Assembly (NCBI GenBank): GCA_023386645.1
Contig: JAEWJI010000007.1
Span: 4,243-68,242, forward strand
DNA length: 64,000 bases
Direction of reading: 5' to 3'
Source of the DNA: Pseudomonadota bacterium
GTDB taxonomy: Bacteria; Pseudomonadota; Alphaproteobacteria; Caulobacterales; Caulobacteraceae
Part shown: positions 1 to 64,000 of the stretch, in pieces
Numbering within the stretch: position 1 is the stretch's first letter
Layout: every line of letters starts with the position of its first letter
The notes under the pieces: generated by a model
Told to the model about the DNA's origin: nothing
The model's input: the letters and a program-made list of their open reading frames with translations, nothing else
Database searches by the model: none
Position numbers and translations under genes: made by a program

Positions 1-17
1 CTGTCGTGGGGAGGGCC

Positions 18-425
18 ATGAGCGTCAACGACCTGCCGCTGCTGAGCCAGATCCGCGGCCGCCTGAACTGGCTGGACGAGCGCCAGCGGGTGATCGCCCA
101 GAATGTCGCCAACGCCGACACGCCGGGCTACGTCGCCCGCGATCTGAAGGCTCCTCGCGACTTCGCTACGGCCCTTCAGGGCTCTGGCGGGGCCGTCCGC
201 ATGACCGCCACCCACGGCCGCCACATCGCGCCCGCCGGGCCCGCGTCGCGCTTCGACGCCGCTCGATCCCCCGACAGTGAGACCACGCTCGACGGCAACT
301 CCGTGGTGGTCGAGGAGCAGATGCTGAAGATGGCCGAGAGCCGCATGGCCTATGACGCGGCCATCGGCTTCTACCAGAAGTCTCTGTCCATGCTGCGGCT
401 CGCCGCCAAGAAGCCGAACGGCTGA
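18..425 (+). CDS. flgB: flagellar basal-body rod protein FlgB
   Basis: ORF 6..425. Rod-protein N-terminal motif RQRVIAQNVANADTPGY. ATG at 18 is preceded by GGGAG. Followed by flgC and fliE in the canonical order. Confidence 0.9.
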   Translation: MSVNDLPLLSQIRGRLNWLDERQRVIAQNVANADTPGYVARDLKAPRDFATALQGSGGAVRMTATHGRHIAPAGPASRFDAARSPDSETTLDGNSVVVEEQMLKMAESRMAYDAAIGFYQKSLSMLRLAAKKPNG

Positions 426-439
426 GGAGGCCCTAAGCC

Positions 440-859
440 ATGACCGACCCCGTTCCCCCCCGCAACAGCGCCATGGCCGTGGCCGCCAGCGCGCTCAAGG
501 CCCAGCAGTCGCGCATGCGGGTGATCGCCGAAAACATGGCCAACGCCGAATCCACCGCCCGCACGCCCGGCGGCGAGCCCTATCGCCGCCAGATTCCGGT
601 CTTCCAGGCGCGCGAGGTCGACGGCGTCACCGGCGTGACCCTGGCTGAGGTCCGCCCGGACCAGAGCGACTTCCGCCGCGAATACGATCCCTCCCACCCG
701 GCGGCCGACCCGGAGGGCTATGTCCTGCGCCCCAACGTCAACAGCCTGATCGAGTCGATGGACATGCGTGAGGCCCAGCGGGCCTACGAGGCCAACCTGA
801 ACGTCATCGAGACGGCGCGGTCGATGGAGAGCCGCACCCTCGACCTGCTGAAGCGCTGA
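440..859 (+). CDS. flgC: flagellar basal-body rod protein FlgC
   Basis: 139 aa. N-terminal SALKAQQSRMRVIAENMANAEST and C-terminal MDMREAQRAYEANLNVIE rod motifs. GAGGAGG RBS upstream. Confidence 0.93.
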   Translation: MTDPVPPRNSAMAVAASALKAQQSRMRVIAENMANAESTARTPGGEPYRRQIPVFQAREVDGVTGVTLAEVRPDQSDFRREYDPSHPAADPEGYVLRPNVNSLIESMDMREAQRAYEANLNVIETARSMESRTLDLLKR

Positions 860-873
860 GGAAGGGCTGACCG

Positions 874-1173
874 ATGAACCCGTTGATGGCCGCCCGCGCC
901 TATTCCGCCATCCAGGGCGGCGCCACGCCGACCGGCGCCGCGGCCCCGACGGCCGAGCCCGGGTTCGGCGAGATGCTCCAATCGGTCATGGGCGACATGA
1001 CCCAGGCGACCAAGGCCGCCGAGGGCCAGATGGCCCAGGCCGTCCAGGGCCAGGGCTCGATGATCGACGTGGTCACCGCCGTCGCCTCGGCCGAGGCCTC
1101 GCTGGAGACCGTGATCGCGGTCCGCGACCAAGTGATCGCCGCCTACCAGGAGATCATGCGGATGCCGATCTAA
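874..1173 (+). CDS. fliE: flagellar hook-basal body complex protein FliE
   Basis: 99 aa. C-terminal [17 protein letters not shown] is FliE-like. Third gene of the flgB-flgC-fliE unit. Confidence 0.9.
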
Positions 1174-1264
1174 TCGGCGGCCTTACGGCGATTTAACGCC
1201 ACGCTTCGCATCCGTCGCGGCTATGGGGCGGCTCTTACAGCTGAAAACGTTGTTCGGAGTTCCC

Positions 1265-2581
1265 ATGAAGCGCGTCGTCTCCCTGATCGCCCTCGTCGCA
1301 GCGCTGGCGGCCCAGCCCGCCCTGGCCCAGCGCGCTCCGCAGCCGGTCACCCTGGTGCGCGCCGGAAACCTGTTCGACGCCGAGGCCGGGCGGATGGTCG
1401 GTCCCCGCGACATCCTGATCCGCGGCGAGCGCGTCGAAGCCGTGGGCGAAGGTCTGACCGCGCCCGACGGCGCGACGGTCGTCGACCTGACCCGCTGCTC
1501 CGTCCTTCCCGGCCTGATCGACGCTCACACCCATATCCTGATGGAACAGGCGATGGGGGAGGGCCTGTCCGACGTGGCGGCGCGCGACCAGTCGCTGCTG
1601 GGCGACGGCTATCGGCTGCTGACCGCGGCCGGGCGCGGCCGCCAGTATCTTGAGGCCGGGTTCACGACCATTCGCGACCTCGGCAATTCCGGGGGATTCC
1701 TCGACCTGGTGCTGGAGCGGGCGATCAACGATGGCCGGATCGCGGGGCCGCGCATCTACGGCTCCGGCCCGGGCCTCGCGCCCGCAGGTGGCCAGCTGGA
1801 GCCCTTGCCGGTCGATCCCCATCACCTCGTGGACGCCGAATACCGCATCGTCACCAGCCCCGAGGACGCCCGCGCCGCCGTTCGCGCCGCCATCGCGCGC
1901 GGCGCGGACGTCATCAAGATGTACCCGGAGGCCACGCCCCAGCGGACCCGCATGTCCGTCGACGAGATACGCGCGGTTGTCTCCGAGGCCCGCCGCCACG
2001 GCGTCCCGGCCGCCGCCCACGCCACCTCGGACGCCGCCATCCGCGAGGCGGTGGAGGCCGGCGTCAGCTCGATCGAACACGCCTATGAGGTGTCCGATGA
2101 CACCCTGCGCCTGATGGCTCAAAAGGGGGTCTGGCTGGTCCCCACCGATCCGTCCCTGGAGATGGCGCTGGAGTTCGTGAAGTCCTGGCCCCAACAGCCC
2201 CCGCTCGAGGAGCTGAACGGTCATCTGGAGCGTCAGGGGCGCGACCGCTTCCGCCGCGCGCGTCGGCTGGGCGTGCCCGTGGCCATGGGTTCGGACATGT
2301 ATGTCCCGTATGCCGCCGGTCGGGGCGCCGCGTCGCGCGCTACCATGGACGGCTATGTCGAGGCGGGAATGACGCCGGCCGAGGCGCTTCGCAGCGCGAC
2401 CTGGGAGGCGGGCCGGCTGCTGGGCGACGACGGACTGGGCGCCGTGCGCCCGCGCGCCTGGGCTGACCTCGTGGCGGTCGAGGGCGATCCAACCGTCAGC
2501 CTGGAGCCCCTGCGCGCCGTGCGGTTCGTGATGAAGGGCGGAAAGGCCGTCGCGGGCGACAGCGCACGCTGCGGCGCCTAG
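1265..2581 (+). CDS. secreted amidohydrolase-family metallohydrolase
   Basis: Signal peptide MKRVVSLIALVAALAAQPALA, then the amidohydrolase motif LPGLIDAHTHI and later His/Asp ligand regions. Start moved to ATG 1265 inside ORF 1223..2581. Confidence 0.85.
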   Translation: MKRVVSLIALVAALAAQPALAQRAPQPVTLVRAGNLFDAEAGRMVGPRDILIRGERVEAVGEGLTAPDGATVVDLTRCSVLPGLIDAHTHILMEQAMGEGLSDVAARDQSLLGDGYRLLTAAGRGRQYLEAGFTTIRDLGNSGGFLDLVLERAINDGRIAGPRIYGSGPGLAPAGGQLEPLPVDPHHLVDAEYRIVTSPEDARAAVRAAIARGADVIKMYPEATPQRTRMSVDEIRAVVSEARRHGVPAAAHATSDAAIREAVEAGVSSIEHAYEVSDDTLRLMAQKGVWLVPTDPSLEMALEFVKSWPQQPPLEELNGHLERQGRDRFRRARRLGVPVAMGSDMYVPYAAGRGAASRATMDGYVEAGMTPAEALRSATWEAGRLLGDDGLGAVRPRAWADLVAVEGDPTVSLEPLRAVRFVMKGGKAVAGDSARCGA

Positions 2582-3726
2582 CCTTCCAGCGACACCACCG
2601 GTCTCGTCACCACGGCCGGACGGGCGGAACGCCGCTTCAGCCAGGCCTTGATCCGGGTCTGCACGGGGTCGTCGATCACCATGTGGAAGGCGAAGGCGAA
2701 CCCGAAGGCGACGACGACGCCCAGGCCCCAGAGCATCCACTGCACCGGCTCGGCCAGGCCCAGGCGGGCGGTCCCGGCGTTCACCGCGCCGAACCAGACG
2801 ATGCGCACCACCTCGTTGGTGATGAACATCGAGAAGCTGACCACCGCCGCCTTCTCGATCCAGCGGGACGGCCGGACCACCGGAATGGCGCCCGCCGCGA
2901 GCAGGATCAGGGAGATGCAGACAAGAGACGCCAGCGCGTGCTTGCCGTCGTTCTGGATGACCGCCAGGGCCACGGCCGCCGCCGCCAGGACGACTCGCGC
3001 CAGCTTCGGCGACACCCAGACCCGCTCGGTGAACATCGCCAGTCCCATGCCCAGAACGAACAGGGGCAGGGCTCGCCAGAAGCCGAGGCCAAGCGGCATC
3101 TGGTAGACGGGCAGGCCGAACAGGGTCCAGGCCAGCTCATTGGCCAGGAAATAGAGCGCCGCCACACCGATCAGGGCGCTCCAGCCGCCCAGCGGCCTGA
3201 GCGCCTTCAGGATCCACGGAAAGGCCAAGTAGCAGCCGAGTAGGGCGGACACCGACCAACTGGGCGCGTTCCAGCCCAGGCCGCCGTGCACGCCGAAGGC
3301 TTGCACCAGCCCGAGCTGCGCCGGCAGCTGATCCCAGGCGAACCATTCCGGATTGCGCGGCCCGAACCCCGCGAGCGTGCTCAGGGCCACGAAGGCGGCC
3401 AGCGCCAGTCCCATCATCAGGTGGGCCGGAAAGACCCGAAGCGCCCGCTTGGCGAAGAAATCCGCCGGCGACATCCGCCCGGCCCCGACGGCCGGCCCAT
3501 AGACCCGCATAAGCACATAGCCGCTGTCGATCAGGAAGAAGTTGGTCAGCAGGAAGCCGCCGCGTTCGAACACCGGATGCAGGCCCTCGGCCAGAGGAAC
3601 CGGCGCCGACATCTGGAAGTGATGCAGGATGATCAAACTGGCCACGATGAAACGCAGCAGGTCCAGCCAGCCGCCCCGCGCGATCGGCGGTGTCTCATTC
3701 CGGGTCGAAATCGCCGTCCAGGCCAT
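2578..3726 (-). CDS. acyltransferase family 3 membrane protein
   Basis: Polytopic membrane ORF with an acyltransferase-3 style N-terminus (WLDLLRFIVASLIILHHF). Start placed at ATG 3726 (MAWTAIS). The upstream part of ORF 2578..3876 is low-complexity and lies in the divergent promoter region. Confidence 0.8.
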   Translation of the reverse strand: MAWTAISTRNETPPIARGGWLDLLRFIVASLIILHHFQMSAPVPLAEGLHPVFERGGFLLTNFFLIDSGYVLMRVYGPAVGAGRMSPADFFAKRALRVFPAHLMMGLALAAFVALSTLAGFGPRNPEWFAWDQLPAQLGLVQAFGVHGGLGWNAPSWSVSALLGCYLAFPWILKALRPLGGWSALIGVAALYFLANELAWTLFGLPVYQMPLGLGFWRALPLFVLGMGLAMFTERVWVSPKLARVVLAAAAVALAVIQNDGKHALASLVCISLILLAAGAIPVVRPSRWIEKAAVVSFSMFITNEVVRIVWFGAVNAGTARLGLAEPVQWMLWGLGVVVAFGFAFAFHMVIDDPVQTRIKAWLKRRSARPAVVTRPVVSLEG

Positions 3727-3931
3727 GGCCGAAGCCTCCTCGGAGGCGTCAACCGCAAGGAGCGGGCCGGGCCCCACGCATGGCTCCCTTTCGCTTCCGG
3801 AGCAGCCGCAAGAGACGGCGCTGGGCCCGGCTATCCGCCGTTCTGAAGCGGCGCTTCTTGACGAAGCTACTTCCAATTATATCCGCGTTTGGTCACTCTA
3901 CTCGAAGGCGCGTGGCGCATGGGGAGGCAAG

Positions 3932-4831
3932 ATGTCCAAGTTTTGGCGATCACTGACGCTGCGACCGGCCCCTCGGCCCGTGTCCAGAGCGTCTCGATTA
4001 GTCGCCGTCGTCGCATTCCTCGGCGCCGTCGTGGCGGCCGACGCTTGTGCGGCCCAGGCGCCGACGCCCGAGCTCTTTCATTACACATTCGATGAAAGCG
4101 GAGCGGTCGTCACCAATCGGGCGTCCAGTCCACCACCGGGCACAGGGGCGGCCGCGCTCGTGGGCGGGCTGACGCAGGGCGGGGCCATCACCGGAACCTA
4201 CCTGTCGGCTGTCGTGGGAACTGGTGGTTCCTCTGATACCGACTACGTCAACACCGGCTGGGCCACGAGCCTTGCGGACTCCTGGACCATATCCTTCTTT
4301 TCGGATGACATTGATACGCCTTCGCTGACCTATGTGATGGGGGATGTTACCGCAGGCGAAATCCGCATCTTCACGAACGGTGTGGCGGGCTCCGGCAACT
4401 GGTTACTGCGCGGGACCACCATCACCGATACGGTTCTCATCGGGGGGGCGGTCCAGGCCACCACGATGAACACCTTCGTCTATGACGCGCCCGCCAATGA
4501 GGTTCGCGCCTATTTGAACGGGGTTTTGGTGAACACGGTCGCCCAAGGGGGGCCCGTCACCGCGTTCGGCGTCGGGCCGTTCAAGGTGGCGGGATATGGT
4601 GCGAGCGCCGGCCTGAATGCTGGAGGCAAGGTGGGGGATGTCCGCATCTATTCGCGGGCGCTGTCTCCGGCCGAGATCACAGACATCTATGACGCGGCCT
4701 TCGTTCCGCCGCCGACCCCGCCGACGGTTCCGACGCTCGGGGAGACGGCTCTCATGCTGCTCGCCCTGATGCTTGGCGCCTTTGGGCTCATCTTGGCGCA
4801 GGCGCGGATTTCTCTGAGGGCTAGGGTCTAA
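3932..4831 (+). CDS. secreted LamG/concanavalin-like domain protein with IPTL-CTERM-like tail
   Basis: ATG 3932 is preceded by GGGGAGG. Signal peptide ends AADACAAQA. LamG-type motif GKVGDVRIYSRALSPAEI. A Pro-rich linker is followed by VPTLGETALMLLALMLGAFGLILAQARISLRARV (motif, helix, basic cluster). Confidence 0.75.
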   Translation: MSKFWRSLTLRPAPRPVSRASRLVAVVAFLGAVVAADACAAQAPTPELFHYTFDESGAVVTNRASSPPPGTGAAALVGGLTQGGAITGTYLSAVVGTGGSSDTDYVNTGWATSLADSWTISFFSDDIDTPSLTYVMGDVTAGEIRIFTNGVAGSGNWLLRGTTITDTVLIGGAVQATTMNTFVYDAPANEVRAYLNGVLVNTVAQGGPVTAFGVGPFKVAGYGASAGLNAGGKVGDVRIYSRALSPAEITDIYDAAFVPPPTPPTVPTLGETALMLLALMLGAFGLILAQARISLRARV

Positions 4832-4837
4832 CTCCCG

Positions 4838-5413
4838 TTAGCCCCTCACCAGCCTCAGGAACTCCTCCCGCGTGCGGGCGTCGTCGCGCATCGTGCCGAT
4901 CAGGTGGCTGGTCGACAGGCTGGCGCCCGGCGCGTTGACGCCGCGCAGGGTCATGCAGCTGTGCTCGGCCTCGATCACGACGCCGACCCCGTGGGGCCGC
5001 AGCACCTCGTGGACCGCGCGGGCGATCTCGGCGGTCATCTTCTCCTGGATCTGCAGCCGCCGGCCGAAGCCCTGCACCACCCGCGCCAGCTTGGAGATGC
5101 CCACCACCCGGCTGGTCGGCAGATAGCCGACGTGCGCCTTGCCCACGACTGGCAGCATATGGTGCTCGCAGAAGCTGACGAAGCGGATGTCCTTCAGGAC
5201 GACCATCTCGTCATAGCCGCCGACCTCCTCGAAGGTCTTCTCCAGGTATTCCCTGGGATCGACGTCGTAGCCGGCGAACAGCTCGCGATAGCTCCGCGCC
5301 ACGCGGGCCGGGGTCTCCAGCAGGCCTTCACGATCGGGATCGTCCCCCGCCCATTTGATCAGGGTCCGAACGGCGGCCTCGGCTGCGGCCTGCGAGATGG
5401 GGGCGTCGGTCAT
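4838..5413 (-). CDS. folE: GTP cyclohydrolase I
   Basis: The last 191 aa of ORF 4838..5638 match FolE throughout ([43 protein letters not shown]). Start set at ATG 5413 (MTDAPIS). Confidence 0.93.
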
Positions 5414-5487
5414 GGACGGTACATAGCTCACCCGGCGCGCCACGCCAGAGGGGCCAGCGCCACGCTCGACCCTCTGGTTACCGCCCA

Positions 5488-5494
5488 TTAACCA
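5488..5494 (+). promoter_or_regulatory. candidate CtrA half-site TTAACCA upstream of fliQ
   Basis: ggTTACcgcccaTTAACCAcgc lies 41-47 nt before the fliQ ATG. It matches the TTAACCAT half-site in 7 of 8 positions. The spacing of the upstream TTAC half is N6, not N7. Confidence 0.4.
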
Positions 5495-5534
5495 CGCACC
5501 CGGCATTCCTTGCCCAGTATCGGGAGTGTTCTTC

Positions 5535-5798
5535 ATGAACGGCGCGGAAGTGATGGATGTGGGCCGCGACGCCCTGTGGCTGACCATCCAGCTGTGCGCG
5601 CCCGTGCTCATCGTCGGCCTGATCGTCGGCGTGGTCATCGGCCTGTTCCAGGCCCTGACCCAGATCCAGGAGCAGACCCTGGTCTATGCGCCGAAAATCA
5701 TCGCGATCTTCGTGTCCCTGCTGCTGTTCCTGCCGCTGATGGGGGCGCTGCTGGGCGGCTTCATGCAGCAGATCGCGGCCCGCATCGCGGGCATGTAG
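5535..5798 (+). CDS. fliQ: flagellar biosynthesis protein FliQ
   Basis: 87 aa two-TM FliQ pattern ([36 protein letters not shown]). ATG 5535 lies 9 nt after GGGAG. GTG 5526 is an alternative start. Confidence 0.92.
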
Positions 5799-5807
5799 AG
5801 TCGAACG

Positions 5808-6578
5808 ATGGAGCCCTGGGCCACCGCCGATCAGGTCTGGGCCGGCGGGCTGATCTTCGCGCGTGTCGGCGCGATCCTGATGATGATCCCCGGCATCGGC
5901 GAGAGCTATGTGCCGCCCCGCATCCGCCTGTCGCTGGCCCTGGTGATCTCGCTGGCGCTCTGGCCCCTGGTCACCGGCTCGCTTCCGCCCCTGCCCGAGA
6001 CCGTCGGCGGCATGGCCGGCTGGGTGCTGCGCGAGACGATCGTGGGCCTGGCCATCGGCGGCCTGCTGCGCAGCTTCATGACGGCCCTGGCCACCGCCGG
6101 CGAGATCGTGTCGCTCCAGACCACCCTCAGCTTCGCCCAGACGGCCAATCCGCTCCAGGCCCAGCCGGGAACCACGATCGCCGCCTTCCTGACCCTGTTC
6201 GGGGTGACCCTGCTGTTCGCCACCGACACCCACCACCTGTTCATCGCCGGCATCCTGGGCTCCTACCGCCTGATCGCCCCGGTCCAGCCGCTGGTCACCG
6301 GCGACTTTACAAGCCTGGCGATCCGCACCTTGGCGGACAGCTTCATGCTGGGGGTCCAGCTGTCGGCGCCGGTGATCGTCTTCGCTCTGGTGTTCAACCT
6401 GGCCTCGGGTCTGGTGGGCCGGGTCATGCCCCAGTTCCAGGTCTTCTTCGCCGCCGCCCCCCTGTCGGTGATCCTGGGCCTGTCGGTCTTCGCCTTGAGC
6501 CTCGGCGTGCTGGGCACGGTCTTCATCGACCGCTACCGCGCCCTGGCTGAGCGGTTCGTGGGAGGCGCCGGTGGCTGA
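5808..6578 (+). CDS. fliR: flagellar biosynthesis protein FliR
   Basis: 256-aa polytopic protein directly after fliQ. Its stop overlaps the flhB GTG start. FliR-like length and hydrophobicity pattern. Confidence 0.9.
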   Translation: MEPWATADQVWAGGLIFARVGAILMMIPGIGESYVPPRIRLSLALVISLALWPLVTGSLPPLPETVGGMAGWVLRETIVGLAIGGLLRSFMTALATAGEIVSLQTTLSFAQTANPLQAQPGTTIAAFLTLFGVTLLFATDTHHLFIAGILGSYRLIAPVQPLVTGDFTSLAIRTLADSFMLGVQLSAPVIVFALVFNLASGLVGRVMPQFQVFFAAAPLSVILGLSVFALSLGVLGTVFIDRYRALAERFVGGAGG

Positions 6579-7644
6579 AGGCGCCGATCCCGAGTCCAAG
6601 ACAGAAGAAGCGACCCCGCGAAAACTCGAGGAGGCGCGTCGCAAGGGCGATGTCGCTAAGTCCCAGGACGTCGGCTCCGCCCTCGCCCTGATGGGGGCCA
6701 GCGCGGTCATCCTGATGGGCGGGGGCCTGTTCGCGGGCCAGATGGCCGAGGCGCTCCTTCCCTTCATCGCCGCGCCCCACGCCATGCTGGGCGGCCTTCA
6801 CGCCGGAGCGGGCGTCGAGATCGCCGGCCGCGCCCTCTGGGCCATCGCGCCCTTCCTCGGCGCCGTCATGCTGGCCACCATCATCGGCGGGGCGGGGGGG
6901 CACCTGGCCCAGTCCGGCCTGATCTTCACCGCCGAGAAGCTGAAGCCCAAGTGGGAGACGCTGAATCCGCTCAACGGCTTCAAGCGCATCTTCGGCCCCG
7001 ACGGCCTGGTTCAGTTCCTCAAGACCTTCCTGAAGCTGCTGGCCATCAGCGCCATCTGCTGGATGGTGCTGAAGCCCCACGCGCGCGAGCTCGAGAACAT
7101 GGCGGCCATGAGCCCGGCCGGCATCCTGCCCCTGACGCGGGACCTGGTGATCGCGCTCATGGCCTCGGCGCTGGTTTTCCTGGGCCTGACCGCCGGCGCG
7201 GATTTCATGTGGCAGAAGATGCGCTTCGCCAAGCGCATGCGGATGACCAAGGAGGAGCTCAAGGAGGACTACAAACAGTCCGAGGGCGACCCGCACATCA
7301 AGGCCAAGCTGAAGCAGATCCGCCACCAGCGCAGCCGCCAGCGGATGATGCAGAACGTGCCCAAGGCCACGGTGATCGTCACCAACCCGACCCACTATTC
7401 GGTCGCGCTGCGCTACGAACCCGACCAGGGCGACGGCGCCCCTGTGTGCGTCGCCAAGGGCGTGGACGCGCTCGCGCTCCGCATCCGCGAGGTGGCCCGC
7501 GACCACAAGGTGCCGATCGTCGAGAACGTGCCCCTGGCCCGCGCCCTCTACGCCGCCGTGGACGTGGACGAGACCATCCCGCGCGAGCACTTCGAGGCCG
7601 CCGCCAAGGTCATCGGCTTCGTGATGCAGAAGCGGCGGCGCTAG
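6571..7644 (+). CDS. flhB: flagellar biosynthesis protein FlhB
   Basis: 357 aa. N-terminus EEATPRKLEEARRKGDVAKSQD. Autocleavage NPTH motif (TVIVTNPTHYSVAL). Confidence 0.93.
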   Translation: MAEGADPESKTEEATPRKLEEARRKGDVAKSQDVGSALALMGASAVILMGGGLFAGQMAEALLPFIAAPHAMLGGLHAGAGVEIAGRALWAIAPFLGAVMLATIIGGAGGHLAQSGLIFTAEKLKPKWETLNPLNGFKRIFGPDGLVQFLKTFLKLLAISAICWMVLKPHARELENMAAMSPAGILPLTRDLVIALMASALVFLGLTAGADFMWQKMRFAKRMRMTKEELKEDYKQSEGDPHIKAKLKQIRHQRSRQRMMQNVPKATVIVTNPTHYSVALRYEPDQGDGAPVCVAKGVDALALRIREVARDHKVPIVENVPLARALYAAVDVDETIPREHFEAAAKVIGFVMQKRRR

Positions 7645-7650
7645 GCGTCG

Positions 7651-8169
7651 TCAGGCGCCCGCCTTCGCCTCCGCGATCCACGCGTTCAGCCGCTGGACCA
7701 TCGGCTCATAGGGAAACTCGCCCATCTGGCCGTAGTGCTGGTCGTCGATCCGCCACTGGCCGTTCTCCAGGACCAGGTTGTAGGTCTTGTGATGGACCGC
7801 GTTGCCGGGCTCGGCGAAACCCTGGACCACGGCCACATCGGCCCTGTCGGGCCCCGTGGAGGTCGCGGTCGCCGACTGCAGCACCGGTGTGCCGTCCTGG
7901 CAGTCGCAGATCGGATCGGCCTCGAAGAAGCCCATGTCGCCCTCGGCCGTCAGCCGCTCGCTCTCCGCCAGCAGGGCCGCCGTCCGCGCCGACCAGATCT
8001 CGGCCGGTCGGTCGCCGGGGCCATACAGCGACCGGACGAAGGCCTCGGCCGCCTGGGTCTCCTGCGCTGGCTGCGCGGCCGTCGCTTCCGCGGCTTTCGC
8101 CGGCTCGTCGGACGGAGAACAACCGGCCAGCGCCAGAAACGCGGCAGTGAACATCACGGACAGGCGCAT
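7651..8169 (-). CDS. putative lipoprotein (DUF3828-like, low certainty on family)
   Basis: Only the 3-prime 519 nt of ORF 7651..10122 is credible. It has the lipobox MRLSVMFTAAFLALAGC and good third-position GC. The remainder of that ORF is antisense to cckA. Confidence 0.7.
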   Translation of the reverse strand: MRLSVMFTAAFLALAGCSPSDEPAKAAEATAAQPAQETQAAEAFVRSLYGPGDRPAEIWSARTAALLAESERLTAEGDMGFFEADPICDCQDGTPVLQSATATSTGPDRADVAVVQGFAEPGNAVHHKTYNLVLENGQWRIDDQHYGQMGEFPYEPMVQRLNAWIAEAKAGA

Positions 8170-8298
8170 GATCTTTCCCCAAAGATGGCCGCCCATGACG
8201 GGCGCCGACGCGGCTCCGCTACGCTCACACGACAGGCGCGCCCCCGCAATCGCAGAAAGAATTCGACAGCGAACCGCGTATGATCGGGGCTCTGATTC

Positions 8299-10359
8299 GT
8301 GCGAGGCCTCATGCGCGCCGCAGCCCGCCGCCTGCCCTTCGACCCTATGTTCCTCGTCATGGCCCTGGGCTGCGTGACGGCGGTGGGCGCGCTCGCCTAT
8401 CCGGCTTTCCGCTCCGATCCGTGGAGCGCGCCGGGGCTGATCCTGATCTTCACCACCGCCGCCATCGCCCTGGTCGGCCTGTTCGCCTTCGGGCGGGTGG
8501 ACGCACCGGCGCCCGCCGGCGACGTCCAGGTCGACATGCTGGACGCCATGAGCGAGCCGGCGGCGCTGATCCTCGGCTCCGGCCAGGTTCTCGCCTTCAA
8601 CGCGGCCTGGGCCTCGGAGAACGGCTCGGCCACCACGCTTCCGCGCGGCAAGTCGGCCCAGGCCCTCTACATGGCCTTCGCCCAGGCCCGGCGCGGCGAG
8701 CCCGGCCGCGCCATCGTCACCATTGGCGAACGCGAGCAGGAGGTGTCGATCGGGCAGGCGGGGCGGGGCCGCTTCCTCGTCCGGGCAGTGGTCGACGGGG
8801 CCGCGCCGGTGCTGGTCTCGGGCGAGCCGCGTCGCGCCCAGGCCTCCACGGGCGACGCCCGGGCCATGGCGGCCGGCGCCCCCTTTGGCTCGGCGGTGAT
8901 CGGCGGCGACGACATCTTCTCCGGCAGGGCCGAGGAAGCCAATCCGGCGCTCCAGGTCCTGACGGGCCCGGCGGCCGCCCGCGACGCCGCCTTCGGCCAC
9001 CTGTTCGAGCCGGCCGGGGTGACCGAGGCCCGGGCCCGCATGGCCGCCGGCTCCACCGGCCCGATCGAGCTGGTCGCCCGCGCCCACCCCGACCGGATGC
9101 TCCACCTCTATGTCGCGCCCGAAGGCGACAAGCGGCGCATCTGGCTGTTCGACGTCTCCCAGCAGAAGTCGATGGAGCTCCAGCTCTCCCAGGCCCAGAA
9201 GATGCAGGCGGTGGGCCAGCTGGCGGGCGGCGTGGCCCACGACTTCAACAACCTGCTGACCGCCATCCAGCTGCAGCTGTCGGGCCTGCTCGAGCGCCAT
9301 CCGGTCGGCGATCCCTCCTACGAGGGCTTGAACGAGATCCGCCAGACCGCCATCCGCGCCGCGGACCTGGTGCGCAAGCTGCTGGCCTTCTCGCGCAAGT
9401 CGACCGTGCGGCGCGAGCGGCTGGACCTCGGCGAACTGGTCGGGGAGTTCGCCGTCCTGCTTCGGCGGCTGCTGCGCGAGGACGTGCGGCTGGAGACCGA
9501 CTACGGCCGCGACCTGCCGGTCGTCCTGGCCGACAAGAGCCAGCTCGAGACGGCGGTGATGAATTTGGCCGTCAATGCGCGCGACGCCATGCGCGGGGTG
9601 GTCGAGCCCGGCGACGCGGTGGTCACCATCAAGACCCGCCGGCTGACCAGCGAGGACGCCCGCGCGCTCGGCTGGCGCGAGGCCCCCGAGGCGCCCGACG
9701 GCCTGGCCATGATCGAGGTCTCCGACACCGGTCCCGGCGTTCCGCCCGAGCTGCTGGACAAGATATTCGAGCCCTTCTTCACCACCAAGGCGGTCAACGA
9801 GGGCACCGGCATGGGCCTGGCCACCGTCTACGGCATCGCGCAGCAGGCCGGGGGCCATATCGCGGTCGCCAATATCCCCGGCGCGGGGGCCGCCTTCCGC
9901 CTGTTCCTCCCGGCCGCCGGAGAGGCGGCGCTGGCCGAGGCCGCGCCGGTCGAGCCCAAGGTCGTCAAGGCCCCGCGCGACCTGGCCGGTTCGGGCCGAA
10001 TCCTGTTCGTCGAGGACGAGGCCGCCGTGCGCGGCATCGCCGCCCGCCTGCTGCGCCAGCGCGGTTATGAAGTCATCGAGGCCGCCGACGGCGAGGAGGC
10101 CCTGGCCCTGGCCGAGGAGCACGCCGGCCAGATCGACATGCTGATCTCCGACGTCATCATGCCGGGGCTGGACGGCCCGTCCCTGCTCAAGAAGGCCCGG
10201 CCCTACCTGGGCGACGCCCCGGTCATGTTCATCTCCGGCTACGCCGAGAGCGACTTCTCCGACCTCCTCCAGGACGAGGCCGGCGTCTCCTTCCTGCCCA
10301 AGCCGCTCGACATCAAGACCCTCGCCGAGCGCGTGAAAGCGGAGCTGCGGGCGGGGTAG
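8299..10359 (+). CDS. cckA: hybrid sensor histidine kinase/response regulator, CckA-like
   Basis: Two N-terminal TM helices, PAS-like region, H-box [14 protein letters not shown], HATPase G-boxes, and a C-terminal receiver (ILFVEDE...[14 protein letters not shown]...KPL). It follows flhB as cckA does in Caulobacter, as I recall. ATG 8311 is an alternative start. Confidence 0.8.
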
Positions 10360-10371
10360 GCTCCCAGTTTT

Positions 10372-10420
10372 TCCTCCCCACGCCTGCGATGGGGAGGGGG
10401 ACCACGAAGTCGTGGAGGGG
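10372..10420. repeat. single unit (B-type) of the dispersed double-hairpin repeat
   Basis: tcctccccacgcctgcgatggggagggggaccacgaagtcgtggagggg lies immediately after the cckA stop. It has the same two-hairpin plan as 19631..19681 and 46508..46556. Confidence 0.8.
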
Positions 10421-10477
10421 CTCGTGGGCCGCGAAGGACAGAACCCCTCCGTCTCGGCCGCTGACGCGTCCGATGCG

Positions 10478-10506
10478 CCTCCCCAATCGCTTCGCTCCTG
10501 GGGAGG
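10478..10506. repeat. cctcccca/tggggagg hairpin
   Basis: cctccccaatcgcttcgctcctggggagg. Confidence 0.7.
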
Positions 10507-10584
10507 AGAAGTCTTTCCGATATTTCACTTGCCGCCGTGCGGCCGCCGCCTTCCACTGCCGGCCGCATTTCGGGGAGCCCTTCC

Positions 10585-12411
10585 ATGATCAACCGTCGTC
10601 GCCTGCTCCAGTCCTCCGCCGCCGGCCTGGGGCTGGCCGCCGCGGGCGGGTCCGTCCTGGCCCAGGTCGCCGGCGGGGCCGCTGAACAGACGCCGCTGCG
10701 CGTCTGGATGGACCAGGCGTTCGAGCGCACCCTGGACCTCAGCCCCGAGACCGTCACCGCCCTGGGCCTCGACCGGGGCGCCCGCGCCGCCGCCAAGTCC
10801 CTGCTGACCGCGCCCACGCCCGAGAACGAGGAGAAGGGCCGGAGGCACTATCTCACCGGCCGGGCCGAACTGGCGGCCATGGACCGTTCGTCGATGACGG
10901 AGCGGGACCAGATCTATTACGACAGCATCGTCGCCAATATGGACGCGGTGATCGCGACCTTCGACGTCCCCTATGGCCAGGGCGGCTGGCCCAACGTCTA
11001 TCGCGTCAGCCAGCAGGACGGCGCCTATTCCAGCACCCCGGCCTTCCTGGCCAACCAGCACACGATCGAGACCGCCGCCGACGCCGACGCCTACGTCTCG
11101 CGGATCGCCGCCTTCGCCGACGTGCTGAACGCCGAGACCGACCGCCTGCGCGAGGAGCAGGCCCTGGGCGTCATCCCGCCGGACTTCGTGCTCGCCAAGG
11201 CCATTGCCCAGCAGGAGGGCATGGTCGCCATCCCGGCCGCCTCTTCGCCCATGGTCGAGGCCGTCGTCGGCCGCGCGGCCGCCAAGGGCCTGACCGGCGA
11301 GTGGGGCGCCCGGGTCGAACGCCTGCTGGCCGAGCGGGTCTATCCGGCCCTGTCGGCACAGACCGAGGCCCTGAAGGCGGTCCAGCCGCGCGCTGGCCAC
11401 GACGCCTCGGTCCGGCGCCTGCCCCGGGGCGAGGAGTACTACCGCAACAGCCTGCGCTTCATCACCACCACCGACCTCAGCCCCGACGAGATCCATCGCG
11501 TCGGCCGCGAGCAGATGGCCGAGCTGACCGCCCGGGCCGAGCCCCTGCTGGCCGCGCAAGGGATGACGCGGGGGTCCGTGGCCGAACGGATCGCGGCCAT
11601 GGCGCGCGATCCGCGCCACATCGCCCCCAACACGGATGCGGCCAAGGACGCGCTGATCGGTCGTCTGAACGACCAGATGCAGGCCATGCAGTCGCGTCTG
11701 CCGAAAGCCTTCGGCCGGCTTCCGCGCGCCACGGCGGAGATCAAGCGGGTGCCGCCCTCGATCGAGCAGGGCGCGCCGCTGGGCTACTACAACTCCCCCA
11801 GCCTGGATGGGACGCGGCCTGGCATCTACTGGATCAACCTGAAGGACACGGCCGACTGGCCGGAATGGACCCTGCCGACCCTGACCTATCACGAGGCGTC
11901 GCCGGGCCATCACCTGCAGATCGCGCTCCAGCAGGAGAGCCCTTCGGCCCCCATGCTGATGAACCTGCTGTTCTTCTCGGCCTTCTCCGAGGGCTGGGGT
12001 CTGTACGCCGAACAGCTGGCGGACGAGCTCGGCGCCTACGAGGACGATCCGGCCGGCCAGATCGGCTATCTGCAGTCGCTGATGTTCCGCTCGGCCCGCC
12101 TGGTGGTCGACACCGGCATCCACCACCTGGGCTGGAGCCGCGAGGACGGCATCCGCTATATGGTCGAGAACTACGGCGACACCGAAGGCGGGGCGACGTC
12201 CGAGGTCGAGCGCTACTGCTCATGGCCGGGCCAGGCCTGCGCCTACAAGGTCGGCCACAACGAGTGGATCCGCCTGCGCGAAAAGGCCCGCACCCAGCTG
12301 GGCGCCCGCTTCGACATCAAGGACTTTCACGACACCACCCTGGCGGTCGGCAGCGTGCCGCTGTCGGTCCTGGAGCGGGTGGTCGACGGCTGGATCGCGT
12401 CGAAGGCCTAG
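10585..12411 (+). CDS. DUF885 family protein (Tat-exported)
   Basis: Twin-arginine signal MINRRRLLQSSAAGLGLAAAGG. DUF885 signature LTYHEASPGHHLQ. ATG 10585 inside ORF 10537..12411. Confidence 0.85.
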   Translation: MINRRRLLQSSAAGLGLAAAGGSVLAQVAGGAAEQTPLRVWMDQAFERTLDLSPETVTALGLDRGARAAAKSLLTAPTPENEEKGRRHYLTGRAELAAMDRSSMTERDQIYYDSIVANMDAVIATFDVPYGQGGWPNVYRVSQQDGAYSSTPAFLANQHTIETAADADAYVSRIAAFADVLNAETDRLREEQALGVIPPDFVLAKAIAQQEGMVAIPAASSPMVEAVVGRAAAKGLTGEWGARVERLLAERVYPALSAQTEALKAVQPRAGHDASVRRLPRGEEYYRNSLRFITTTDLSPDEIHRVGREQMAELTARAEPLLAAQGMTRGSVAERIAAMARDPRHIAPNTDAAKDALIGRLNDQMQAMQSRLPKAFGRLPRATAEIKRVPPSIEQGAPLGYYNSPSLDGTRPGIYWINLKDTADWPEWTLPTLTYHEASPGHHLQIALQQESPSAPMLMNLLFFSAFSEGWGLYAEQLADELGAYEDDPAGQIGYLQSLMFRSARLVVDTGIHHLGWSREDGIRYMVENYGDTEGGATSEVERYCSWPGQACAYKVGHNEWIRLREKARTQLGARFDIKDFHDTTLAVGSVPLSVLERVVDGWIASKA

Positions 12412-12662
12412 TCGCGGTGGCGGCGCGGGCGGTGCTCGCGCCGGTCGTGCCGATGCCGCCTGTGGTCCCCGCACCGCTGGAGGGTCGCGCCCGAAGGCGT
12501 CGTGTACCAGCTGCAGTTGTCCAGCATGGCGTCGTACAGGGCGATGTCCGCCGCCAGTCCCAGCGCCTCCCAGAACACCGGGTCATGGGCGCAGGCCGAG
12601 GTCAGCAGACCCGCCGCGGCTACGGCGGCGGCGGATCGGGCGCGGGAGGCGGAGCGGGGCAT
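12408..12662 (-). CDS. small putative lipoprotein with His/Arg-rich tail
   Basis: 84-aa ORF with strong third-position GC bias and a lipobox-like LLTSAC. C-terminus is HRRHRHDRREHRPRRHRD. No convincing RBS. Confidence 0.4.
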   Translation of the reverse strand: MPRSASRARSAAAVAAAGLLTSACAHDPVFWEALGLAADIALYDAMLDNCSWYTTPSGATLQRCGDHRRHRHDRREHRPRRHRD

Positions 12663-12724
12663 GAGGTCAGGATGGGCCTTGGCTGCCCGCTCGGCGACCG
12701 TCCAAAACTGATCGCCCCTGCCTC

Positions 12725-12839
12725 TCCGCTCATCCCCGCGAAGGCGGGGGCCCAGTCCTCTGAGTGACGGAGCCCGTGCCCGCCGATCCCACCCTTGAGG
12801 ATGCAGCCCTGGGTCCCCGCCTTCGCGGGGATGAGCGGA
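12725..12839. repeat. REP-like inverted doublet (PAKAGAQ-type arms)
   Basis: The arms tccgctcatccccgcgaaggcgggggcccag (12725..12755) and ctgggtccccgccttcgcggggatgagcgga (12809..12839) are reverse complements with 1 mismatch. Each arm holds a ccccgc-gaag-gcgggg hairpin. Confidence 0.85.
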
Positions 12840-12853
12840 TCCAGAAGCCGGGC

Positions 12854-13762
12854 TCAGCCCACCACCATCCCCTCCGCCTTGCGCAGGCGGTTGTGGATGT
12901 CGGTCCCGGCCACCGCCGCCTCGGCCGTCGCCACCGCGATCTGGTTAAGCCCCCGCACGACGTCGCCGGCGGCGTAGAGGCCCTCGACGCTGGTCATCTG
13001 GTGGGCGTCGACGAACAGGCGGCCGTCCTCGCCCAGCCTGGCCCCCAGCCCCTGCGCCAGCTCCGCGTTCGGCGAGGTGCCCAGCGCCGAATAGACCAGG
13101 TCGAAGGCGTGATGCCCGCCATCCCAGCCCAGGGCCGTCACCCGGTCGCCCTCGAGCTCGACGTTCTCCAGGGGCGCGCAGACCAGCTGGACCCCCAGCC
13201 GTTCCAGCTCCGCCTGGCAGGTCAGTTTCTCGCGCGGTCCGATGTGGACCAGGGTCACCCGCTCGGAATAGGTGCGCAGGTAGGCGGCCTCTCGCCCGCC
13301 CTTGTCGTCCTCGCCGATGATGGCGACGGACTTGTCGGTGGCCTCATAGCCGTCGCAGATCGGACAGATGCGGACCAGGGCCCGCTGTATGGCTCGCTCG
13401 ACCCCCGGCAGGTCCGGGTGGTGATCCACCACCCCCGTGGCCAACAATACCGCCCGGGCCGCCACCTGACGTCCGTTGATCGTGGCGCAAAACACATCGC
13501 CGTCGCGGGTCAGTGCCTCGACCCGCCCCGCCTCGATGGCCGCGCCATATTCCTCGGCCTGTTCGCGTAAGCGCCCCAGGATGGCGTCGCCGGTGATGCC
13601 CTTGGGAAACCCCGGCATGTTGTGGCTGAGCGGGATCCAGCTCGCGCGGGGATCGCCCCCGTTGGCCACCAGCACCCGTCGCCGAAATCGGGTCAGATAG
13701 ACGGCGGCGGTCAGGCCCGCGGGCCCCGCCCCCACGATCAGGACATCGACCTTATTGCGCAC
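12854..13762 (-). CDS. thioredoxin-reductase-like NAD(P)/FAD-dependent oxidoreductase
   Basis: DVLIVGAGPAGLTAAVY dinucleotide fold, CPICDG redox-type motif, C-terminal AAGDV motif. GTG start overlaps the upstream gene by 11 nt. Confidence 0.85.
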   Translation of the reverse strand: MRNKVDVLIVGAGPAGLTAAVYLTRFRRRVLVANGGDPRASWIPLSHNMPGFPKGITGDAILGRLREQAEEYGAAIEAGRVEALTRDGDVFCATINGRQVAARAVLLATGVVDHHPDLPGVERAIQRALVRICPICDGYEATDKSVAIIGEDDKGGREAAYLRTYSERVTLVHIGPREKLTCQAELERLGVQLVCAPLENVELEGDRVTALGWDGGHHAFDLVYSALGTSPNAELAQGLGARLGEDGRLFVDAHQMTSVEGLYAAGDVVRGLNQIAVATAEAAVAGTDIHNRLRKAEGMVVG

Positions 13763-14879
13763 GGGTTCTCCAGGTTGTGGGCCACAGATCGCTGACCATG
13801 CCGATGCAGTCCCCCATCACCCGCTCCCCAGCCAGCACGAAGTCCCGGCCGGTCCAGGTCCAGCGGTGCTCGACGCCGCAGTCGCCGATGCCGCGCGCCT
13901 TGGCGAACTGGCTCAGCGTCCGGGTCGCGGCGTCATAGTCGGCGTTGGTCAGCTCCAGGTCGCTGGCCTGTTCGTCATCGCCCCCGCCTTCGGTCCCCTT
14001 CAGGCGCAGCTGGACCGGGTTGGCCCCGCCCGCGTCGGTCAGGAACTGCAGGGTGATCAGGTTGTAGGCGCCGGCGTCGCAGGGCACGAGCCACAGTTCC
14101 TTGTCCCCGGCCAGCCGCGCGGCCTGGACGTAGTCGAGCAGGGAGGGGTTGAACTCCAGGTTCCGGCGGCACTGGGCGACCGCCGGCAGGGCCGACAGGC
14201 CGGCGGGCAGGGGGAAGTATCTGGGCTCGGCCTCGGGGTCGGCCGGTTGGGAGAACGGGCCCTGGTCGACCGCCGGCGCGGCGGCGACGAGCGGCAGCGA
14301 CGGGGCCGCCCGGACCGCCGAGGCCGGGCGCTCGCCGATGCGCACCAGGGCGGTGGTGGTGTTCAGCCGCCCCTGCTTCTCGTCGATCCACAGAAGGGCC
14401 GCCGCCGCCCCGTTTAGGCTGACGGTCGTGGGCTCCTCGCCGTCGATCGACAGGGCCAGGCTCCGGCCCTGCGCCAGGGCCCGCGCCGCCGCCAGGCCGT
14501 CGCTGATCCGGGCCGAATAGCCATCCTCCTCCACCGTGCTGGGCCAAGCGCGCCCATCCAGGGCCGCCGTCACCGGCCGCTGTTGGCCGCCGAGGTCGTT
14601 CATGGCCGCGACATGAACCAGAGGCGTCGCCTGCGGCCCGGCCGGGTATTCGACCCTGACCCAGCCGACCGCGCCGTCGCCCTTGCCATAGGCGACGCAG
14701 CGCAGCCCGTTGTCGCAGATGGCCGTCCAGTCGCCGAAGCTGCGCGTCTCGGGCGCGATGGCCGCCGCCGCCGCCGCCTGCGCCACGCCGCCCGCGTCGC
14801 CTGACGCGGCCTTCCCCTCGCCCTGGCCGCAGGCGGTCAGCCCCAAGATCGCGGCGGTGATGATGACGGCGTTGCGCAT
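13752..14879 (-). CDS. putative lipoprotein (DUF1176-like)
   Basis: Lipobox ILGLTACG. Cys-containing motifs FGDWTAICDNGLRCVAYG and CDAGAYN resemble DUF1176 as I remember it. Confidence 0.65.
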   Translation of the reverse strand: MRNAVIITAAILGLTACGQGEGKAASGDAGGVAQAAAAAAIAPETRSFGDWTAICDNGLRCVAYGKGDGAVGWVRVEYPAGPQATPLVHVAAMNDLGGQQRPVTAALDGRAWPSTVEEDGYSARISDGLAAARALAQGRSLALSIDGEEPTTVSLNGAAAALLWIDEKQGRLNTTTALVRIGERPASAVRAAPSLPLVAAAPAVDQGPFSQPADPEAEPRYFPLPAGLSALPAVAQCRRNLEFNPSLLDYVQAARLAGDKELWLVPCDAGAYNLITLQFLTDAGGANPVQLRLKGTEGGGDDEQASDLELTNADYDAATRTLSQFAKARGIGDCGVEHRWTWTGRDFVLAGERVMGDCIGMVSDLWPTTWRTRAQ

Positions 14880-14897
14880 GGTTCCCCCTTGGCGTTC

Positions 14898-15110
14898 TCA
14901 GGCCTTGCGCAGCGCCTCGGGCTTGTGCGCGGCCCGCGCGCCGGTCTTGGCGCTCTCGACCAGATACTCCGGGTTGTCGGGGGACGCCGCAACCTCGTGG
15001 CCCTTGATCCGGGTCGGGCGGGTCAGCTTCCTGACCACCTTTCCCGTCGTCGCGCCCTGGCTGTGGTCCCACTTCACCCGGTCGCCGGCCTTGTACGTCT
15101 TCTCGGTCAT
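14898..15110 (-). CDS. DUF2945-like small protein
   Basis: 70 aa from ATG 15110 (MTEKTYKAGDRVKWDHSQGATTGKVVRKLT...), a small SH3/Tudor-like family. The upstream part of ORF 14898..15203 was discarded. Confidence 0.7.
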   Translation of the reverse strand: MTEKTYKAGDRVKWDHSQGATTGKVVRKLTRPTRIKGHEVAASPDNPEYLVESAKTGARAAHKPEALRKA

Positions 15111-15235
15111 CGCGCGCTCCTGTCGGCTCATGACAGCGGACGGGGCGGCCGGCGGTTCCGGCCTTTGCGCAGCGCCCGCCCGGTCGCTATACCGCCGCCA
15201 CACTTCCAGACCCTCCCACCGACAGGACGCGCTTC

Positions 15236-16456
15236 ATGGCCAAGATCAAGGTCGACAACCCCATCGTCGACATCGACGGCGACGAGATGACCCGGATCAT
15301 CTGGCAGATGATCAAGGACAAGCTGGTCTTCCCGTTCCTGGACCTTGAGCTCGACTACTACGACCTGGGCATGGAGCACCGCGACGCCACCGACGACCAG
15401 GTGACGATCGACGCCGCCGAGGCCATCAAGCGGCACGGTGTCGGCGTGAAGTGCGCCACCATCACCCCCGATGAGGCGCGGGTGAAGGAGTTCAACCTCA
15501 AGAAGATGTGGAAGTCGCCGAACGGCACCATCCGCAACATCCTGGGCGGCGTGGTCTTCCGCGAGCCGATCATCTGCTCGAACGTGCCCCGCCTGGTGCC
15601 CGGCTGGACCCAGCCGATCGTCGTCGGCCGCCACGCCTTTGGCGACCAGTACAAGGCCACCGACTTCCTGATGCCGGGAGCCGGGACGCTGTCGATCAAG
15701 TTCGTCGGCGACGACGGCCAGGTGATCGAGCACGAGGTGTTCAAGTCGCCGGGCGCCGGCGTCGCCATGGGCATGTACAACCTCGATGTCTCGATCACCG
15801 AGTTCGCCCGCGCGTCCTTCGCCTACGGTCTGAACCGCAACTATCCGGTCTATCTGTCGACCAAGAACACGATCCTGAAAGCCTACGACGGCCGCTTCAA
15901 GGACATCTTCCAGAAGGTGTTCGACGAGGAGTTCAAGGCCGAGTTCGACGCGCGCGGCCTGACCTACGAGCATCGTCTGATCGACGACATGGTGGCCGCC
16001 GCCATCAAGTGGTCGGGCGGCTTCGTCTGGGCGTGCAAGAACTACGACGGCGACGTGCAGTCGGACGTGGTGGCCCAGGGCTTTGGTTCGCTGGGCCTGA
16101 TGACCTCGGTCCTGATGACCCCGGACGGCAAGATCCTGGAATCGGAAGCCGCCCACGGCACCGTCACCCGCCACTATCGCCAGCACCAGAAGGGCGAGGC
16201 GACCTCGACCAACTCGATCGCTTCGATCTACGCCTGGACGCGCGGCTTCAAGCATCGCGGCAAGCTGGACGGCAACCAGGCCCTCATCACCTTCGCCGAG
16301 ACCCTCGAACGGGTCGTGGTCGAGACCGTCGAGGCCGGCTTCATGACCAAGGACCTGGCCCTCCTGGTCGGCGACCAGCAGGGCTGGCTGACCACCGAGG
16401 GCTTCCTCGACAAGGTGGCCGAGAACCTGAACGCCGCGATGGCCCAGGCGGCCTGA
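15236..16456 (+). CDS. icd: NADP-dependent isocitrate dehydrogenase (eukaryote-like homodimeric type)
   Basis: 406 aa. [23 protein letters not shown] and [31 protein letters not shown] are diagnostic. Confidence 0.95.
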
Positions 16457-16461
16457 CGGAT

Positions 16462-16495
16462 ATCTCCTCCCCATCGCAGGCGATGGGGAGGAGAT
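16462..16495 (+). terminator. 15-bp perfect hairpin after icd (no U-tract)
   Basis: atctcctccccatcg-cagg-cgatggggaggagat lies 6 nt after the icd stop. It belongs to the cctcccca/tggggagg family. Confidence 0.55.
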
Positions 16496-16569
16496 TCGCG
16501 CCCTGGTCGCTCTCGCGTTGAGCCGCCCCCCGCTTCGTGCATTGATGCGCCCATGAACGGGGGCTCGCG

Positions 16570-17109
16570 GTGAAGATCATCGGCAAACTGCTGCTGGCGG
16601 CGCTCGTGGTCGCCGTCGTCTGCTTCTTCGCCGCCCCCGCCGTGGGGTTCTTCGCCATCCGCTCGGCGGCGGATTCCAATGACGTCCAGGGCCTGGCCCG
16701 ACTGATCGACTACGGCGCGGTGCGCCAGTCCCTGCGGCCCCAGCTGAGCGGCGACCCGGCCGCCCGCGTCCCGCCGCCTTCCTTCCTTGAGGACCCTATC
16801 GGGGCCGTCCGTCGCCAGCTCGATGACGCGGCGCCGCCGCTGGTCGCCGAGACCGACGCCTATCTGACCCCGTCGGCTTTGGCCGCTCTCAGCCGAGGCG
16901 AGGGCCGGGCCTCGGTCCGCCTCGGCGCGGTCGAGCGCGATCCGCTTCCGACGCCCGTCTACTGGAGCGTCAACCGCGCCCGGATGGCGGTGGCGGACGA
17001 GGCCGGGGCCCGCACGATCTTCACCTTCGAGCGGCGCGGTCCCTTCGAATGGAAACTGGTCCACATCGGCCTGCCTGAACCGGCGCGCCCCGCTCCGCGG
17101 AGGAACTGA
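16570..17109 (+). CDS. DUF2939 family membrane-anchored protein
   Basis: N-terminal TM anchor, then IRSAADSNDVQGLARLIDYGAVRQSLRPQL, typical of DUF2939. GTG start. Confidence 0.72.
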   Translation: MKIIGKLLLAALVVAVVCFFAAPAVGFFAIRSAADSNDVQGLARLIDYGAVRQSLRPQLSGDPAARVPPPSFLEDPIGAVRRQLDDAAPPLVAETDAYLTPSALAALSRGEGRASVRLGAVERDPLPTPVYWSVNRARMAVADEAGARTIFTFERRGPFEWKLVHIGLPEPARPAPRRN

Positions 17110-17110
17110 C

Positions 17111-17656
17111 ATGGGCAAGCGCTTGATCACCTGGCTGATCGTCGTCGGGGCGCTCGGCCTCGTCGGCTTCTATTTCGCCTCGCCGCTGCTGGCGGTGCAC
17201 AATCTGGTCGAGGCGGCCAAGGCGGGCGATGCCCGCCGCCTGGAACGGATGGTCGACTTCCCAGCCTTCCGCGACAGCCTGAAGGCCGAGCTGGGCGCCG
17301 AGGTCCGCGACCGGATCAGCGACCGGCTGGGCGAGGAGGCCGGCGGCCTGGCGGGCCTGGGAATGATGTTCGCTCCGGCCATCGTGTCAGGCGCGGTGGA
17401 CGCCCTGGTCACGCCCCAAAGCGTCGCCGCCATGGTCCAGACCGCCGAGGCCCCGACCCCGTCCAACCCGCGCCCGCGCGCCGAAACCGGCGAGGGCGAC
17501 GACATCCGCCGGGCCTACGCCTACCGGGGGCTGGACGAGTTCGTCCTCACCCTGACCGACCCGGACTACCCCGACCGCCGGCTAGACTTGTTGATGCAGC
17601 GCCGGGGGGTGTTCAGCTGGAAGCTTGTCGGCCTGGACATCGACCCGGAGCGATAG
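17111..17656 (+). CDS. DUF2939 family membrane-anchored protein (tandem paralog)
   Basis: GGAGG RBS. TM anchor, then VHNLVEAAKAGDARRLERMVDFPAFRDSLKAEL. Same architecture as the preceding gene. Confidence 0.75.
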   Translation: MGKRLITWLIVVGALGLVGFYFASPLLAVHNLVEAAKAGDARRLERMVDFPAFRDSLKAELGAEVRDRISDRLGEEAGGLAGLGMMFAPAIVSGAVDALVTPQSVAAMVQTAEAPTPSNPRPRAETGEGDDIRRAYAYRGLDEFVLTLTDPDYPDRRLDLLMQRRGVFSWKLVGLDIDPER

Positions 17657-17668
17657 TCGCCGAAACTA

Positions 17669-17695
17669 TCCTCCCCATCTTGCGGATGGGGAGGA
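17669..17695. terminator. hairpin between convergent genes
   Basis: tcctccccatc-ttgcg-gatggggagga between stops at 17656 and 17711. Confidence 0.5.
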
Positions 17696-17710
17696 GAAGC
17701 GTCGGTCTCC

Positions 17711-19495
17711 CTACCGCACCTGCCCCGCGATCCACGCATCCATCCGCTGGTCGAGCAGGTCGAGCGGCAACGGCCCGTCGACAAGCAGGGCGTCGTGGAA
17801 GTCGCGCACATTGAACCGCTCCCCCAGCGCCTGTTCCGCCCGCGTGCGGATGGCGCGGAGCCGGATCTCGCCGATCTTGTAGGCCAGGGCCTGGCCCGGC
17901 CATCCGATGTAGCGCTGCAGCTCGGTCTCGATATTGTGGGGCGCGAGCGCGGAATTCTCGGCGAAGCAGGCGCGGGCCTGTTCGACCGTCCAGCCCATCC
18001 AGTGCATGCCGGTGTCCGCGACCAGCCGGCAGGCCCGCCACATCTCGTAAGACAGCCGCCCGAACCGCTCCTCGGGCGTGCGATAGAAGCCCATCTCCTC
18101 GCCCAGGAACTCGGCGTACAGGCCCCAGCCCTCGCTGAAGGCGGTCACGTCGACGCTGCGCCGGAAATAGGGGCCGGCCTCCGCCTCCTGCTGGAGCGCG
18201 ATCTGCAGGTGGTGGCCCGGAACCGCCTCGTGCAGGGTCAGGGCCGGCAGTTCGTACAGCGGCCGCTGGTTCAACTTCGAGGTGTTGACGATGTAGCCGC
18301 CGGGAACTCCCTCGGCGAGCGAGCCCGAGAAGTAGCGGCCGGTCGTGTAGGTGGCCTCGATCTCGGCCGGCACCGGCCGCACGTCGTAGGGCAGGCGCGG
18401 GAGGGTTCGGAACAGGGCCGGCAGGCCGCCATCGGCCCGCTTGGCCATCTCCGAGGCCTTCTCCAGCAGGTCCTCGCGCGACTGGGCGTAGAAGCGAGGG
18501 TCGGTGCGCAGGTGGTTCAGGAAGCCGGCGAAGTCGCCCGTCCAGCCGGCGGCGCGCATCTCGGCATCCATCCGCGCGCGGATGCGGGCGACCTCCTGAA
18601 GACCCAGCTGATGGATCTGGTCCGGTGTCAGGTCTGTGGTCGTGTAGCTGCGGGCCTGGAAGGCGTAGTACTCGCGCCCGCCGGGCCGCGAGCCGATGCC
18701 GACGGCCGGCAGGGCGGCGGGCAGGTATTCGTCCTCCGCGAACCTCAGCCAGGCCTGGCGGCGCGGCGCGATCTGGTCGGTCACGATGGCGGCGGCGCGG
18801 GCCCGATAGCGGGCCTGGTCAGCCTCGGGAATGCTGTCGGGCAGCTCGGCGAAGGGCTTCAGCAGGGGGTCGGTGTCGGCCGTGAAGGCGACCTCGTTAC
18901 GCAGCGAGGCCAGGAAGCTCTCGACCACCGAACGCGGCTGGGTGAAGCCGGTCTCCAGCCCCCGGCGGGCATTGGCCAGGCTGTCGTCATAGACCTGGGC
19001 CATGCCCTCCAGCCGCGCCAGCCAGGCGTCGGCGTCGGCGGCCGTCGCGATGCGCGTATTGCCGGCCAGATAGAGCGCCAACTGGCCGACCCCGCCCTCG
19101 GAATCGAAGGCCAGCCGTCCGCTGTCGAAGGCGATCGACTGGATTGACCGCTCCAGCACCCAGATCAGGAAGTCGCGGTTCAGCCGGTCGTCCGACGACA
19201 GCCCCTCGACCGGCACGGCGCGGGCGCGGGCGAGGAATGCCTCCAGCGGGGCCTGGCGCGCCGCCTCGGCCGCCCAAGAGATGTCCGGCAGCCGCGCCTT
19301 GGCCGCCTGATCCCCCTCGAACCCCGCCGAGACCGGATCGTTCGCCCGCAGGAAGGCTTCGTAGTCGGCCAGCAAGGCCGCCAGCGCCGGATTAGAGGCG
19401 GGCGCTTCGGCCTGGGGCGGCGCCGGCTGGGCGACCACCGGCAAGGCAGTCGAGGCGAGCAGGCAGGCGACGAGGCCCGTGGCGACGCGGATCAT
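17711..19495 (-). CDS. DUF885 family protein (secreted paralog)
   Basis: Signal peptide MIRVATGLVACLLASTALPVVAQ. LTLHEAVPGHHLQ signature. Paralog of 10585..12411. Confidence 0.85.
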   Translation of the reverse strand: MIRVATGLVACLLASTALPVVAQPAPPQAEAPASNPALAALLADYEAFLRANDPVSAGFEGDQAAKARLPDISWAAEAARQAPLEAFLARARAVPVEGLSSDDRLNRDFLIWVLERSIQSIAFDSGRLAFDSEGGVGQLALYLAGNTRIATAADADAWLARLEGMAQVYDDSLANARRGLETGFTQPRSVVESFLASLRNEVAFTADTDPLLKPFAELPDSIPEADQARYRARAAAIVTDQIAPRRQAWLRFAEDEYLPAALPAVGIGSRPGGREYYAFQARSYTTTDLTPDQIHQLGLQEVARIRARMDAEMRAAGWTGDFAGFLNHLRTDPRFYAQSREDLLEKASEMAKRADGGLPALFRTLPRLPYDVRPVPAEIEATYTTGRYFSGSLAEGVPGGYIVNTSKLNQRPLYELPALTLHEAVPGHHLQIALQQEAEAGPYFRRSVDVTAFSEGWGLYAEFLGEEMGFYRTPEERFGRLSYEMWRACRLVADTGMHWMGWTVEQARACFAENSALAPHNIETELQRYIGWPGQALAYKIGEIRLRAIRTRAEQALGERFNVRDFHDALLVDGPLPLDLLDQRMDAWIAGQVR

Positions 19496-19567
19496 GGAAT
19501 CCCTCCCGAGAAGACGGTCGCATGGGGCGGCGCCAGAGCGGTCAGGTCAACCACCGAGCCGCAGCGG

Positions 19568-19681
19568 CCCCTCCACCATGCTCCGCATGGTCCCCCTCTC
19601 CACTGCGTGGGGAGGACAGGCGCCGGCTTATCCTCCCCATCGCAGATGGGGAGGGGGACCGCCCGAGGGGCGGTGGAGGGG
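19568..19681. repeat. palindromic doublet (A unit + spacer + B unit) of the double-hairpin repeat
   Basis: The A unit cccctccaccatgctccgcatggtccccctctccactgcgtggggagga and the B unit tcctccccatcgcagatggggagggggaccgcccgaggggcggtggagggg are in inverted orientation. The element abuts the alaS stop. Confidence 0.85.
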
Positions 19682-19682
19682 C

Positions 19683-22349
19683 CTACCCCGCCAGCGCGTC
19701 CCTGACCGCCTGCAATCCCGCCTCGGCCTTCGATCCGTCCGGGGCCCCGCCCTGGGCGAAGTCCGGTTTGCCGCCGGCGCCCTGACCGCCCATAGCCAGC
19801 ACGGCGGCACGGGCGAGGTCCGCGGCGTTGACGCGGCCGGCGAGGTCGCTGGTCGCGGCCACGGTCACCGCCGCGCGGCCGTCGGTGACGCCGATCAGGG
19901 CGACGACGCCCGAGCCGACCTGCTTCCTGAAGTCCTCGGCCACGCCGCGCAGGCCCTTGCCGTCCACCCCGTCCAGGACGCGGGCGATCAGCTTGACCCC
20001 GTTGATCTCCTCAGGCGCGGCGTTGGCGGAGCCGCCGCCGCCCAGGGCCAGCTGCTTCTTCAGGTCCGCGACCTGCTTCTCCAGCTGCCGGACCGAGGCC
20101 GTCAGCGCGTCCACGCGGGCGGGCACGTCGGCGGGCTGGACCTTGAAGCCCTGGGCCAGTTTGCGGGCCACCCCGGCCTGGGCCAGCAGGTATTGCCGCG
20201 CCGCCTCGCCGGTCAGGCCCTCGATACGGCGCACGCCCGCCGCGATGCCGGTCTCCGACACGATCTTGAACAGGGCGATGTCGCCGGTGCGGGCCACGTG
20301 GGTGCCGCCGCACAGTTCCACCGAATAGGGCTTGTCCGCCTCGGTCAGGCTGCGGCCCAGCGTCAGAACCCGCACCTCGTCGCCGTATTTCTCGCCGAAC
20401 AGGGCCACGGCGCCGGCCTCGATGGCCTCCTGCGGGGCCATCAGCTTGGTCTCGGCCGGCAGGTTCTGGCGGATGACCGCGTTCACCTCGTCCTCGATGC
20501 GGTTCAGCTCGTCCTCGGTGACCGGGGCGTTGTGGCTGAAGTCGAAGCGCACGCGCTCGGCGTCGACCAGCTGGCCCTTCTGGGCCACGTGGGGCCCGAG
20601 CACGTTCTTGAGCGCCGCGTGCAGCAAGTGGGCGGCGGAGTGGTTGGCGCGGGTGGTCAGGCGGGCGTCGGCGGTGGCTCGCAGCTGCACCTGGGCGCCG
20701 ATGCCAAGCGTCCCCGACGTGATCTCCACCTTGTGGGCGTAAAGGTCGCCGCCGGCATGCTTCTGGACGTCCAGCACGGTCCCGGTCGCCTGCTGGCCCG
20801 ATGTGTCGGTCCATTCGATCTCGCCGCGATCGCCGGCCTGGCCGCCGCCTTCGCCATAGAAGGGCGTCTGGTCGAACAGGACCTCGGCGGTCTGACCGGT
20901 CTCGACCGCGTCGACCACATGGCCGTCGTGGACAATGGCCAGGACCTCGCCAGTCCCCTCGACCGCGTCATAGCCGGTGAACATCGTCGGCCCCAGCCGG
21001 TCGCGCAGCGCCAGCCATTCGCCGGCGGCGGCGGTCTGGCCCGAGCCCTTCCAGTTGGCCTTGCCGCGCTCGCGCTGCTCGGCCATGGCGGCCTCAAAAC
21101 CTTCGACGTCGACGGAGAACCCGCGCCGCCGCGCCTCGTCCTGGGTGAGGTCCAGCGGGAAGCCATAGGTGTCATAGAGCGAGAACGCCGTCTGGCCGCC
21201 GATCACGCCACCTTCGGGCAGGTCGCGCGTGGCGTCTTCCAGCAGCCCCATGCCGCGCCCGAGCGTGGTGCGGAAGCGGATCTCCTCCTGCTTCAGCGTG
21301 TCCTCCACGAACGGCTGGGCGCGCTTCAGCTCGGGATAGGCGGCGCCCATCTGGTCCACCAGGGTCGGCACAAGCCGGTGCATCAGGGGATCGGACGCGC
21401 CCAGCAGGTGGGCGTGGCGCATGGCGCGGCGCATGATCCGGCGCAGCACATAGCCGCGACCCTCATTGGACGGCGTCACCCCGTCGGCGATCAGGAAGGC
21501 CGAGCTGCGCAGGTGGTCGGCGATCACCCGGTGGCTGGGGGCCATGTCGCCGTCCGGCGCGGTCGAGGTCGCGTCGGCGCTAGCCCTGATCAGGGTCTGG
21601 AACAGGTCGGTGTCGAACACCGAGTTCTTGCCCTGGAGCACCGAGGCGATCCGCTCCAGACCCATGCCGGTGTCGACCGAGGGCTTGGGCAGTTTGCGAA
21701 CAATCTCGTCGTTCTCCTTCTCGAACTGCATGAAGACGTTGTTCCAGATCTCCACGTAGCGATCGCCGTCCTCGTCCGGTGACCCTGGAGGGCCGCCCGG
21801 GACGTGGTCGCCGTAGTCCCAGAAGATCTCGGTGCAGGGGCCGCAGGGCCCGCTGTCGCCCATGGCCCAGAAGTTGTCCGAGCCCGCGATGCGGATGATC
21901 TTGTCGTCGGAGAAGCCCGTGACCTTCTTCCAGATGTCGAAGGCCTCGTCGTCGTCGATATAAACGGTGACCAGCAGGCGCTTGGGATCCAGGCCGAAGT
22001 CGCCGGTAACCAGCTTCCACGCCCGGTCGATGGCGTGTTCCTTGAAATAGTCGCCGAAGGAGAAGTTCCCCAGCATCTCGAAGAAGGTCAGGTGTCGCGC
22101 GGTGTAGCCGACGTTGTCCAGGTCGTTGTGCTTGCCGCCGGCGCGGACGCACTTCTGGGAGCTGACGGCGCGAGGCGAGGGCGGCCGGGCGGCGCCGGTG
22201 AAGTAGTCCTTGAACGGCACCATGCCCGCGTTGACGAACAGCAGGGACGGGTCGTTCTGCGGGACCAGCGGGGCGGAGTGCACCTTTTCGTGGCCGTCGG
22301 CCGCGAAGAAGTCGAGGAAGGTGGACCGGATGTCGTTCAGGCTGGCCAT
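19683..22349 (-). CDS. alaS: alanine--tRNA ligase
   Basis: AlaRS along its full length. Start set at ATG 22349 (MASLNDIRSTFLDFFAADGHEKV). The 23-codon extension in the track was discarded. Confidence 0.95.
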   Translation of the reverse strand: MASLNDIRSTFLDFFAADGHEKVHSAPLVPQNDPSLLFVNAGMVPFKDYFTGAARPPSPRAVSSQKCVRAGGKHNDLDNVGYTARHLTFFEMLGNFSFGDYFKEHAIDRAWKLVTGDFGLDPKRLLVTVYIDDDEAFDIWKKVTGFSDDKIIRIAGSDNFWAMGDSGPCGPCTEIFWDYGDHVPGGPPGSPDEDGDRYVEIWNNVFMQFEKENDEIVRKLPKPSVDTGMGLERIASVLQGKNSVFDTDLFQTLIRASADATSTAPDGDMAPSHRVIADHLRSSAFLIADGVTPSNEGRGYVLRRIMRRAMRHAHLLGASDPLMHRLVPTLVDQMGAAYPELKRAQPFVEDTLKQEEIRFRTTLGRGMGLLEDATRDLPEGGVIGGQTAFSLYDTYGFPLDLTQDEARRRGFSVDVEGFEAAMAEQRERGKANWKGSGQTAAAGEWLALRDRLGPTMFTGYDAVEGTGEVLAIVHDGHVVDAVETGQTAEVLFDQTPFYGEGGGQAGDRGEIEWTDTSGQQATGTVLDVQKHAGGDLYAHKVEITSGTLGIGAQVQLRATADARLTTRANHSAAHLLHAALKNVLGPHVAQKGQLVDAERVRFDFSHNAPVTEDELNRIEDEVNAVIRQNLPAETKLMAPQEAIEAGAVALFGEKYGDEVRVLTLGRSLTEADKPYSVELCGGTHVARTGDIALFKIVSETGIAAGVRRIEGLTGEAARQYLLAQAGVARKLAQGFKVQPADVPARVDALTASVRQLEKQVADLKKQLALGGGGSANAAPEEINGVKLIARVLDGVDGKGLRGVAEDFRKQVGSGVVALIGVTDGRAAVTVAATSDLAGRVNAADLARAAVLAMGGQGAGGKPDFAQGGAPDGSKAEAGLQAVRDALAG

Positions 22350-22446
22350 GGCGGTGCGTTCGTCGGCGAGAGGCGGGGAGGGACGCCTCATATAGGGAAA
22401 TGCCGCCGGTGGCATCACCCGGATGTGATCGGGCCGCGCGCGTGCG

Positions 22447-22481
22447 TCACCTCCCCACGAGCAGAGCGAGCGGGGAGGTGA
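22447..22481 (-). terminator. hairpin downstream of the small acidic ORF
   Basis: tcacctcccc-N15-ggggaggtga. Confidence 0.4.
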
Positions 22482-22514
22482 TCGGCGGCGATCCGTCGAC
22501 GAGACGGAGGGGCT

Positions 22515-22709
22515 CTAGTCTTCCTCCACCTCGTCCACCGCGGCGTCGTCTTCGGACAGCAGGGCGTCGAGGGCGTCGATGATGGCGTCGAGCTGGTCGG
22601 GGGTGGCCTCGACGGTGAGGGAGCCGCCGCCGTCCCCTTCGACGGAGATGAGGTAGCCGTTCTCGGTTTCCGACAGGCTGAACTGGCTAAGGGCTTGGAC
22701 GTCGGCCAT
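22515..22709 (-). CDS. small acidic hypothetical protein
   Basis: 64 aa. Strong GC3 coding signal, GGAG upstream, very acidic C-terminus (SEDDAAVDEVEED). Followed by a hairpin at 22447..22481. Confidence 0.5.
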   Translation of the reverse strand: MADVQALSQFSLSETENGYLISVEGDGGGSLTVEATPDQLDAIIDALDALLSEDDAAVDEVEED

Positions 22710-22778
22710 GGGGAGGCTCCGGCTTGAGGGACTTTAGACCTCCTCAACCGCCGACCCGTGCATCGGGCTCCCGGGTCC

Positions 22779-22814
22779 AAAAGAAAAAGCCGCCCGGCGG
22801 CGAGGCCGGGCGGC
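22779..22814 (-). terminator. rho-independent terminator downstream of recA
   Basis: On the minus strand, gccgcccggc-ctcgcc-gccgggcggc (10-bp GC stem) is followed by tttttctttt. Confidence 0.75.
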
Positions 22815-22876
22815 GTCCCCGGCCCGGCCCGCGCGGGGTCGGATGGCGGGTCGCGCGGACCCGGCCGGGGAAGGGT

Positions 22877-22923
22877 GTTGGACGGTCGGGAGTTGGACTG
22901 TCCAACAGTCCAACTTGTCCAAA
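22877..22923. repeat. array of five GTTGGAC/GTCCAAC heptamers in the recA 3-prime region
   Basis: GTTGGAC at 22877 and 22892, GTCCAAC at 22900 and 22908, GTCCAAA at 22917. The central part is a perfect 10-bp palindrome on the minus strand, gttggactgt-tgg-acagtccaac. Confidence 0.8.
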
Positions 22924-22942
22924 CGTCAGAGCAGGACCGGGA

Positions 22943-24043
<1,101 letters not shown>

Positions 24044-24102
24044 GATTCCCATCTGGTTTCGGGAGAGACCCGCCATGGACCCGCTCCCAGTGACGGGACT
24101 AT

Positions 24103-24134
24103 GTGCACGGTTTGTTCCGGTTGCCAATATGTTC
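24103..24134 (-). promoter_or_regulatory. candidate tandem LexA (SOS) boxes upstream of recA
   Basis: The minus strand reads GAACatattggCAACcgGAACaaaccgtGCAC. This is two GAAC-N7-GAAC-type direct repeats, each with one mismatch in the second half. Confidence 0.35.
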
Positions 24135-24193
24135 TTTTTTGGCGGCGTTGGGGGATGCGACCGATTTTGACGTGAGCCGTATCGGCGAGCGGG

Positions 24194-26083
24194 TCAGGTC
24201 GGGCCGCCGGCCGCGGGCGGCGGAGCAGGCTCTGCGACGCGAGCGTAGAGCGACACTCCACAGGCGAGCGCCAGGCTGAGGGTGGCGGCGATCGCCATCG
24301 CCCGCGGGCGGCCTTGGGGCGCCAGTGGCCGTGCGAGGCTGAGCATCAGGAGCGCGATCAGGGCGAGGACCCCTGGCAGGTCCATGCCGACGCCGAGGAA
24401 GGTCGGGTGGGCGAGGGTGACCAGCCAGCCTCCGCCGAGGATCAGCGCGACGGCCGGGGCGATCAGGGCGGCGGGGCGTTGCAGGCGGGGATCGACGAAG
24501 GCGGCGATGGCGGCGGCGAGCGCGGCCAGAAGGCCGATCCAGACGAACAGAAAGGCCGCCCCGGGCGCGGCGCCCTGGGCCACAGCGCCGACTAGCAGGA
24601 TCAGGGCGATCAGGCCCAGCCAGCCGCCCCAGGCTGAGCGGGGCGCCGAGACCCTGAACCCGCCGAGCGCCAAGGCGATCACGGCCGCGCCGAGGATCAC
24701 CGGGCTGAAGCGGCCAAGACCGAGGGCCAGCAGGGCCGCCGCGGCCGTCACGCCGGCGAGGACGCGCCGCCCGGCTGCCTCGCGCCCGCCGAGCAGGAGC
24801 AGGGCCGCGGCCAGGACCGCCAGCGCCGCGCCCGCCTCCATCCAAGGCAGGCGGCGCAACAGGGTGTAGTAGGCCTCGGGCGAGAAGCCCCGGCCGGCCA
24901 CGGGCCCGGCCAGCACGCGAATGGCCTGAGTCAGAACCAGGCCCAGGGCGACGAACCACAGGCCCGACAGGACGCCGCGCCCCACATCGGCGGCTTCGAG
25001 CCGCCCCGCCCGCCGCACGCGCCAGGCCGCCACGCCCGCCAGCGCGACCGCGCCGAGCCACAGGCCCCAGCCCCAGGCAGGCGGGTGGCCGACGATCACA
25101 CGGCCGAACAGGTCGGCATAGACCTTGTCCTCCTCTGGCCCCGGCAGGGTCCGCGCCCGCAGCAGGGCGTCGGTCGCCTCAAGCGCCTGGGAGCCCAGAT
25201 GCTGGAGCGCGCCCTGATCGAGCGCGCCGGGCGTGGAGGCGGGGGAGTGATACTGGGCCGGCCGGCCGATGAAGGCGAGGTTCAGCCCTTGCAATCCCCG
25301 GTCCCGGGCCACGGTGAAATCGGTGCCGTTGGGCATCAACGCATAGACGAAGACGGCCAGGGCGTTGGACGTCACGCCGCCGTCGGCTCTCAGGCCCGCG
25401 CGGGCGAACAGGTCGATGGTCGGAGTGTTGCCGCGCCCGGTCTCGAACATCATGGCCCGGCCGCCGCCGCCGCGCGCCTCCAGGTTGACCACGGCGCCGA
25501 TCCGGTCGCGAAGGGGATGGCCGCCGAAAAAGACCCGCGCGCCGTCCAGGCCCAGCTCCTCGGCGTCGGTGATCAGCACGACCAGGTCGCGCTCCGCCCC
25601 GCCGCGCGCCTTCAAGGCCCGCACCGCCTCAAGAATGGAGGCGACGCCGGCCGCGTCGTCGGCGGCGCCGGGCGAATCCCAGGCGCTGTCGTAATGGGCC
25701 ATGATCAGCACGGCGGGCTGGGCTCGGTCACGGCCGGGCAGGACGCCAACCAGGTTCTGCACGCCGACGCCCGGCGGCACGGGCGCCCCGCTCCAGCGGC
25801 CCAATCGTTCGACCGAGCCGGGCGACAGGGGGCCTGTCTGGACCTCGGGCGAAAGTCCCAGGGCCGTCATCCGGGCCCTCAGGTGGTCCCGCACCCGCGC
25901 ATGATCGGCCGAGCCGACCGGGTGCGGCCGCTCGCCCATGACACCAACGTCGGCCATGGCTCGCCCGGCGGAGAAGGCGGTCGCCGGCGCATCCGGCCCT
26001 CGTGGCGATGGGACCTGCAAGGCCCAGACGCCCAGCAACAGGGCCAGCAACAGCGACCCGATCAACAGCCCGATGCGCGCCAT
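24194..26083 (-). CDS. M28 family zinc peptidase fused to a polytopic membrane domain
   Basis: N-terminal TM helix. M28 core (VLIMAHYDSAWDSPGAADDAAGVASILE, VLITDAEELGLDGAR). About eight hydrophobic helices follow in the C-terminal half. Confidence 0.85.
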   Translation of the reverse strand: MARIGLLIGSLLLALLLGVWALQVPSPRGPDAPATAFSAGRAMADVGVMGERPHPVGSADHARVRDHLRARMTALGLSPEVQTGPLSPGSVERLGRWSGAPVPPGVGVQNLVGVLPGRDRAQPAVLIMAHYDSAWDSPGAADDAAGVASILEAVRALKARGGAERDLVVLITDAEELGLDGARVFFGGHPLRDRIGAVVNLEARGGGGRAMMFETGRGNTPTIDLFARAGLRADGGVTSNALAVFVYALMPNGTDFTVARDRGLQGLNLAFIGRPAQYHSPASTPGALDQGALQHLGSQALEATDALLRARTLPGPEEDKVYADLFGRVIVGHPPAWGWGLWLGAVALAGVAAWRVRRAGRLEAADVGRGVLSGLWFVALGLVLTQAIRVLAGPVAGRGFSPEAYYTLLRRLPWMEAGAALAVLAAALLLLGGREAAGRRVLAGVTAAAALLALGLGRFSPVILGAAVIALALGGFRVSAPRSAWGGWLGLIALILLVGAVAQGAAPGAAFLFVWIGLLAALAAAIAAFVDPRLQRPAALIAPAVALILGGGWLVTLAHPTFLGVGMDLPGVLALIALLMLSLARPLAPQGRPRAMAIAATLSLALACGVSLYARVAEPAPPPAAGGPT

Positions 26084-26300
26084 GACGATCCTCCCCGATC
26101 CCGATCACCGTATTGCCAAGCCGCCCCGGACGGAAGAGTCCGAGCAGCGGGCTGTCAGGGCCGGCTGGGAGGCGAAGCGGCAAGAAACATTTGTGCAACA
26201 GGGCGTGAATAAAGGGAAATCCGCGCTTCTGCCGCCTTGTCGGCGAGGGTGACCCGTGGTGTGTGAACCCTGCTTCATTGCGAAGCGCGGGGGGATTTCC

Positions 26301-27095
26301 ATGAAGACGTTGCTGAGCGCCCTGGCGGGCGTCCTGATGCTTGTGCTCGCGAATACGGCGAGCGCGGCCCCGGTGACCTGGTATCTCACCGCCACTCTGA
26401 ACGACGGGGGAACGGCTAGCGGATCCTACGTCTACGATGCGGCCAGCAACACTTACTCGAACTTCAACATCGTCTCGACAACGGGAACGCAGCGCAACGG
26501 CGATGTCTACACTGTTGGCGGCTATCCTTATAATAGCGCCTCATTCTTTCTGGCGAAGAACGCCGGTGAATCAGCGGGCATCTATTTCTATTTGGTCGGA
26601 CCGATGTCGGGTGCTGGCGGCACTATCCTTCTCTCGGGAGGCCAGGAGTGGGATTGCGCTACCCCGAATTGCGGCACAGGAACGAACGCTCGCACCATGA
26701 CGAGCGGCTCGATCACGACGACGGCTCCCCCCGCTCCGCCCGCCATCACCAGCCTTTCGCCCTCGACGGGGCCAAGCCCGGGCGGATATCCGGTGGTCAT
26801 CACCGGAACGGATTTCACGGGCGCCACGGCGGTGACTTTCGGCGGGACGGCGGCCGCCTCGTTCACGGTGAACAGCGACACCCAGATCACCGCTGTCGCG
26901 CCAGCGGGTGCGGTTGGTCCGGTGGATGTGGCCGTGACCACTCCGGATGGGACCAGCGCCAACACCGCCGCGGATGATTTCACCTACACCGTCCCGGCCG
27001 TTCCGACCCTGACGGAATGGGCGATGATCCTGTTCGGCTCGCTGTTGGCGGGCGGTGCGGCGATGATGGCCCGTCGGCGACGCGCGATCGTCTGA
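26301..27095 (+). CDS. secreted IPT/TIG-domain protein with IPTL-CTERM tail
   Basis: Signal peptide MKTLLSALAGVLMLVLANTASA. IPT/TIG-like segment ITSLSPSTGPSPGGYPVVITGTDFTGATAVTFGG. Tail VPAVPTLTEWAMILFGSLLAGGAAMMARRRRAIV. Confidence 0.8.
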   Translation: MKTLLSALAGVLMLVLANTASAAPVTWYLTATLNDGGTASGSYVYDAASNTYSNFNIVSTTGTQRNGDVYTVGGYPYNSASFFLAKNAGESAGIYFYLVGPMSGAGGTILLSGGQEWDCATPNCGTGTNARTMTSGSITTTAPPAPPAITSLSPSTGPSPGGYPVVITGTDFTGATAVTFGGTAAASFTVNSDTQITAVAPAGAVGPVDVAVTTPDGTSANTAADDFTYTVPAVPTLTEWAMILFGSLLAGGAAMMARRRRAIV

Positions 27096-27206
27096 GCGCG
27101 ACGCGGCCCGGTCGCGACCCAAAGACGCAGCACAGGCGCTGATGTTCTTAGACCTTGCACCGACCGCCGATAGGTGCCCTTGTCCGTCCCGCTCAGGGGA
27201 TGCGCG

Positions 27207-27413
27207 ATGAAAGACTGGACCACCCGCAAGGCGGCCGAGCTGACGTGCCCGAACGGCGACTGTCGCGCGCGTTATACGGTGACCGAGGTCAAGCTGCCGC
27301 AGCCCGAGGAAGACTACGCCCTGTGCTGGTCCTGCGGGGTCGAGATGGCGCGCTGGTCCGGCTCGATCATGCCTCTGTTCCGCGCCGTGCCGAGCTACAA
27401 GCCGCCGCAGTGA
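27207..27413 (+). CDS. small Cys-pair (zinc-ribbon-like) hypothetical protein
   Basis: 68 aa from ATG 27207. CPNGDC...CWSC arrangement. Coding-like GC3 bias. Confidence 0.5.
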   Translation: MKDWTTRKAAELTCPNGDCRARYTVTEVKLPQPEEDYALCWSCGVEMARWSGSIMPLFRAVPSYKPPQ

Positions 27414-27423
27414 CGCAACGACC

Positions 27424-28239
27424 CTATGCGGCCCGTCGGATCGCGGCGGGGGCCTTGACGTAAAGGCCTTCACGGCCGCCGACGGGGCTGAAGGCGACGG
27501 TGTCGGCTTCCAGCCTTTCGTCGGGTCCGAGCACCAGGCAGCCGTCGTCGACCAGCCGCCGCTCCAGCGCCTCGACCACCCGGCCGCGTCGGGTCGGGTC
27601 CATGTCCTTGAGCACATGGCGGCAGAAGATGATGTCGAACCGCCCCGCGCCCTCGGCCTCGTCCAGCAGGTTGGCGCGATAGAAACGCACGGCGGCCTTC
27701 AGGTCGGGCTTTGCGACCCAATGGTCCTCGAGCGGCTCGAACCAGCGCAGCATGGTCCGCGCCGACAGACCGCGCTGGATCTCGAAACCGGTGTAGGCGC
27801 CGAGCTTGGCCCGTTCGATCCCGCGCGCCGACAGGTCGGTGCCGACGATGTCGACGGGGATCGCCGCGTCCAGCGCCGCCATCGCCACGGAATAGGCCTC
27901 CTGTCCCGTCGAGCACCCCGCCGACCAGACGGTCACGGGCGCCGCGCCGCGCGCCCGGGAGACCGCGGGTAGGAGCTCGTGGGCGAAGACGTCGAAGGGC
28001 TTGCGGTCGCGCCGGAACCAGGTCTCGGCGTTGAGCAGGGCCTCGATGACGGCCCAGCCGAGCGAGGCGACCGGCTTCTCCCACAGGCTCGCCAGCATGG
28101 CGTCGACGCTGTCGAACCCCTCGCGCCGCGCCACCGGCCCCAGGCGGTGCCTGGCCAGCTGGGCCCGGTCGCGGGTCAGGCGGAAGCCCGCGCGCGAGGC
28201 CATCAGGGCCTGCAGCTTCTCGAAATCGCCGTCGGTCAC
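27424..28239 (-). CDS. cheR: CheR-type protein-glutamate O-methyltransferase
   Basis: All-alpha N-domain, then the SAM-binding VWSAGCSTGQEAYSVAM. The GTG start overlaps the upstream stop (GTGA). Confidence 0.88.
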   Translation of the reverse strand: MTDGDFEKLQALMASRAGFRLTRDRAQLARHRLGPVARREGFDSVDAMLASLWEKPVASLGWAVIEALLNAETWFRRDRKPFDVFAHELLPAVSRARGAAPVTVWSAGCSTGQEAYSVAMAALDAAIPVDIVGTDLSARGIERAKLGAYTGFEIQRGLSARTMLRWFEPLEDHWVAKPDLKAAVRFYRANLLDEAEGAGRFDIIFCRHVLKDMDPTRRGRVVEALERRLVDDGCLVLGPDERLEADTVAFSPVGGREGLYVKAPAAIRRAA

Positions 28240-28610
28240 GGGACGGCCCCCACCTCTTCCAGCTTCGACTGCAGGATCTCGCCGTCGAAGGGCTTCATCA
28301 CATAGTCGTCGGCGCCGGCGTCCAGGGCCTCTGCGATGCGGTCGGGATGATGCTCGATCGAGCAGAACAGCACCTTGGGGGCGTCTCCACCGGGCAGGGC
28401 GCGCAGCCGCTTCAGGAAGGTCAGCCCGTCCATAACCGGCATGTTCCAGTCCAGCAGGACGACGTCGGGCAGGGCGCCCGAGCAGAAGGCGAGCGCCTCC
28501 GCCCCGTCGCCGGCCTCGTCGACCTCGAAGCCCAAACCTTCCACGATCCGGCGCGCCACCTTTCGGATGATCCGGCTGTCGTCGACGATGAGACAGGTGC
28601 GGCCGTCCAA
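28236..28610 (-). CDS. single-domain CheY-like response regulator
   Basis: Receiver motifs CLIVDD, LLDWNMPVMDG, MKPF. There is no in-frame ATG. TTG at 28610 is preceded by GGGGAGAAGG. The upstream 224 codons of ORF 28236..29282 are Arg/Gly/Pro junk antisense-like sequence overlapping chpT. Confidence 0.8.
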   Translation of the reverse strand: MDGRTCLIVDDSRIIRKVARRIVEGLGFEVDEAGDGAEALAFCSGALPDVVLLDWNMPVMDGLTFLKRLRALPGGDAPKVLFCSIEHHPDRIAEALDAGADDYVMKPFDGEILQSKLEEVGAVP

Positions 28611-28699
28611 GAAGTCCTTCTCCCCAAGTAGGTTATTGGCGCTGAGGTGCTCTTCCCAGTGTCGCAGGTCGGGGGTTAACGAGGCGTTCGGAAAGCGGA

Positions 28700-29356
28700 T
28701 TAAGACGGCATGCGCGCGGTCAGCCGAAACAGGCCCTCGGCCGTCTCGACATCCAGCGTGCCGCCCGCGTCGCGCACCGTCAGCCACAGCCAGTAGGGCT
28801 GGATCCACTGGCCCTGGAGCCCGTCGGTCAGGGGCTGGCCGGCCAACCCCGTGGCGGCCTCGGGCTTCAGCCGGGCCCGGTTCCCTTCCGCCGAACCCAG
28901 AAGCACCACCCCGTCGGACGCCCGATGGGCGCTGATGGTCGCCGCGCCGCCGGACGGCAGGGCCAGCACGGTCAGATAGGCGAGGTTCAGCAGGGCGCGG
29001 GCCTGCGGCTTCGAGAAGTCGCCCTCGGCCTTCCACTCCATCGTGGCCCGCCCGCCCGTGATCAGGCCTTCGACCAGGCCCTTCAGGGTCTCGCCGGAGA
29101 ACCGCTCGGCCGTGGTCGCCGCTCCGAAGGCCACCCGGGCGAAGTGCACCAGGGCCACCAGCTTGCGCCCGCTGTCGGCGATCATGCCAAGCGCATCGTC
29201 GCGCATGTCGGCGGCCGAAGGGTCCTCCAGCAGGTCCAGCCCCGACATGATCGCGCCCGCCGGGCTGATGAAGTCGTGGCACAGCTTGCCGGCCACCAGG
29301 GCGGCGAGCGCCTGGCCGTCGGGAAGGCTCGGGTCGGAGGAGGCGGCGTCGGTCAT
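28700..29356 (-). CDS. chpT: histidine phosphotransferase ChpT
   Basis: 218 aa from ATG 29356. LCHDFISPAGAIMSGLDLLEDPSAADMRDDAL is the ChpT/HPTransfase signature with the phospho-accepting His. Confidence 0.85.
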   Translation of the reverse strand: MTDAASSDPSLPDGQALAALVAGKLCHDFISPAGAIMSGLDLLEDPSAADMRDDALGMIADSGRKLVALVHFARVAFGAATTAERFSGETLKGLVEGLITGGRATMEWKAEGDFSKPQARALLNLAYLTVLALPSGGAATISAHRASDGVVLLGSAEGNRARLKPEAATGLAGQPLTDGLQGQWIQPYWLWLTVRDAGGTLDVETAEGLFRLTARMPS

Positions 29357-29419
29357 GGGATCGAGGCTGGCGTGATTTGCCGGTTCAGAAAACCGGCCCG
29401 GTCCTTTAGGGAGCCGGAC

Positions 29420-30232
29420 ATGCACAGACATCTGGAAGACGGCCTGGCCGACGGCACGCTGCACGACCGGATCGCCGTCATCGCCGAGGAGGCCGCGGCC
29501 CTGATCCGCCCCTACTGGCGCGCGGGCGTCCAGACCATGACCAAGGCGGACGACAGCCCCGTCACCATCGCCGACCAGAAGGCGGAGGCCCTGATCCTGG
29601 AGCGGCTGGCGAGCCTCTATCCCGGCGTGCAGGTGGTGGCGGAGGAGGCGTCCGAGGCGGGGGGGCGACCCGAGACGGCGGCGGACTGGTTCTGGCTGAT
29701 CGATCCGCTGGACGGCACCAAGGGCTTCATCGGCGGCAAGGAGAGCTTCACCGTCAACATCGCCCTGATCCATGAAGGACGGCCGGTCGCGGGCGTGGTC
29801 AATGCGCCCGCGCTGACGCTGACCTGGGCGACCGGCGGCGAAGGCGGCGGGGCGCGGCGCAGGCCCGAAGGCGGGGCCTGGGAGACGGTGCGCGTGCGCG
29901 CCCGCCCCGAACGCGGCTCGGCCCTGCTCAGCCACTCCATGCGCGGCGAGGCGGCCGAACGGCTGGCGAAGGCGCACGGCTGCCTCGAATGGGCGGGCGA
30001 GGATTCGTCGCTGAAATTCTGCCGCATCGCGGAAGGTGCGGCGGACGTCTATCCGCGCACCGGCCCAACCTCGGAATGGGACACGGCGGCGGGCCAGGCG
30101 GTGCTGGAGGCGGCTGGAGGGCGGGTGCTGACGCTGGAGAACGGCCCGGTCGGCGACGCGCTGGCCTATGGCAAGCCCGGCTTCCTCAACGGCGGCTTCG
30201 TGGCCATGGGGGCGGAGGCGGGCCGGTTCTGA
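29420..30232 (+). CDS. cysQ: 3'(2'),5'-bisphosphate nucleotidase CysQ / inositol monophosphatase family
   Basis: WLIDPLDGTKGF and WDTAAGQAVLEAAGG motifs. ATG 29420 inside ORF 28925..30232. Confidence 0.85.
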   Translation: MHRHLEDGLADGTLHDRIAVIAEEAAALIRPYWRAGVQTMTKADDSPVTIADQKAEALILERLASLYPGVQVVAEEASEAGGRPETAADWFWLIDPLDGTKGFIGGKESFTVNIALIHEGRPVAGVVNAPALTLTWATGGEGGGARRRPEGGAWETVRVRARPERGSALLSHSMRGEAAERLAKAHGCLEWAGEDSSLKFCRIAEGAADVYPRTGPTSEWDTAAGQAVLEAAGGRVLTLENGPVGDALAYGKPGFLNGGFVAMGAEAGRF

Positions 30233-31473
30233 CCCTGACCTCGGGCCTGGCTCATCAGCCCGGCCAGGACCTGATCGGCGCGGTCGGCCAGCAGACTGGC
30301 GCCGGCTTCCCGCGCAACGGTGGCCGCCTCGATCAGGGTGAGGCCGGCCCAGCCCGCCTCGCCGCTGGCCTTCGCCAGGTGCGCCATGGCGATCTGGTCG
30401 GCGACCCAGTCGACCGGGGCGGCCAGCTCTGAGGCGGCGAGCCGCCGCCGGGTGGCGGCCTCGACGCCGTAAAGCGCTTCGATCCGCCCGTTCGCGCAGG
30501 CGATCTCGCAGGCGACGCGCATCTCCCGCGCCACCGCCCCCAGGATAAGCTCGCGCCCGGCGGTCAGCCGCTCAGCCTCGCGCAGCACCATCAGCGGGGC
30601 GGCGTCTCCGCGCAGCCCGCGCGCGATCTGAACCGCCGCCCAGTCCAGCGGGCTGTGGTCCGGCGTGAACTGCTCGGCCGCGGCCTCGAACATCAGCTCG
30701 GCCTGGGCGCGGGCGCCCCGGTCGTCGGCCAGGGTCGCGAGGGCGCACAGACCGGCGGCGCACAGGGCCAGGGCTCGCGCCCGGGTCAGGGGCCGCTGCT
30801 CAGCCGGCGCCGTCTCCACCAGCCCGCCCAACCCCCGGCCTGCCTGGTCCAGCAGGCGCACGTCGCGCCTCAGCAGGCCCGCCTCCAGCAGCAGTGCCGC
30901 CTGGTCCAGGCGCAGCTCGTCCAGCTCGGACGCCGGGCGGCCGCAGGGGTCGTGCAGCGCCACGTCCAGCAGGGCGGTGGCGTCCATGAGCGCGCCGGGG
31001 TCGTTCGCCAGCCGCGCCTGGCGGGTCTTCAGTCGGGCGTGCGCCGACGTCAGGGCCGCCGAGGCGCCCGGCGCGCGCGGCGCGGGGGTCGAGCCGATCA
31101 CGACCTCCGCACGCGCCAGCCGGTCCAGGCCGCCCTTCAGGTCGTAGCGAAGCAGCAGGCCTTCGGCCACTGCGGCGGCGGCCCGCGCGGTCTCGTCCGC
31201 GTCGCCGGCCACCTTAATCGCGTCCTGGGCGGCGGAATCGCCCCGGCCGAGGCTGTATTCGTCCCCCGTGCGCCGCGCATGCTCGCGCCACAGGGCGGCG
31301 GCGCGCAGCCAGACGGGGAAGGGGCGGGGGCAGGAGACGCGGCCTGCGTCCGTTGTCTGGCGTCGGGCCTCGGCCTGCAACAGGTCGGCTCCGACCAGTT
31401 CCAGCCAGCCCAGGTCCTCGCTCTCGCGCGCCTGTGCGAACAGTCGCCGCAGCTCCTTGCCGAACTCGAACAT
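30166..31473 (-). CDS. hypothetical all-alpha cytoplasmic protein
   Basis: 435 aa from ATG 31473 (MFEFGKELRRLF). Coding-like composition, no family recognised. The 3-prime end overlaps the convergent cysQ by 67 nt. Confidence 0.55.
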   Translation of the reverse strand: MFEFGKELRRLFAQARESEDLGWLELVGADLLQAEARRQTTDAGRVSCPRPFPVWLRAAALWREHARRTGDEYSLGRGDSAAQDAIKVAGDADETARAAAAVAEGLLLRYDLKGGLDRLARAEVVIGSTPAPRAPGASAALTSAHARLKTRQARLANDPGALMDATALLDVALHDPCGRPASELDELRLDQAALLLEAGLLRRDVRLLDQAGRGLGGLVETAPAEQRPLTRARALALCAAGLCALATLADDRGARAQAELMFEAAAEQFTPDHSPLDWAAVQIARGLRGDAAPLMVLREAERLTAGRELILGAVAREMRVACEIACANGRIEALYGVEAATRRRLAASELAAPVDWVADQIAMAHLAKASGEAGWAGLTLIEAATVAREAGASLLADRADQVLAGLMSQARGQGQNRPASAPMATKPPLRKPGLP

Positions 31474-31574
31474 CGCGTCGACCGTCCCGGTTCGGGACCC
31501 ACGGGCGGGCCCCGTCCTCGACTTGCAAACGCAGCGCCGCGCGATGGGTTCGCGCGACCGGGGAGAAGAGGCCG

Positions 31575-31919
31575 TCAGCCCAGGTCCGGCGTCCGGGCGC
31601 GGCACCGGGCCAGGGTCGCGCGAGCCTCGTCCGATCCCGCGCTCAACCTGCGAACGCCGTCGATGCGGGCGCGGTTCTGATCCGCCTCGGCCGCCGTTCC
31701 CGACTTGCCCGCCGCCTGACCCGCCTGCATGGCCGACAGCGACCAGAACAGGGCGGCGTCGTACAGGGCCCTGCCGTCCTCGCTCTCGCCGCCTTCAAGC
31801 TCGGACGCCGCCTGCGTCAGACCCGCGCACAGCACCGCCTCGTCGTAGGAGACGAGCCGGGGCCCGGCCGGGGCGGCCTGGACGGGGGTCAGCAGAAGGG
31901 CGGCGGCGAGGCCGAGCAT
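31575..31919 (-). CDS. small secreted hypothetical protein
   Basis: Signal peptide MLGLAAALLLTPVQAAPA. ATG 31919 lies 10 nt after GGAG. The track ORF starts at an upstream TTG. Confidence 0.5.
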   Translation of the reverse strand: MLGLAAALLLTPVQAAPAGPRLVSYDEAVLCAGLTQAASELEGGESEDGRALYDAALFWSLSAMQAGQAAGKSGTAAEADQNRARIDGVRRLSAGSDEARATLARCRARTPDLG

Positions 31920-31985
31920 GCGGGACTCCAAAGCGGAGCCGCATCACACCACGAGGTGGGGGCGGAAGGAAGGCCGCCCAACGCC

Positions 31986-33632
31986 TCACCCACGCTCGCG
32001 CGTTTTCAGGAACCGCACCTTGGGGAAGCGTTCGCCGACATAGCCCGTCTCCCAGCTCGACTTGGCCAGGAAGACGGGGTTCTGGTCGATGTCGGCGGCC
32101 ATCTGGCCCCGATACTTGCCGGCGAAGTCGTCCAGGTCGGCCTTGTCGCCGGCGACCCAGCGGGCCTCGGCGTAGGGGCTGGGTTCGAAGATGACGTCCA
32201 GGCCGTATTCTTCGCCGAGACGGTCGGCCATGACCTCGAACTGCAACTGGCCGACGGCGCCGACGATGAAGTCGGAGCCTATCTCCGGCCGGAACAGCTG
32301 GGTCACGCCCTCCTCGGCCAGGCCCTCCAGCGCCTTCTTCAGGTGCTTGGCCTTCAGCGGATCCTTGACCCGCACCCGTTGCAGGATCTCGGGCGCGAAG
32401 TTCGGCAGGCCGGCGAAGCGGATCATCCCGCTCTCCGACAGGCTGTCGCCGACCCGCAGCACGCCGTGGTTCGGGATGCCGATGACGTCGCCGGCGTAGG
32501 CGTCCTCGGCCAGTTCGCGGTCCGAGGCGAAGAACATGATGGGCGCATTCACCGACAGCGACTTGCCGGTGTTCTGCACCTTCAGCTTCATGCCGCGCTT
32601 GAAGCTGCCGGACGCCATCCGAAACATGGCGATCCGGTCGCGGTGGTTGGGGTCCATGTTGGCCTGGACCTTGAACACGAAGCCGGTGACCTCGGCCTGG
32701 CCAGGATCGACCGAGATGTCCTGGGGTTCGGGCGCGTTGCGGGTCTCGGGCGGGGCCTCCTTGCGGGCCTTCAGCACCTTGGGCGGCGGCGCCCATTCGC
32801 CGATGGCGGCAAGCAGCTGGTCGATGCCGAAGTGGCGCAGCGCCGACCCCCACAGCACCGGCGTCAGGTGGCCTTCCAGGAAGCTCTGGCGGTCGAAGGG
32901 CTTGTAGCCGCCCTCGACCAGTTCCAGCGCATCGGCGAGGTCGGCCTGCTCATTGCCCTCGAAGTATTGAGCCGCATCCGCCAGCGGCAGGGGCTCTGGA
33001 TGATCCGGGTCCTCGTCCGACCCTGCGGCCTTGCGCGTATAGGGCTGGAAGCGGCCGGTGCCGATCTCGACCATGCCGCGCAGTCGGTTCCCGCTCTCGG
33101 CCGGCCACCAGATGGGGGAGGGGTCCAGTTGCAGGCGGCTGGCGATGTCGTCCAGCAGGGCCATCGGATCCTGGGCCTCGCGGTCCAGCTTGTTGATGAA
33201 GGTGATGATCGGGATGTCGCGCAGGCGGCAGACCTCGAACAGCTTCAGGGTCTGCGGCTCGATCCCCTTGGCGGCGTCCAGCACCATGATGGCGCAGTCG
33301 GCGGCCGTAAGCGTCCGATAGGTGTCTTCCGAGAAGTCCTCGTGGCCCGGGGTGTCCAGCAGGTTGAACATCTTGGCCACGCCGTCCGAGGTGGTGTGCT
33401 CGAACGTCATCACCGAGGCGCTGACCGAGATCCCCCGCTCCTTCTCGATCTTCATCCAGTCCGAGCGGGTGCGCCGGTTCTCGCCCCGCGCCCGCACCGC
33501 GCCGGCCGCCCGGATCGCGCCCCCGGCCAGCAGGATGTGCTCGGTCAGGGTCGTCTTGCCCGCGTCGGGGTGCGCGATGATGGCGAAGGTCCTGCGGCGC
33601 AGGGCCTCCTGTTCGACGGTGAGTTTCGACAT
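31986..33632 (-). CDS. prfC: peptide chain release factor 3
   Basis: G-domain AIIAHPDAGKTTLTE, DTPGHEDF, NKLD, and RF3-like length. Start at ATG 33632 (MSKLTVEQEALRRRTF). Confidence 0.95.
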   Translation of the reverse strand: MSKLTVEQEALRRRTFAIIAHPDAGKTTLTEHILLAGGAIRAAGAVRARGENRRTRSDWMKIEKERGISVSASVMTFEHTTSDGVAKMFNLLDTPGHEDFSEDTYRTLTAADCAIMVLDAAKGIEPQTLKLFEVCRLRDIPIITFINKLDREAQDPMALLDDIASRLQLDPSPIWWPAESGNRLRGMVEIGTGRFQPYTRKAAGSDEDPDHPEPLPLADAAQYFEGNEQADLADALELVEGGYKPFDRQSFLEGHLTPVLWGSALRHFGIDQLLAAIGEWAPPPKVLKARKEAPPETRNAPEPQDISVDPGQAEVTGFVFKVQANMDPNHRDRIAMFRMASGSFKRGMKLKVQNTGKSLSVNAPIMFFASDRELAEDAYAGDVIGIPNHGVLRVGDSLSESGMIRFAGLPNFAPEILQRVRVKDPLKAKHLKKALEGLAEEGVTQLFRPEIGSDFIVGAVGQLQFEVMADRLGEEYGLDVIFEPSPYAEARWVAGDKADLDDFAGKYRGQMAADIDQNPVFLAKSSWETGYVGERFPKVRFLKTRERG

Positions 33633-33769
33633 GGCGGCGGCAGGTAGCGCGAAGGGGCTCGGAAGTCGACCGAGGGGGGATGCGCAGTCGTACGGGCCGG
33701 CAAAAAGCCTCCATTTCCATGGTCGATGAACCGGGGTAAGCAGGGTCCGCATCTGGAGGAGGGAACATC

Positions 33770-34528
33770 ATGCAACCGCGTCATCTCGCCGCCGCCGCGT
33801 CGGCCGCCGCTCTGGTCCTGGCGGCCGCCGAGGCTCATGCCCAGAGCGCCGACTGCGTCATGATCAACGGGAACTCAGGCGCGGACGCGCTCCTGCCGCC
33901 CGGGGTCACTTTCAACGGCTCCGCCGCACTAGATCCCGGGGAATGGTACACCCTGCGCGTCGATTTCGCGGCTCCCGATCCGGGCAACTACTTCTCACTG
34001 GAGCTCGAAGAGAACGGGGCGGCTCCGGCGGAATTCAGCCAGGCGGTCAGCGGCCCGGCCCTGCTGACCTACCAGGTCACGGCTTCGCCCCAGGACTCCG
34101 TCATCTCGACGGCGGGCTCGACCTCGACCGCGGTCCTTCGCGGCAGCTGTCAGTTCGCCGCCGCCACGATCACCGATGTCGCCGCCGACAGCGGCCCGGC
34201 GGCGGGCGGCACCACCGTGACCATCACCGGCGACAACCTGGGCCAGGTGACCGGCGTCTTCTTCGGCGGGGTGGCCGCGACTTCCTACAGCCTGGACAGC
34301 AACACCCAGCTCACCGCCGTCTCGCCCGCCGGCGCCGGCACGGTGGACGTCACCGTGACGGCCGCCAACGGCGATAGCGTGGCCAGCGCCGGCGCGGATG
34401 ATGATTTCACCTATGTGGTTGCGCCTCCGGTCATCCCGACCCTGACCGAATGGGCCATGATCGTGCTCGGCTCGGTCCTGGCCGGGGCGGGCGGCCTGAT
34501 GGCGTTGCGTCGCCGCCAGATGATCTAG
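33770..34528 (+). CDS. secreted IPT/TIG-domain protein with IPTL-CTERM tail
   Basis: GGAGGAGGG RBS and a signal peptide. IPT/TIG-like ITDVAADSGPAAGGTTVTITGDNLGQVTGVFFGG. Tail PPVIPTLTEWAMIVLGSVLAGAGGLMALRRRQMI. Confidence 0.8.
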   Translation: MQPRHLAAAASAAALVLAAAEAHAQSADCVMINGNSGADALLPPGVTFNGSAALDPGEWYTLRVDFAAPDPGNYFSLELEENGAAPAEFSQAVSGPALLTYQVTASPQDSVISTAGSTSTAVLRGSCQFAAATITDVAADSGPAAGGTTVTITGDNLGQVTGVFFGGVAATSYSLDSNTQLTAVSPAGAGTVDVTVTAANGDSVASAGADDDFTYVVAPPVIPTLTEWAMIVLGSVLAGAGGLMALRRRQMI

Positions 34529-34537
34529 CGGATCGAA

Positions 34538-34566
34538 CGCGGCCTCCGGTCGGACCGGAGGTCGCG
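34538..34566 (+). terminator. GC-rich hairpin after the IPT/TIG IPTL gene (no U-tract)
   Basis: cgcggcctccgg-tcgga-ccggaggtcgcg lies 10 nt after the stop. Confidence 0.35.
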
Positions 34567-34683
34567 CGCCCGTCCTCGCGTCTCGCCACGCCCAAGGGTC
34601 AGGCTTCGTCAGCAGACCGGCCGTTCGGACGCGCCTAGCATCCCATCCTCAGGGTCGCCGTGCGGGCGACAGGGAGGATCATC

Positions 34684-35175
34684 ATGCACAAGCCCCTCGC
34701 CGCGGCCGTGGCCGCCATTTCCGTCGTCGCCGCCCTGCCGGTTCAGGCCCAGCAAGCGGGCGTGATCCGGGTTGGCGACAACGCCCTGACCTGTCAGCAG
34801 ATCGTGGCCGAGGCCGGACAGCTGAGCCAGACCCTGGGCGGCGCGCCCGAGGGCGGGGTGTTCAGCAGCGAGCAGGCGATCAGCGCCGCCACCAGCGTGG
34901 GCATCCAGGCCGCCATGATGTCGGGCGCGGGTTCGATCATCCCGGGCGTTGGTCTACTTGGCAACGCCCTGGGGGCCGCCGCCCGCCGCGACCGTGAGCG
35001 CCGCGAGGCCGAGCGCGTCGTCGCCCGCCAGCGTTGGTACTATCTGAACGGCGTCTATTCCGGCCGCGACTGCGACCGGCTGCTGGCCCAGCCGGCCGAG
35101 GCGCCGGTCGCCGAGGCTCCGGCCGAAGCCGCCCCGGCGTCCGAAGCCGGCGCGACGCCGGCCGATACGGACTGA
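34684..35175 (+). CDS. secreted hypothetical protein
   Basis: Signal peptide MHKPLAAAVAAISVVAALPVQAQ, Gly/Ala-rich middle, RRDRERREAERVVARQRWYYLNG segment. No family recognised. Confidence 0.55.
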   Translation: MHKPLAAAVAAISVVAALPVQAQQAGVIRVGDNALTCQQIVAEAGQLSQTLGGAPEGGVFSSEQAISAATSVGIQAAMMSGAGSIIPGVGLLGNALGAAARRDRERREAERVVARQRWYYLNGVYSGRDCDRLLAQPAEAPVAEAPAEAAPASEAGATPADTD

Positions 35176-35210
35176 CGCGCGAAGCTTCCGTCCCACAGAT
35201 TGCTTTCCGA

Positions 35211-36740
35211 TCAGGTCGCCGGCGCGTCCTGGGAAGGCGCGGCCTCGCTGTCCGTATCGTCCATCTCCGCGCGATAGCGGTCGATCAGGGCGCGCGCGAG
35301 GGCCGTGGCGCCGTCGGGGTGGGGGCTGGTCGCCAGGGGATACAACAGCCCGATCGCCGGGCCGAGCTCGTCGCGCCGGGCATGGGCCTGGGCGGCGAAC
35401 AGGCGCACGTGCGACGCCTGGGGCGCCAGCTCCAGCGCCGCCAGCAGGGTCTCCATGTCGTTGTCGTTGGGGAAGCTGGGAGAGATGCTGCGCGTCTCGG
35501 CCAGCAGATAGAGGGTGCGGAAGTCGGTCGGCCGCTGCTCATAGGCGGCGCTCAGATGAGTGCGCGCCGCCCGCACGGCGGCCAGCAGGGCCTCGTTGTC
35601 GAGATCGCCGTCGCGGGCCGCGGTCCAGATCGCCTCGCCCAGCAGGCGCCGTGCGTCGGCATCGGTCGGGACGGCGGCCACGAGCGGTTCGAGCACGGTG
35701 CGCGCCGCCGACGCCTCCCCCAGCCTCAGCTCGGCGCGGGCCAGCAGCCGGCGCGCGAAGGGGTCGGTCGGGTAAGGCGCCGTGCGCCTGCGGATCTCCT
35801 CCAGCAGGGCCGGGTCGTCCTGGTCGCCGTTCGAGGTCAGGCGCAGGTCCAGCAACAGCAGGTCGTTCTCGGCCCGCGACAGGGTGGTCGTCGTGACTTC
35901 CGCGCGCGGCAGGCTGACCCCGGTGATGATCTTGATCGGCAGCCGAGACCGCGAATAGGCCCGCAGGGTCTGTTCGAAGCGGCCGATCGGCATGCCCACG
36001 GCCGCCTCCATGGCCGCGACCGGGTCGGCGCCATCCTGCATCCGGACCACATAGTTCCGGAACATGGCCATGCGGGCCGGGTCCGAGATGAACCAGTGGG
36101 TCATGAGCCACGACTGGGCGTAGTACATCGACACCGCGTTGGAATCCTGGAACTCCCATGGGCGTCGGGTCAGGATCAGGTTGAGCGGCAGCCAGTTGGT
36201 GTAGGTAAGCCAGTCTCCTCGGCCGCGGCTGACCTCGCCCAGGGTGATCCGCTGAGAGTTCAGCTGGGCGCTGGAGAAATATTCGGCGTAGCCCTCGATG
36301 AACCAGGCCGGAAAGCCGGGCGAGAACGAGCCGATCATGAAGTGGTGGGCGTATTCGTGCAGCAGGGTGGAGCTTTCGCGTCTCTCCCGGATGGCGATGG
36401 CGAAGATGTCGTCATGGGTGGCGCGATAGAAGCCGGCGACGTTCTCGCGCAGCTCGGGCTGCACCTTTCGCAGGTCCGCCTCGTCGCCCACCAGATAGAT
36501 GGCGATCCGGTTCTGCGGCGCGGCGGCGGGATCGAGCTGGTGCATCAGCCGCAGCGCGCTTTCGTACAACTCCAGCTGGAGGGCGGCCTCGGTCAGGGAG
36601 CGGGCGTCGCCGTCGCTGTAGACGATGAAGCGAGTGGTCTCCGCCCGCTTCCATTCCGCCGCCGCCGGGCTGGCGAAGAGGCCCAGCAGAAGCGCGGCCG
36701 CCAGCGCCCCTGCCCAGATGGCTCCACGCATCATGACCAT
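35211..36740 (-). CDS. secreted putative HExxH metallopeptidase with helical-repeat C-terminus
   Basis: GGGAGGA RBS and a signal peptide. HEYAHHF zinc-type motif followed by FIEGYAEYF. The C-terminal third is TPR-like. Confidence 0.7.
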   Translation of the reverse strand: MVMMRGAIWAGALAAALLLGLFASPAAAEWKRAETTRFIVYSDGDARSLTEAALQLELYESALRLMHQLDPAAAPQNRIAIYLVGDEADLRKVQPELRENVAGFYRATHDDIFAIAIRERRESSTLLHEYAHHFMIGSFSPGFPAWFIEGYAEYFSSAQLNSQRITLGEVSRGRGDWLTYTNWLPLNLILTRRPWEFQDSNAVSMYYAQSWLMTHWFISDPARMAMFRNYVVRMQDGADPVAAMEAAVGMPIGRFEQTLRAYSRSRLPIKIITGVSLPRAEVTTTTLSRAENDLLLLDLRLTSNGDQDDPALLEEIRRRTAPYPTDPFARRLLARAELRLGEASAARTVLEPLVAAVPTDADARRLLGEAIWTAARDGDLDNEALLAAVRAARTHLSAAYEQRPTDFRTLYLLAETRSISPSFPNDNDMETLLAALELAPQASHVRLFAAQAHARRDELGPAIGLLYPLATSPHPDGATALARALIDRYRAEMDDTDSEAAPSQDAPAT

Positions 36741-36838
36741 GATCCTCCCTGTCCCCCCACCACCTTAGCCCGGCGGCCCAAACCGACAAGTGTGACGCGC
36801 CGGCGTCTGCAACGAGGGGCTGTGGGAGTTGGGAGGTC

Positions 36839-37255
36839 TCAGCGCCTGGAGGCGTTAAAGGCCCAGGTTACGCCGTAGGGGTCGCGGACCTGGCCCCAGC
36901 GGTCGCCCCAGAACATCTCCTGCACGGGCATCAGAACCTCGCATCCGGCCTCGACCGCGCGCGCCTGCCAGGCGTCGGCGTCGTCGACGTGCAGCTGCAT
37001 CACCGTCCCCTCATGGCCTTTGAACGGATGGCCGTGATCCGGGTAGGGGTCGCTCAGCATCAGCGAGGCGCCGTTGACGTACAGATGCACATGCATGGTC
37101 CGCCCCTGGGGGTCGGGCGGCACGGCGAAGGCGGTCTCGGCGGCGAACGCCGTCTCATAGAAGCGGGCGGCCGCGAGCGCCCCCTCGACCGTGACATAGG
37201 GGCACAGCCCGCCCTTCACCGGCGGCATGGAAGGGAAGTCGGCGATGTCGGTCAT
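36839..37255 (-). CDS. VOC (glyoxalase/PhnB-like) family protein
   Basis: 138 aa. YVTVEG...FYETAF...MFWGDRWGQVRDPYGVTWAF is a PhnB-like pattern. Confidence 0.8.
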   Translation of the reverse strand: MTDIADFPSMPPVKGGLCPYVTVEGALAAARFYETAFAAETAFAVPPDPQGRTMHVHLYVNGASLMLSDPYPDHGHPFKGHEGTVMQLHVDDADAWQARAVEAGCEVLMPVQEMFWGDRWGQVRDPYGVTWAFNASRR

Positions 37256-37358
37256 GGGGTCCTCCTCTCGATGACGGCCGGAGGACGAACGGCGACGGAG
37301 CGAACCGACAACCGGGCAGGCGAAAATCCTTCCCCGGTTCGCGGGGGAGCGGAATATC

Positions 37359-38594
37359 TCAGCCGGCCAACCCCTCGATCTCGGCTCTGATGTGCGCAGC
37401 CTCGGCGGGGGTGTTGGCGAGGGAGACCGCGCGGTTGAAGGCCTCGCGGGCCTCGGCCGGCCGATCCAGCTGCTTGAGCAAAGCCCCCCTCAGGCCGTGG
37501 AAATAGAAGTAGCCGGGCAGGCGATCCGCCAGCGGCTCGACCATCTCCAGCGCCGCCTCCGGCCCCCGCGCCTTCATCACCGCCACGGCCCGGTTCAGGG
37601 TCACCACGGGCGACGGCTCCATCCGCTCCAGCGTTTCGTACAACCGCTCGATGCCGACCCAGTCGGTGTCTTCGGCTCGATCCGCCCGCGCGTGCAGGGC
37701 CGCGATCGCCGCCTGCACCTGGTAGGGTCCCGGCCGACGGTGACGCAGCGCCTTGTCGACCAGGGCCAGGCCCTCGGCGATGAGTTTGGGGTCCCACAGG
37801 CTCCGGTCCTGGGCGTCCAGCAGGACGACCGCGCCGTGCGCGTCGAACCGCGCCGCCGCGCGCGCATGCTGCAACAGCATCAGGGCGTTGAGGCCCAGGA
37901 TCTCCGGCTCGGCCGGGAACAGGCGCAGCAGCAGCCGCCCGAGGCGGATCGCCTCCTCCGCCAGCCCCTGACGGGCGCTCTCGCCCGCCGGGGCCGTATA
38001 GCCCTCGTTGAAAACCAGATAGATCATGGCCGCGACCGGCCCCAGACGCTCGATCCGCTCGACCGCGCCGGGCGTCTGGAACGGCAGGCCGGCGGCCGCG
38101 ACCCGCGTCTTGGCCCGGGTGATCCGCTGCTCCATCGCCGCCTCGGAGACCAGGAAGGCGCGGGCGATCTGACGGACGGTCAGTCCCGAGACGATCCGCA
38201 GCGCCAGCGCGATCTGCTGGGTCGCCGGCAGGTCCGGATGGCAGCAGACGAACAGCAGCCGCAGCACGTCGTCGCGGTAGTCCGCCTCGTCCAGACGCTC
38301 GGCCAGCGGCGCCTCGGCGTCTTCGAGGTCCGAGAGGCGGTCCTCATCGGGCAGGGCGTCCTCGCGCGCCCGGCGCCGCACCCCGTCCACCCCGGCGTTG
38401 CGGCCGACGAGGATCAGCCAGGCGGCCGGATCGCGCGGCGGCCCCTTTTGCGGCCAGGACTTGAGCGCCTTCAGGCAGGCCTCCTGATACGCCTCCTCTG
38501 CCAGGTCGAGGTCGCGGAAGTAGCGCAGCAGGGCGCCGACCGCCCGGGGCCGCGCGCCCGTCAGGGCTCCCTCGATCCAGCCCGCGTCGGTCAT
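37359..38594 (-). CDS. ECF-type RNA polymerase sigma factor with long C-terminal helical extension (ECF42-like)
   Basis: Sigma-2/sigma-4 regions in the first approximately 170 aa, then an approximately 240-aa TPR-like extension. The ATG overlaps the stop of the upstream YciI-like gene (ATGA). Confidence 0.85.
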   Translation of the reverse strand: MTDAGWIEGALTGARPRAVGALLRYFRDLDLAEEAYQEACLKALKSWPQKGPPRDPAAWLILVGRNAGVDGVRRRAREDALPDEDRLSDLEDAEAPLAERLDEADYRDDVLRLLFVCCHPDLPATQQIALALRIVSGLTVRQIARAFLVSEAAMEQRITRAKTRVAAAGLPFQTPGAVERIERLGPVAAMIYLVFNEGYTAPAGESARQGLAEEAIRLGRLLLRLFPAEPEILGLNALMLLQHARAAARFDAHGAVVLLDAQDRSLWDPKLIAEGLALVDKALRHRRPGPYQVQAAIAALHARADRAEDTDWVGIERLYETLERMEPSPVVTLNRAVAVMKARGPEAALEMVEPLADRLPGYFYFHGLRGALLKQLDRPAEAREAFNRAVSLANTPAEAAHIRAEIEGLAG

Positions 38595-38977
38595 GCCGCG
38601 CCGGCGTCCTCGCCCAGCCGGTTGTCATGGAAAAGGGCCAGGGGCCTGAGCTCGAAGGCGCCCGGCGACCCTGACGCGGCGGCCAGGTCGCGCGCGACCA
38701 TGAGCGCCTCGTCCAGGTCTTCGCAGTCGACGACATAGAAGCCCAGCAGCTGCTCCTTGGTCTCCGCGAACGGGCCGTCCAGCACCACGGGCTCCTTGCC
38801 CTTGCGGATCGTCGTCGCGGCCGTGGTCGGCAGCAGCCGCGCGACCGGCCCCAGCTTGCCGCGTGCGCGCAGGGGTTCCTGCACGGCCATCAGCCGCTCC
38901 ATCACCGCCGCGTCCTCGTCCTTGGACCAGGCGGCGACCACGTCCTCGCGGTCGTAGCAGAGTATGGCGTACAGCAT
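38591..38977 (-). CDS. YciI/DGPF-domain family protein
   Basis: 128 aa from ATG 38977 (MLYAILCYD...). DGPFAETKEQLLGFYVVDCEDLDEA is the DGPF motif. GGGAG RBS. Confidence 0.85.
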   Translation of the reverse strand: MLYAILCYDREDVVAAWSKDEDAAVMERLMAVQEPLRARGKLGPVARLLPTTAATTIRKGKEPVVLDGPFAETKEQLLGFYVVDCEDLDEALMVARDLAAASGSPGAFELRPLALFHDNRLGEDAGAA

Positions 38978-39128
38978 GGCCGAGGGCTCCCAATGTGAAT
39001 GAGACGACGCCTCAGGATGCGTGCCTCCGACAGAGCCCGCCAGGTATTTCACATCCGCGTGCCTCGTCCGGGCTCTTGCTTGTTCGCCGAACCGCAGTAG
39101 CGTCGGCGCCGAACCTCGGGAGGCGGCT

Positions 39129-39704
39129 TTGAAATCAGCGATTCTCGTCGGTACGGCGCTAGCGGGCGCGCTTTTCGCCACCTCGGCCATGGCGGCGTCC
39201 GACCTCAGCGTCACGGTTACGGATTCGCCCGATCCGGTGACGGCGGGCGACAACCTCACCTACTTGATCACCCTGACCAACAGCGGGCCGGACACCGCGA
39301 GCAGCGTCACGATGAGCCTCCCCCTGCCGGTTGGCACGACGTTCCTGTCTCTGTCGACTTCGGGCCTCTGGAACTGCACCACCCCCGCGGTCGGCGCCAC
39401 CGGCACGGTGACGTGCACGTCTCCCGCTGTCGCGGTCGGAGTCGAGGTCTTTACTCTGGTCAGCAACGTCGATGTGGCCTTGGCGGGGGGCACGGTCCTG
39501 TCGCTGACCGCCAGCGCCGCTTCCGCCGATGTCGATCCGAACCCCGGCAACGAGTCCGACACCGAGACGACCACGGTCGTGGCCGCACCCCCGCCCCCAC
39601 CGCCGGTCATCCCGACTCTAACCGAATGGGCGATGATCCTGCTCGGTGCGGGTCTGGCGGCCTTGGGTGGAGCGTTCGCCCTGCGTCGTCGCCACGCCGT
39701 CTAA
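39129..39704 (+). CDS. secreted DUF11-type repeat protein with IPTL-CTERM tail
   Basis: TTG 39129 lies 6 nt after GGGAGG and gives the signal peptide (M)KSAILVGTALAGALFATSAMA. DLSVTVTDSPDPVTAGDNLTYLITLTNSGPDTA is the DUF11 repeat. Tail PPPVIPTLTEWAMILLGAGLAALGGAFALRRRHAV. Confidence 0.75.
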   Translation: MKSAILVGTALAGALFATSAMAASDLSVTVTDSPDPVTAGDNLTYLITLTNSGPDTASSVTMSLPLPVGTTFLSLSTSGLWNCTTPAVGATGTVTCTSPAVAVGVEVFTLVSNVDVALAGGTVLSLTASAASADVDPNPGNESDTETTTVVAAPPPPPPVIPTLTEWAMILLGAGLAALGGAFALRRRHAV

Positions 39705-39714
39705 AGGCGGCGGC

Positions 39715-40092
39715 CTAGGCCGCCAGCCGGCCCCAGACCGCCTTATCGGCGGCGACGGCGTCCAGCCGGCCCCGGCCGGCGCGGGCGCTGAGCTGTTTCA
39801 GCACCGTCGTCGGCAGGGCGCAGAACTGCGGCTCGACAAGTTCGGGCGCGCAGTCCTTGGCCGGGGCGGCGAACAGGGCGGCGTTCACCTCCGGGTCGCG
39901 GTCGGCGATCAGCCAGGCCAGACGGCGCGCCCGCTCCGGATCGTTCCTGTGCAGCTGCGGGTCCTCGGCGAACAGCTCGCAGCCCAGTTCCAGCACATAG
40001 TCGAAGCCCAGCTTGCCGAACCGGCGCGCGTCCGCGGGCGAGGCCTTCGCCTCGTCCAGATCGAACACCACGTCGTTCAGCAGGAACAGCAT
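39715..40092 (-). CDS. hypothetical protein
   Basis: 125 aa (MLFLLNDVVFDLDEAK...). Coding-like composition. No family recognised. Confidence 0.55.
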   Translation of the reverse strand: MLFLLNDVVFDLDEAKASPADARRFGKLGFDYVLELGCELFAEDPQLHRNDPERARRLAWLIADRDPEVNAALFAAPAKDCAPELVEPQFCALPTTVLKQLSARAGRGRLDAVAADKAVWGRLAA

Positions 40093-40200
40093 GCGAAGAC
40101 ACCCACCACCGCCGGGCTCATCACGGCCCGTTCGAAGGTCACCCTAGGCGCCACCGTTTGCATTCGCGTTCACGGGCAGGGTTAGCGGGGGGTGAAGGGG

Positions 40201-40248
40201 GAGGGTCGAGGGTCGAGGGACTAGGGACTAGGGACTAGGGACTAGGGG
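40201..40248. repeat. tandem heptamer array (gagggtc x2.7, actaggg x4)
   Basis: gagggtcgagggtcgaggg followed by actagggactagggactagggactagggg. On the minus strand it encodes the last residues and the TAG stop of the four-helix-bundle gene. Confidence 0.9.
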
Positions 40249-40632
40249 CTGCCCCGGCTGATCCAGGCGCTGCTTCAATCTGGTCAGCATGCGGCTGAGT
40301 TCATCGGCGTTGTTCAGCGCGGCGGCGATCCAAGCCTCAGATACGTGGCCGACACGGGCGGCGAGGTGAAGGAACGTCTCCGTTTCGGCAAGTGAGCCAC
40401 GAGCTATTCCGACGAAGCGTGCGTAGTCCTTTCGAGTGCCTCGCTGGTATCCTTCCGCTATGTTTGCCGGCACCGAAGCTACGCAGCGTTGAAGTTGACT
40501 GGTCATGCCGAACTTCTCGTTCGGAGGAAGCTCGGCCGCCACGGCATAGACTTCCACGGCGAGGTCCATCGCTCGGTTCCAGACCTGCAGCGCAGTGTAC
40601 CCCCTCGCATCCCCTCGCCCCTCGACCCTCAC
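40228..40632 (-). CDS. four-helix-bundle protein (23S rRNA intervening-sequence protein family)
   Basis: LQVWNRAMDLAVEVYAVAAELPPNEKFGMTSQLQRCVASVPANIAEGYQRGTRKDYARFVGIARGSLAETETFLHLA is the family signature. GTG 40632 overlaps the upstream TGA (GTGA). ATG 40569 would truncate helix 1. Confidence 0.8.
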   Translation of the reverse strand: MRVEGRGDARGYTALQVWNRAMDLAVEVYAVAAELPPNEKFGMTSQLQRCVASVPANIAEGYQRGTRKDYARFVGIARGSLAETETFLHLAARVGHVSEAWIAAALNNADELSRMLTRLKQRLDQPGQPLVPSP

Positions 40633-40647
40633 CCCTCGACCCTCTCC
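40601..40647. repeat. tandem 14-bp repeat array complementary to 40201..40219
   Basis: The plus strand reads cccctcgcatcccctcgcccctcgaccctcacccctcgaccctctcc. It contains ccctcgaccctc twice (40619 and 40633), the exact complement of gagggtcgaggg at 40201 and 40208. Confidence 0.9.
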
Positions 40648-40958
40648 GTGATGAAATGCCGCCCCTGACGGTCCTCGATCTCCACGACCCAGATGTCCGG
40701 ATCGTATCCCCGCTGCCGTTCCACATAGGCGTCGAGCTCCGCCTCGAACTCGCTCTCCACCGGTTGCATCCATAGGCGCTCGCCGTCCCGACCGAACGCC
40801 TCGACATAGAGCCGGGCGCGCCGGGTGGACGTGTCGAACACCTTTACGATGACCGTCCCGGCGCGGGCGTCGCCCTTTCGGACGACCACGGCGTTGGCCC
40901 CGCCGATCTCGGCGCGGCGGATGAGGGCGGAGACCCACAGGTCGCTCGACAGCAGCAA
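40629..40958 (-). CDS. DUF1491 family protein
   Basis: SSDLWVSALIRRAEIGGANAVVVRKGDARAGTVIVKV is DUF1491-like. There is no nearby in-frame ATG. TTG 40958 was chosen, so the start is uncertain. Confidence 0.65.
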   Translation of the reverse strand: MLLSSDLWVSALIRRAEIGGANAVVVRKGDARAGTVIVKVFDTSTRRARLYVEAFGRDGERLWMQPVESEFEAELDAYVERQRGYDPDIWVVEIEDRQGRHFITERVEG

Positions 40959-41015
40959 ATGGGTAACCCTGATTGCAAACCGGACCGCAGGGCGTTGGCG
41001 CCTAGGGTCGGGGCC

Positions 41016-41861
41016 ATGAGGATAGGCCGAACCGCCCGCGCCGTCATCGCCGCCTGTTCGGGCGCCGCCAGCCTGTTGGCCGCGCCGGCGAGCGCGGGCG
41101 ATATCGACAGCCGGCTCTACGAGCGCAGCTTCATGCTGGCGGCGCACCAGAGGTGCGGCCTGTTCGACGCGCGGCTGGCCCAAGCGCTCGGGGTCGCAGC
41201 GCTCCAGGCCCGGGGGGCCGCCCTGCTGCATGGCCGGCCCGAGGCGGAGGTGACGGCGACCGCTGTCCGCGCCCGCGCCCAGGCGGGTCGGACAACCTGC
41301 CGCAATCCAGACCTCGCCGTCGCCCGCGACCGGGTGAAATCGGCCTTCGACGGGCTGTTGAAGACCCCCCGCATGACCTTCCCCGGCGCGCGCCGGGAGT
41401 GGCGGGCGGATCGATATGCGCGGCCGATCTCCGGCTGGCGGCTGATGCAGGCGTCCTCCGTCGGCGCCTCGCCGGTGACGCTGGGGATGGGCGAGGAGGG
41501 CGGGCTTTCCGCCGTCGTCTCCTGGGACGGCCGCCCGCGTCCCTACGCCGCCCGGATCGTCGCCCGCGACACCGCCCGCGACGCGCGCCCGTGGCTGGCC
41601 GAACCCAACGCTCGCGCGCCCCGACAGGCCGTCTGGGCCTCATCCTGGCGCCCGGCGCCGGCGAAGCAGCTGGTTCAGGGCCGCCGCACCGGCGAGGCCT
41701 GGATGTTCCCGGTCTCCGCCGCCGACGCCATCGCCGCGCTCGACCCGCGCGAGACCTTCACGGTCGAGTTCATCTTCCGCGACGACAGCATCGCCCGCGT
41801 CCGCTTCGAAGCCGGCGACTTCGCCGCCGCCCGCGCCTTCGTGGGCCTGGGCGTGGTGTAG
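41016..41861 (+). CDS. secreted hypothetical protein
   Basis: ATG 41016 gives the signal peptide MRIGRTARAVIAACSGAASLLAAPASA. No family recognised. Confidence 0.55.
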   Translation: MRIGRTARAVIAACSGAASLLAAPASAGDIDSRLYERSFMLAAHQRCGLFDARLAQALGVAALQARGAALLHGRPEAEVTATAVRARAQAGRTTCRNPDLAVARDRVKSAFDGLLKTPRMTFPGARREWRADRYARPISGWRLMQASSVGASPVTLGMGEEGGLSAVVSWDGRPRPYAARIVARDTARDARPWLAEPNARAPRQAVWASSWRPAPAKQLVQGRRTGEAWMFPVSAADAIAALDPRETFTVEFIFRDDSIARVRFEAGDFAAARAFVGLGVV

Positions 41862-41868
41862 TTCCTTC

Positions 41869-41895
41869 TCCTCCCCCGTTAAGAACGGGGGAGGA
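41869..41895. terminator. 12-bp hairpin between convergent genes
   Basis: tcctcccccgtt-aag-aacgggggagga between stops at 41861 and 41906. Confidence 0.5.
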
Positions 41896-41905
41896 TAGAG
41901 CAGCT

Positions 41906-43579
41906 TCACCCCTTGCCGGCGTTCAGCGGGATGATCTCCGCCCCGCCCGTGGGGACCGAGGGCTTATCGACGACGACGACCGGCATGCGCACCGTCACCG
42001 CAGCGCCTTCGCCGAGCGTGCTGTCGATCGTCAGCCGTCCGCCGTGCAGCTCGGCCAGCGCCCGCACCAGCGACAGGCCCAGGCCCGTGCCTTGCGCCCT
42101 CTGCTCGGCCCCGCCGGCCTGTTCAAACGGGCGTCCAAGGCGGCGCAGGTCCTCGGGGGCGATGCCCACGCCGGTGTCGGAGACGACCAGCTCCAGATAG
42201 GGCCCGATGGCCTCCAGCGTCACCGTGACCGACCCTCCGGCGGGCGTGAACTTGATGGCGTTCGACAGCAGGTTCAGGGCGATCTGCTTGAGGGCCCGAC
42301 GGTCGGCGTCGACCGGGATCGGCTCGCCGGGCAGGACGCTGGCCAGGGCCACGCCCTTGTCGTCGGCCGACAGCCGCACCAGGGCCACCGCGGCCGAGAC
42401 CACGTCGCGGGCGTCCAGCCGTTCGCGGCTCAGCTGATACCGCTCGGCCTCGATCTTCGACACGTCCAGCACGTCGTTGATCAGGGCCAGCAGGTGGCCG
42501 CCGGCCTCGTGGATCGAGGCGGCGTATTCGGCGTAGCGGTCAGGCAGGGGGCCGAACAGCCGCTGGCGCATGATGTCGGCGAAGCCCAGCACCGCGTTCA
42601 GCGGCGTGCGCAGCTCGTGGCTCATGTTCGCCAGGAAGCGGGTCTTGCCGGCGTTCTGGGCCTCGGCCTCGGCTCGGGCGGTCTCCAGCTCGACCTCGCG
42701 CGCGTACTGGGCGGTGCCGTCGAAGGCCTGGACGATGATCCGGTCGCCGTGGGCCGGGTCGTCCAGCCGGCGCAGGATCAATTGGATCCGGCGGTCCAGC
42801 GCCGCGCGCGGCGCGAACAGGGCCTGGGCCTCCTGGCCGGCCAGCGCCCGGTCGAGCGCCGACAGCACCGCGGGCCGGTCCGGCGCATGCACCGCCGCGA
42901 TCAGCCCAGCCTCGAACAGCGGGTCGACCGCGAGCGCCGCCGGGGCCGCGCCATAGGCCGCCAGCACCCGGCCGGAGGGTTCCAGCACCAGGGTCAGGCC
43001 GGGCTGGCCGGTGACCAGGGCTGACAGCCGCGCCGTCTCCTCCTCGGCCGAGCGGACGCGGGCGTCGCGATCCCGCCAGGTCAGCTCCACGGCCGCCGCC
43101 GCCGCGCCCGCGACCAGGACGGCGAGCGCGGTCGACAGCAGGGCCAGATGCGGGCCGGGCCCGGCGACAAGGGCCGAGATCAATCCGCTCAGCGCCGCGA
43201 AGCCGCTGGTCGCGCCTCCGATCAGGGCCAGCCGTCGGCCGCCCAGCGCCAGCCCCGCCACGATCGGCATGAAGACGAAGGCCGTCAGGGATCCGGTCAG
43301 GCCTCCGGTCAGGACCAGGGCCGCGAACACCGCCACGCTCCAGAGCATCAGCCCCGCCATGCGCACGCCCGCGGAATCGCGCCACAGCAGGGTCAGGCCG
43401 CCGACGCCCGGCAGGATCATCAAGGCCAGGCCCAGCAGGGTCAGATCGGGCAGGCCCCGCCCCAGCCAGGCCGCCGCCAGGCCCAGCAGCGCCAGGCCGG
43501 CCGCCCAGCCCGCGTGCCAGGCGGCCAGGGCCGGGGCGTCGCGTCCGGTAGGCGCTAGGGGTGGGTGGGCCGGGGGCAA
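41906..43579 (-). CDS. multi-TM sensor histidine kinase (DivJ-like architecture)
   Basis: Five or six N-terminal TM helices and a PAS-like linker. H-box FLANMSHELRTPLNAVLGFADIM. N and G boxes are present and there is no receiver. The farthest start is TTG 43579, so the start is uncertain. Its position near sufE and the gafYZ-like genes recalls the Caulobacter divJ neighbourhood. Confidence 0.8.
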   Translation of the reverse strand: MPPAHPPLAPTGRDAPALAAWHAGWAAGLALLGLAAAWLGRGLPDLTLLGLALMILPGVGGLTLLWRDSAGVRMAGLMLWSVAVFAALVLTGGLTGSLTAFVFMPIVAGLALGGRRLALIGGATSGFAALSGLISALVAGPGPHLALLSTALAVLVAGAAAAAVELTWRDRDARVRSAEEETARLSALVTGQPGLTLVLEPSGRVLAAYGAAPAALAVDPLFEAGLIAAVHAPDRPAVLSALDRALAGQEAQALFAPRAALDRRIQLILRRLDDPAHGDRIIVQAFDGTAQYAREVELETARAEAEAQNAGKTRFLANMSHELRTPLNAVLGFADIMRQRLFGPLPDRYAEYAASIHEAGGHLLALINDVLDVSKIEAERYQLSRERLDARDVVSAAVALVRLSADDKGVALASVLPGEPIPVDADRRALKQIALNLLSNAIKFTPAGGSVTVTLEAIGPYLELVVSDTGVGIAPEDLRRLGRPFEQAGGAEQRAQGTGLGLSLVRALAELHGGRLTIDSTLGEGAAVTVRMPVVVVDKPSVPTGGAEIIPLNAGKG

Positions 43580-43765
43580 GCGGTTGTCCGGAATGATGAA
43601 CAGGGCCCGCGTGCGTCGCGCGCGCGGAGATCGAGCCTAGCCTTCCCGGCGAGTCGTCCAAAGGCTGCTCCCGCATGAGGCGAGCCCGCGCGGGGGGCGC
43701 GCGCGAAAAGCCTGGGGATCGACGCCGCCGTTGTCCTTAACCGGGACGAACTCTATCTGGCCGCG

Positions 43766-44191
43766 ATGACCGACGCCCGCCCGACCATCGACGAGACCCT
43801 CGAGGAACTGGCCGAGGATTTCGACCTGCTCGAGGACTGGGAGCAGCGGATCGGCTACGTCATCGACCTGGGTCGTGCCCTGGAGCCTCTGCCCGAGGCG
43901 GACCGGACCGAGGACAACAAGGTCCCGGGCTGCGCCGCCCAGGTCTGGCTCGCGGTCCGGCGCGACGGCGAGCGCCTGCGCTTCCTCGCCGATTCCGACA
44001 GCGCCCTGTCCAAGGGCAATATCGCTCTCCTGCTGAAGCTCTATTCCGACCGAGCCCCGGCCGAGATCCTGGCCTTCGACGCCCGAGCGGCGCTCGACCG
44101 CCTCGGCCTGCCCCAGGCCCTGACCCGCCAGCGCGCCAACGGCCTGAACGCCATGGTGGGCCGGATCCGGGAAGCGGCGCTGGCCGCCTAG
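43766..44191 (+). CDS. sufE: cysteine desulfuration protein SufE
   Basis: 141 aa. NKVPGCAAQVWL with the conserved persulfide Cys. SufE-like ends. Confidence 0.88.
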   Translation: MTDARPTIDETLEELAEDFDLLEDWEQRIGYVIDLGRALEPLPEADRTEDNKVPGCAAQVWLAVRRDGERLRFLADSDSALSKGNIALLLKLYSDRAPAEILAFDARAALDRLGLPQALTRQRANGLNAMVGRIREAALAA

Positions 44192-44213
44192 GTCTCGGCG
44201 GCTTTCCGCCACT

Positions 44214-44318
44214 CCCGTCGTCCCGACCCTGACCGAGTGGGCGATGATCGCCCTGGCCGGCCTGCTGGGCATGTTCGGGCTGTCATGCCTGATCGCGGGC
44301 TGCTCCCGAGAGGCCTGA
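44214..44318 (+). pseudogene. orphan IPTL-CTERM tail remnant (no passenger domain, no usable start)
   Basis: This frame reads PVVPTLTEWAMIALAGLLGMFGLSCLIAGCSREA then stop. Upstream in frame there is a TGA at 44145 and no ATG, GTG or TTG before the motif. It overlaps the sufE 3-prime end in another frame. Confidence 0.5.
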
Positions 44319-44327
44319 CGCGCGGCC

Positions 44328-44597
44328 TCAGCCCATGCCGTAGTGGGCCGCCAGCGCCCCCAGCGCCGCCTTCAGCCGCAGCTTGCCCTCCCGCCGCTTC
44401 AGGCCCAGCTGTCGTTCAGCCAGGGTCAGCGAGCTTTCGCGCAGACACACGGCCTCCAGCATCGGGGCCAGCCGGGGGCCGCAGGCGTCGAGCGCCCGCC
44501 GCACCCGCCGGCCCGCCGCCAGGGCCCGATCGGTCTGCTCCCTGCGGGCGCTTGAGCCGCCGCCCGGCCGGGGCAGGGCGTCCCAGCGCATGGTCAT
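44328..44597 (-). CDS. GafZ-like C-terminal part (DUF6456-type HTH)
   Basis: MTMRWDALPRP...LEAVCLRESSLTLAERQLGLKRREGKLRLKAALGALAAHYG. The ATG overlaps the TGA of the preceding ORF (ATGA). It may be the downstream half of a frameshifted gene. Confidence 0.6.
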   Translation of the reverse strand: MTMRWDALPRPGGGSSARREQTDRALAAGRRVRRALDACGPRLAPMLEAVCLRESSLTLAERQLGLKRREGKLRLKAALGALAAHYGMG

Positions 44598-45028
44598 GGA
44601 CGGCCCGTCTGGGCCTGCTCCCAGTCGGCGCGCAGCCGTTCGGCCGCCGCCACCTCGGCCGGTTCCAGCCAGGGGCGCCCGTCGAGTCCCTTGCGCCGCG
44701 CCAGCCACAGGACAGGCGACTGGCCAAGGTTGGCGGGCTTGAGCACGACGCGACCGTCCGCCTCCATCACCGCCTTCTCGCCCGGCTCGAACCCTGGCCG
44801 GCCGGCGGCGGGACCGTCCGCGACCGGCGCGCGCCCACGCCAACCGCCGGGCGTCGCGACAAGACCCGGAGATTCGAAAACCGCCTGGAAGGTCGCGGCA
44901 TCCAGTTCCAGCACCACCCGGCCGCGCCGATCCGGTGACAGCCGCAGGCGATAGACGTCCGGCCCGCCTTCGATCCAGGCCTCGCGCCGCGCCAGCAGGC
45001 TTCGCGCCCTCTCCACGCGCCGGCTCAT
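44594..45028 (-). CDS. GafZ-like N-terminal part
   Basis: 144 aa. NLGQSPVLWLARRKGLDGRPWLEPAEVAAAERLRADWE is the motif I associate with DUF6456/GafZ-type proteins. The ATG overlaps the stop of the upstream gene (ATGA). Confidence 0.62.
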   Translation of the reverse strand: MSRRVERARSLLARREAWIEGGPDVYRLRLSPDRRGRVVLELDAATFQAVFESPGLVATPGGWRGRAPVADGPAAGRPGFEPGEKAVMEADGRVVLKPANLGQSPVLWLARRKGLDGRPWLEPAEVAAAERLRADWEQAQTGRP

Positions 45029-45459
45029 GCGAGATCGAGCCTGGGCGTGTCGAACAGCTGGCGAGTGATGCCCTCCAGTTCGTCCAGCAGGCGGTCGACC
45101 TCGGGCCGGTCGCGCTCGTCCTCGGCCCAGCGACAGGCCTTGCCCGCCGTCGTCCGGTTCACCGCGAAGGCGTGGCTCACCCGCTCAAGCGCCCAGCCGT
45201 AGGCCACATGGGCCAGATACAGCGCCAGCCATCGCGCACGACAGACGGCCGGGCGCATCCGCCCGGGCAGGGTCATGGCCTCGGGCGGCACGCCGGTGCG
45301 GGCGGCGACGAGGCTCAAGGCCACCTGAGCCCGCAGGCGGTCCGGCTCGCTGGCCGGGGGTTGGTAAGGCTGGTTCACGAAAAGCTCCCGCTTGGCTGCG
45401 GCCCCCGCCGCAGCACCTAGGAACATAATCCTATCGACATGCGTCAAATGCGGTCGCAT
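45025..45459 (-). CDS. DnaA domain-IV-like HTH protein (GafY-like)
   Basis: RARWLALYLAHVAYGWALERVSHAFAVNRTTAGKACRWAE resembles the DnaA C-terminal DNA-binding helix-turn-helix. The first dozen codons have poor GC3, so ATG 45426 is an alternative start. Confidence 0.68.
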   Translation of the reverse strand: MRPHLTHVDRIMFLGAAAGAAAKRELFVNQPYQPPASEPDRLRAQVALSLVAARTGVPPEAMTLPGRMRPAVCRARWLALYLAHVAYGWALERVSHAFAVNRTTAGKACRWAEDERDRPEVDRLLDELEGITRQLFDTPRLDLA

Positions 45460-45503
45460 CGATCCAGCCCCAGCCGAATTTCCCCTCGGACGCGTTTTTT
45501 AGC

Positions 45504-45556
45504 GAATCGTTGACTCACGCCCCTCGACGGCGATTCGCAAATCAGCCTAGTGATTC
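45504..45556. promoter_or_regulatory. cluster of four GANTC (CcrM-type methylation) motifs in the ctrA / gafY-like intergenic region
   Basis: GAATC 45504, GACTC 45512, GATTC 45532, GATTC 45552. The first and third lie in an 8-bp inverted repeat, GCGAATCG...CGATTCGC. Confidence 0.6.
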
Positions 45557-45570
45557 TCCGTGGGGCGGCG

Positions 45571-45602
45571 TTAACCCTTCTTAAGGGTTCGGCCGGTTAA
45601 CC
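45571..45602. promoter_or_regulatory. TTAA-rich candidate CtrA-binding region upstream of ctrA
   Basis: TTAA at 45571, 45581 and 45597. The last is TTAACC. The spacing of the first pair is N6 rather than the canonical N7. Confidence 0.35.
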
Positions 45603-45669
45603 TCCGAACAAGGTTACCCGTTATGCAATCGGCGGGTGGCACGGCCAAGCTTCGCCTGGAGGGGCATGA

Positions 45670-46377
<708 letters not shown>

Positions 46378-46401
46378 CCGGTTCAACAGTCCAGACTTCG
46401 A

Positions 46402-46440
46402 AGCGCCCGCCGGACCTATCCGGCGGGCGCTGTCGTTTTG
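46402..46440 (+). terminator. rho-independent terminator of ctrA
   Basis: agcgcccgccgg-acctat-ccggcgggcgct followed by gtcgttttg, 25 nt after the ctrA stop. Confidence 0.8.
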
Positions 46441-46449
46441 TAGCCGGCA

Positions 46450-46556
46450 CCCCCTCCACCACTTCGTGGTCCCCCTCCCCATTTCATGGGGAGGACATCC
46501 GCGCCTATCCTCCCCACATCGTGGGGAGGGGGACCACCCGAAGGGTGGTGGAGGGG
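46450..46556. repeat. palindromic doublet (A + spacer + B), left flank of DUF559 gene
   Basis: A unit cccctccaccacttcgtggtccccctccccatttcatggggagga. B unit tcctccccacatcgtggggagggggaccacccgaagggtggtggagggg. The B unit contains the DUF559 GTG start. Confidence 0.85.
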
Positions 46557-46919
46557 CTGTTGAAGCCGGACGCCAAGACCTACCAGCGCGCGGGGCGCCT
46601 GCGCCGAACGCTAACGCCGCCTGAAGCCAGGCTCTGGCGCCATCTGAAAGGCTCAGCCCTCGCCGACCTGAAGTTTCGCCGCCAGCATCCCGTTGGCCCC
46701 TACATCCTCGACTTCTACTGCCCGGCAGCCCGTCTCGCGGTCGAGATCGACGGGCGTGATCATGAGATTCCGGAACGGCTGGCCCGAGACCGCGCACGCA
46801 CGTCCTGGCTGGAGACGCAGGGGATCAAGGTTGTCCGTTTCGCCGCGCCCGCCACCCGCGACCACCTGGAAGAAGTTCTGCGGGCGATCCGGGAAACGGC
46901 CCAGGCGCGACTGCCCTAG
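46521..46919 (+). CDS. DUF559 (Vsr-like endonuclease domain) protein
   Basis: TPPEARLWRHLKG...FRRQHPVGPYILDFYCPAARLAVEIDGRDH...RDRARTSWLETQGIKVVRF is the DUF559 pattern. The GTG start and first approximately 12 codons lie inside a repeat unit. Confidence 0.85.
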   Translation: MGRGTTRRVVEGLLKPDAKTYQRAGRLRRTLTPPEARLWRHLKGSALADLKFRRQHPVGPYILDFYCPAARLAVEIDGRDHEIPERLARDRARTSWLETQGIKVVRFAAPATRDHLEEVLRAIRETAQARLP

Positions 46920-46922
46920 AAG

Positions 46923-47037
46923 CCCCTCCACCATGCTCCGCATGGTCCCCCTCCCCACTATCGTGGGGAGGACAAGCCCACGCCTATCCACCCCATCGCA
47001 GACGGGGAGGGGGAGCACCCGTAGGGTGGTAGAGGGG
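46923..47037. repeat. palindromic doublet (A + spacer + B), right flank of DUF559 gene
   Basis: A unit cccctccaccatgctccgcatggtccccctccccactatcgtggggagga. B unit tccaccccatcgcagacggggagggggagcacccgtagggtggtagagggg (more degenerate). It starts 4 nt after the DUF559 stop. Confidence 0.85.
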
Positions 47038-47066
47038 CGCTGCGCCCGACGACGTGAAGCTGGCCT

Positions 47067-48326
47067 CTATCGTTCCCAGGCCACCGCCCCCTGCTTGTAA
47101 ACCGTCCGCACCTCGAACGGCTGCGTCATGTCGGCCTCCGGGTCGCGCGGGAGCACCACGAAGCTGGCCTCGTATCCCGGCTCCAGCCTTCCGATGCGGC
47201 GGTCGGGGAAGATGGCCGGGCCGGTGTCGATCCACAGGCGCAGGACCTCTGCGGGGGTGTAGGCGCCGATGTCCAGCAGGTTCTGCACCTCCGGGGCCGC
47301 CGTCGCCTGATAGTCGTCCGAGCCGATGGCGATCCTCACACCCGCGTCGCGCAGCGTCCGCAGGTTCTCGCGCTGCAACGCCTGCACCGCCGCCAGCGCC
47401 TCGCCCTGGCGGAAGTTGCGGCTGATGCCCGTGGTGGTGACCACCACCACGCCCGCTCGGGCCGCCGCCTGGGCGTCCCCCTCGCTTAGCCGATAGTCCT
47501 CGGCGTCCGTCCCACGCATCCAGACATAGCCCGGCAGGTGGTTGATCTCGTCGACCCCGGCGTCCACGGCCGCGCGGAAGTCGGCGGCCGTCTCGACATG
47601 GACCGTCACCGCCAGGCCCCGGTCGTGCGCCGCCTCGACCAGGGGCCGTGCGAGCGCCGGATCCAGCCCGCGCATCCCGTACCAGGCGGGATCTTCCGCA
47701 TGCTCGGCGTGGTGCTCCGAGCCGAGCAGGTACAGCTTCACGAAGTCGGCCCCGCCGGCCTTCAGCCGGTCCAGCACCGGCTCGATGTCTTCCTCGCCGG
47801 TCACCAGGTGAAAGGCGTCGCCCTCGAAGGTCTCGCCCTCGCGCGCCTGGCCGTAGTAGCCCGACAGCATGCCGTACAGCCGCACCGGATGGCCGCCCGG
47901 CGCCGTGATCCCGCCCAGCGAGAAGACCGCATCCACCGTGTCGGGCTGATTCAGCGCCGCCCGCGCCCCGGCGGTCCACTCCGCGCGCGAGTTCGGGTTC
48001 TTCACATACAGGATGCCGGCCGACAGGTAGGTGTCGCTCATCCCCCGCGCCATGCCGGGATTGTCCAGGTTGTGGTTGTGCGCCTCGCCGAAGGGCGGGG
48101 TGACCCAGGCGCCGTCCAGGTCCACCTCGGCGGTGTCGGGCGCGGCCCCCACGAACACGCCGTCGCGGACGCAGCGGCCGCCCGGTTCGAAGCCTTGGGG
48201 GGTCCACCAGCGGGCGTTGGCGTAGCAGGTCGTGGCGCCCCCTGCGGCCTCTTCGCCGGCTTGCGCCTCCGCGCCGGTCCCGGCCAGGGCCAGGACCAGC
48301 AGCGGCAGAAAACGGCGAACCCTCAT
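47067..48326 (-). CDS. secreted amidohydrolase family protein
   Basis: Signal peptide MRVRRFLPLLVLALAGTGAEA. GEAHNHNLDN metal motif. The ATG overlaps the upstream stop (ATGA). Confidence 0.85.
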   Translation of the reverse strand: MRVRRFLPLLVLALAGTGAEAQAGEEAAGGATTCYANARWWTPQGFEPGGRCVRDGVFVGAAPDTAEVDLDGAWVTPPFGEAHNHNLDNPGMARGMSDTYLSAGILYVKNPNSRAEWTAGARAALNQPDTVDAVFSLGGITAPGGHPVRLYGMLSGYYGQAREGETFEGDAFHLVTGEEDIEPVLDRLKAGGADFVKLYLLGSEHHAEHAEDPAWYGMRGLDPALARPLVEAAHDRGLAVTVHVETAADFRAAVDAGVDEINHLPGYVWMRGTDAEDYRLSEGDAQAAARAGVVVVTTTGISRNFRQGEALAAVQALQRENLRTLRDAGVRIAIGSDDYQATAAPEVQNLLDIGAYTPAEVLRLWIDTGPAIFPDRRIGRLEPGYEASFVVLPRDPEADMTQPFEVRTVYKQGAVAWER

Positions 48327-48748
48327 CGGGCCGCCGGATAGGCCATGGCGGCCGTGATCGTCGCGCCGGCCTCGGTGACCGTGAACTTGTGGGCGTCGAA
48401 GGTCGGCATGCCCATCATCTCGCTGCCGTTCGAGAAGGCGTAGCCTTCATCCGGCATGCCCATGGGCGACATGTCGAAGCGGTTGTTGCCGTTGGCGTCG
48501 TGCATGACCATCAGGGCGTACTCGCCCGGCGCCACGTCCTCGAAGGTCAGGGTCAGGTCGCCCGAGGTCGAGCCTTCACGGGTTTCGGTATGCTCGCCCG
48601 CGCCGCGCAGGAAGGTGTCGCGCCCGTTTAGCGTCAACAGGATCTCGCCGCCGCGCGCCTCCACTCCGGTCAGGGTCACGGTGACGTCGCCGGCAAGGGC
48701 GGGGGTCGAGAGCAGGGCGGCCGCGAGAGCCATGAGCAGGGTCTTCAT
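48323..48748 (-). CDS. DUF2141 family secreted protein
   Basis: Signal peptide MKTLLMALAAALLSTPALA. PGEYALMVMHDANGNNRFDMSPMGMPDEGYAFSNG is the DUF2141 signature. ATG 48748 has a GGAGA RBS. Confidence 0.8.
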   Translation of the reverse strand: MKTLLMALAAALLSTPALAGDVTVTLTGVEARGGEILLTLNGRDTFLRGAGEHTETREGSTSGDLTLTFEDVAPGEYALMVMHDANGNNRFDMSPMGMPDEGYAFSNGSEMMGMPTFDAHKFTVTEAGATITAAMAYPAAR

Positions 48749-48881
48749 CGTTTTGATCTCCATCAGCGATGAAGTACTTTAAAACACAAAGCTTGTGGAG
48801 ATGCAACGGTCCTCGTACCGGATTCAAGCGTCGAGCCGCCATCTGGATCGGCCGGCGGGCCTTTGCCTTGCGGCGCCGGCG

Positions 48882-49379
48882 TCACCGGCTCGGCAGCGGT
48901 TTCCCGAGCGCTGTCAGACGCGCCTCGGCCCTGGCCTCGAAGGAGGTTTCGGACAGCGCCGCGATCGCGCGCCGACAGGCCTCGTCCAGTGGAATGCCGA
49001 TCTCCTCGGACAGGTCCTCGGCGGCGCCATTGACCGCGTCCCAGCACGCGAAGACCTGCGGCAGCAGGGCCTTGGCGGCCGGCGTCAGCCGCATCACCCT
49101 TTCGCGCCCGTCCGCACCGGGCGTGGCGTTGACCAGTCCGTCCCGGGCCATCTGCAGCAGGGTCTGGCTGACGGCCGAATGGGTCAGGCCGACGATGGCC
49201 GCCAGCTCCTTGATGGTCGCCGACTCCCGAAGGATGAGGGCTTTGACGATCGGCGTGTAGCGAGATCGGAAGGGAAGACCCAGGCGCGCATAGAGCCTCT
49301 CGACGTCCCCATCCAGCATGAAGACAAGCTGGCGCAGCAGCGTACCCAGGCTTCTCTGTTCGGGATTGCTGGCGGACAC
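48882..49379 (-). CDS. MarR family transcriptional regulator
   Basis: Winged-helix segment TIKELAAIVGLTHSAVSQTLLQMARDGLV...DGRERVMRLT. GTG 49379 was chosen because the longer ORF runs through the AT-richer divergent promoter. The start is uncertain. Confidence 0.72.
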   Translation of the reverse strand: MSASNPEQRSLGTLLRQLVFMLDGDVERLYARLGLPFRSRYTPIVKALILRESATIKELAAIVGLTHSAVSQTLLQMARDGLVNATPGADGRERVMRLTPAAKALLPQVFACWDAVNGAAEDLSEEIGIPLDEACRRAIAALSETSFEARAEARLTALGKPLPSR

Positions 49380-49533
49380 CGGACCTGTGTCGCGGCTCTT
49401 TCGCCGGAAGGCAACCGCGACCCCCTGTGACCGGACCGCGCGCGCCTCCTCGCGGTCGGCCCCAATACCGCCGAATTCATACCCGCAGATAACTATAACA
49501 GCGCTTTCATAACGGCGCTCGACCGACAGGAGG

Positions 49534-50892
49534 ATGACCTTGGCTAGTCTCACGGCATTTCGCGGATCGGCTGTCGCGGGCCTGTGGCTCGCGGTCGCGC
49601 TGGGCGCCGCGCCAGCCGCCTCAGCGCGACAGGCAGGGAGCCAGCCCGCCCCGGCCCAGGCCGCCGCGTTCGACCGCGCCCAGGTCGCCGATGTGGTGGC
49701 GGGCGTTCAGCAGCTCGTGCGTGAGCACTATGTCGATCCGGCCCTGCGCCAGCCGATCGCCGCTCGTCTCCAGCAGGGCCTCCGGTCCGGCCGCTATGGC
49801 GTCGACGATCCCAACCGCTTCGCCGAGCTTCTGAGCGAGGACCTGCAGGCGGTCTCGCGGGACGGCCACATGGGCATCGACTTCGATCCCGCCCGGTTCG
49901 ACCGGCTCTCCACATCGCCCGAGGTCGACCAGGCCGAGACCGACCGGATGGCCATCCGCGTCAATCATGGGCTGACGGAGATGCGCATCCTGCCCGGCAA
50001 CGTCCGTTACCTCCGGATAAGGGGCTTCGAATGGGTCACCGACCGGACGGGGGCGGTTTACGACGCGGCGATGCGTTTCCTGTCCGAAGGTGATGCGATC
50101 ATCATCGATCTGAGGGGCAATGGCGGCGGCCACGGCTCGGCGGTCCAGTACGCCTTCAGCCACTTCATGCCCGCCGACGACGCCCTGCTGATGACCTTTA
50201 CAGACGACCAGGGCCGGCCCCAGCAGTCGCGCGTCCTTGCTCACCTGCCCAGCGGCCGACTGACCGGCCGCCCGCTGTTCGTGCTGGTCGACGAGGGCAC
50301 GCGGTCGGCGGCGGAGGAGTTCGCCTATCACGTGAAGCACTTCGACGCGGGCAGGCTCATCGGCGGCAAGACGGCGGGGGCGGCGAACAACAACACCTTC
50401 TATCCGGTCGCCCACGGTTTCGTAGTCAGCATCTCCGGATCCCGTCCGGTCCATGGGGTGACGGGGACCAACTGGGAAGGGGTTGGGATCATGCCGGATA
50501 CGGCCGTCGAACCGTCCGGAGCGCTCGACGCCGCCCATGCCGACGCTCTGGAGGCGCTCGCCGCCGCGGCCCCCGCAGACCAGCGTGTGCAGATCGCCTG
50601 GCTCGTCCCGCATCTGCGGGCGCGGGTCCAGCCGGTGACCCTGTCGGAGGCGGAGCTCAGCCGCTTCGTCGGCCGGTATGGCCCGAGGCAGATCATCCTC
50701 GAGGACGGCGCCCTCGTGCATCTTGCCCCCGAACTGCCGCCGCTGCGGCTTATCCCCCTGGGCGGCCGCGTCTTCGCCTTCCCCGACACCGACCAGGTCA
50801 GGCTGGAGTTTCAGGTCGAGGGCGATCGGGTGAGCGCGCTCAGGGTTCTTTCATCCCGGGGAACTTCCCGCGATCTTCCCCGGACGGAGTAG
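49534..50892 (+). CDS. S41 family peptidase (secreted)
   Basis: AGGAGG RBS and a signal peptide. IIDLRGNGGG and TRSAAEEFAY motifs of S41/tail-specific protease-like enzymes. Confidence 0.85.
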   Translation: MTLASLTAFRGSAVAGLWLAVALGAAPAASARQAGSQPAPAQAAAFDRAQVADVVAGVQQLVREHYVDPALRQPIAARLQQGLRSGRYGVDDPNRFAELLSEDLQAVSRDGHMGIDFDPARFDRLSTSPEVDQAETDRMAIRVNHGLTEMRILPGNVRYLRIRGFEWVTDRTGAVYDAAMRFLSEGDAIIIDLRGNGGGHGSAVQYAFSHFMPADDALLMTFTDDQGRPQQSRVLAHLPSGRLTGRPLFVLVDEGTRSAAEEFAYHVKHFDAGRLIGGKTAGAANNNTFYPVAHGFVVSISGSRPVHGVTGTNWEGVGIMPDTAVEPSGALDAAHADALEALAAAAPADQRVQIAWLVPHLRARVQPVTLSEAELSRFVGRYGPRQIILEDGALVHLAPELPPLRLIPLGGRVFAFPDTDQVRLEFQVEGDRVSALRVLSSRGTSRDLPRTE

Positions 50893-50896
50893 AGCC

Positions 50897-51808
50897 TCAC
50901 CGCCACAGCCAGTCCGCCGGCAGCCCCATCCGTACGCTGGCCTGGGCGGCTGGGCTGCTTGTCAGCACCAGCCGGTCGGCCGCCCGCGCGATCGTCTCCA
51001 CCGCCCGAGCCTGTAGCCCGCTCAGCCCATGCTCCGGCCCCAGGCCGATCCGCTCGCGCACCGCCCCAGGCGTCAGATCCACCGCCGCCCGCACAAGCAG
51101 CGGCTGGACCGCCGGGCGCGCCAGGCCAGGCAGGGCGGGGGCCTTTCGGATGATGTCCAGGAACTCGAAGATCACTGGCGAGGGGGTCAGGCGCGGGGTC
51201 ATGGCCGCCAGCTGCGCCTCCCATTCCGCCTGCGAGGTCGGCGCCCCGACCGCGCCATACAGCCGCGCCGCCTCGGCCCCCTCCGCCCAGGCGGCGTCCC
51301 GCTTCGCCGGCGTCAGCGGCCGCACGAACCGGTGATAGGCCTCCCCGAAGCCATAGCTGGCCGTCGCCTGCACCCAGTCCAGCAGTTCGGGGTCGTTCGC
51401 CGCATAGGTCCGGCCGTCGTCCGCCTCGCCGGTCACCCGCCAGTGCATCCGGTTGACGCCGGCGATCATCGCCTCGGCCACCGACCGCGCTCCATAGACC
51501 GTGACCATGGCCGCCAGCCCCGTGCGCCTCAGCCGCGCCACCGGTTCGGTGCGGAAGCTGGTGTGGTCCCAGACGCCCGAGCGCACCCGCGCTTCCGCCA
51601 GCTCCAGGATCACGGCCGCCACCCCGCCGATGAACAGGGCGACCGGGTTCTTGAAGATCCGCCAGGACACGCCGCCCGCCGGCGTCAGGGCCGGCTCGCC
51701 CGGAGGCTGGCTGAAATCGATCTCGGGCAGGCCGGGCGCGCGCATGAAATCCGCCGCCGTGGCGTCGATCCGGCGCTGAATGGGAGCGGGCAGGGCGATG
51801 GGGCTCAT
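50897..51808 (-). CDS. DUF2236 / MpaB-family oxygenase-like protein
   Basis: 303 aa from ATG 51808. SWRIFKNPVALFIGGVAAVILELAEARV and DPELLDWVQATASYGF are DUF2236-like. Confidence 0.78.
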   Translation of the reverse strand: MSPIALPAPIQRRIDATAADFMRAPGLPEIDFSQPPGEPALTPAGGVSWRIFKNPVALFIGGVAAVILELAEARVRSGVWDHTSFRTEPVARLRRTGLAAMVTVYGARSVAEAMIAGVNRMHWRVTGEADDGRTYAANDPELLDWVQATASYGFGEAYHRFVRPLTPAKRDAAWAEGAEAARLYGAVGAPTSQAEWEAQLAAMTPRLTPSPVIFEFLDIIRKAPALPGLARPAVQPLLVRAAVDLTPGAVRERIGLGPEHGLSGLQARAVETIARAADRLVLTSSPAAQASVRMGLPADWLWR

Positions 51809-52147
51809 GGCCTTGGGGAAACCCCGCGTCCCTCGGGCCTGTTCCGGGCGCCGGGCAGTTCGGCGGCCCAGGCTCCCCCCAGCCCGGACCGCCGTTCCAT
51901 TCCCCCGTTTGGGGAGACCGGCCGTTCGACAGGGATTTCGGCCGCCCACCGATCCCCCAATCGGTTACGCGGCAATGGCGTGTCGGGCCCGCGCCCGCGT
52001 GCTTCGAAATCCAGGCGTCGCGCCGGGCCGACGCTCGTCCCCCGGCGTCCCGCGTGCAGTAACATCGCGTTTTTCAAGCGGGAATGCCTGAGCGTCTCTC
52101 GGCGTGAGACTCTCAGGCTAGTCCGTGCGAACGCCTGGGGCTTACGG

Positions 52148-52861
52148 CTAGGCCCGGCCCACCGCTCGCCGCCCCTGGAGAGCGAGCGCCGCGCCGCCCG
52201 CCAGCATCAGGCCGAACAGGATCATCGCCCATTCGGTCATGGTGGGGATCACCGGAGGCGGCGGCGGAGCCTGACTGATCTCTACGTCGTCGATGAACAG
52301 GTCGCCCGAAATCTCGACCATATCGAAGAAGGCTTCCCAGCGGAACTGCACCTGGTCGCCGGGCAATAGGGGGGCGGTGCGCAGGCGGGTCTCGACGAAG
52401 GAGGACTGGGAGCCGCTCCAGTAGCCCGGGCTACCAGGTCCCGCGCTGATGTCGTAGCCGCCAGTCAGGAAGGTTCCGCCGGCGGTCTCCACGTCCGTGA
52501 ACGGCCCGCCATTGACCGAGATCAGCAGGCCGAAGCCATCCCAATAGTCCTCGAGGACGTAACGTCGATAAAAGCGGAGCTCCACCGGCCCCGCCCCCGG
52601 AACCGTATAGGGCGCCGAGGTGACCTCGCTCGTGGTGTTGTTGTTGATCGGGTCAAGCATCAGGGCGTTGGGCGCGCTGCGGCTGCTCACCGGCCGGACA
52701 TCCCAGACCCGCCCGCCGACGCCGAAGGACAACGACCAGCCGGGGGGCAGGCCCCCCGCCGCCGTGGTGTCGAAGGTCTCGACCCGCGCCAGGGCGGGCA
52801 CCGCCGTCCCCGCCCCGCCGATCACGAGCAACAGGCCGACCAGCCCGATCAGTCGTGTCAT
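52148..52861 (-). CDS. secreted protein (choice-of-anchor-J/MAM-like body) with IPTL-CTERM tail
   Basis: ATG 52861 follows GGGGGGA. Signal peptide MTRLIGLVGLLLVIGGAGTAVPALA. ETFDTTAAGGLPPGWS opening. Tail PPPPVIPTMTEWAMILFGLMLAGGAALALQGRRAVGRA. Confidence 0.75.
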   Translation of the reverse strand: MTRLIGLVGLLLVIGGAGTAVPALARVETFDTTAAGGLPPGWSLSFGVGGRVWDVRPVSSRSAPNALMLDPINNNTTSEVTSAPYTVPGAGPVELRFYRRYVLEDYWDGFGLLISVNGGPFTDVETAGGTFLTGGYDISAGPGSPGYWSGSQSSFVETRLRTAPLLPGDQVQFRWEAFFDMVEISGDLFIDDVEISQAPPPPPVIPTMTEWAMILFGLMLAGGAALALQGRRAVGRA

Positions 52862-53067
52862 GCGTCCCCCCAGTTCGCTCTGCGTCCGATCTCGGGTCCG
52901 CCCGGCGCACCGCCCAGCCCCGTCGGATCGCCGCGATGGCGGTCTGGTAACGACGATTTCCCTTGGGTCAACGCGGCGGCCTGACCGCATTTCGGTCGCG
53001 AGCCGTTGTTCGCCGGACGCCGCGCGGGCTATCAGGCCAGTGTGCGTAAGCAGCGTTTCAAGCCCGG

Positions 53068-54132
53068 ATGACCGCGTCCACCCAGATCATCGCCTGGTCG
53101 GTCTCGACCGCCGACGCCCCGGACGCCTTCGAGCGGTACCTCGTCGGCATGGCGGACCTCTACGAGGTATCCGGCGTCAGCGACCACGACCGCCTGCATT
53201 TCTACAACGAGAGCGGCGCGGCCCTCGCCCCCTGGGGCAGTCTCGGGAGCGGCCGGTCGGTGCGCCAGACCCTGGCGCGGGGGCCGGCGACGCTGCGTCG
53301 CTCCGACATCGACGGGATGAACATCCTGATCAACCAGGCCGCGACCGTGGGCGATTGCGACGGCCGGTCGGTGCGCGCCGCGCCGGGCTCGCTCCAGTTC
53401 CGCAACCTGGGTCGCCCGACCATGAGCCGGCTCGACCGCATCGACGTGCTCACCCTGCTGATCCCGGCCGCCCAGACGCCGTCGGTCTTGCTGGAGCGGG
53501 ACGTTCATGGCCTGGCGATTCCTCCCGACCAGCCGATCGTCCGCCTGGTCGAGAGCCTGATGCGCGAGACCTGGCGCCAGGCCCCGACGCTGGATGACGA
53601 GCAGCTGGACGCCGGCGTCCAGGCCCTGATGCTGGTCCTGACCCGGCTGGTCGGTCACAAGGCCACGGTCGGGGAGATCGAGATCGCGGCCCTGCGCCAC
53701 GCCGTCCGCCGCTCGGCCGCCCAGTATGTCGAGGCCGAACTCCTGGCTGGCCGCATGGCCATTCCAGCCGGCGCCATCGCGGCCCATATGGGCGTCTCGC
53801 GCGCGACCCTTTACCGGGCCTTCGACGATGAGGGCGGCGTCGCCCGCTACATCCAGGACCGTCGTCTGCGCCTGGCCCGCAGCGCGCTGCGCCGGCGCCA
53901 CGGGGCCGAGCCGGGCTCCGCCTCGATCGCCACCATCGCGGAAATCGCCGAGACCTACGGCTTCCCCTCCGCCAGCCATTTCAGCCGTCTGTTCAAGGCC
54001 CGCTTCGGCTATTCGCCCTCAGAGGTCGAGGCCCCCACGGTCGTGCCCGGCGTCGCCATGTCGGAGGGCCCGATCCGCCACGACCTGCTGGTTTCCTGGC
54101 TGGCCGACCTCGGCGCTGGCGGGCCGGCCTAG
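53068..54132 (+). CDS. AraC family transcriptional regulator
   Basis: C-terminal double HTH (VSRATLYRAFDDEGGVARYIQDRRL...ETYGFPSASHFSRLFKARFGYSPSEV). Confidence 0.85.
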   Translation: MTASTQIIAWSVSTADAPDAFERYLVGMADLYEVSGVSDHDRLHFYNESGAALAPWGSLGSGRSVRQTLARGPATLRRSDIDGMNILINQAATVGDCDGRSVRAAPGSLQFRNLGRPTMSRLDRIDVLTLLIPAAQTPSVLLERDVHGLAIPPDQPIVRLVESLMRETWRQAPTLDDEQLDAGVQALMLVLTRLVGHKATVGEIEIAALRHAVRRSAAQYVEAELLAGRMAIPAGAIAAHMGVSRATLYRAFDDEGGVARYIQDRRLRLARSALRRRHGAEPGSASIATIAEIAETYGFPSASHFSRLFKARFGYSPSEVEAPTVVPGVAMSEGPIRHDLLVSWLADLGAGGPA

Positions 54133-55346
54133 CCTCCCGCCCGTCCGAAGGCCTCGATCACCGGCCGGAACATCGGGTTCGGCCGACCGGCGGCGTCGAA
54201 CAGCAGCATGGAATCCTTGCCGTCGTCCTGGGCCTCGCGGCGCAGCCAGCTGTCGGTGTCCCGTAGGCCCCAGGTGGTGAAGGCGTAGCGCTGGCGTTCC
54301 GGCAGGGCCATGAAGGCCTCCGCATAGGCGCCGACCAGCGCCACCTGCTGCGCCCGCTTCTGCTTGTCCGACCGCAGGTCCGGCATCCGCCCCTCGCGCC
54401 GCATCGAGGCGTCCAGCTCCGAGACGTGGATCGGGAGGCCGAGCGAGGCCGCATCGCGCATGAAGGCGCTGATCTGCGATGGCGCGATCTCCAGGTCCAG
54501 GTGCGCCTGTGTCCCGATGCCGGTGATGGGCACGCCCAGTTCCAGCAACCGCTCGACCAGTCTCAGGAAGGTCGCGCCCTTCTTGGGCAGGTTCTCCAGA
54601 TTGTATTCGTTTAGGAACAGCACCGCGTCCGGATCGGCCGCCCGTGCCTGTTCGAAGGCCCGCACGATATAGGCCTCCTGGCCGCCCAGCCGCTCGGACC
54701 ACAGGCAGTCGCGCAGGCCGTCCCCGTCCTCGGCCACCGGCTCGTTGACCACGTCCCAGCCCGCCATCCGCCCGGCGTAGCGGCCGGCCACCGTCTGGAT
54801 GTAGCGGTCGTACTCGGCCAGGAACGCCGGCCCGTGCAGCCGCTCGAACCGGGGCGCGGTCTGGGAATACCAGACCAGCACATGGCCATGCAGCCGCAGG
54901 CCGTGCTCGCGCGCGAAGTCGGCGATCCGGTCCGGCGCCTCGAACCGGTATCCCGTTTCGTCCTGCAGCACATACTCGGGCTTCAGCTCCCACTCCGGCG
55001 TCAGCTGATCCAGCTGCCGCAGGGCGAGATCGACCCAGGTCGGATCATCGAGGAACGCGGACGGAACCGCAGCCCCGATGGGGAAGGGGGCCGCATCCTT
55101 CAGGCTCGGCGCCGCCCCGCTATCCGCCCGCGCGGCCTCCGGCCCCTGACACGCGGCCAGCGCGAGGCCCGACATCAGGACGGAACGGCGGGAGAAGGTG
55201 CTCGCGCGCCCTTCTCTCCGCTCACCCCCGCGAAGGCGGGGGCCCAGGTTTTCAACTTCGATCTTCGGCGCCGGGATCTGGCAGTCGTCGTGGCGCCCCT
55301 GGGTCCCCGCCTTCGCGGGGATGAGCGGATGAATGGGACGAGTCAT
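54129..55346 (-). CDS. GH10 endo-1,4-beta-xylanase (Tat/lipoprotein signal; start uncertain)
   Basis: GH10 catalytic motifs WDVVNEP and IHVSELD. FSRRSVLMSGLALAAC is a twin-arginine motif plus lipobox. The only in-frame canonical starts are ATG 55175, which deletes the RR motif, or ATG 55346/55364, which read through a repeat element. Confidence 0.75.
   Translation of the reverse strand: MTRPIHPLIPAKAGTQGRHDDCQIPAPKIEVENLGPRLRGGERREGRASTFSRRSVLMSGLALAACQGPEAARADSGAAPSLKDAAPFPIGAAVPSAFLDDPTWVDLALRQLDQLTPEWELKPEYVLQDETGYRFEAPDRIADFAREHGLRLHGHVLVWYSQTAPRFERLHGPAFLAEYDRYIQTVAGRYAGRMAGWDVVNEPVAEDGDGLRDCLWSERLGGQEAYIVRAFEQARAADPDAVLFLNEYNLENLPKKGATFLRLVERLLELGVPITGIGTQAHLDLEIAPSQISAFMRDAASLGLPIHVSELDASMRREGRMPDLRSDKQKRAQQVALVGAYAEAFMALPERQRYAFTTWGLRDTDSWLRREAQDDGKDSMLLFDAAGRPNPMFRPVIEAFGRAGG
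55217..55329. repeat. REP-like inverted doublet, second copy
   Basis: The arms tccgctcacccccgcgaaggcgggggcccag (55217..55247) and ctgggtccccgccttcgcggggatgagcgga (55299..55329) match the arms of 12725..12839. The interior differs. Confidence 0.85.
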
Positions 55347-55389
55347 GCGCGCATCATCTCTCATCAGGATGAAGCGACCGTCACCACTT

Positions 55390-55544
55390 CTCCCTTCCCC
55401 TCGAGGGGGAAGGGCTGGGGATGGGGTGGAGGCAATCAGTGTCAGAAAGCGGCGCGGAGGCTCAGTCTTCTCTGGAGCCCGCCGAGTCTCAAGCGGCGTT
55501 GAGCCTGCCTCCACCCCACCCAACCCTCCCCCTCGAGGGGAGGG
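55390..55544. repeat. MITE-like element with about 40-bp inverted arms
   Basis: Left arm ctcccttcccctcgagggggaagggctggggatggggtggaggca. Right arm tgcctccaccccacccaaccctccccctcgaggggaggg. Each arm is palindromic around tcga/ctcgag. Confidence 0.75.
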
Positions 55545-55556
55545 CTTTCAGGGGGG

Positions 55557-55967
55557 TCAGGCGCTGCGCCGCCGCAGACCCATCTCGTCGAACCGCGCGG
55601 TCTCGCGCTTGTTGGCGGCGATCACCGCGTTCAGCCGGGTCGTCTCGGCCACATGCTCGAACTTCTTCAGCTCCTCGAACGCGCCGGTCAGGGCGTCCCG
55701 CGCCCCGTCTTCCTCGGCCTCGAGCGCGACCACATCCCCTTCGGCCGCCGACTTCCGCATCTTCCAGCCATTCAGATAGGCCTGGAGCAGAATCCCGGCG
55801 TCCGCGTCGGCCCGGGCGCGTTCGCGCTCCACCTCGACCTCGGCGTCCAGCACCGCCAGCCGCATCTCGGCCGAAGCCCGTCTCGCGGTGATCTCGGCCA
55901 GGCGTTTCTGCAGGGTCTCGACCTCATAGGTCGAAATGCGGATCAGGGACTGCGCCCATGCGGTCAT
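55557..55967 (-). CDS. fliJ: flagellar export protein FliJ
   Basis: 136 aa coiled-coil from ATG 55967 (GAGGGA RBS). ARDALTGAFEELKKFEHVAE is FliJ-like. Same strand as fliI. Confidence 0.78.
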   Translation of the reverse strand: MTAWAQSLIRISTYEVETLQKRLAEITARRASAEMRLAVLDAEVEVERERARADADAGILLQAYLNGWKMRKSAAEGDVVALEAEEDGARDALTGAFEELKKFEHVAETTRLNAVIAANKRETARFDEMGLRRRSA

Positions 55968-56058
55968 CAGCTCGGTTCCCTCAACCCTCGGACCGGGCCG
56001 AAGCCGATCCCGCCACACCGCTAGGATTGCGGCCGACCCGGTAAACGAAACGGAAAGA

Positions 56059-57018
56059 TCAGTCGTCCGACGCCTTCAGATGGGCGTCGAAGAAGCGCAC
56101 GACCTCGGCGCTGAACCGCGCCTTGAAGGCCGCCCGGTCGAAACCGTCGGCCGAGACGCACAGCGGCGGCGGCAGCATCGAGCCCGGGCCGCAGGCTTCC
56201 AGAAAGTCCAGATGCCCGGCCTGCGCCTCGACCCGATAGTCGACCGCCCCGCCCAGGCCGTCGCGGATCGGCTCGACGTGGAAGGGCGAGGGCAGAACCT
56301 GATCCAGTCCGGCGCGCCACAGCTGCACGGGCACGGTGACGGCGGCCAGGCTGTCGGCGGTGAAGGCCATGCCGAACCCCGGCGCCGCGACCACCGCCGC
56401 GCGGATCCGGCTGTCGCGCGCCTCGGGGCGCCAGTCAGCCGGGACCGGCGGCTGGGAGGCCAGCAGGCCGCAGGCGAACTGTTCGGCGTGCCCGACGCAA
56501 TGCGCCTGGATGGCGTCCAGGTCGGCCGCGCCGCCGATGGCCTGGGTCACCGTGAACCCGCCCGCCGAGAAGCCGAAGGCTCCGATCCGCTCCGGATCGA
56601 CCGCGACCGGCCCGCTCCATGCCCCCGTCATATGGTCGATCAGGGCCGACAGCTGCGGGGCCCGGCCGGTCAGGGCGGTGGCCCGGCTGTCGTCGTCGAA
56701 GGTGTCGCCCGGATGGCTCAGCGCCGCGACCACATAGCCGGCGTCCGCCAGGGCCTCGGCGGTGTCGTCATGGGCCCCGAACCAGGCCCCGTTGCCGTGG
56801 GACATGACGATCAGGGGGCGCGGCCGGTCGGCTGCGCCGTCTTCCGGCAGCCAGACCCCGGCCGTGATCGTCTCGCCGCCCTGCCCCTGGAACTGGAAGG
56901 TCTGGTCGGCGACCTGGGCCTGGGCCCAAGCGGGCGAAGACAGGGTCAGAAGCGCGGCGAGGGCGCTGGCGGCGGCGAGAAACGGACGGATCGGAGGGCT
57001 CCCTGGAAGGACGGTCAG
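56059..57018 (-). CDS. secreted alpha/beta hydrolase (dienelactone hydrolase-like)
   Basis: GFSAGG nucleophile elbow, a late His, and a hydrolase-fold pattern. The first canonical start (ATG 56805) would remove a perfect Sec signal peptide ([23 protein letters not shown]) encoded upstream in frame. The feature is therefore extended to CTG 57018, which overlaps the fliI TGA. ATC 56991 is an alternative. Confidence 0.65.
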
Positions 57019-58358
57019 TCCCTTATCATGCCCTGGTTCAGAATGGTTTCCAGTCGCTGGAACGACGCGGCCAGCCCAGACGTCTCTTCCGGCCTCTGGC
57101 TCAGGAACTCCTCCAGCGAGGGGTTCAGCGCGATGGCCCGGTCCACGATCGGGTCGGCGCCGGAGCGGTAGGCGCCGATCTTGATCAGCTCCTCCATGTT
57201 CGCATAGGCGCTCAAACTCATCCGGGCCCGCTTGTTCAGCTCCCGCTCGGCCTCGGTCTGGCAGGCGGGCATGGTCCGGCTGACGGACTTCAGCACGTCG
57301 ATGGCCGGAAACCGTCCGCGCTCCGCGATCTTGCGGTCCATCACGATGTGGCCGTCCAGGATGCCTCGAACCGCGTCGGCGATCGGTTCGTCGTGGTCGC
57401 CTCCGTCCACCAGAACGGTGAACAGGGCGGTGATCGGCCCCGCCGTCGTCCCGTCGGGCCTGACCGGCCCCGGCCCCGCCCGCTCCAGCAGCTTGGGCAG
57501 TTCGGTGAATACGGTCGGCGTATAGCCCTTGGTCGTCGGCGGCTCGCCGGCGGCCAGGCCGATCTCGCGCTGGGCCATGGCGAAGCGGGTGACGCTATCC
57601 ATCAGGCACAGGACCTCCAGGTCCTGGTCGCGCAGGAACTCGGCGCAGGCCATGGTCATATAGGCCGCCTGGCGCCGCTTCAGCGCCGGCTCGTCACTCG
57701 TCGCCACCACCACGATGGCGCGACGCAGGCCCTCTTCGCCGAGCGTCTCCTCTATGAACTCCCGGACCTCCCTGCCCCGTTCGCCGATCAGGCCGACCAC
57801 CACCGCGTCGCAGGTCGCCTGCTTCGCCAGCATGGACAGCAGCACCGACTTGCCGACGCCCGAGCCGGCGAAGATGCCCAGCCTCTGGCCCCGGCAGGTG
57901 GTGGTGAACACGTCCATGGCCCGCACGCCCAGGTCCAGCCGCTCGCCCACCCGCCCGCGCGAATGGGCCGCCGGCGGCGCGGCGCGCAGGGGATAGGGCG
58001 CCGGTCCCTGGGGCAGGGGGCCCTTGCCGTCGATGGGGTTTCCAAAGGCGTCGATGATCCGGCCCAGCCAAGCGGTCGTGGGCCGCACCGCCGCCCCGGC
58101 CTGGACGATGCGGATGTCCGCCCCCGGCGCGACGCCTTCGACTGGCCCATAGGGCATCAGCAGGGCCTTGGCGTCGCGGAACCCGACCACCTCGGCCGGC
58201 AGGGCCTCGGCGCCCCTGCGCCCGATCTCGGCCCGCGCCCCCACGGCCAGCCGGCTCAGGCCGCCCCGCGCCTCGATCAACAGGCCGGAGACGCCCGCCA
58301 CCTTCCCCGTGACCACCAACGGGTCCACGGCCTCCACGGCGGCGATCAGGTTGCGCAT
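57015..58358 (-). CDS. fliI: flagellum-specific ATP synthase FliI
   Basis: 447 aa. Walker [11 protein letters not shown]. Typical T3SS ATPase core. Confidence 0.95.
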
Positions 58359-58378
58359 CCGACAGCCTTGCGGCCGGC

Positions 58379-58386
58379 ATGGTTAA
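58379..58386 (-). promoter_or_regulatory. exact TTAACCAT (CtrA half-site 8-mer) upstream of fliI
   Basis: The minus strand reads gcaTTAACCATgccggccgcaaggctgtcggATG. The 8-mer ends 20 nt before the annotated fliI ATG. Confidence 0.4.
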
Positions 58387-58406
58387 TGCGTCGTTAGACC
58401 TTCCGC

Positions 58407-58564
58407 TTTCGTCATCCTCCGGCAAGCCGCGCAGCGGTGCAGACCGGAGGACCCAGCGGCGCGCGCGAGCGCGAAACTGCCGCGCGCGCTGCTCTGGGCG
58501 GAAGGATCGCCTGCGGCGCCGCTGGGTCCTCCGGTCTCGCGACGCTCGCCGTAGGATGACGAAA
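58407..58564. repeat. MITE-like palindromic element between fliI and the M48 peptidase gene
   Basis: Outer arms tttcgtcatcct (58407) and aggatgacgaaa (58553). Inner 22-nt arms agaccggaggacccagcggcgc (58441) and gcgccgctgggtcctccggtct (58516) are perfectly complementary. Confidence 0.8.
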
Positions 58565-58568
58565 GACC

Positions 58569-59318
58569 TCAGTTCCAGCCGCGCTCGCGGATATAGCCCT
58601 CCAGCGCCTGGATCCGGCTGGCGTCCGACGGGTGGGTGGAGGCGAACTCCGGCCGGCTGGTTCCCTGCTGGGCCATCAGCCGCCACAGGGCCACCGACTG
58701 CGACGGCCGGAACCCGGCCGCCGCCATATAGTCCACGCCCAGCCGGTCGGCCTCCAACTCGTCGCGGCGGGAGTAGGGCAGCAGCAGCCCGAACTGGGCC
58801 GCCACCGCCCCGAACGAGCCGACCTGCTCGCCGCGCGATCCGGCGACCCCTTGCGCCACCGACAGGCCGAGGTTGGTCAAGGCGGTCGAGGAGGCGCGCT
58901 CGGCCGCATGCTGGGCGGTGACGTGCGCCATTTCGTGGCCGATGACGGTGGCCAGCTGGTCGTCGTTCTGGACCAGCGACAGCAGGCCCGACGTCACCCC
59001 GATCTGGCCCGACGGCAGGACGAAAGCGTTGGGGCTGGCGCTGTTGAACACCGCGTATTCCCAGGCCCGCCCGCCCAGACCGGCGGCCTGGGCCAACCGG
59101 TCGCCGACGCGCCGGATGCGATCGACCTGAGCGCCGCCGCGGGTCGCGTTCTGGGTGCGCAGCAGCTCCTGCCAGGCCGCCCGCGACTGCTGCTCCAGCC
59201 CCGCGCTGTCGGTCAGGATCAACTGGTTGCGCCCCAGCGCCTCGTTATATGCGCAGCCGGCGAGGGCCGAGGCGGACACGGCGGCGGCGAGGATCAGGAC
59301 GAGGGGGCGGGCGGCCAT
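58569..59318 (-). CDS. M48 family metallopeptidase lipoprotein
   Basis: Lipobox SALAGC. HEMAHV zinc motif and downstream ELEADRLG. ATG 59318. Confidence 0.88.
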   Translation of the reverse strand: MAARPLVLILAAAVSASALAGCAYNEALGRNQLILTDSAGLEQQSRAAWQELLRTQNATRGGAQVDRIRRVGDRLAQAAGLGGRAWEYAVFNSASPNAFVLPSGQIGVTSGLLSLVQNDDQLATVIGHEMAHVTAQHAAERASSTALTNLGLSVAQGVAGSRGEQVGSFGAVAAQFGLLLPYSRRDELEADRLGVDYMAAAGFRPSQSVALWRLMAQQGTSRPEFASTHPSDASRIQALEGYIRERGWN

Positions 59319-59470
59319 GACGTGGTCTCCGTCGTTCGAGGGGATGCGGCCGCAAAACGGACCGCCCCCGGCGCCGGTTCCGGTGACAAGCCCGCCCCGC
59401 TTGCGCCCGCCTCCGCCCCGCCTATGTCCCAGGGCGCGGCCTCCCCGCCGCCCGACCGCCGCATTGGAGA

Positions 59471-59500
59471 AGTTGGAGTCTCTTTTTCCGGACTCCAACT
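59471..59500. promoter_or_regulatory. 10-bp perfect inverted repeat upstream of cysK carrying two GANTC motifs
   Basis: agttggagtc-tctttttccg-gactccaact, 28 nt before the cysK ATG. It contains GAGTC and GACTC. Confidence 0.45.
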
Positions 59501-59527
59501 CCGCCCCTCACCTCAGGACCCCTCCCC

Positions 59528-60520
<993 letters not shown>

Positions 60521-60572
60521 GCGCCGATCCGCTCTCACCCCCGATTAACCTCGCGGGCCTAACCTGCGGCCC

Positions 60573-61796
60573 ATGGTCCAGCCGGTGACTGTCGAATTCG
60601 AGGACGAGGCGGCGCCGGAGCCCCGGTATCGGGCGCGGCATGCGCTGCTGAAGCGGCTGGCCGACGTGGTCTCCCTGCCGGGCAGCCGTGTGAACGCCTT
60701 CGAGCGGTCGGTGACCGGCGACCTGCTGGTCGAGATGCTGCGCCTGGCCTCGGTCGAGGACCGGCGACGAGTGGCCGCGCGGCTCGCCCCACTGGCCGAA
60801 CTGCCCAACAGCGTGGCGCGGCTGCTGCTGCGCGACGAACTGCCGGTGGCGGGCCCGCTGATCGAACAGTGCGCGGCCCTGACCGACGCCGACCTGATCG
60901 CCGTGGCGCGGGACGCCTCGGTCGAGCACCGCTGCCTGATCGCGGGCCGGCGGGGGGTGTCGGAGGTGGTCACCGAGACCCTGATCGGATTCGGCGAGCG
61001 CCAGGTGCTGGATGCGGTGCTTCGCAATCCCACCGCTCGCCTGTCCCAGCCGGGCGTCGAGAACATCGTCAGCCTCAGCCGCGTGTATCCGGAGCTGTGC
61101 CCGAGCCTGCTGCGCCGACCCGAACTTCGGCCGTCCGGGGCCTATGTCATGTTCTGGTGGTCCGGCCCGGACGAGCGCCGCACCATCCTCCAGCGCTTCG
61201 CCGTCTCGCGCGAGGTGATGCAGGAGGTGGTCGAGGACGTCTTCGCCATGGCCGCGGAGGAGGGCTGGGCCGACCCGGTGTCGAGGAAGGCGCTACAGTT
61301 CATCGAGCGCCGCCAGCGGAACCGCGCCGCCGTCGCCAAGAGCCCGTTCGACAGCCTGGAGCACGCCGTCCTGACCGGCGCCCAGCAGGGCCTCAGCCGC
61401 GAGGTGGCCTCCGAGATCGCCTATCTGGCGGGGATCAAGCCCCTGACCGGGGCCAAGATCCTGGGCGACATGGGCGGGGAGCCGGCCGCCATCTTGTGCA
61501 AGGCCACCGGCCTGACCAAGGCGGACCTGACCAACCTGTGGCGCTCGATGCGCCGCCCCGAGACCAGCCCCGACGGGACCGTGCATCCGGTGTGGGAACG
61601 GGTCCAGGTGACCTACGACATGCTGGCCGTCGACCGGGCCCAGACGGTGCTGCGCTACTGGAACTGGTCGCTGTCCTCGGCCCTGACCCCGGCCTTGCTG
61701 CAGGCCATCCGGGCGGGCGAGGAGGGCGCCATCGACGAATATTCGGCGCCGGAGCGGGCGGCGATGATGGCCCTGGCGGAAGACTTCGGCCGCTGA
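60573..61796 (+). CDS. DUF2336 domain protein
   Basis: 407 aa. HEAT-like repeats and the C-terminal TVLRYWNW motif typical of DUF2336 as I remember it. Confidence 0.75.
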   Translation: MVQPVTVEFEDEAAPEPRYRARHALLKRLADVVSLPGSRVNAFERSVTGDLLVEMLRLASVEDRRRVAARLAPLAELPNSVARLLLRDELPVAGPLIEQCAALTDADLIAVARDASVEHRCLIAGRRGVSEVVTETLIGFGERQVLDAVLRNPTARLSQPGVENIVSLSRVYPELCPSLLRRPELRPSGAYVMFWWSGPDERRTILQRFAVSREVMQEVVEDVFAMAAEEGWADPVSRKALQFIERRQRNRAAVAKSPFDSLEHAVLTGAQQGLSREVASEIAYLAGIKPLTGAKILGDMGGEPAAILCKATGLTKADLTNLWRSMRRPETSPDGTVHPVWERVQVTYDMLAVDRAQTVLRYWNWSLSSALTPALLQAIRAGEEGAIDEYSAPERAAMMALAEDFGR

Positions 61797-61942
61797 GACG
61801 AAAAGCGCCTGTTCAGCCGATGTGCTGGTTTCGCCACGCGCAAATCAATGCCGTGGATCGGCGTTTGCTTTCAGAGCCAAACAACCCTATTGAGCGCGCG
61901 ATCAACCGCAGATGTTGCGGCGTGAAATAATCTGAGGTTCCG

Positions 61943-62395
61943 ATGGTGGATACGGTCAACGGGGACGACAAGTCCGCGCTTCTGGAGATGACGGCGGATA
62001 TCGTGTCCGCCTATGTCGGCAACAACAGCGTCTCGGCCAACGAAGTGCCCGGCCTGATCGCCAGCATTCACGGGGCCCTGTCGCAGGTGTCCGGCGGCGC
62101 GGTCGAGCCCGAGCCCGAGCCCAAGGAGCCGGCGGTGCCGATCCGCAAGTCGATCAGCCCGGACTTCCTGGTCTGCCTGGAGGACGGCCGCAAGTTCAAG
62201 TCGCTGAAGCGGCACCTGCGCACCAAGTACGACATGAGCCCGGAAGAGTATCGGGCCAAGTGGGGCCTGGCCAAGGACTATCCGATGGTCGCCCCCAACT
62301 ACGCCAAGGCCCGCTCGGACCTGGCCAAGCAGATGGGCCTGGGCCAGGGCGGCCGCAAACCCGCCCGCGCCGCCGGCGGCCGCGCTAAGAAGTAA
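61943..62395 (+). CDS. mucR: MucR/Ros family zinc-finger transcriptional regulator
   Basis: LVCLEDGRKFKSLKRHLRTKYDMSPEEYRAKWGL is the Ros/MucR core. AT-richer upstream region. Confidence 0.9.
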   Translation: MVDTVNGDDKSALLEMTADIVSAYVGNNSVSANEVPGLIASIHGALSQVSGGAVEPEPEPKEPAVPIRKSISPDFLVCLEDGRKFKSLKRHLRTKYDMSPEEYRAKWGLAKDYPMVAPNYAKARSDLAKQMGLGQGGRKPARAAGGRAKK

Positions 62396-62418
62396 TCTCG
62401 GCCCAGGTCGAAGATCAG

Positions 62419-62454
62419 AGGCCCGCTTCCGGCGACGGAGGCGGGCCTTGCTGT
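62419..62454 (+). terminator. terminator-like hairpin after mucR
   Basis: aggcccgcttccg-gcga-cggaggcgggcct followed by tgctgt. Confidence 0.5.
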
Positions 62455-62471
62455 AATGGAGCTCGGGGACG

Positions 62472-62894
62472 ATGAATCAGGCGGCGGTGAAGGGGCTGAG
62501 CCACCTGACGCTGGCGGTGACGGATCTCGACAGATCCATCGCCTTCTACCGTGATCTGCTGGGCTGTCGGCTTCGGGCGGTCTGGGAGGACGGGGCCTAT
62601 CTCGAAGTCGGATCGCTGTGGCTCTGCCTGTCGGTCGACGCTGCGGCCGCGTCAGCCCGGCGCGAGGACTACACCCACTACGCCTTCGCCATCGAGGCGG
62701 AAGACTTCGAGGCGGCGGCGGATCGCATCGCCCGACGCGCCAGGCTCTGGAAAACCAACGCCAGCGAGGGCGCTTCGCTCTATTTCCTTGATCCCGACAA
62801 CCACCGGCTCGAACTCCATGTCGGAGACCTTGAGACCCGACTTGCCCACTATCGCGCCCGTGGCGACTGTCGGGTGCGGATTCCGGACGCCTGA
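62472..62894 (+). CDS. fosA: FosA-type glutathione transferase (fosfomycin-resistance family, VOC fold)
   Basis: [38 protein letters not shown] align with FosA metal ligands and the K-loop as I remember the FosA sequence. Confidence 0.75.
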
Positions 62895-62896
62895 TC

Positions 62897-63439
62897 TCAC
62901 GCCGGATGGTCCGGGGGCAGGCCGTCTACGACCAGCCGACCGCCCGTGTAGCGGACGTCGTCGGTGACCTCCCGAACGGCGAAGTCGGGCATGGGATAGG
63001 CCTGCATGGCCTCCTCGGTCTCGAACTCCGCCTCCGCCATGATCAGGCCCGACAGCGCGCCCGCGAATACATCGACGAACACATCGGCGCCGCCGATCCG
63101 GCCCAGCGAGTGGCGGGTCTTCTCCAGCACCCGTCCCGGCAGGTCCGACAGCAGGCGGAACTCCTCCGGCGACAGGTAGATGGACGTCAGCAGCCGCACC
63201 GAGGGACTGACGTCGGCCTTGCGGCCCAGCCTCAACAGGGGCGGCCCGCCGTCGGCCGAGATCGCCTGACGCAGCCGAAGCTGGGTCCCGGTCACATAGA
63301 GGTCCTTGTACGTCTCGGCGCTCAGAACCCGGTCGAAGGGCACGGCCCCGCACAGCCAGCGCCGCTCCCGCTCCACCCAGGCGTACTTCGACTTGGGCCA
63401 ACCCAGGGCCGCGGCGGTTGTCGGGTCGATCTCGGTCAT
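62897..63439 (-). CDS. CYTH domain protein
   Basis: N-terminal ERERRWL (ExExK-like) and later AEAEFETEE strands resemble CYTH/triphosphate tunnel enzymes. Confidence 0.65.
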   Translation of the reverse strand: MTEIDPTTAAALGWPKSKYAWVERERRWLCGAVPFDRVLSAETYKDLYVTGTQLRLRQAISADGGPPLLRLGRKADVSPSVRLLTSIYLSPEEFRLLSDLPGRVLEKTRHSLGRIGGADVFVDVFAGALSGLIMAEAEFETEEAMQAYPMPDFAVREVTDDVRYTGGRLVVDGLPPDHPA

Positions 63440-63520
63440 GTCGCGCCCTCCCTTCCCCAGAGCGTCCGCCCTCCATTCCCGGCGGCCGTTCGCGGACGTC
63501 CAGCTCGGTTCGCCTCCGCC

Positions 63521-64000
63521 TCAGGCCGCCTGTCGCCTGAGCCGCCAGAAGCGGAGGGTTCGCAGCGCCGCGTCCCGGTCCAGTTCGGCGTAGAGGCGGG
63601 CGTAGCCGTGGGCCTTGGCCATGGCGTCGCCATCGGCGTTCAACAGGACCACGGCGTAGGTCAGGAACAGCGACCGGTCCAGGTCCGCGGCCTTGCAGAC
63701 CACCGCCAGGGCGTCGAGCTCGCCCCGGTCGATGATCCCCTGGGCGGTCGGAAAGTCGAGGTCGGCCATCTGGGCCAGGGCGACGGTGAAGGCGGTCCGG
63801 CTGGGCGAGCGCAGGAAGCGGACCAGCATTTTGGGCGACAGCTCGCCGGCGGCGCTGAGCTCCTGCACATAGGCCAGACTCTCGGCGTAGTCGGGCGGCA
63901 GCACCCCGTCGTCGGTCTGGACCCGGGCCCGGCCGGCGGCGAGCGCCGCGTCCAGCAGGGCCGGGTCCATCCGGGCGTTCCGCTCCAGGATCTGCTGGCG
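63521..64000 (-). CDS. DUF2336 domain protein, 5-prime end beyond window
   Basis: The C-terminal half resembles 60573..61796 (ends ...AALRTLRFWRL). The frame stays open upstream of ATG 63970 to the window edge. Confidence 0.7.
   Translation of the reverse strand, partial: RQQILERNARMDPALLDAALAAGRARVQTDDGVLPPDYAESLAYVQELSAAGELSPKMLVRFLRSPSRTAFTVALAQMADLDFPTAQGIIDRGELDALAVVCKAADLDRSLFLTYAVVLLNADGDAMAKAHGYARLYAELDRDAALRTLRFWRLRRQAA

What the first reader, a model, noticed from the sequence alone, without database searches (positions are those of the whole stretch)
40195..40650. IVS-protein (four-helix-bundle) gene outside rRNA, enclosed by inverted arrays of 7/14-bp tandem repeats that provide its start and stop
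The ORF 40228..40632 belongs to the family first found inside 23S rRNA intervening sequences. On its sense strand the 5-prime flank is gagagggtcgaggggtgagggtcgaggggcgaggggatgcgagggg, about 2.5 copies of a 14-mer. The 3-prime flank is (ccctagt)x4 followed by ccctcgaccctcgaccctc. The 12-mer gagggtcgaggg occurs twice upstream and its exact complement occurs twice downstream, so the transcript or single-stranded DNA could close into a stem with the ORF in the loop. That is the geometry of an rRNA IVS excised by RNase III. The repeats are also coding. The upstream array supplies the last residues and TGA of the DUF1491 gene, the overlapping GTG start (GTGA), and the N-terminal RVEGRGDARG of the bundle protein. 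The downstream heptamers supply PLVPSP and the TAG stop. This looks like a self-contained cassette dropped behind DUF1491.
Basis: partly seen in the sequence, partly recalled or inferred. Interest (0 to 1): 0.62.

Follow-up and report, generated by a model that had tools for sequence, protein, structure and literature searches.

The report
Four-helix-bundle gene inside heptamer-repeat hairpin
A small gene of the family first found inside ribosomal-RNA intervening sequences sits, in a Brevundimonas genome, in the loop of a hairpin built from mirror-image 7-base repeats at the end of an ordinary gene. Over 100 related species carry this cassette, a gene-less hairpin or nothing at the same spot, so the locus suits study of how such elements come and go.

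Summary
The minus-strand ORF 40632..40228 (134 aa) is a PF05635/TIGR02436 four-helix-bundle (4HB) protein. It is flanked by inverted heptamer arrays at 40611-40647 and 40198-40247, about 36 nt and 81% complementary. These arrays also encode the end of the DUF1491 gene and the 4HB stop.

This is a recurrent cassette, not a local oddity. All 22 cassettes compared have self-complementary arms whose heptamer differs between loci, including copies from other phyla. In Brevundimonas, 39 of 40 further 4HB genes show inverted-arm complementarity, and 30 pass a strict array test.

Across 104 species the DUF1491 site holds the 4HB cassette (about 10), a gene-less heptamer hairpin (at least 20) or nothing (about 30). 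Cassettes are far more diverged than their flanks, with sharp boundaries. Duplicated copies share homology only from array to array.

Gene-less heptamer hairpins are a genus-wide repeat class. Some lie in frame inside thiC and mutL, and some occur in genomes with no 4HB gene.

The closest known relative is the ORF-bearing 23S rRNA intervening sequence, but this copy lies in an mRNA context. RNase III processing, the protein's function and the mode of movement remain untested. The family-typical ATG is out of frame here, so only the GTG overlapping the DUF1491 stop gives full-length protein.

The parts
40629..40961 (-). DUF1491 gene (110 aa), the host gene whose 3' end the cassette abuts. Its last codons (ERVEG) and its TGA lie inside the 5' heptamer array.
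   Evidence: PF07372 at E 8.9e-34. Orthologues occur in 265 of 276 genomes of the genus. Relatives end ...HFITEKVAG.
40611..40647 (-). 5' arm on the sense strand: a G-rich heptamer array reading GAGGGTC GAGGGGT GAGGGTC GAGGGGC GAGGGGA.
   Evidence: Tandem Repeats Finder gives period 7 x4.9 and period 14 x2.4. It is one arm of inverted repeat I1. It pairs with the 3' arm in the minimum-free-energy fold.
40228..40632 (-). Four-helix-bundle protein ORF (134 aa from GTG 40632, stop TAG 40230..40228). It carries the motif R49-x3-S53-x3-N57-x2-E60.
   Evidence: PF05635 at E 1.2e-35. TIGR02436 at 114 bits. PDB 2GSC (Xcc0516) at E 9.6e-21. It is the only PF05635 gene in the genome.
40608..40610 (-). 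ATG at the position of the start codon of orthologous cassettes. Here it is out of frame with the ORF: 8 nt, CGAGGGGG, separate it from the TAC codon, against 6 nt in relatives.
   Evidence: Sequence. Comparison with L040, L041 and L042 (ATG CGN GGN TAT). The public gene call, P0001, instead starts at the internal ATG and gives 113 aa.
40198..40247 (-). 3' arm on the sense strand: (CCCTAGT)x4, which supplies PLVPSP and the TAG stop, followed by CCCTCGA CCCTCGA CCCTC, which pairs with the 5' arm.
   Evidence: Tandem Repeats Finder rows 40201-40219 and 40216-40247. Inverted repeats I1-I5.
39715..40092 (-). Conserved downstream neighbour (125 aa, no family match), the other flank of the insertion site.
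   Evidence: It is syntenic after DUF1491 in most relatives, 110-160 nt downstream when the site is empty. It has no Pfam or NCBIfam match.

Best explanation
The feature is one copy of a recurrent, self-contained gene cassette. A PF05635/TIGR02436 four-helix-bundle (4HB) gene lies in the loop of a hairpin whose two arms are inverted arrays of 7-nt repeats. The cassette sits exactly at the 3' end of a host gene, in the same orientation.

Shown:
- The cassette is inherited as a unit separate from its flanks. The evidence is presence/absence at the site, replacement by very different cassettes in near-identical flanks, and duplication with homology ending at the arrays.
- The arms stay complementary while the heptamer itself changes from locus to locus.
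- The arms belong to a genus-wide class of gene-less heptamer hairpins. These also sit at gene ends and in frame inside genes, and they occur in genomes with no 4HB gene.

Inferred:
- The cassette has no promoter or terminator of its own, so it is transcribed by read-through from DUF1491. It is translated by coupling, with the GTG overlapping the TGA.
- In the transcript the arms pair and pinch the insert out of the host message. ORF-bearing intervening sequences of 23S rRNA do this, and there a heptamer-built stem is the RNase III site. This would limit harm to the host operon.
- Arm complementarity is kept mainly by a DNA-level process. Replication slippage would homogenise each array, and templated correction between the two arms would keep them matched. 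Selection on individual RNA base pairs would play the smaller part.

The biochemical role of the 4HB protein is unknown. My guess is a nucleic-acid-binding pentamer acting on such repeats.
For: Architecture.

Recurrence:
- 14 further Brevundimonas/Caulobacteraceae genomes carry a 4HB gene directly after DUF1491. All have inverted heptamer arms, of type GGGTCGA, GGGTTGA, GGGGCTA/G, GGGGCGA or GGGTCTG.
- Cassettes at other loci, including Omnitrophota and Anaerolineae (GTTCAGA/TCTGAAC), show the same layout.
- Across 22 cassettes, own-arm complementarity beats cross-locus pairings. The mean score is 22.2 against 13.9, and none of 20,000 permutations reaches the observed sum.
- Of 40 other Brevundimonas 4HB genes, 30 have strict inverted heptamer pairs. 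In 39 the inverted score is at least 16, against about 8 for direct repeats.

Behaviour as a unit:
- L036 and L040 have flanks 90-100% identical and cassettes 55-70% identical, with sharp edges.
- Four-fold degenerate sites differ at 27/48 in the 4HB gene against 77/313 in the flanking genes, Fisher p 2e-5.
- 4HB and DUF1491 distances correlate only weakly, Mantel r 0.37.
- L041 holds two cassettes that are 80% identical, with homology running from the first to the last heptamer only.

Site survey of 104 species: about 10 filled, at least 20 with arms only, about 30 empty.

Gene-less hairpins: an orthologous in-frame thiC element has a conserved loop, and arms that differ (GGGTCGA, GGGTGTG, GAGTGGC, GTGGCGA) yet stay complementary. 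It is absent from other species. GGGTCGA arrays pair with the + copy first in 22 of 22 close pairs.

Expression context: no promoter-like or terminator-like site was found. In the L156 type, ATGA overlaps occur on both sides and the arrays encode protein termini.

Precedent: the Coxiella IVS (PMC4990558). A heptamer array also overlaps the start codon of Xcc0516, which is PDB 2GSC (PMC4692102 supplement).
Against: No transcript or processing data exist for this locus. No sequencing run holds it, and runs for relatives are assembled contigs only.

Arm mismatches are not enriched for G.U-compatible changes on the sense strand, at 66 against 94. Nothing therefore shows that the stem is selected as RNA.

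No target-site duplication, transposase, RAYT or reverse transcriptase was found, so the mechanism of movement is unknown. Recombination through conserved flanks would explain the cassette swaps without any transposition.

The canonical ATG is out of frame here, so this particular copy may be a young pseudogene. L047 and L044 are frameshifted and L094 is truncated.
Confidence: 0.6

Rival explanations
1. Passenger model. Heptamer hairpins are an independent, host-generated or self-propagating repeat class, comparable to REP elements or to the convergent GGGAATC pairs of Xanthomonas. The 4HB gene is merely cargo that ends up in, or is only tolerated in, their loops. There is no functional link between the protein and the repeats, and no RNA-level role for the stem.
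For: Arrays occur without any 4HB gene. GAGTGGC x3 arrays are found in 12 of 27 genomes that lack 4HB, and G043 has 30 GGGTCGA arrays. Arms-only alleles outnumber filled ones at the DUF1491 site. Cassette arms use the heptamer type common in their own genomes. The arms show no RNA wobble signal. Hairpin loops show no similarity to 4HB genes, so they are not recognisable deletion derivatives.
Against: Nearly every 4HB gene in the genus is armed, and so are distant-phylum and rRNA-IVS copies. That is hard to explain by passive residence. Filled alleles at the DUF1491 site do not retain the loop halves of the arms-only alleles, so simple insertion into the resident hairpin is not seen. Arrays and ORF duplicate together.
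Confidence: 0.22
2. Autonomous/non-autonomous pair. The 4HB pentamer is the trans-acting factor that recognises heptamer arrays. It promotes the spread or upkeep both of its own cassette and of the gene-less hairpins, as RAYT does for REPINs.
For: There is genome-level co-occurrence. GGGTCGA arrays are in 15 of 15 genomes with G-rich cassettes, against 2 of 27 that lack 4HB and 1 of 27 with other cassette types. GAGTGGC arrays are in 23 of 27 genomes chosen as carrying 4HB genes, most with GAGTGGC-type arms, against 12 of 27 that lack 4HB. In G000 the dispersed hairpins use the same two heptamer types as the single cassette. Arms-only carriers at the DUF1491 site are mostly 4HB-positive genomes.
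Against: Hairpin arrays persist in complete genomes without any PF05635 gene. The co-occurrence is confounded by phylogeny. A 120-aa helical bundle has no known catalytic motif. No target duplication or defined ends were found. Cassettes of different heptamer type coexist with the same dispersed arrays.
Confidence: 0.12
3. G-quadruplex regulatory repeats. The G3-N4 arrays fold into quadruplexes on opposite strands and tune transcription or translation of the flanking genes. The inverted layout would be incidental.
For: Both arms have at least 6 G-tracts spaced 7 nt apart. The same repeat type in Xanthomonas and Nostoc was shown to be G4-prone (PMC4692102).
Against: Many cassettes and arms-only alleles use heptamers without G-tracts, such as GTGATTG, AGGCAGC, GAGTGGC, GAGGTTC and GTTCAGA, yet keep the inverted complementarity. 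Complementarity is the conserved property, not G-richness.
Confidence: 0.05

Closest known systems
ORF-bearing intervening sequences (IVS) of 23S rRNA (Coxiella burnetii S23p IVS, Leptospira, Brucella; PMC4990558)
   Same: The ORF belongs to the same protein family (PF05635). It lies in the loop of a stem formed by terminal inverted repeats. Tandem heptamers lie directly before the ORF start, and their copy number varies between strains. The element has long been suspected to be mobile or selfish.
   Different: This copy is not in rRNA. It lies between two protein genes, in the same orientation as the upstream one. Its arrays are partly translated as the ends of the host protein and the 4HB protein. 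RNase III excision, shown for Coxiella, is untested here.
G-rich heptamer repeats of Xanthomonas (GGGAATC) and Nostoc (GGGGATT), including 70-75 convergent inverted pairs per Xanthomonas genome (Rehm et al. 2015, PMC4692102)
   Same: They are heptamer arrays with G-tracts, dispersed at gene ends, often as convergent inverted pairs, and variable in length between relatives. One such array overlaps the start codon of Xcc0516, the closest solved homologue of this protein.
   Different: That study did not connect the arrays to 4HB genes and treated them as G4 motifs. Here many arrays are not G-rich, and the arms covary.
REP/REPIN-RAYT systems, MITEs and Rickettsia palindromic elements
   Same: They are short dispersed palindromic elements at gene ends. 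Some (the Rickettsia elements) are inserted in frame in protein genes, as in thiC and mutL here.
   Different: The genome has no RAYT/Y1 transposase. There is no target duplication and no conserved terminal sequence. The arms are arrays whose unit differs from locus to locus.
Avd, the accessory protein of diversity-generating retroelements
   Same: It has a homologous four-helix-bundle fold and belongs to the same family (PF05635/PF22296; PMC10053308 was listed).
   Different: The genome contains no reverse transcriptase, and there is no template or variable repeat pair nearby.

Membership tests
PF05635 / TIGR02436 four-helix-bundle protein (23S rRNA IVS protein) | Profile score above the curated cut-off over the whole domain | tested here: met
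   Pfam gives 122.3 bits against a cut-off of 33.8, covering positions 3-105 of 106. TIGR02436 gives 114 bits against a cut-off of 24.
PF05635 / TIGR02436 four-helix-bundle protein (23S rRNA IVS protein) | Conserved R-x3-S-x3-N-x2-E motif (Lin 2006; PMC3936711) | tested here: met
   R49, S53, N57 and E60 lie in QRCVASVPANIAEG. The motif is quoted.
PF05635 / TIGR02436 four-helix-bundle protein (23S rRNA IVS protein) | Four-helix bundle assembling into a homopentamer | not tested
   Only sequence similarity to the pentameric Xcc0516 (2GSC, E 9.6e-21) was obtained. No model was built.
ORF-bearing 23S rRNA intervening sequence | Inserted in a 23S rRNA helix | tested here: not met
   The flanks are DUF1491 and a conserved protein gene. 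There is no Rfam match in 36000-45000.
ORF-bearing 23S rRNA intervening sequence | Terminal inverted repeats that pair and enclose a PF05635 ORF | tested here: met
   The arms are 36 nt long and 81% complementary. The minimum-free-energy fold closes them, z -3.0.
ORF-bearing 23S rRNA intervening sequence | Tandem heptamers at the 5' side of the ORF | tested here: met
   Compare GACAGAT x3 in Coxiella.
ORF-bearing 23S rRNA intervening sequence | Excision by RNase III | not testable with these tools
   No run holds the locus. Relatives are held only as assembled contigs.
Diversity-generating retroelement (Avd role) | A reverse transcriptase gene with template and variable repeats nearby | tested here: not met
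   There is no RVT_1 match anywhere in the genome.
REP/REPIN with RAYT | A Y1 (RAYT) transposase in the genome and conserved palindromic units | tested here: not met
   There is no PF01797 match. The arm units differ from locus to locus.
Classical transposon or MITE | Defined terminal inverted repeats plus a target-site duplication | tested here: not met
   Filled-versus-empty and filled-versus-filled alignments show no duplication at the edges. One distant locus, L049, has a duplication of about 50 nt of the host gene end.
G4-prone heptamer simple sequence repeats (Rehm et al. 2015) | At least 4 G3 tracts at 7-nt spacing, often in convergent pairs | tested here: met
   There are 7 tracts on the + strand at 40203-40247 and 5 or more on the - strand at 40612-40642 (where G000 C28 coordinates = window + 4242). 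The orientation is convergent.

The most novel reading that the evidence does not exclude
Four-helix-bundle genes and heptamer-array hairpins form one genetic system. In this reading the hairpins are a fast-evolving, self-templating DNA and RNA structure, with the arms kept complementary by inter-arm copying. They colonise gene junctions, protein linkers and rRNA helices. The 4HB pentamer is the factor that reads or stabilises them. The classical 23S rRNA intervening sequences would then be only the copies that landed in rRNA. The DUF1491 site of Brevundimonas, with its three allelic states in over 100 species, would be a natural experiment showing gain, loss and replacement.
Probability: 0.3. 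Interest if true: 0.8.

Novelty: new variant of a known kind. Interest (0 to 1): 0.62.

Why it matters
PF05635/TIGR02436 is a very large family with no known function outside diversity-generating retroelements. The origin of rRNA intervening sequences has been open since about 1990.

Three things together give concrete hypotheses for bench tests: the gene almost always sits inside a heptamer hairpin, the hairpin arms covary, and the whole unit is exchanged independently of its flanks. The hypotheses are RNase III processing, translational coupling, and protein binding to repeats.

The finding also links two literatures that have not been joined: G-rich heptamer repeats and IVS proteins. The Brevundimonas DUF1491 and thiC sites supply many independent alleles for studying how inverted tandem arrays evolve in concert.

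Tried and rejected
1. RNA-level selection test. Arm mismatches are not biased towards G.U-compatible changes on the sense strand (66 against 94), so there is no support for selection on RNA pairs.
2. Deletion-derivative idea. The loops of arms-only hairpins show no similarity to 4HB genes beyond shuffled controls.
3. Strict protein-to-heptamer cognate test. GGGTCGA arrays are common in genomes whose DUF1491 cassette uses another heptamer. Arrays also exist in genomes without 4HB. The association is real but not strict, and phylogeny confounds it.
4. Transcript evidence. No run holds the window locus. For L038 and L156 only assembled contigs are held. They show arm-sharing hairpins elsewhere and a cassette-less allele in relatives, but no processing ends.
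5. Role as a DGR accessory protein. Rejected, because the genome has no reverse transcriptase.
6. REP/RAYT system. Rejected, because the genome has no Y1 transposase.
7. Own promoter, own terminator or a known RNA family. None was found.
8. Target-site duplication. None was seen at the Brevundimonas junctions.
9. Strict vertical inheritance of the cassette with DUF1491. Rejected, on the weak distance correlation and the excess synonymous divergence.
10. Literature. Six full-text searches found no paper that describes 4HB genes outside rRNA as enclosed by inverted heptamer arrays.
Full report
**What is in the window**

On the minus strand, the DUF1491 gene (40961..40629, PF07372, E 9e-34) is followed without a gap by an ORF at 40632..40228. 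This ORF matches PF05635 (E 1.2e-35) and TIGR02436 (114 bits). Its closest solved relative is the pentameric Xcc0516 (PDB 2GSC, E 9.6e-21).

The ORF is bracketed by heptamer arrays. On the + strand these are GAGGGTC x2.7 and AGGGACT x4.6 at 40201-40247, and a CCCCTCG-type 7/14-nt array at 40611-40644. The arms 40198-40233 and 40612-40647 are 36 nt long and 81% complementary. The 12-mer GAGGGTCGAGGG occurs twice on each side on opposite strands. No shuffle of the window reaches the observed count.

The 5' array holds the last codons and the TGA of DUF1491, plus an overlapping GTG. The 3' array holds PLVPSP and the TAG stop. Folded as RNA, the arms close a long stem with the ORF in the loop (dG -210.6 kcal/mol, z -3.0). 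The region has no promoter-like site, no terminator-like site and no Rfam match.

**A caveat on the start codon**

In orthologous cassettes the start is an ATG or GTG just inside the 5' array. It gives M-(R/K/S)-G-Y-x-(D/E)-L-x-V-W. The window has that ATG at 40610..40608, but 8 nt separate it from the TAC codon instead of 6, so it is out of frame. The public gene call starts at an internal ATG and would lack most of helix 1 (P0001, 113 aa).

Only the GTG at 40632, overlapping the DUF1491 TGA as GTGA, gives a full-length protein. That arrangement is credible, because another cassette type has it. In L156, ATGA overlaps occur at both ends, and the arrays encode the N-termini of both the 4HB protein and the downstream gene. 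The start remains unproven, and this copy could be a very young pseudogene. L047 and L044 are frameshifted, and L094 is truncated.

**The layout is a rule**

The organism is a Brevundimonas. A scan of species-representative genomes found 14 other Brevundimonas/Caulobacteraceae genomes with a 4HB gene (60-77% identical) directly after DUF1491. It also found copies at other loci in unclassified Alphaproteobacteria, Omnitrophota, Armatimonadota and Anaerolineae.

Every one is flanked by inverted heptamer arrays, but the heptamer differs. The types are GGGTCGA, GGGTTGA, GGGGCTA/G, GGGGCGA with GGGAAGA, GGGTCTG, GGGTNNA and GTTCAGA. In each case the 3' arm is the reverse complement of that locus's own 5' arm. 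Across 22 cassettes, own-arm complementarity averages 22.2, against 13.9 for cross-locus pairings. None of 20,000 random re-pairings reaches the observed sum, and direct-repeat scores stay near 7.

PF05635 genes occur in 148 of 276 Brevundimonas species genomes, at 1-8 copies each and at many loci. Of 40 further copies sampled, 30 have a strict inverted heptamer pair. In 39 the inverted score is at least 16, against about 8 for direct repeats. These cassettes sit in tight gene junctions such as aguA|aguB and fliI|fliJ.

**The cassette is a unit distinct from its flanks**

- *Site survey.* I examined the DUF1491 site in 104 Brevundimonas species. About 10 carry a 4HB cassette. At least 20 carry a gene-less inverted heptamer hairpin with a 39-75 nt loop, beginning at the DUF1491 stop, and about 7 more have one detectable array. 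About 30 are empty, with 110-160 nt to the next gene. The rest are rearranged.
- *Sharp boundaries.* L036 and L040 have flanks 90-100% identical, but their cassettes are only 55-70% identical and use different heptamers. The edges fall sharply at the DUF1491 end and about 25 nt before a conserved downstream motif.
- *Deeper divergence.* Four-fold degenerate sites differ at 27/48 in the 4HB gene, against 77/313 in the three flanking genes (Fisher p 2e-5). This means a deeper history or hypermutation, not merely relaxed constraint.
- *Weak co-divergence.* 4HB and DUF1491 distances correlate weakly (Mantel r 0.37). GGGTCGA-type and GGGGCTA-type cassettes each occur in several host clades.
- *Duplication as a unit.* L041 has a second cassette 1.7 kb away at another junction. 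It is 80% identical to the first, and the homology runs exactly from the first to the last heptamer.
- *A second polymorphic site.* In public runs, contigs from about 96%-identical relatives join L156 position 223 to 664. They lack that cassette.

**The arms belong to a wider class of heptamer hairpins**

The window's genome has one 4HB gene but at least six gene-less inverted heptamer pairs:

- in frame inside thiC;
- in frame in the mutL linker;
- in frame in an ABC-F gene;
- in the dnaA-dnaN intergenic region;
- in the suhB-efp intergenic region;
- in one further intergenic region.

The thiC element is orthologous in several species, with a conserved loop encoding TITLADGSTVPLP. Its arms differ (GGGTCGA, GGGTGTG, GAGTGGC, GTGGCGA) yet remain complementary. 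It is absent from other Brevundimonas and from other families, where the segment is 63 nt rather than 156 nt. The same holds for the arms-only alleles at DUF1491, where a conserved loop sits between arms of GTGATTG, AGTGGTT or GAGTGGC type.

GGGTCGA x3 arrays occur 3-58 times in each of 15 genomes with G-rich DUF1491 cassettes. In all 22 close pairs the + copy comes first. They are nearly absent from 27 genomes that lack 4HB, with G043 (30 hits) and G059 (3 hits) as exceptions. They are also nearly absent from 27 genomes whose cassettes use other heptamers.

GAGTGGC x3 arrays occur in 23 of 27 genomes chosen as carrying 4HB genes, most with GAGTGGC-type arms. They also occur in 12 of 27 genomes that lack 4HB. 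The hairpins therefore have clade-specific heptamer types that cassette arms share, and they can exist without a resident 4HB gene. Hairpin loops show no similarity to 4HB genes.

**Mechanism**

What is shown is the architecture, its recurrence, the covariation of the arms, and the unit-like inheritance.

The rest is inferred. With no promoter of its own, and a start overlapping the host stop, the cassette is most likely expressed by read-through and translational coupling. The stem can fold the insert out of the host transcript. This is the arrangement of the Coxiella 23S IVS: a 28-bp terminal stem, tandem GACAGAT heptamers before the S23p ORF, and an RNase III cut at the first heptamer (PMC4990558). 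No read-level RNA data were available to test this.

Arm mismatches are not enriched for G.U-compatible changes on the sense strand (66 against 94). I therefore attribute the maintained complementarity mainly to a DNA-level process. Slippage would act within each array, and templated correction would act between the arms. I found no target duplication, transposase, RAYT or reverse transcriptase. Exchange through the conserved flanks may account for the swaps.

**Comparison with what is known**

The closest known thing is the ORF-bearing rRNA intervening sequence. This copy fails that family's defining location, because it is not in rRNA, but it shares the protein, the stem and the heptamers.

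Rehm et al. 2015 (PMC4692102) described G-rich heptamer arrays and 70-75 convergent pairs in Xanthomonas, without linking them to 4HB genes. Yet their supplementary table shows such an array overlapping the start codon of Xcc0516. PF05635 genes inside operons and cas loci have been noted in print (PMC3936711). Six full-text searches found no description of the association as a class.

Earlier notes of this scan report the same package in other genomes. I treated them as leads. This locus adds a three-state polymorphic site in many species, sharp cassette boundaries with excess synonymous divergence, and a within-genome pair that shares its arms. It also adds orthologous hairpins with covarying arms, and the finding that arrays persist without the gene.

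**Verdict**

I rate the feature a new variant of a known kind: an IVS-type cassette in an mRNA context. The protein's function and the mode of movement remain unknown.

Noticed in passing
L132 (G000 contig C43:20736-20840, outside the window): A gene-less inverted heptamer hairpin (GGGACGA/GGGTCGA ... TCGACCC x3) lies in frame inside thiC and adds about 31 residues. The orthologous insert has different but complementary arms in six or more other Brevundimonas species. It is absent from about seven others and from other families.
   Followed up: yes
G000 contigs C46:30606-30788, C9:3858-3940, C47:82456-82540, C30:70814-70893, C23:14200-14300 (outside the window): There are further gene-less inverted heptamer pairs. 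One is in frame in the mutL linker and one in an ABC-F gene. Others lie between dnaA and dnaN, between suhB and efp, and in one more intergenic region. Their heptamers match the two types in the cassette's arms.
   Followed up: partly
L156:223-664 and L156:241-700: A GAGTGGC-armed 4HB cassette is wedged between aguA-like and aguB-like genes, with ATGA overlaps on both sides. The 3' array encodes the N-terminus of the downstream enzyme, and the same 4.4-unit arrays recur in about 18 species. Contigs of three public runs from about 96%-identical relatives join position 223 to 664 with 15-17 other letters between. This is an allele without the cassette, and I could not fully interpret its junction.
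   Followed up: partly
L049:2880-3000 and L049:3430-3480: In the Armatimonadota cassette, about 50 nt of the host gene's 3' end (...AVQYRSLDRKLWG*) is directly duplicated on both sides. This is the only locus with anything like a target duplication.
   Followed up: no
G043 (genome handle; for example C1:464377-464497 and C4:193835-193921): A 99%-complete Brevundimonas genome with no PF05635 gene nevertheless holds about 30 GGGTCGA x3 array hits, several of them as inverted pairs. This is a natural test case for whether the hairpins need the protein.
   Followed up: no
L019 and L022, the 280-330 nt after the DUF1491 stop: A different palindromic element (…CTCCCTCCCCTTCATGGG…/…CCCATGAAGGGGAGGGAG…) occupies the same DUF1491 site in two species. 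It resembles the double-hairpin repeat family that first readers noted elsewhere in this window.
   Followed up: no
G000 contig C33:84942-85070 (outside the window): There is a run of about 120 G residues inside a contig. It is probably a sequencing or assembly artefact.
   Followed up: no
L003, L006, L084, L085, L088 just after DUF1491: Occupied alleles, whether arms-only or filled, end with CCC-TAA-CCAC. In some empty alleles the same CC-TAA-CCA contains the DUF1491 stop codon. This suggests the element sits just before the original stop. L088 looks like a scar left after loss of a hairpin.
   Followed up: partly
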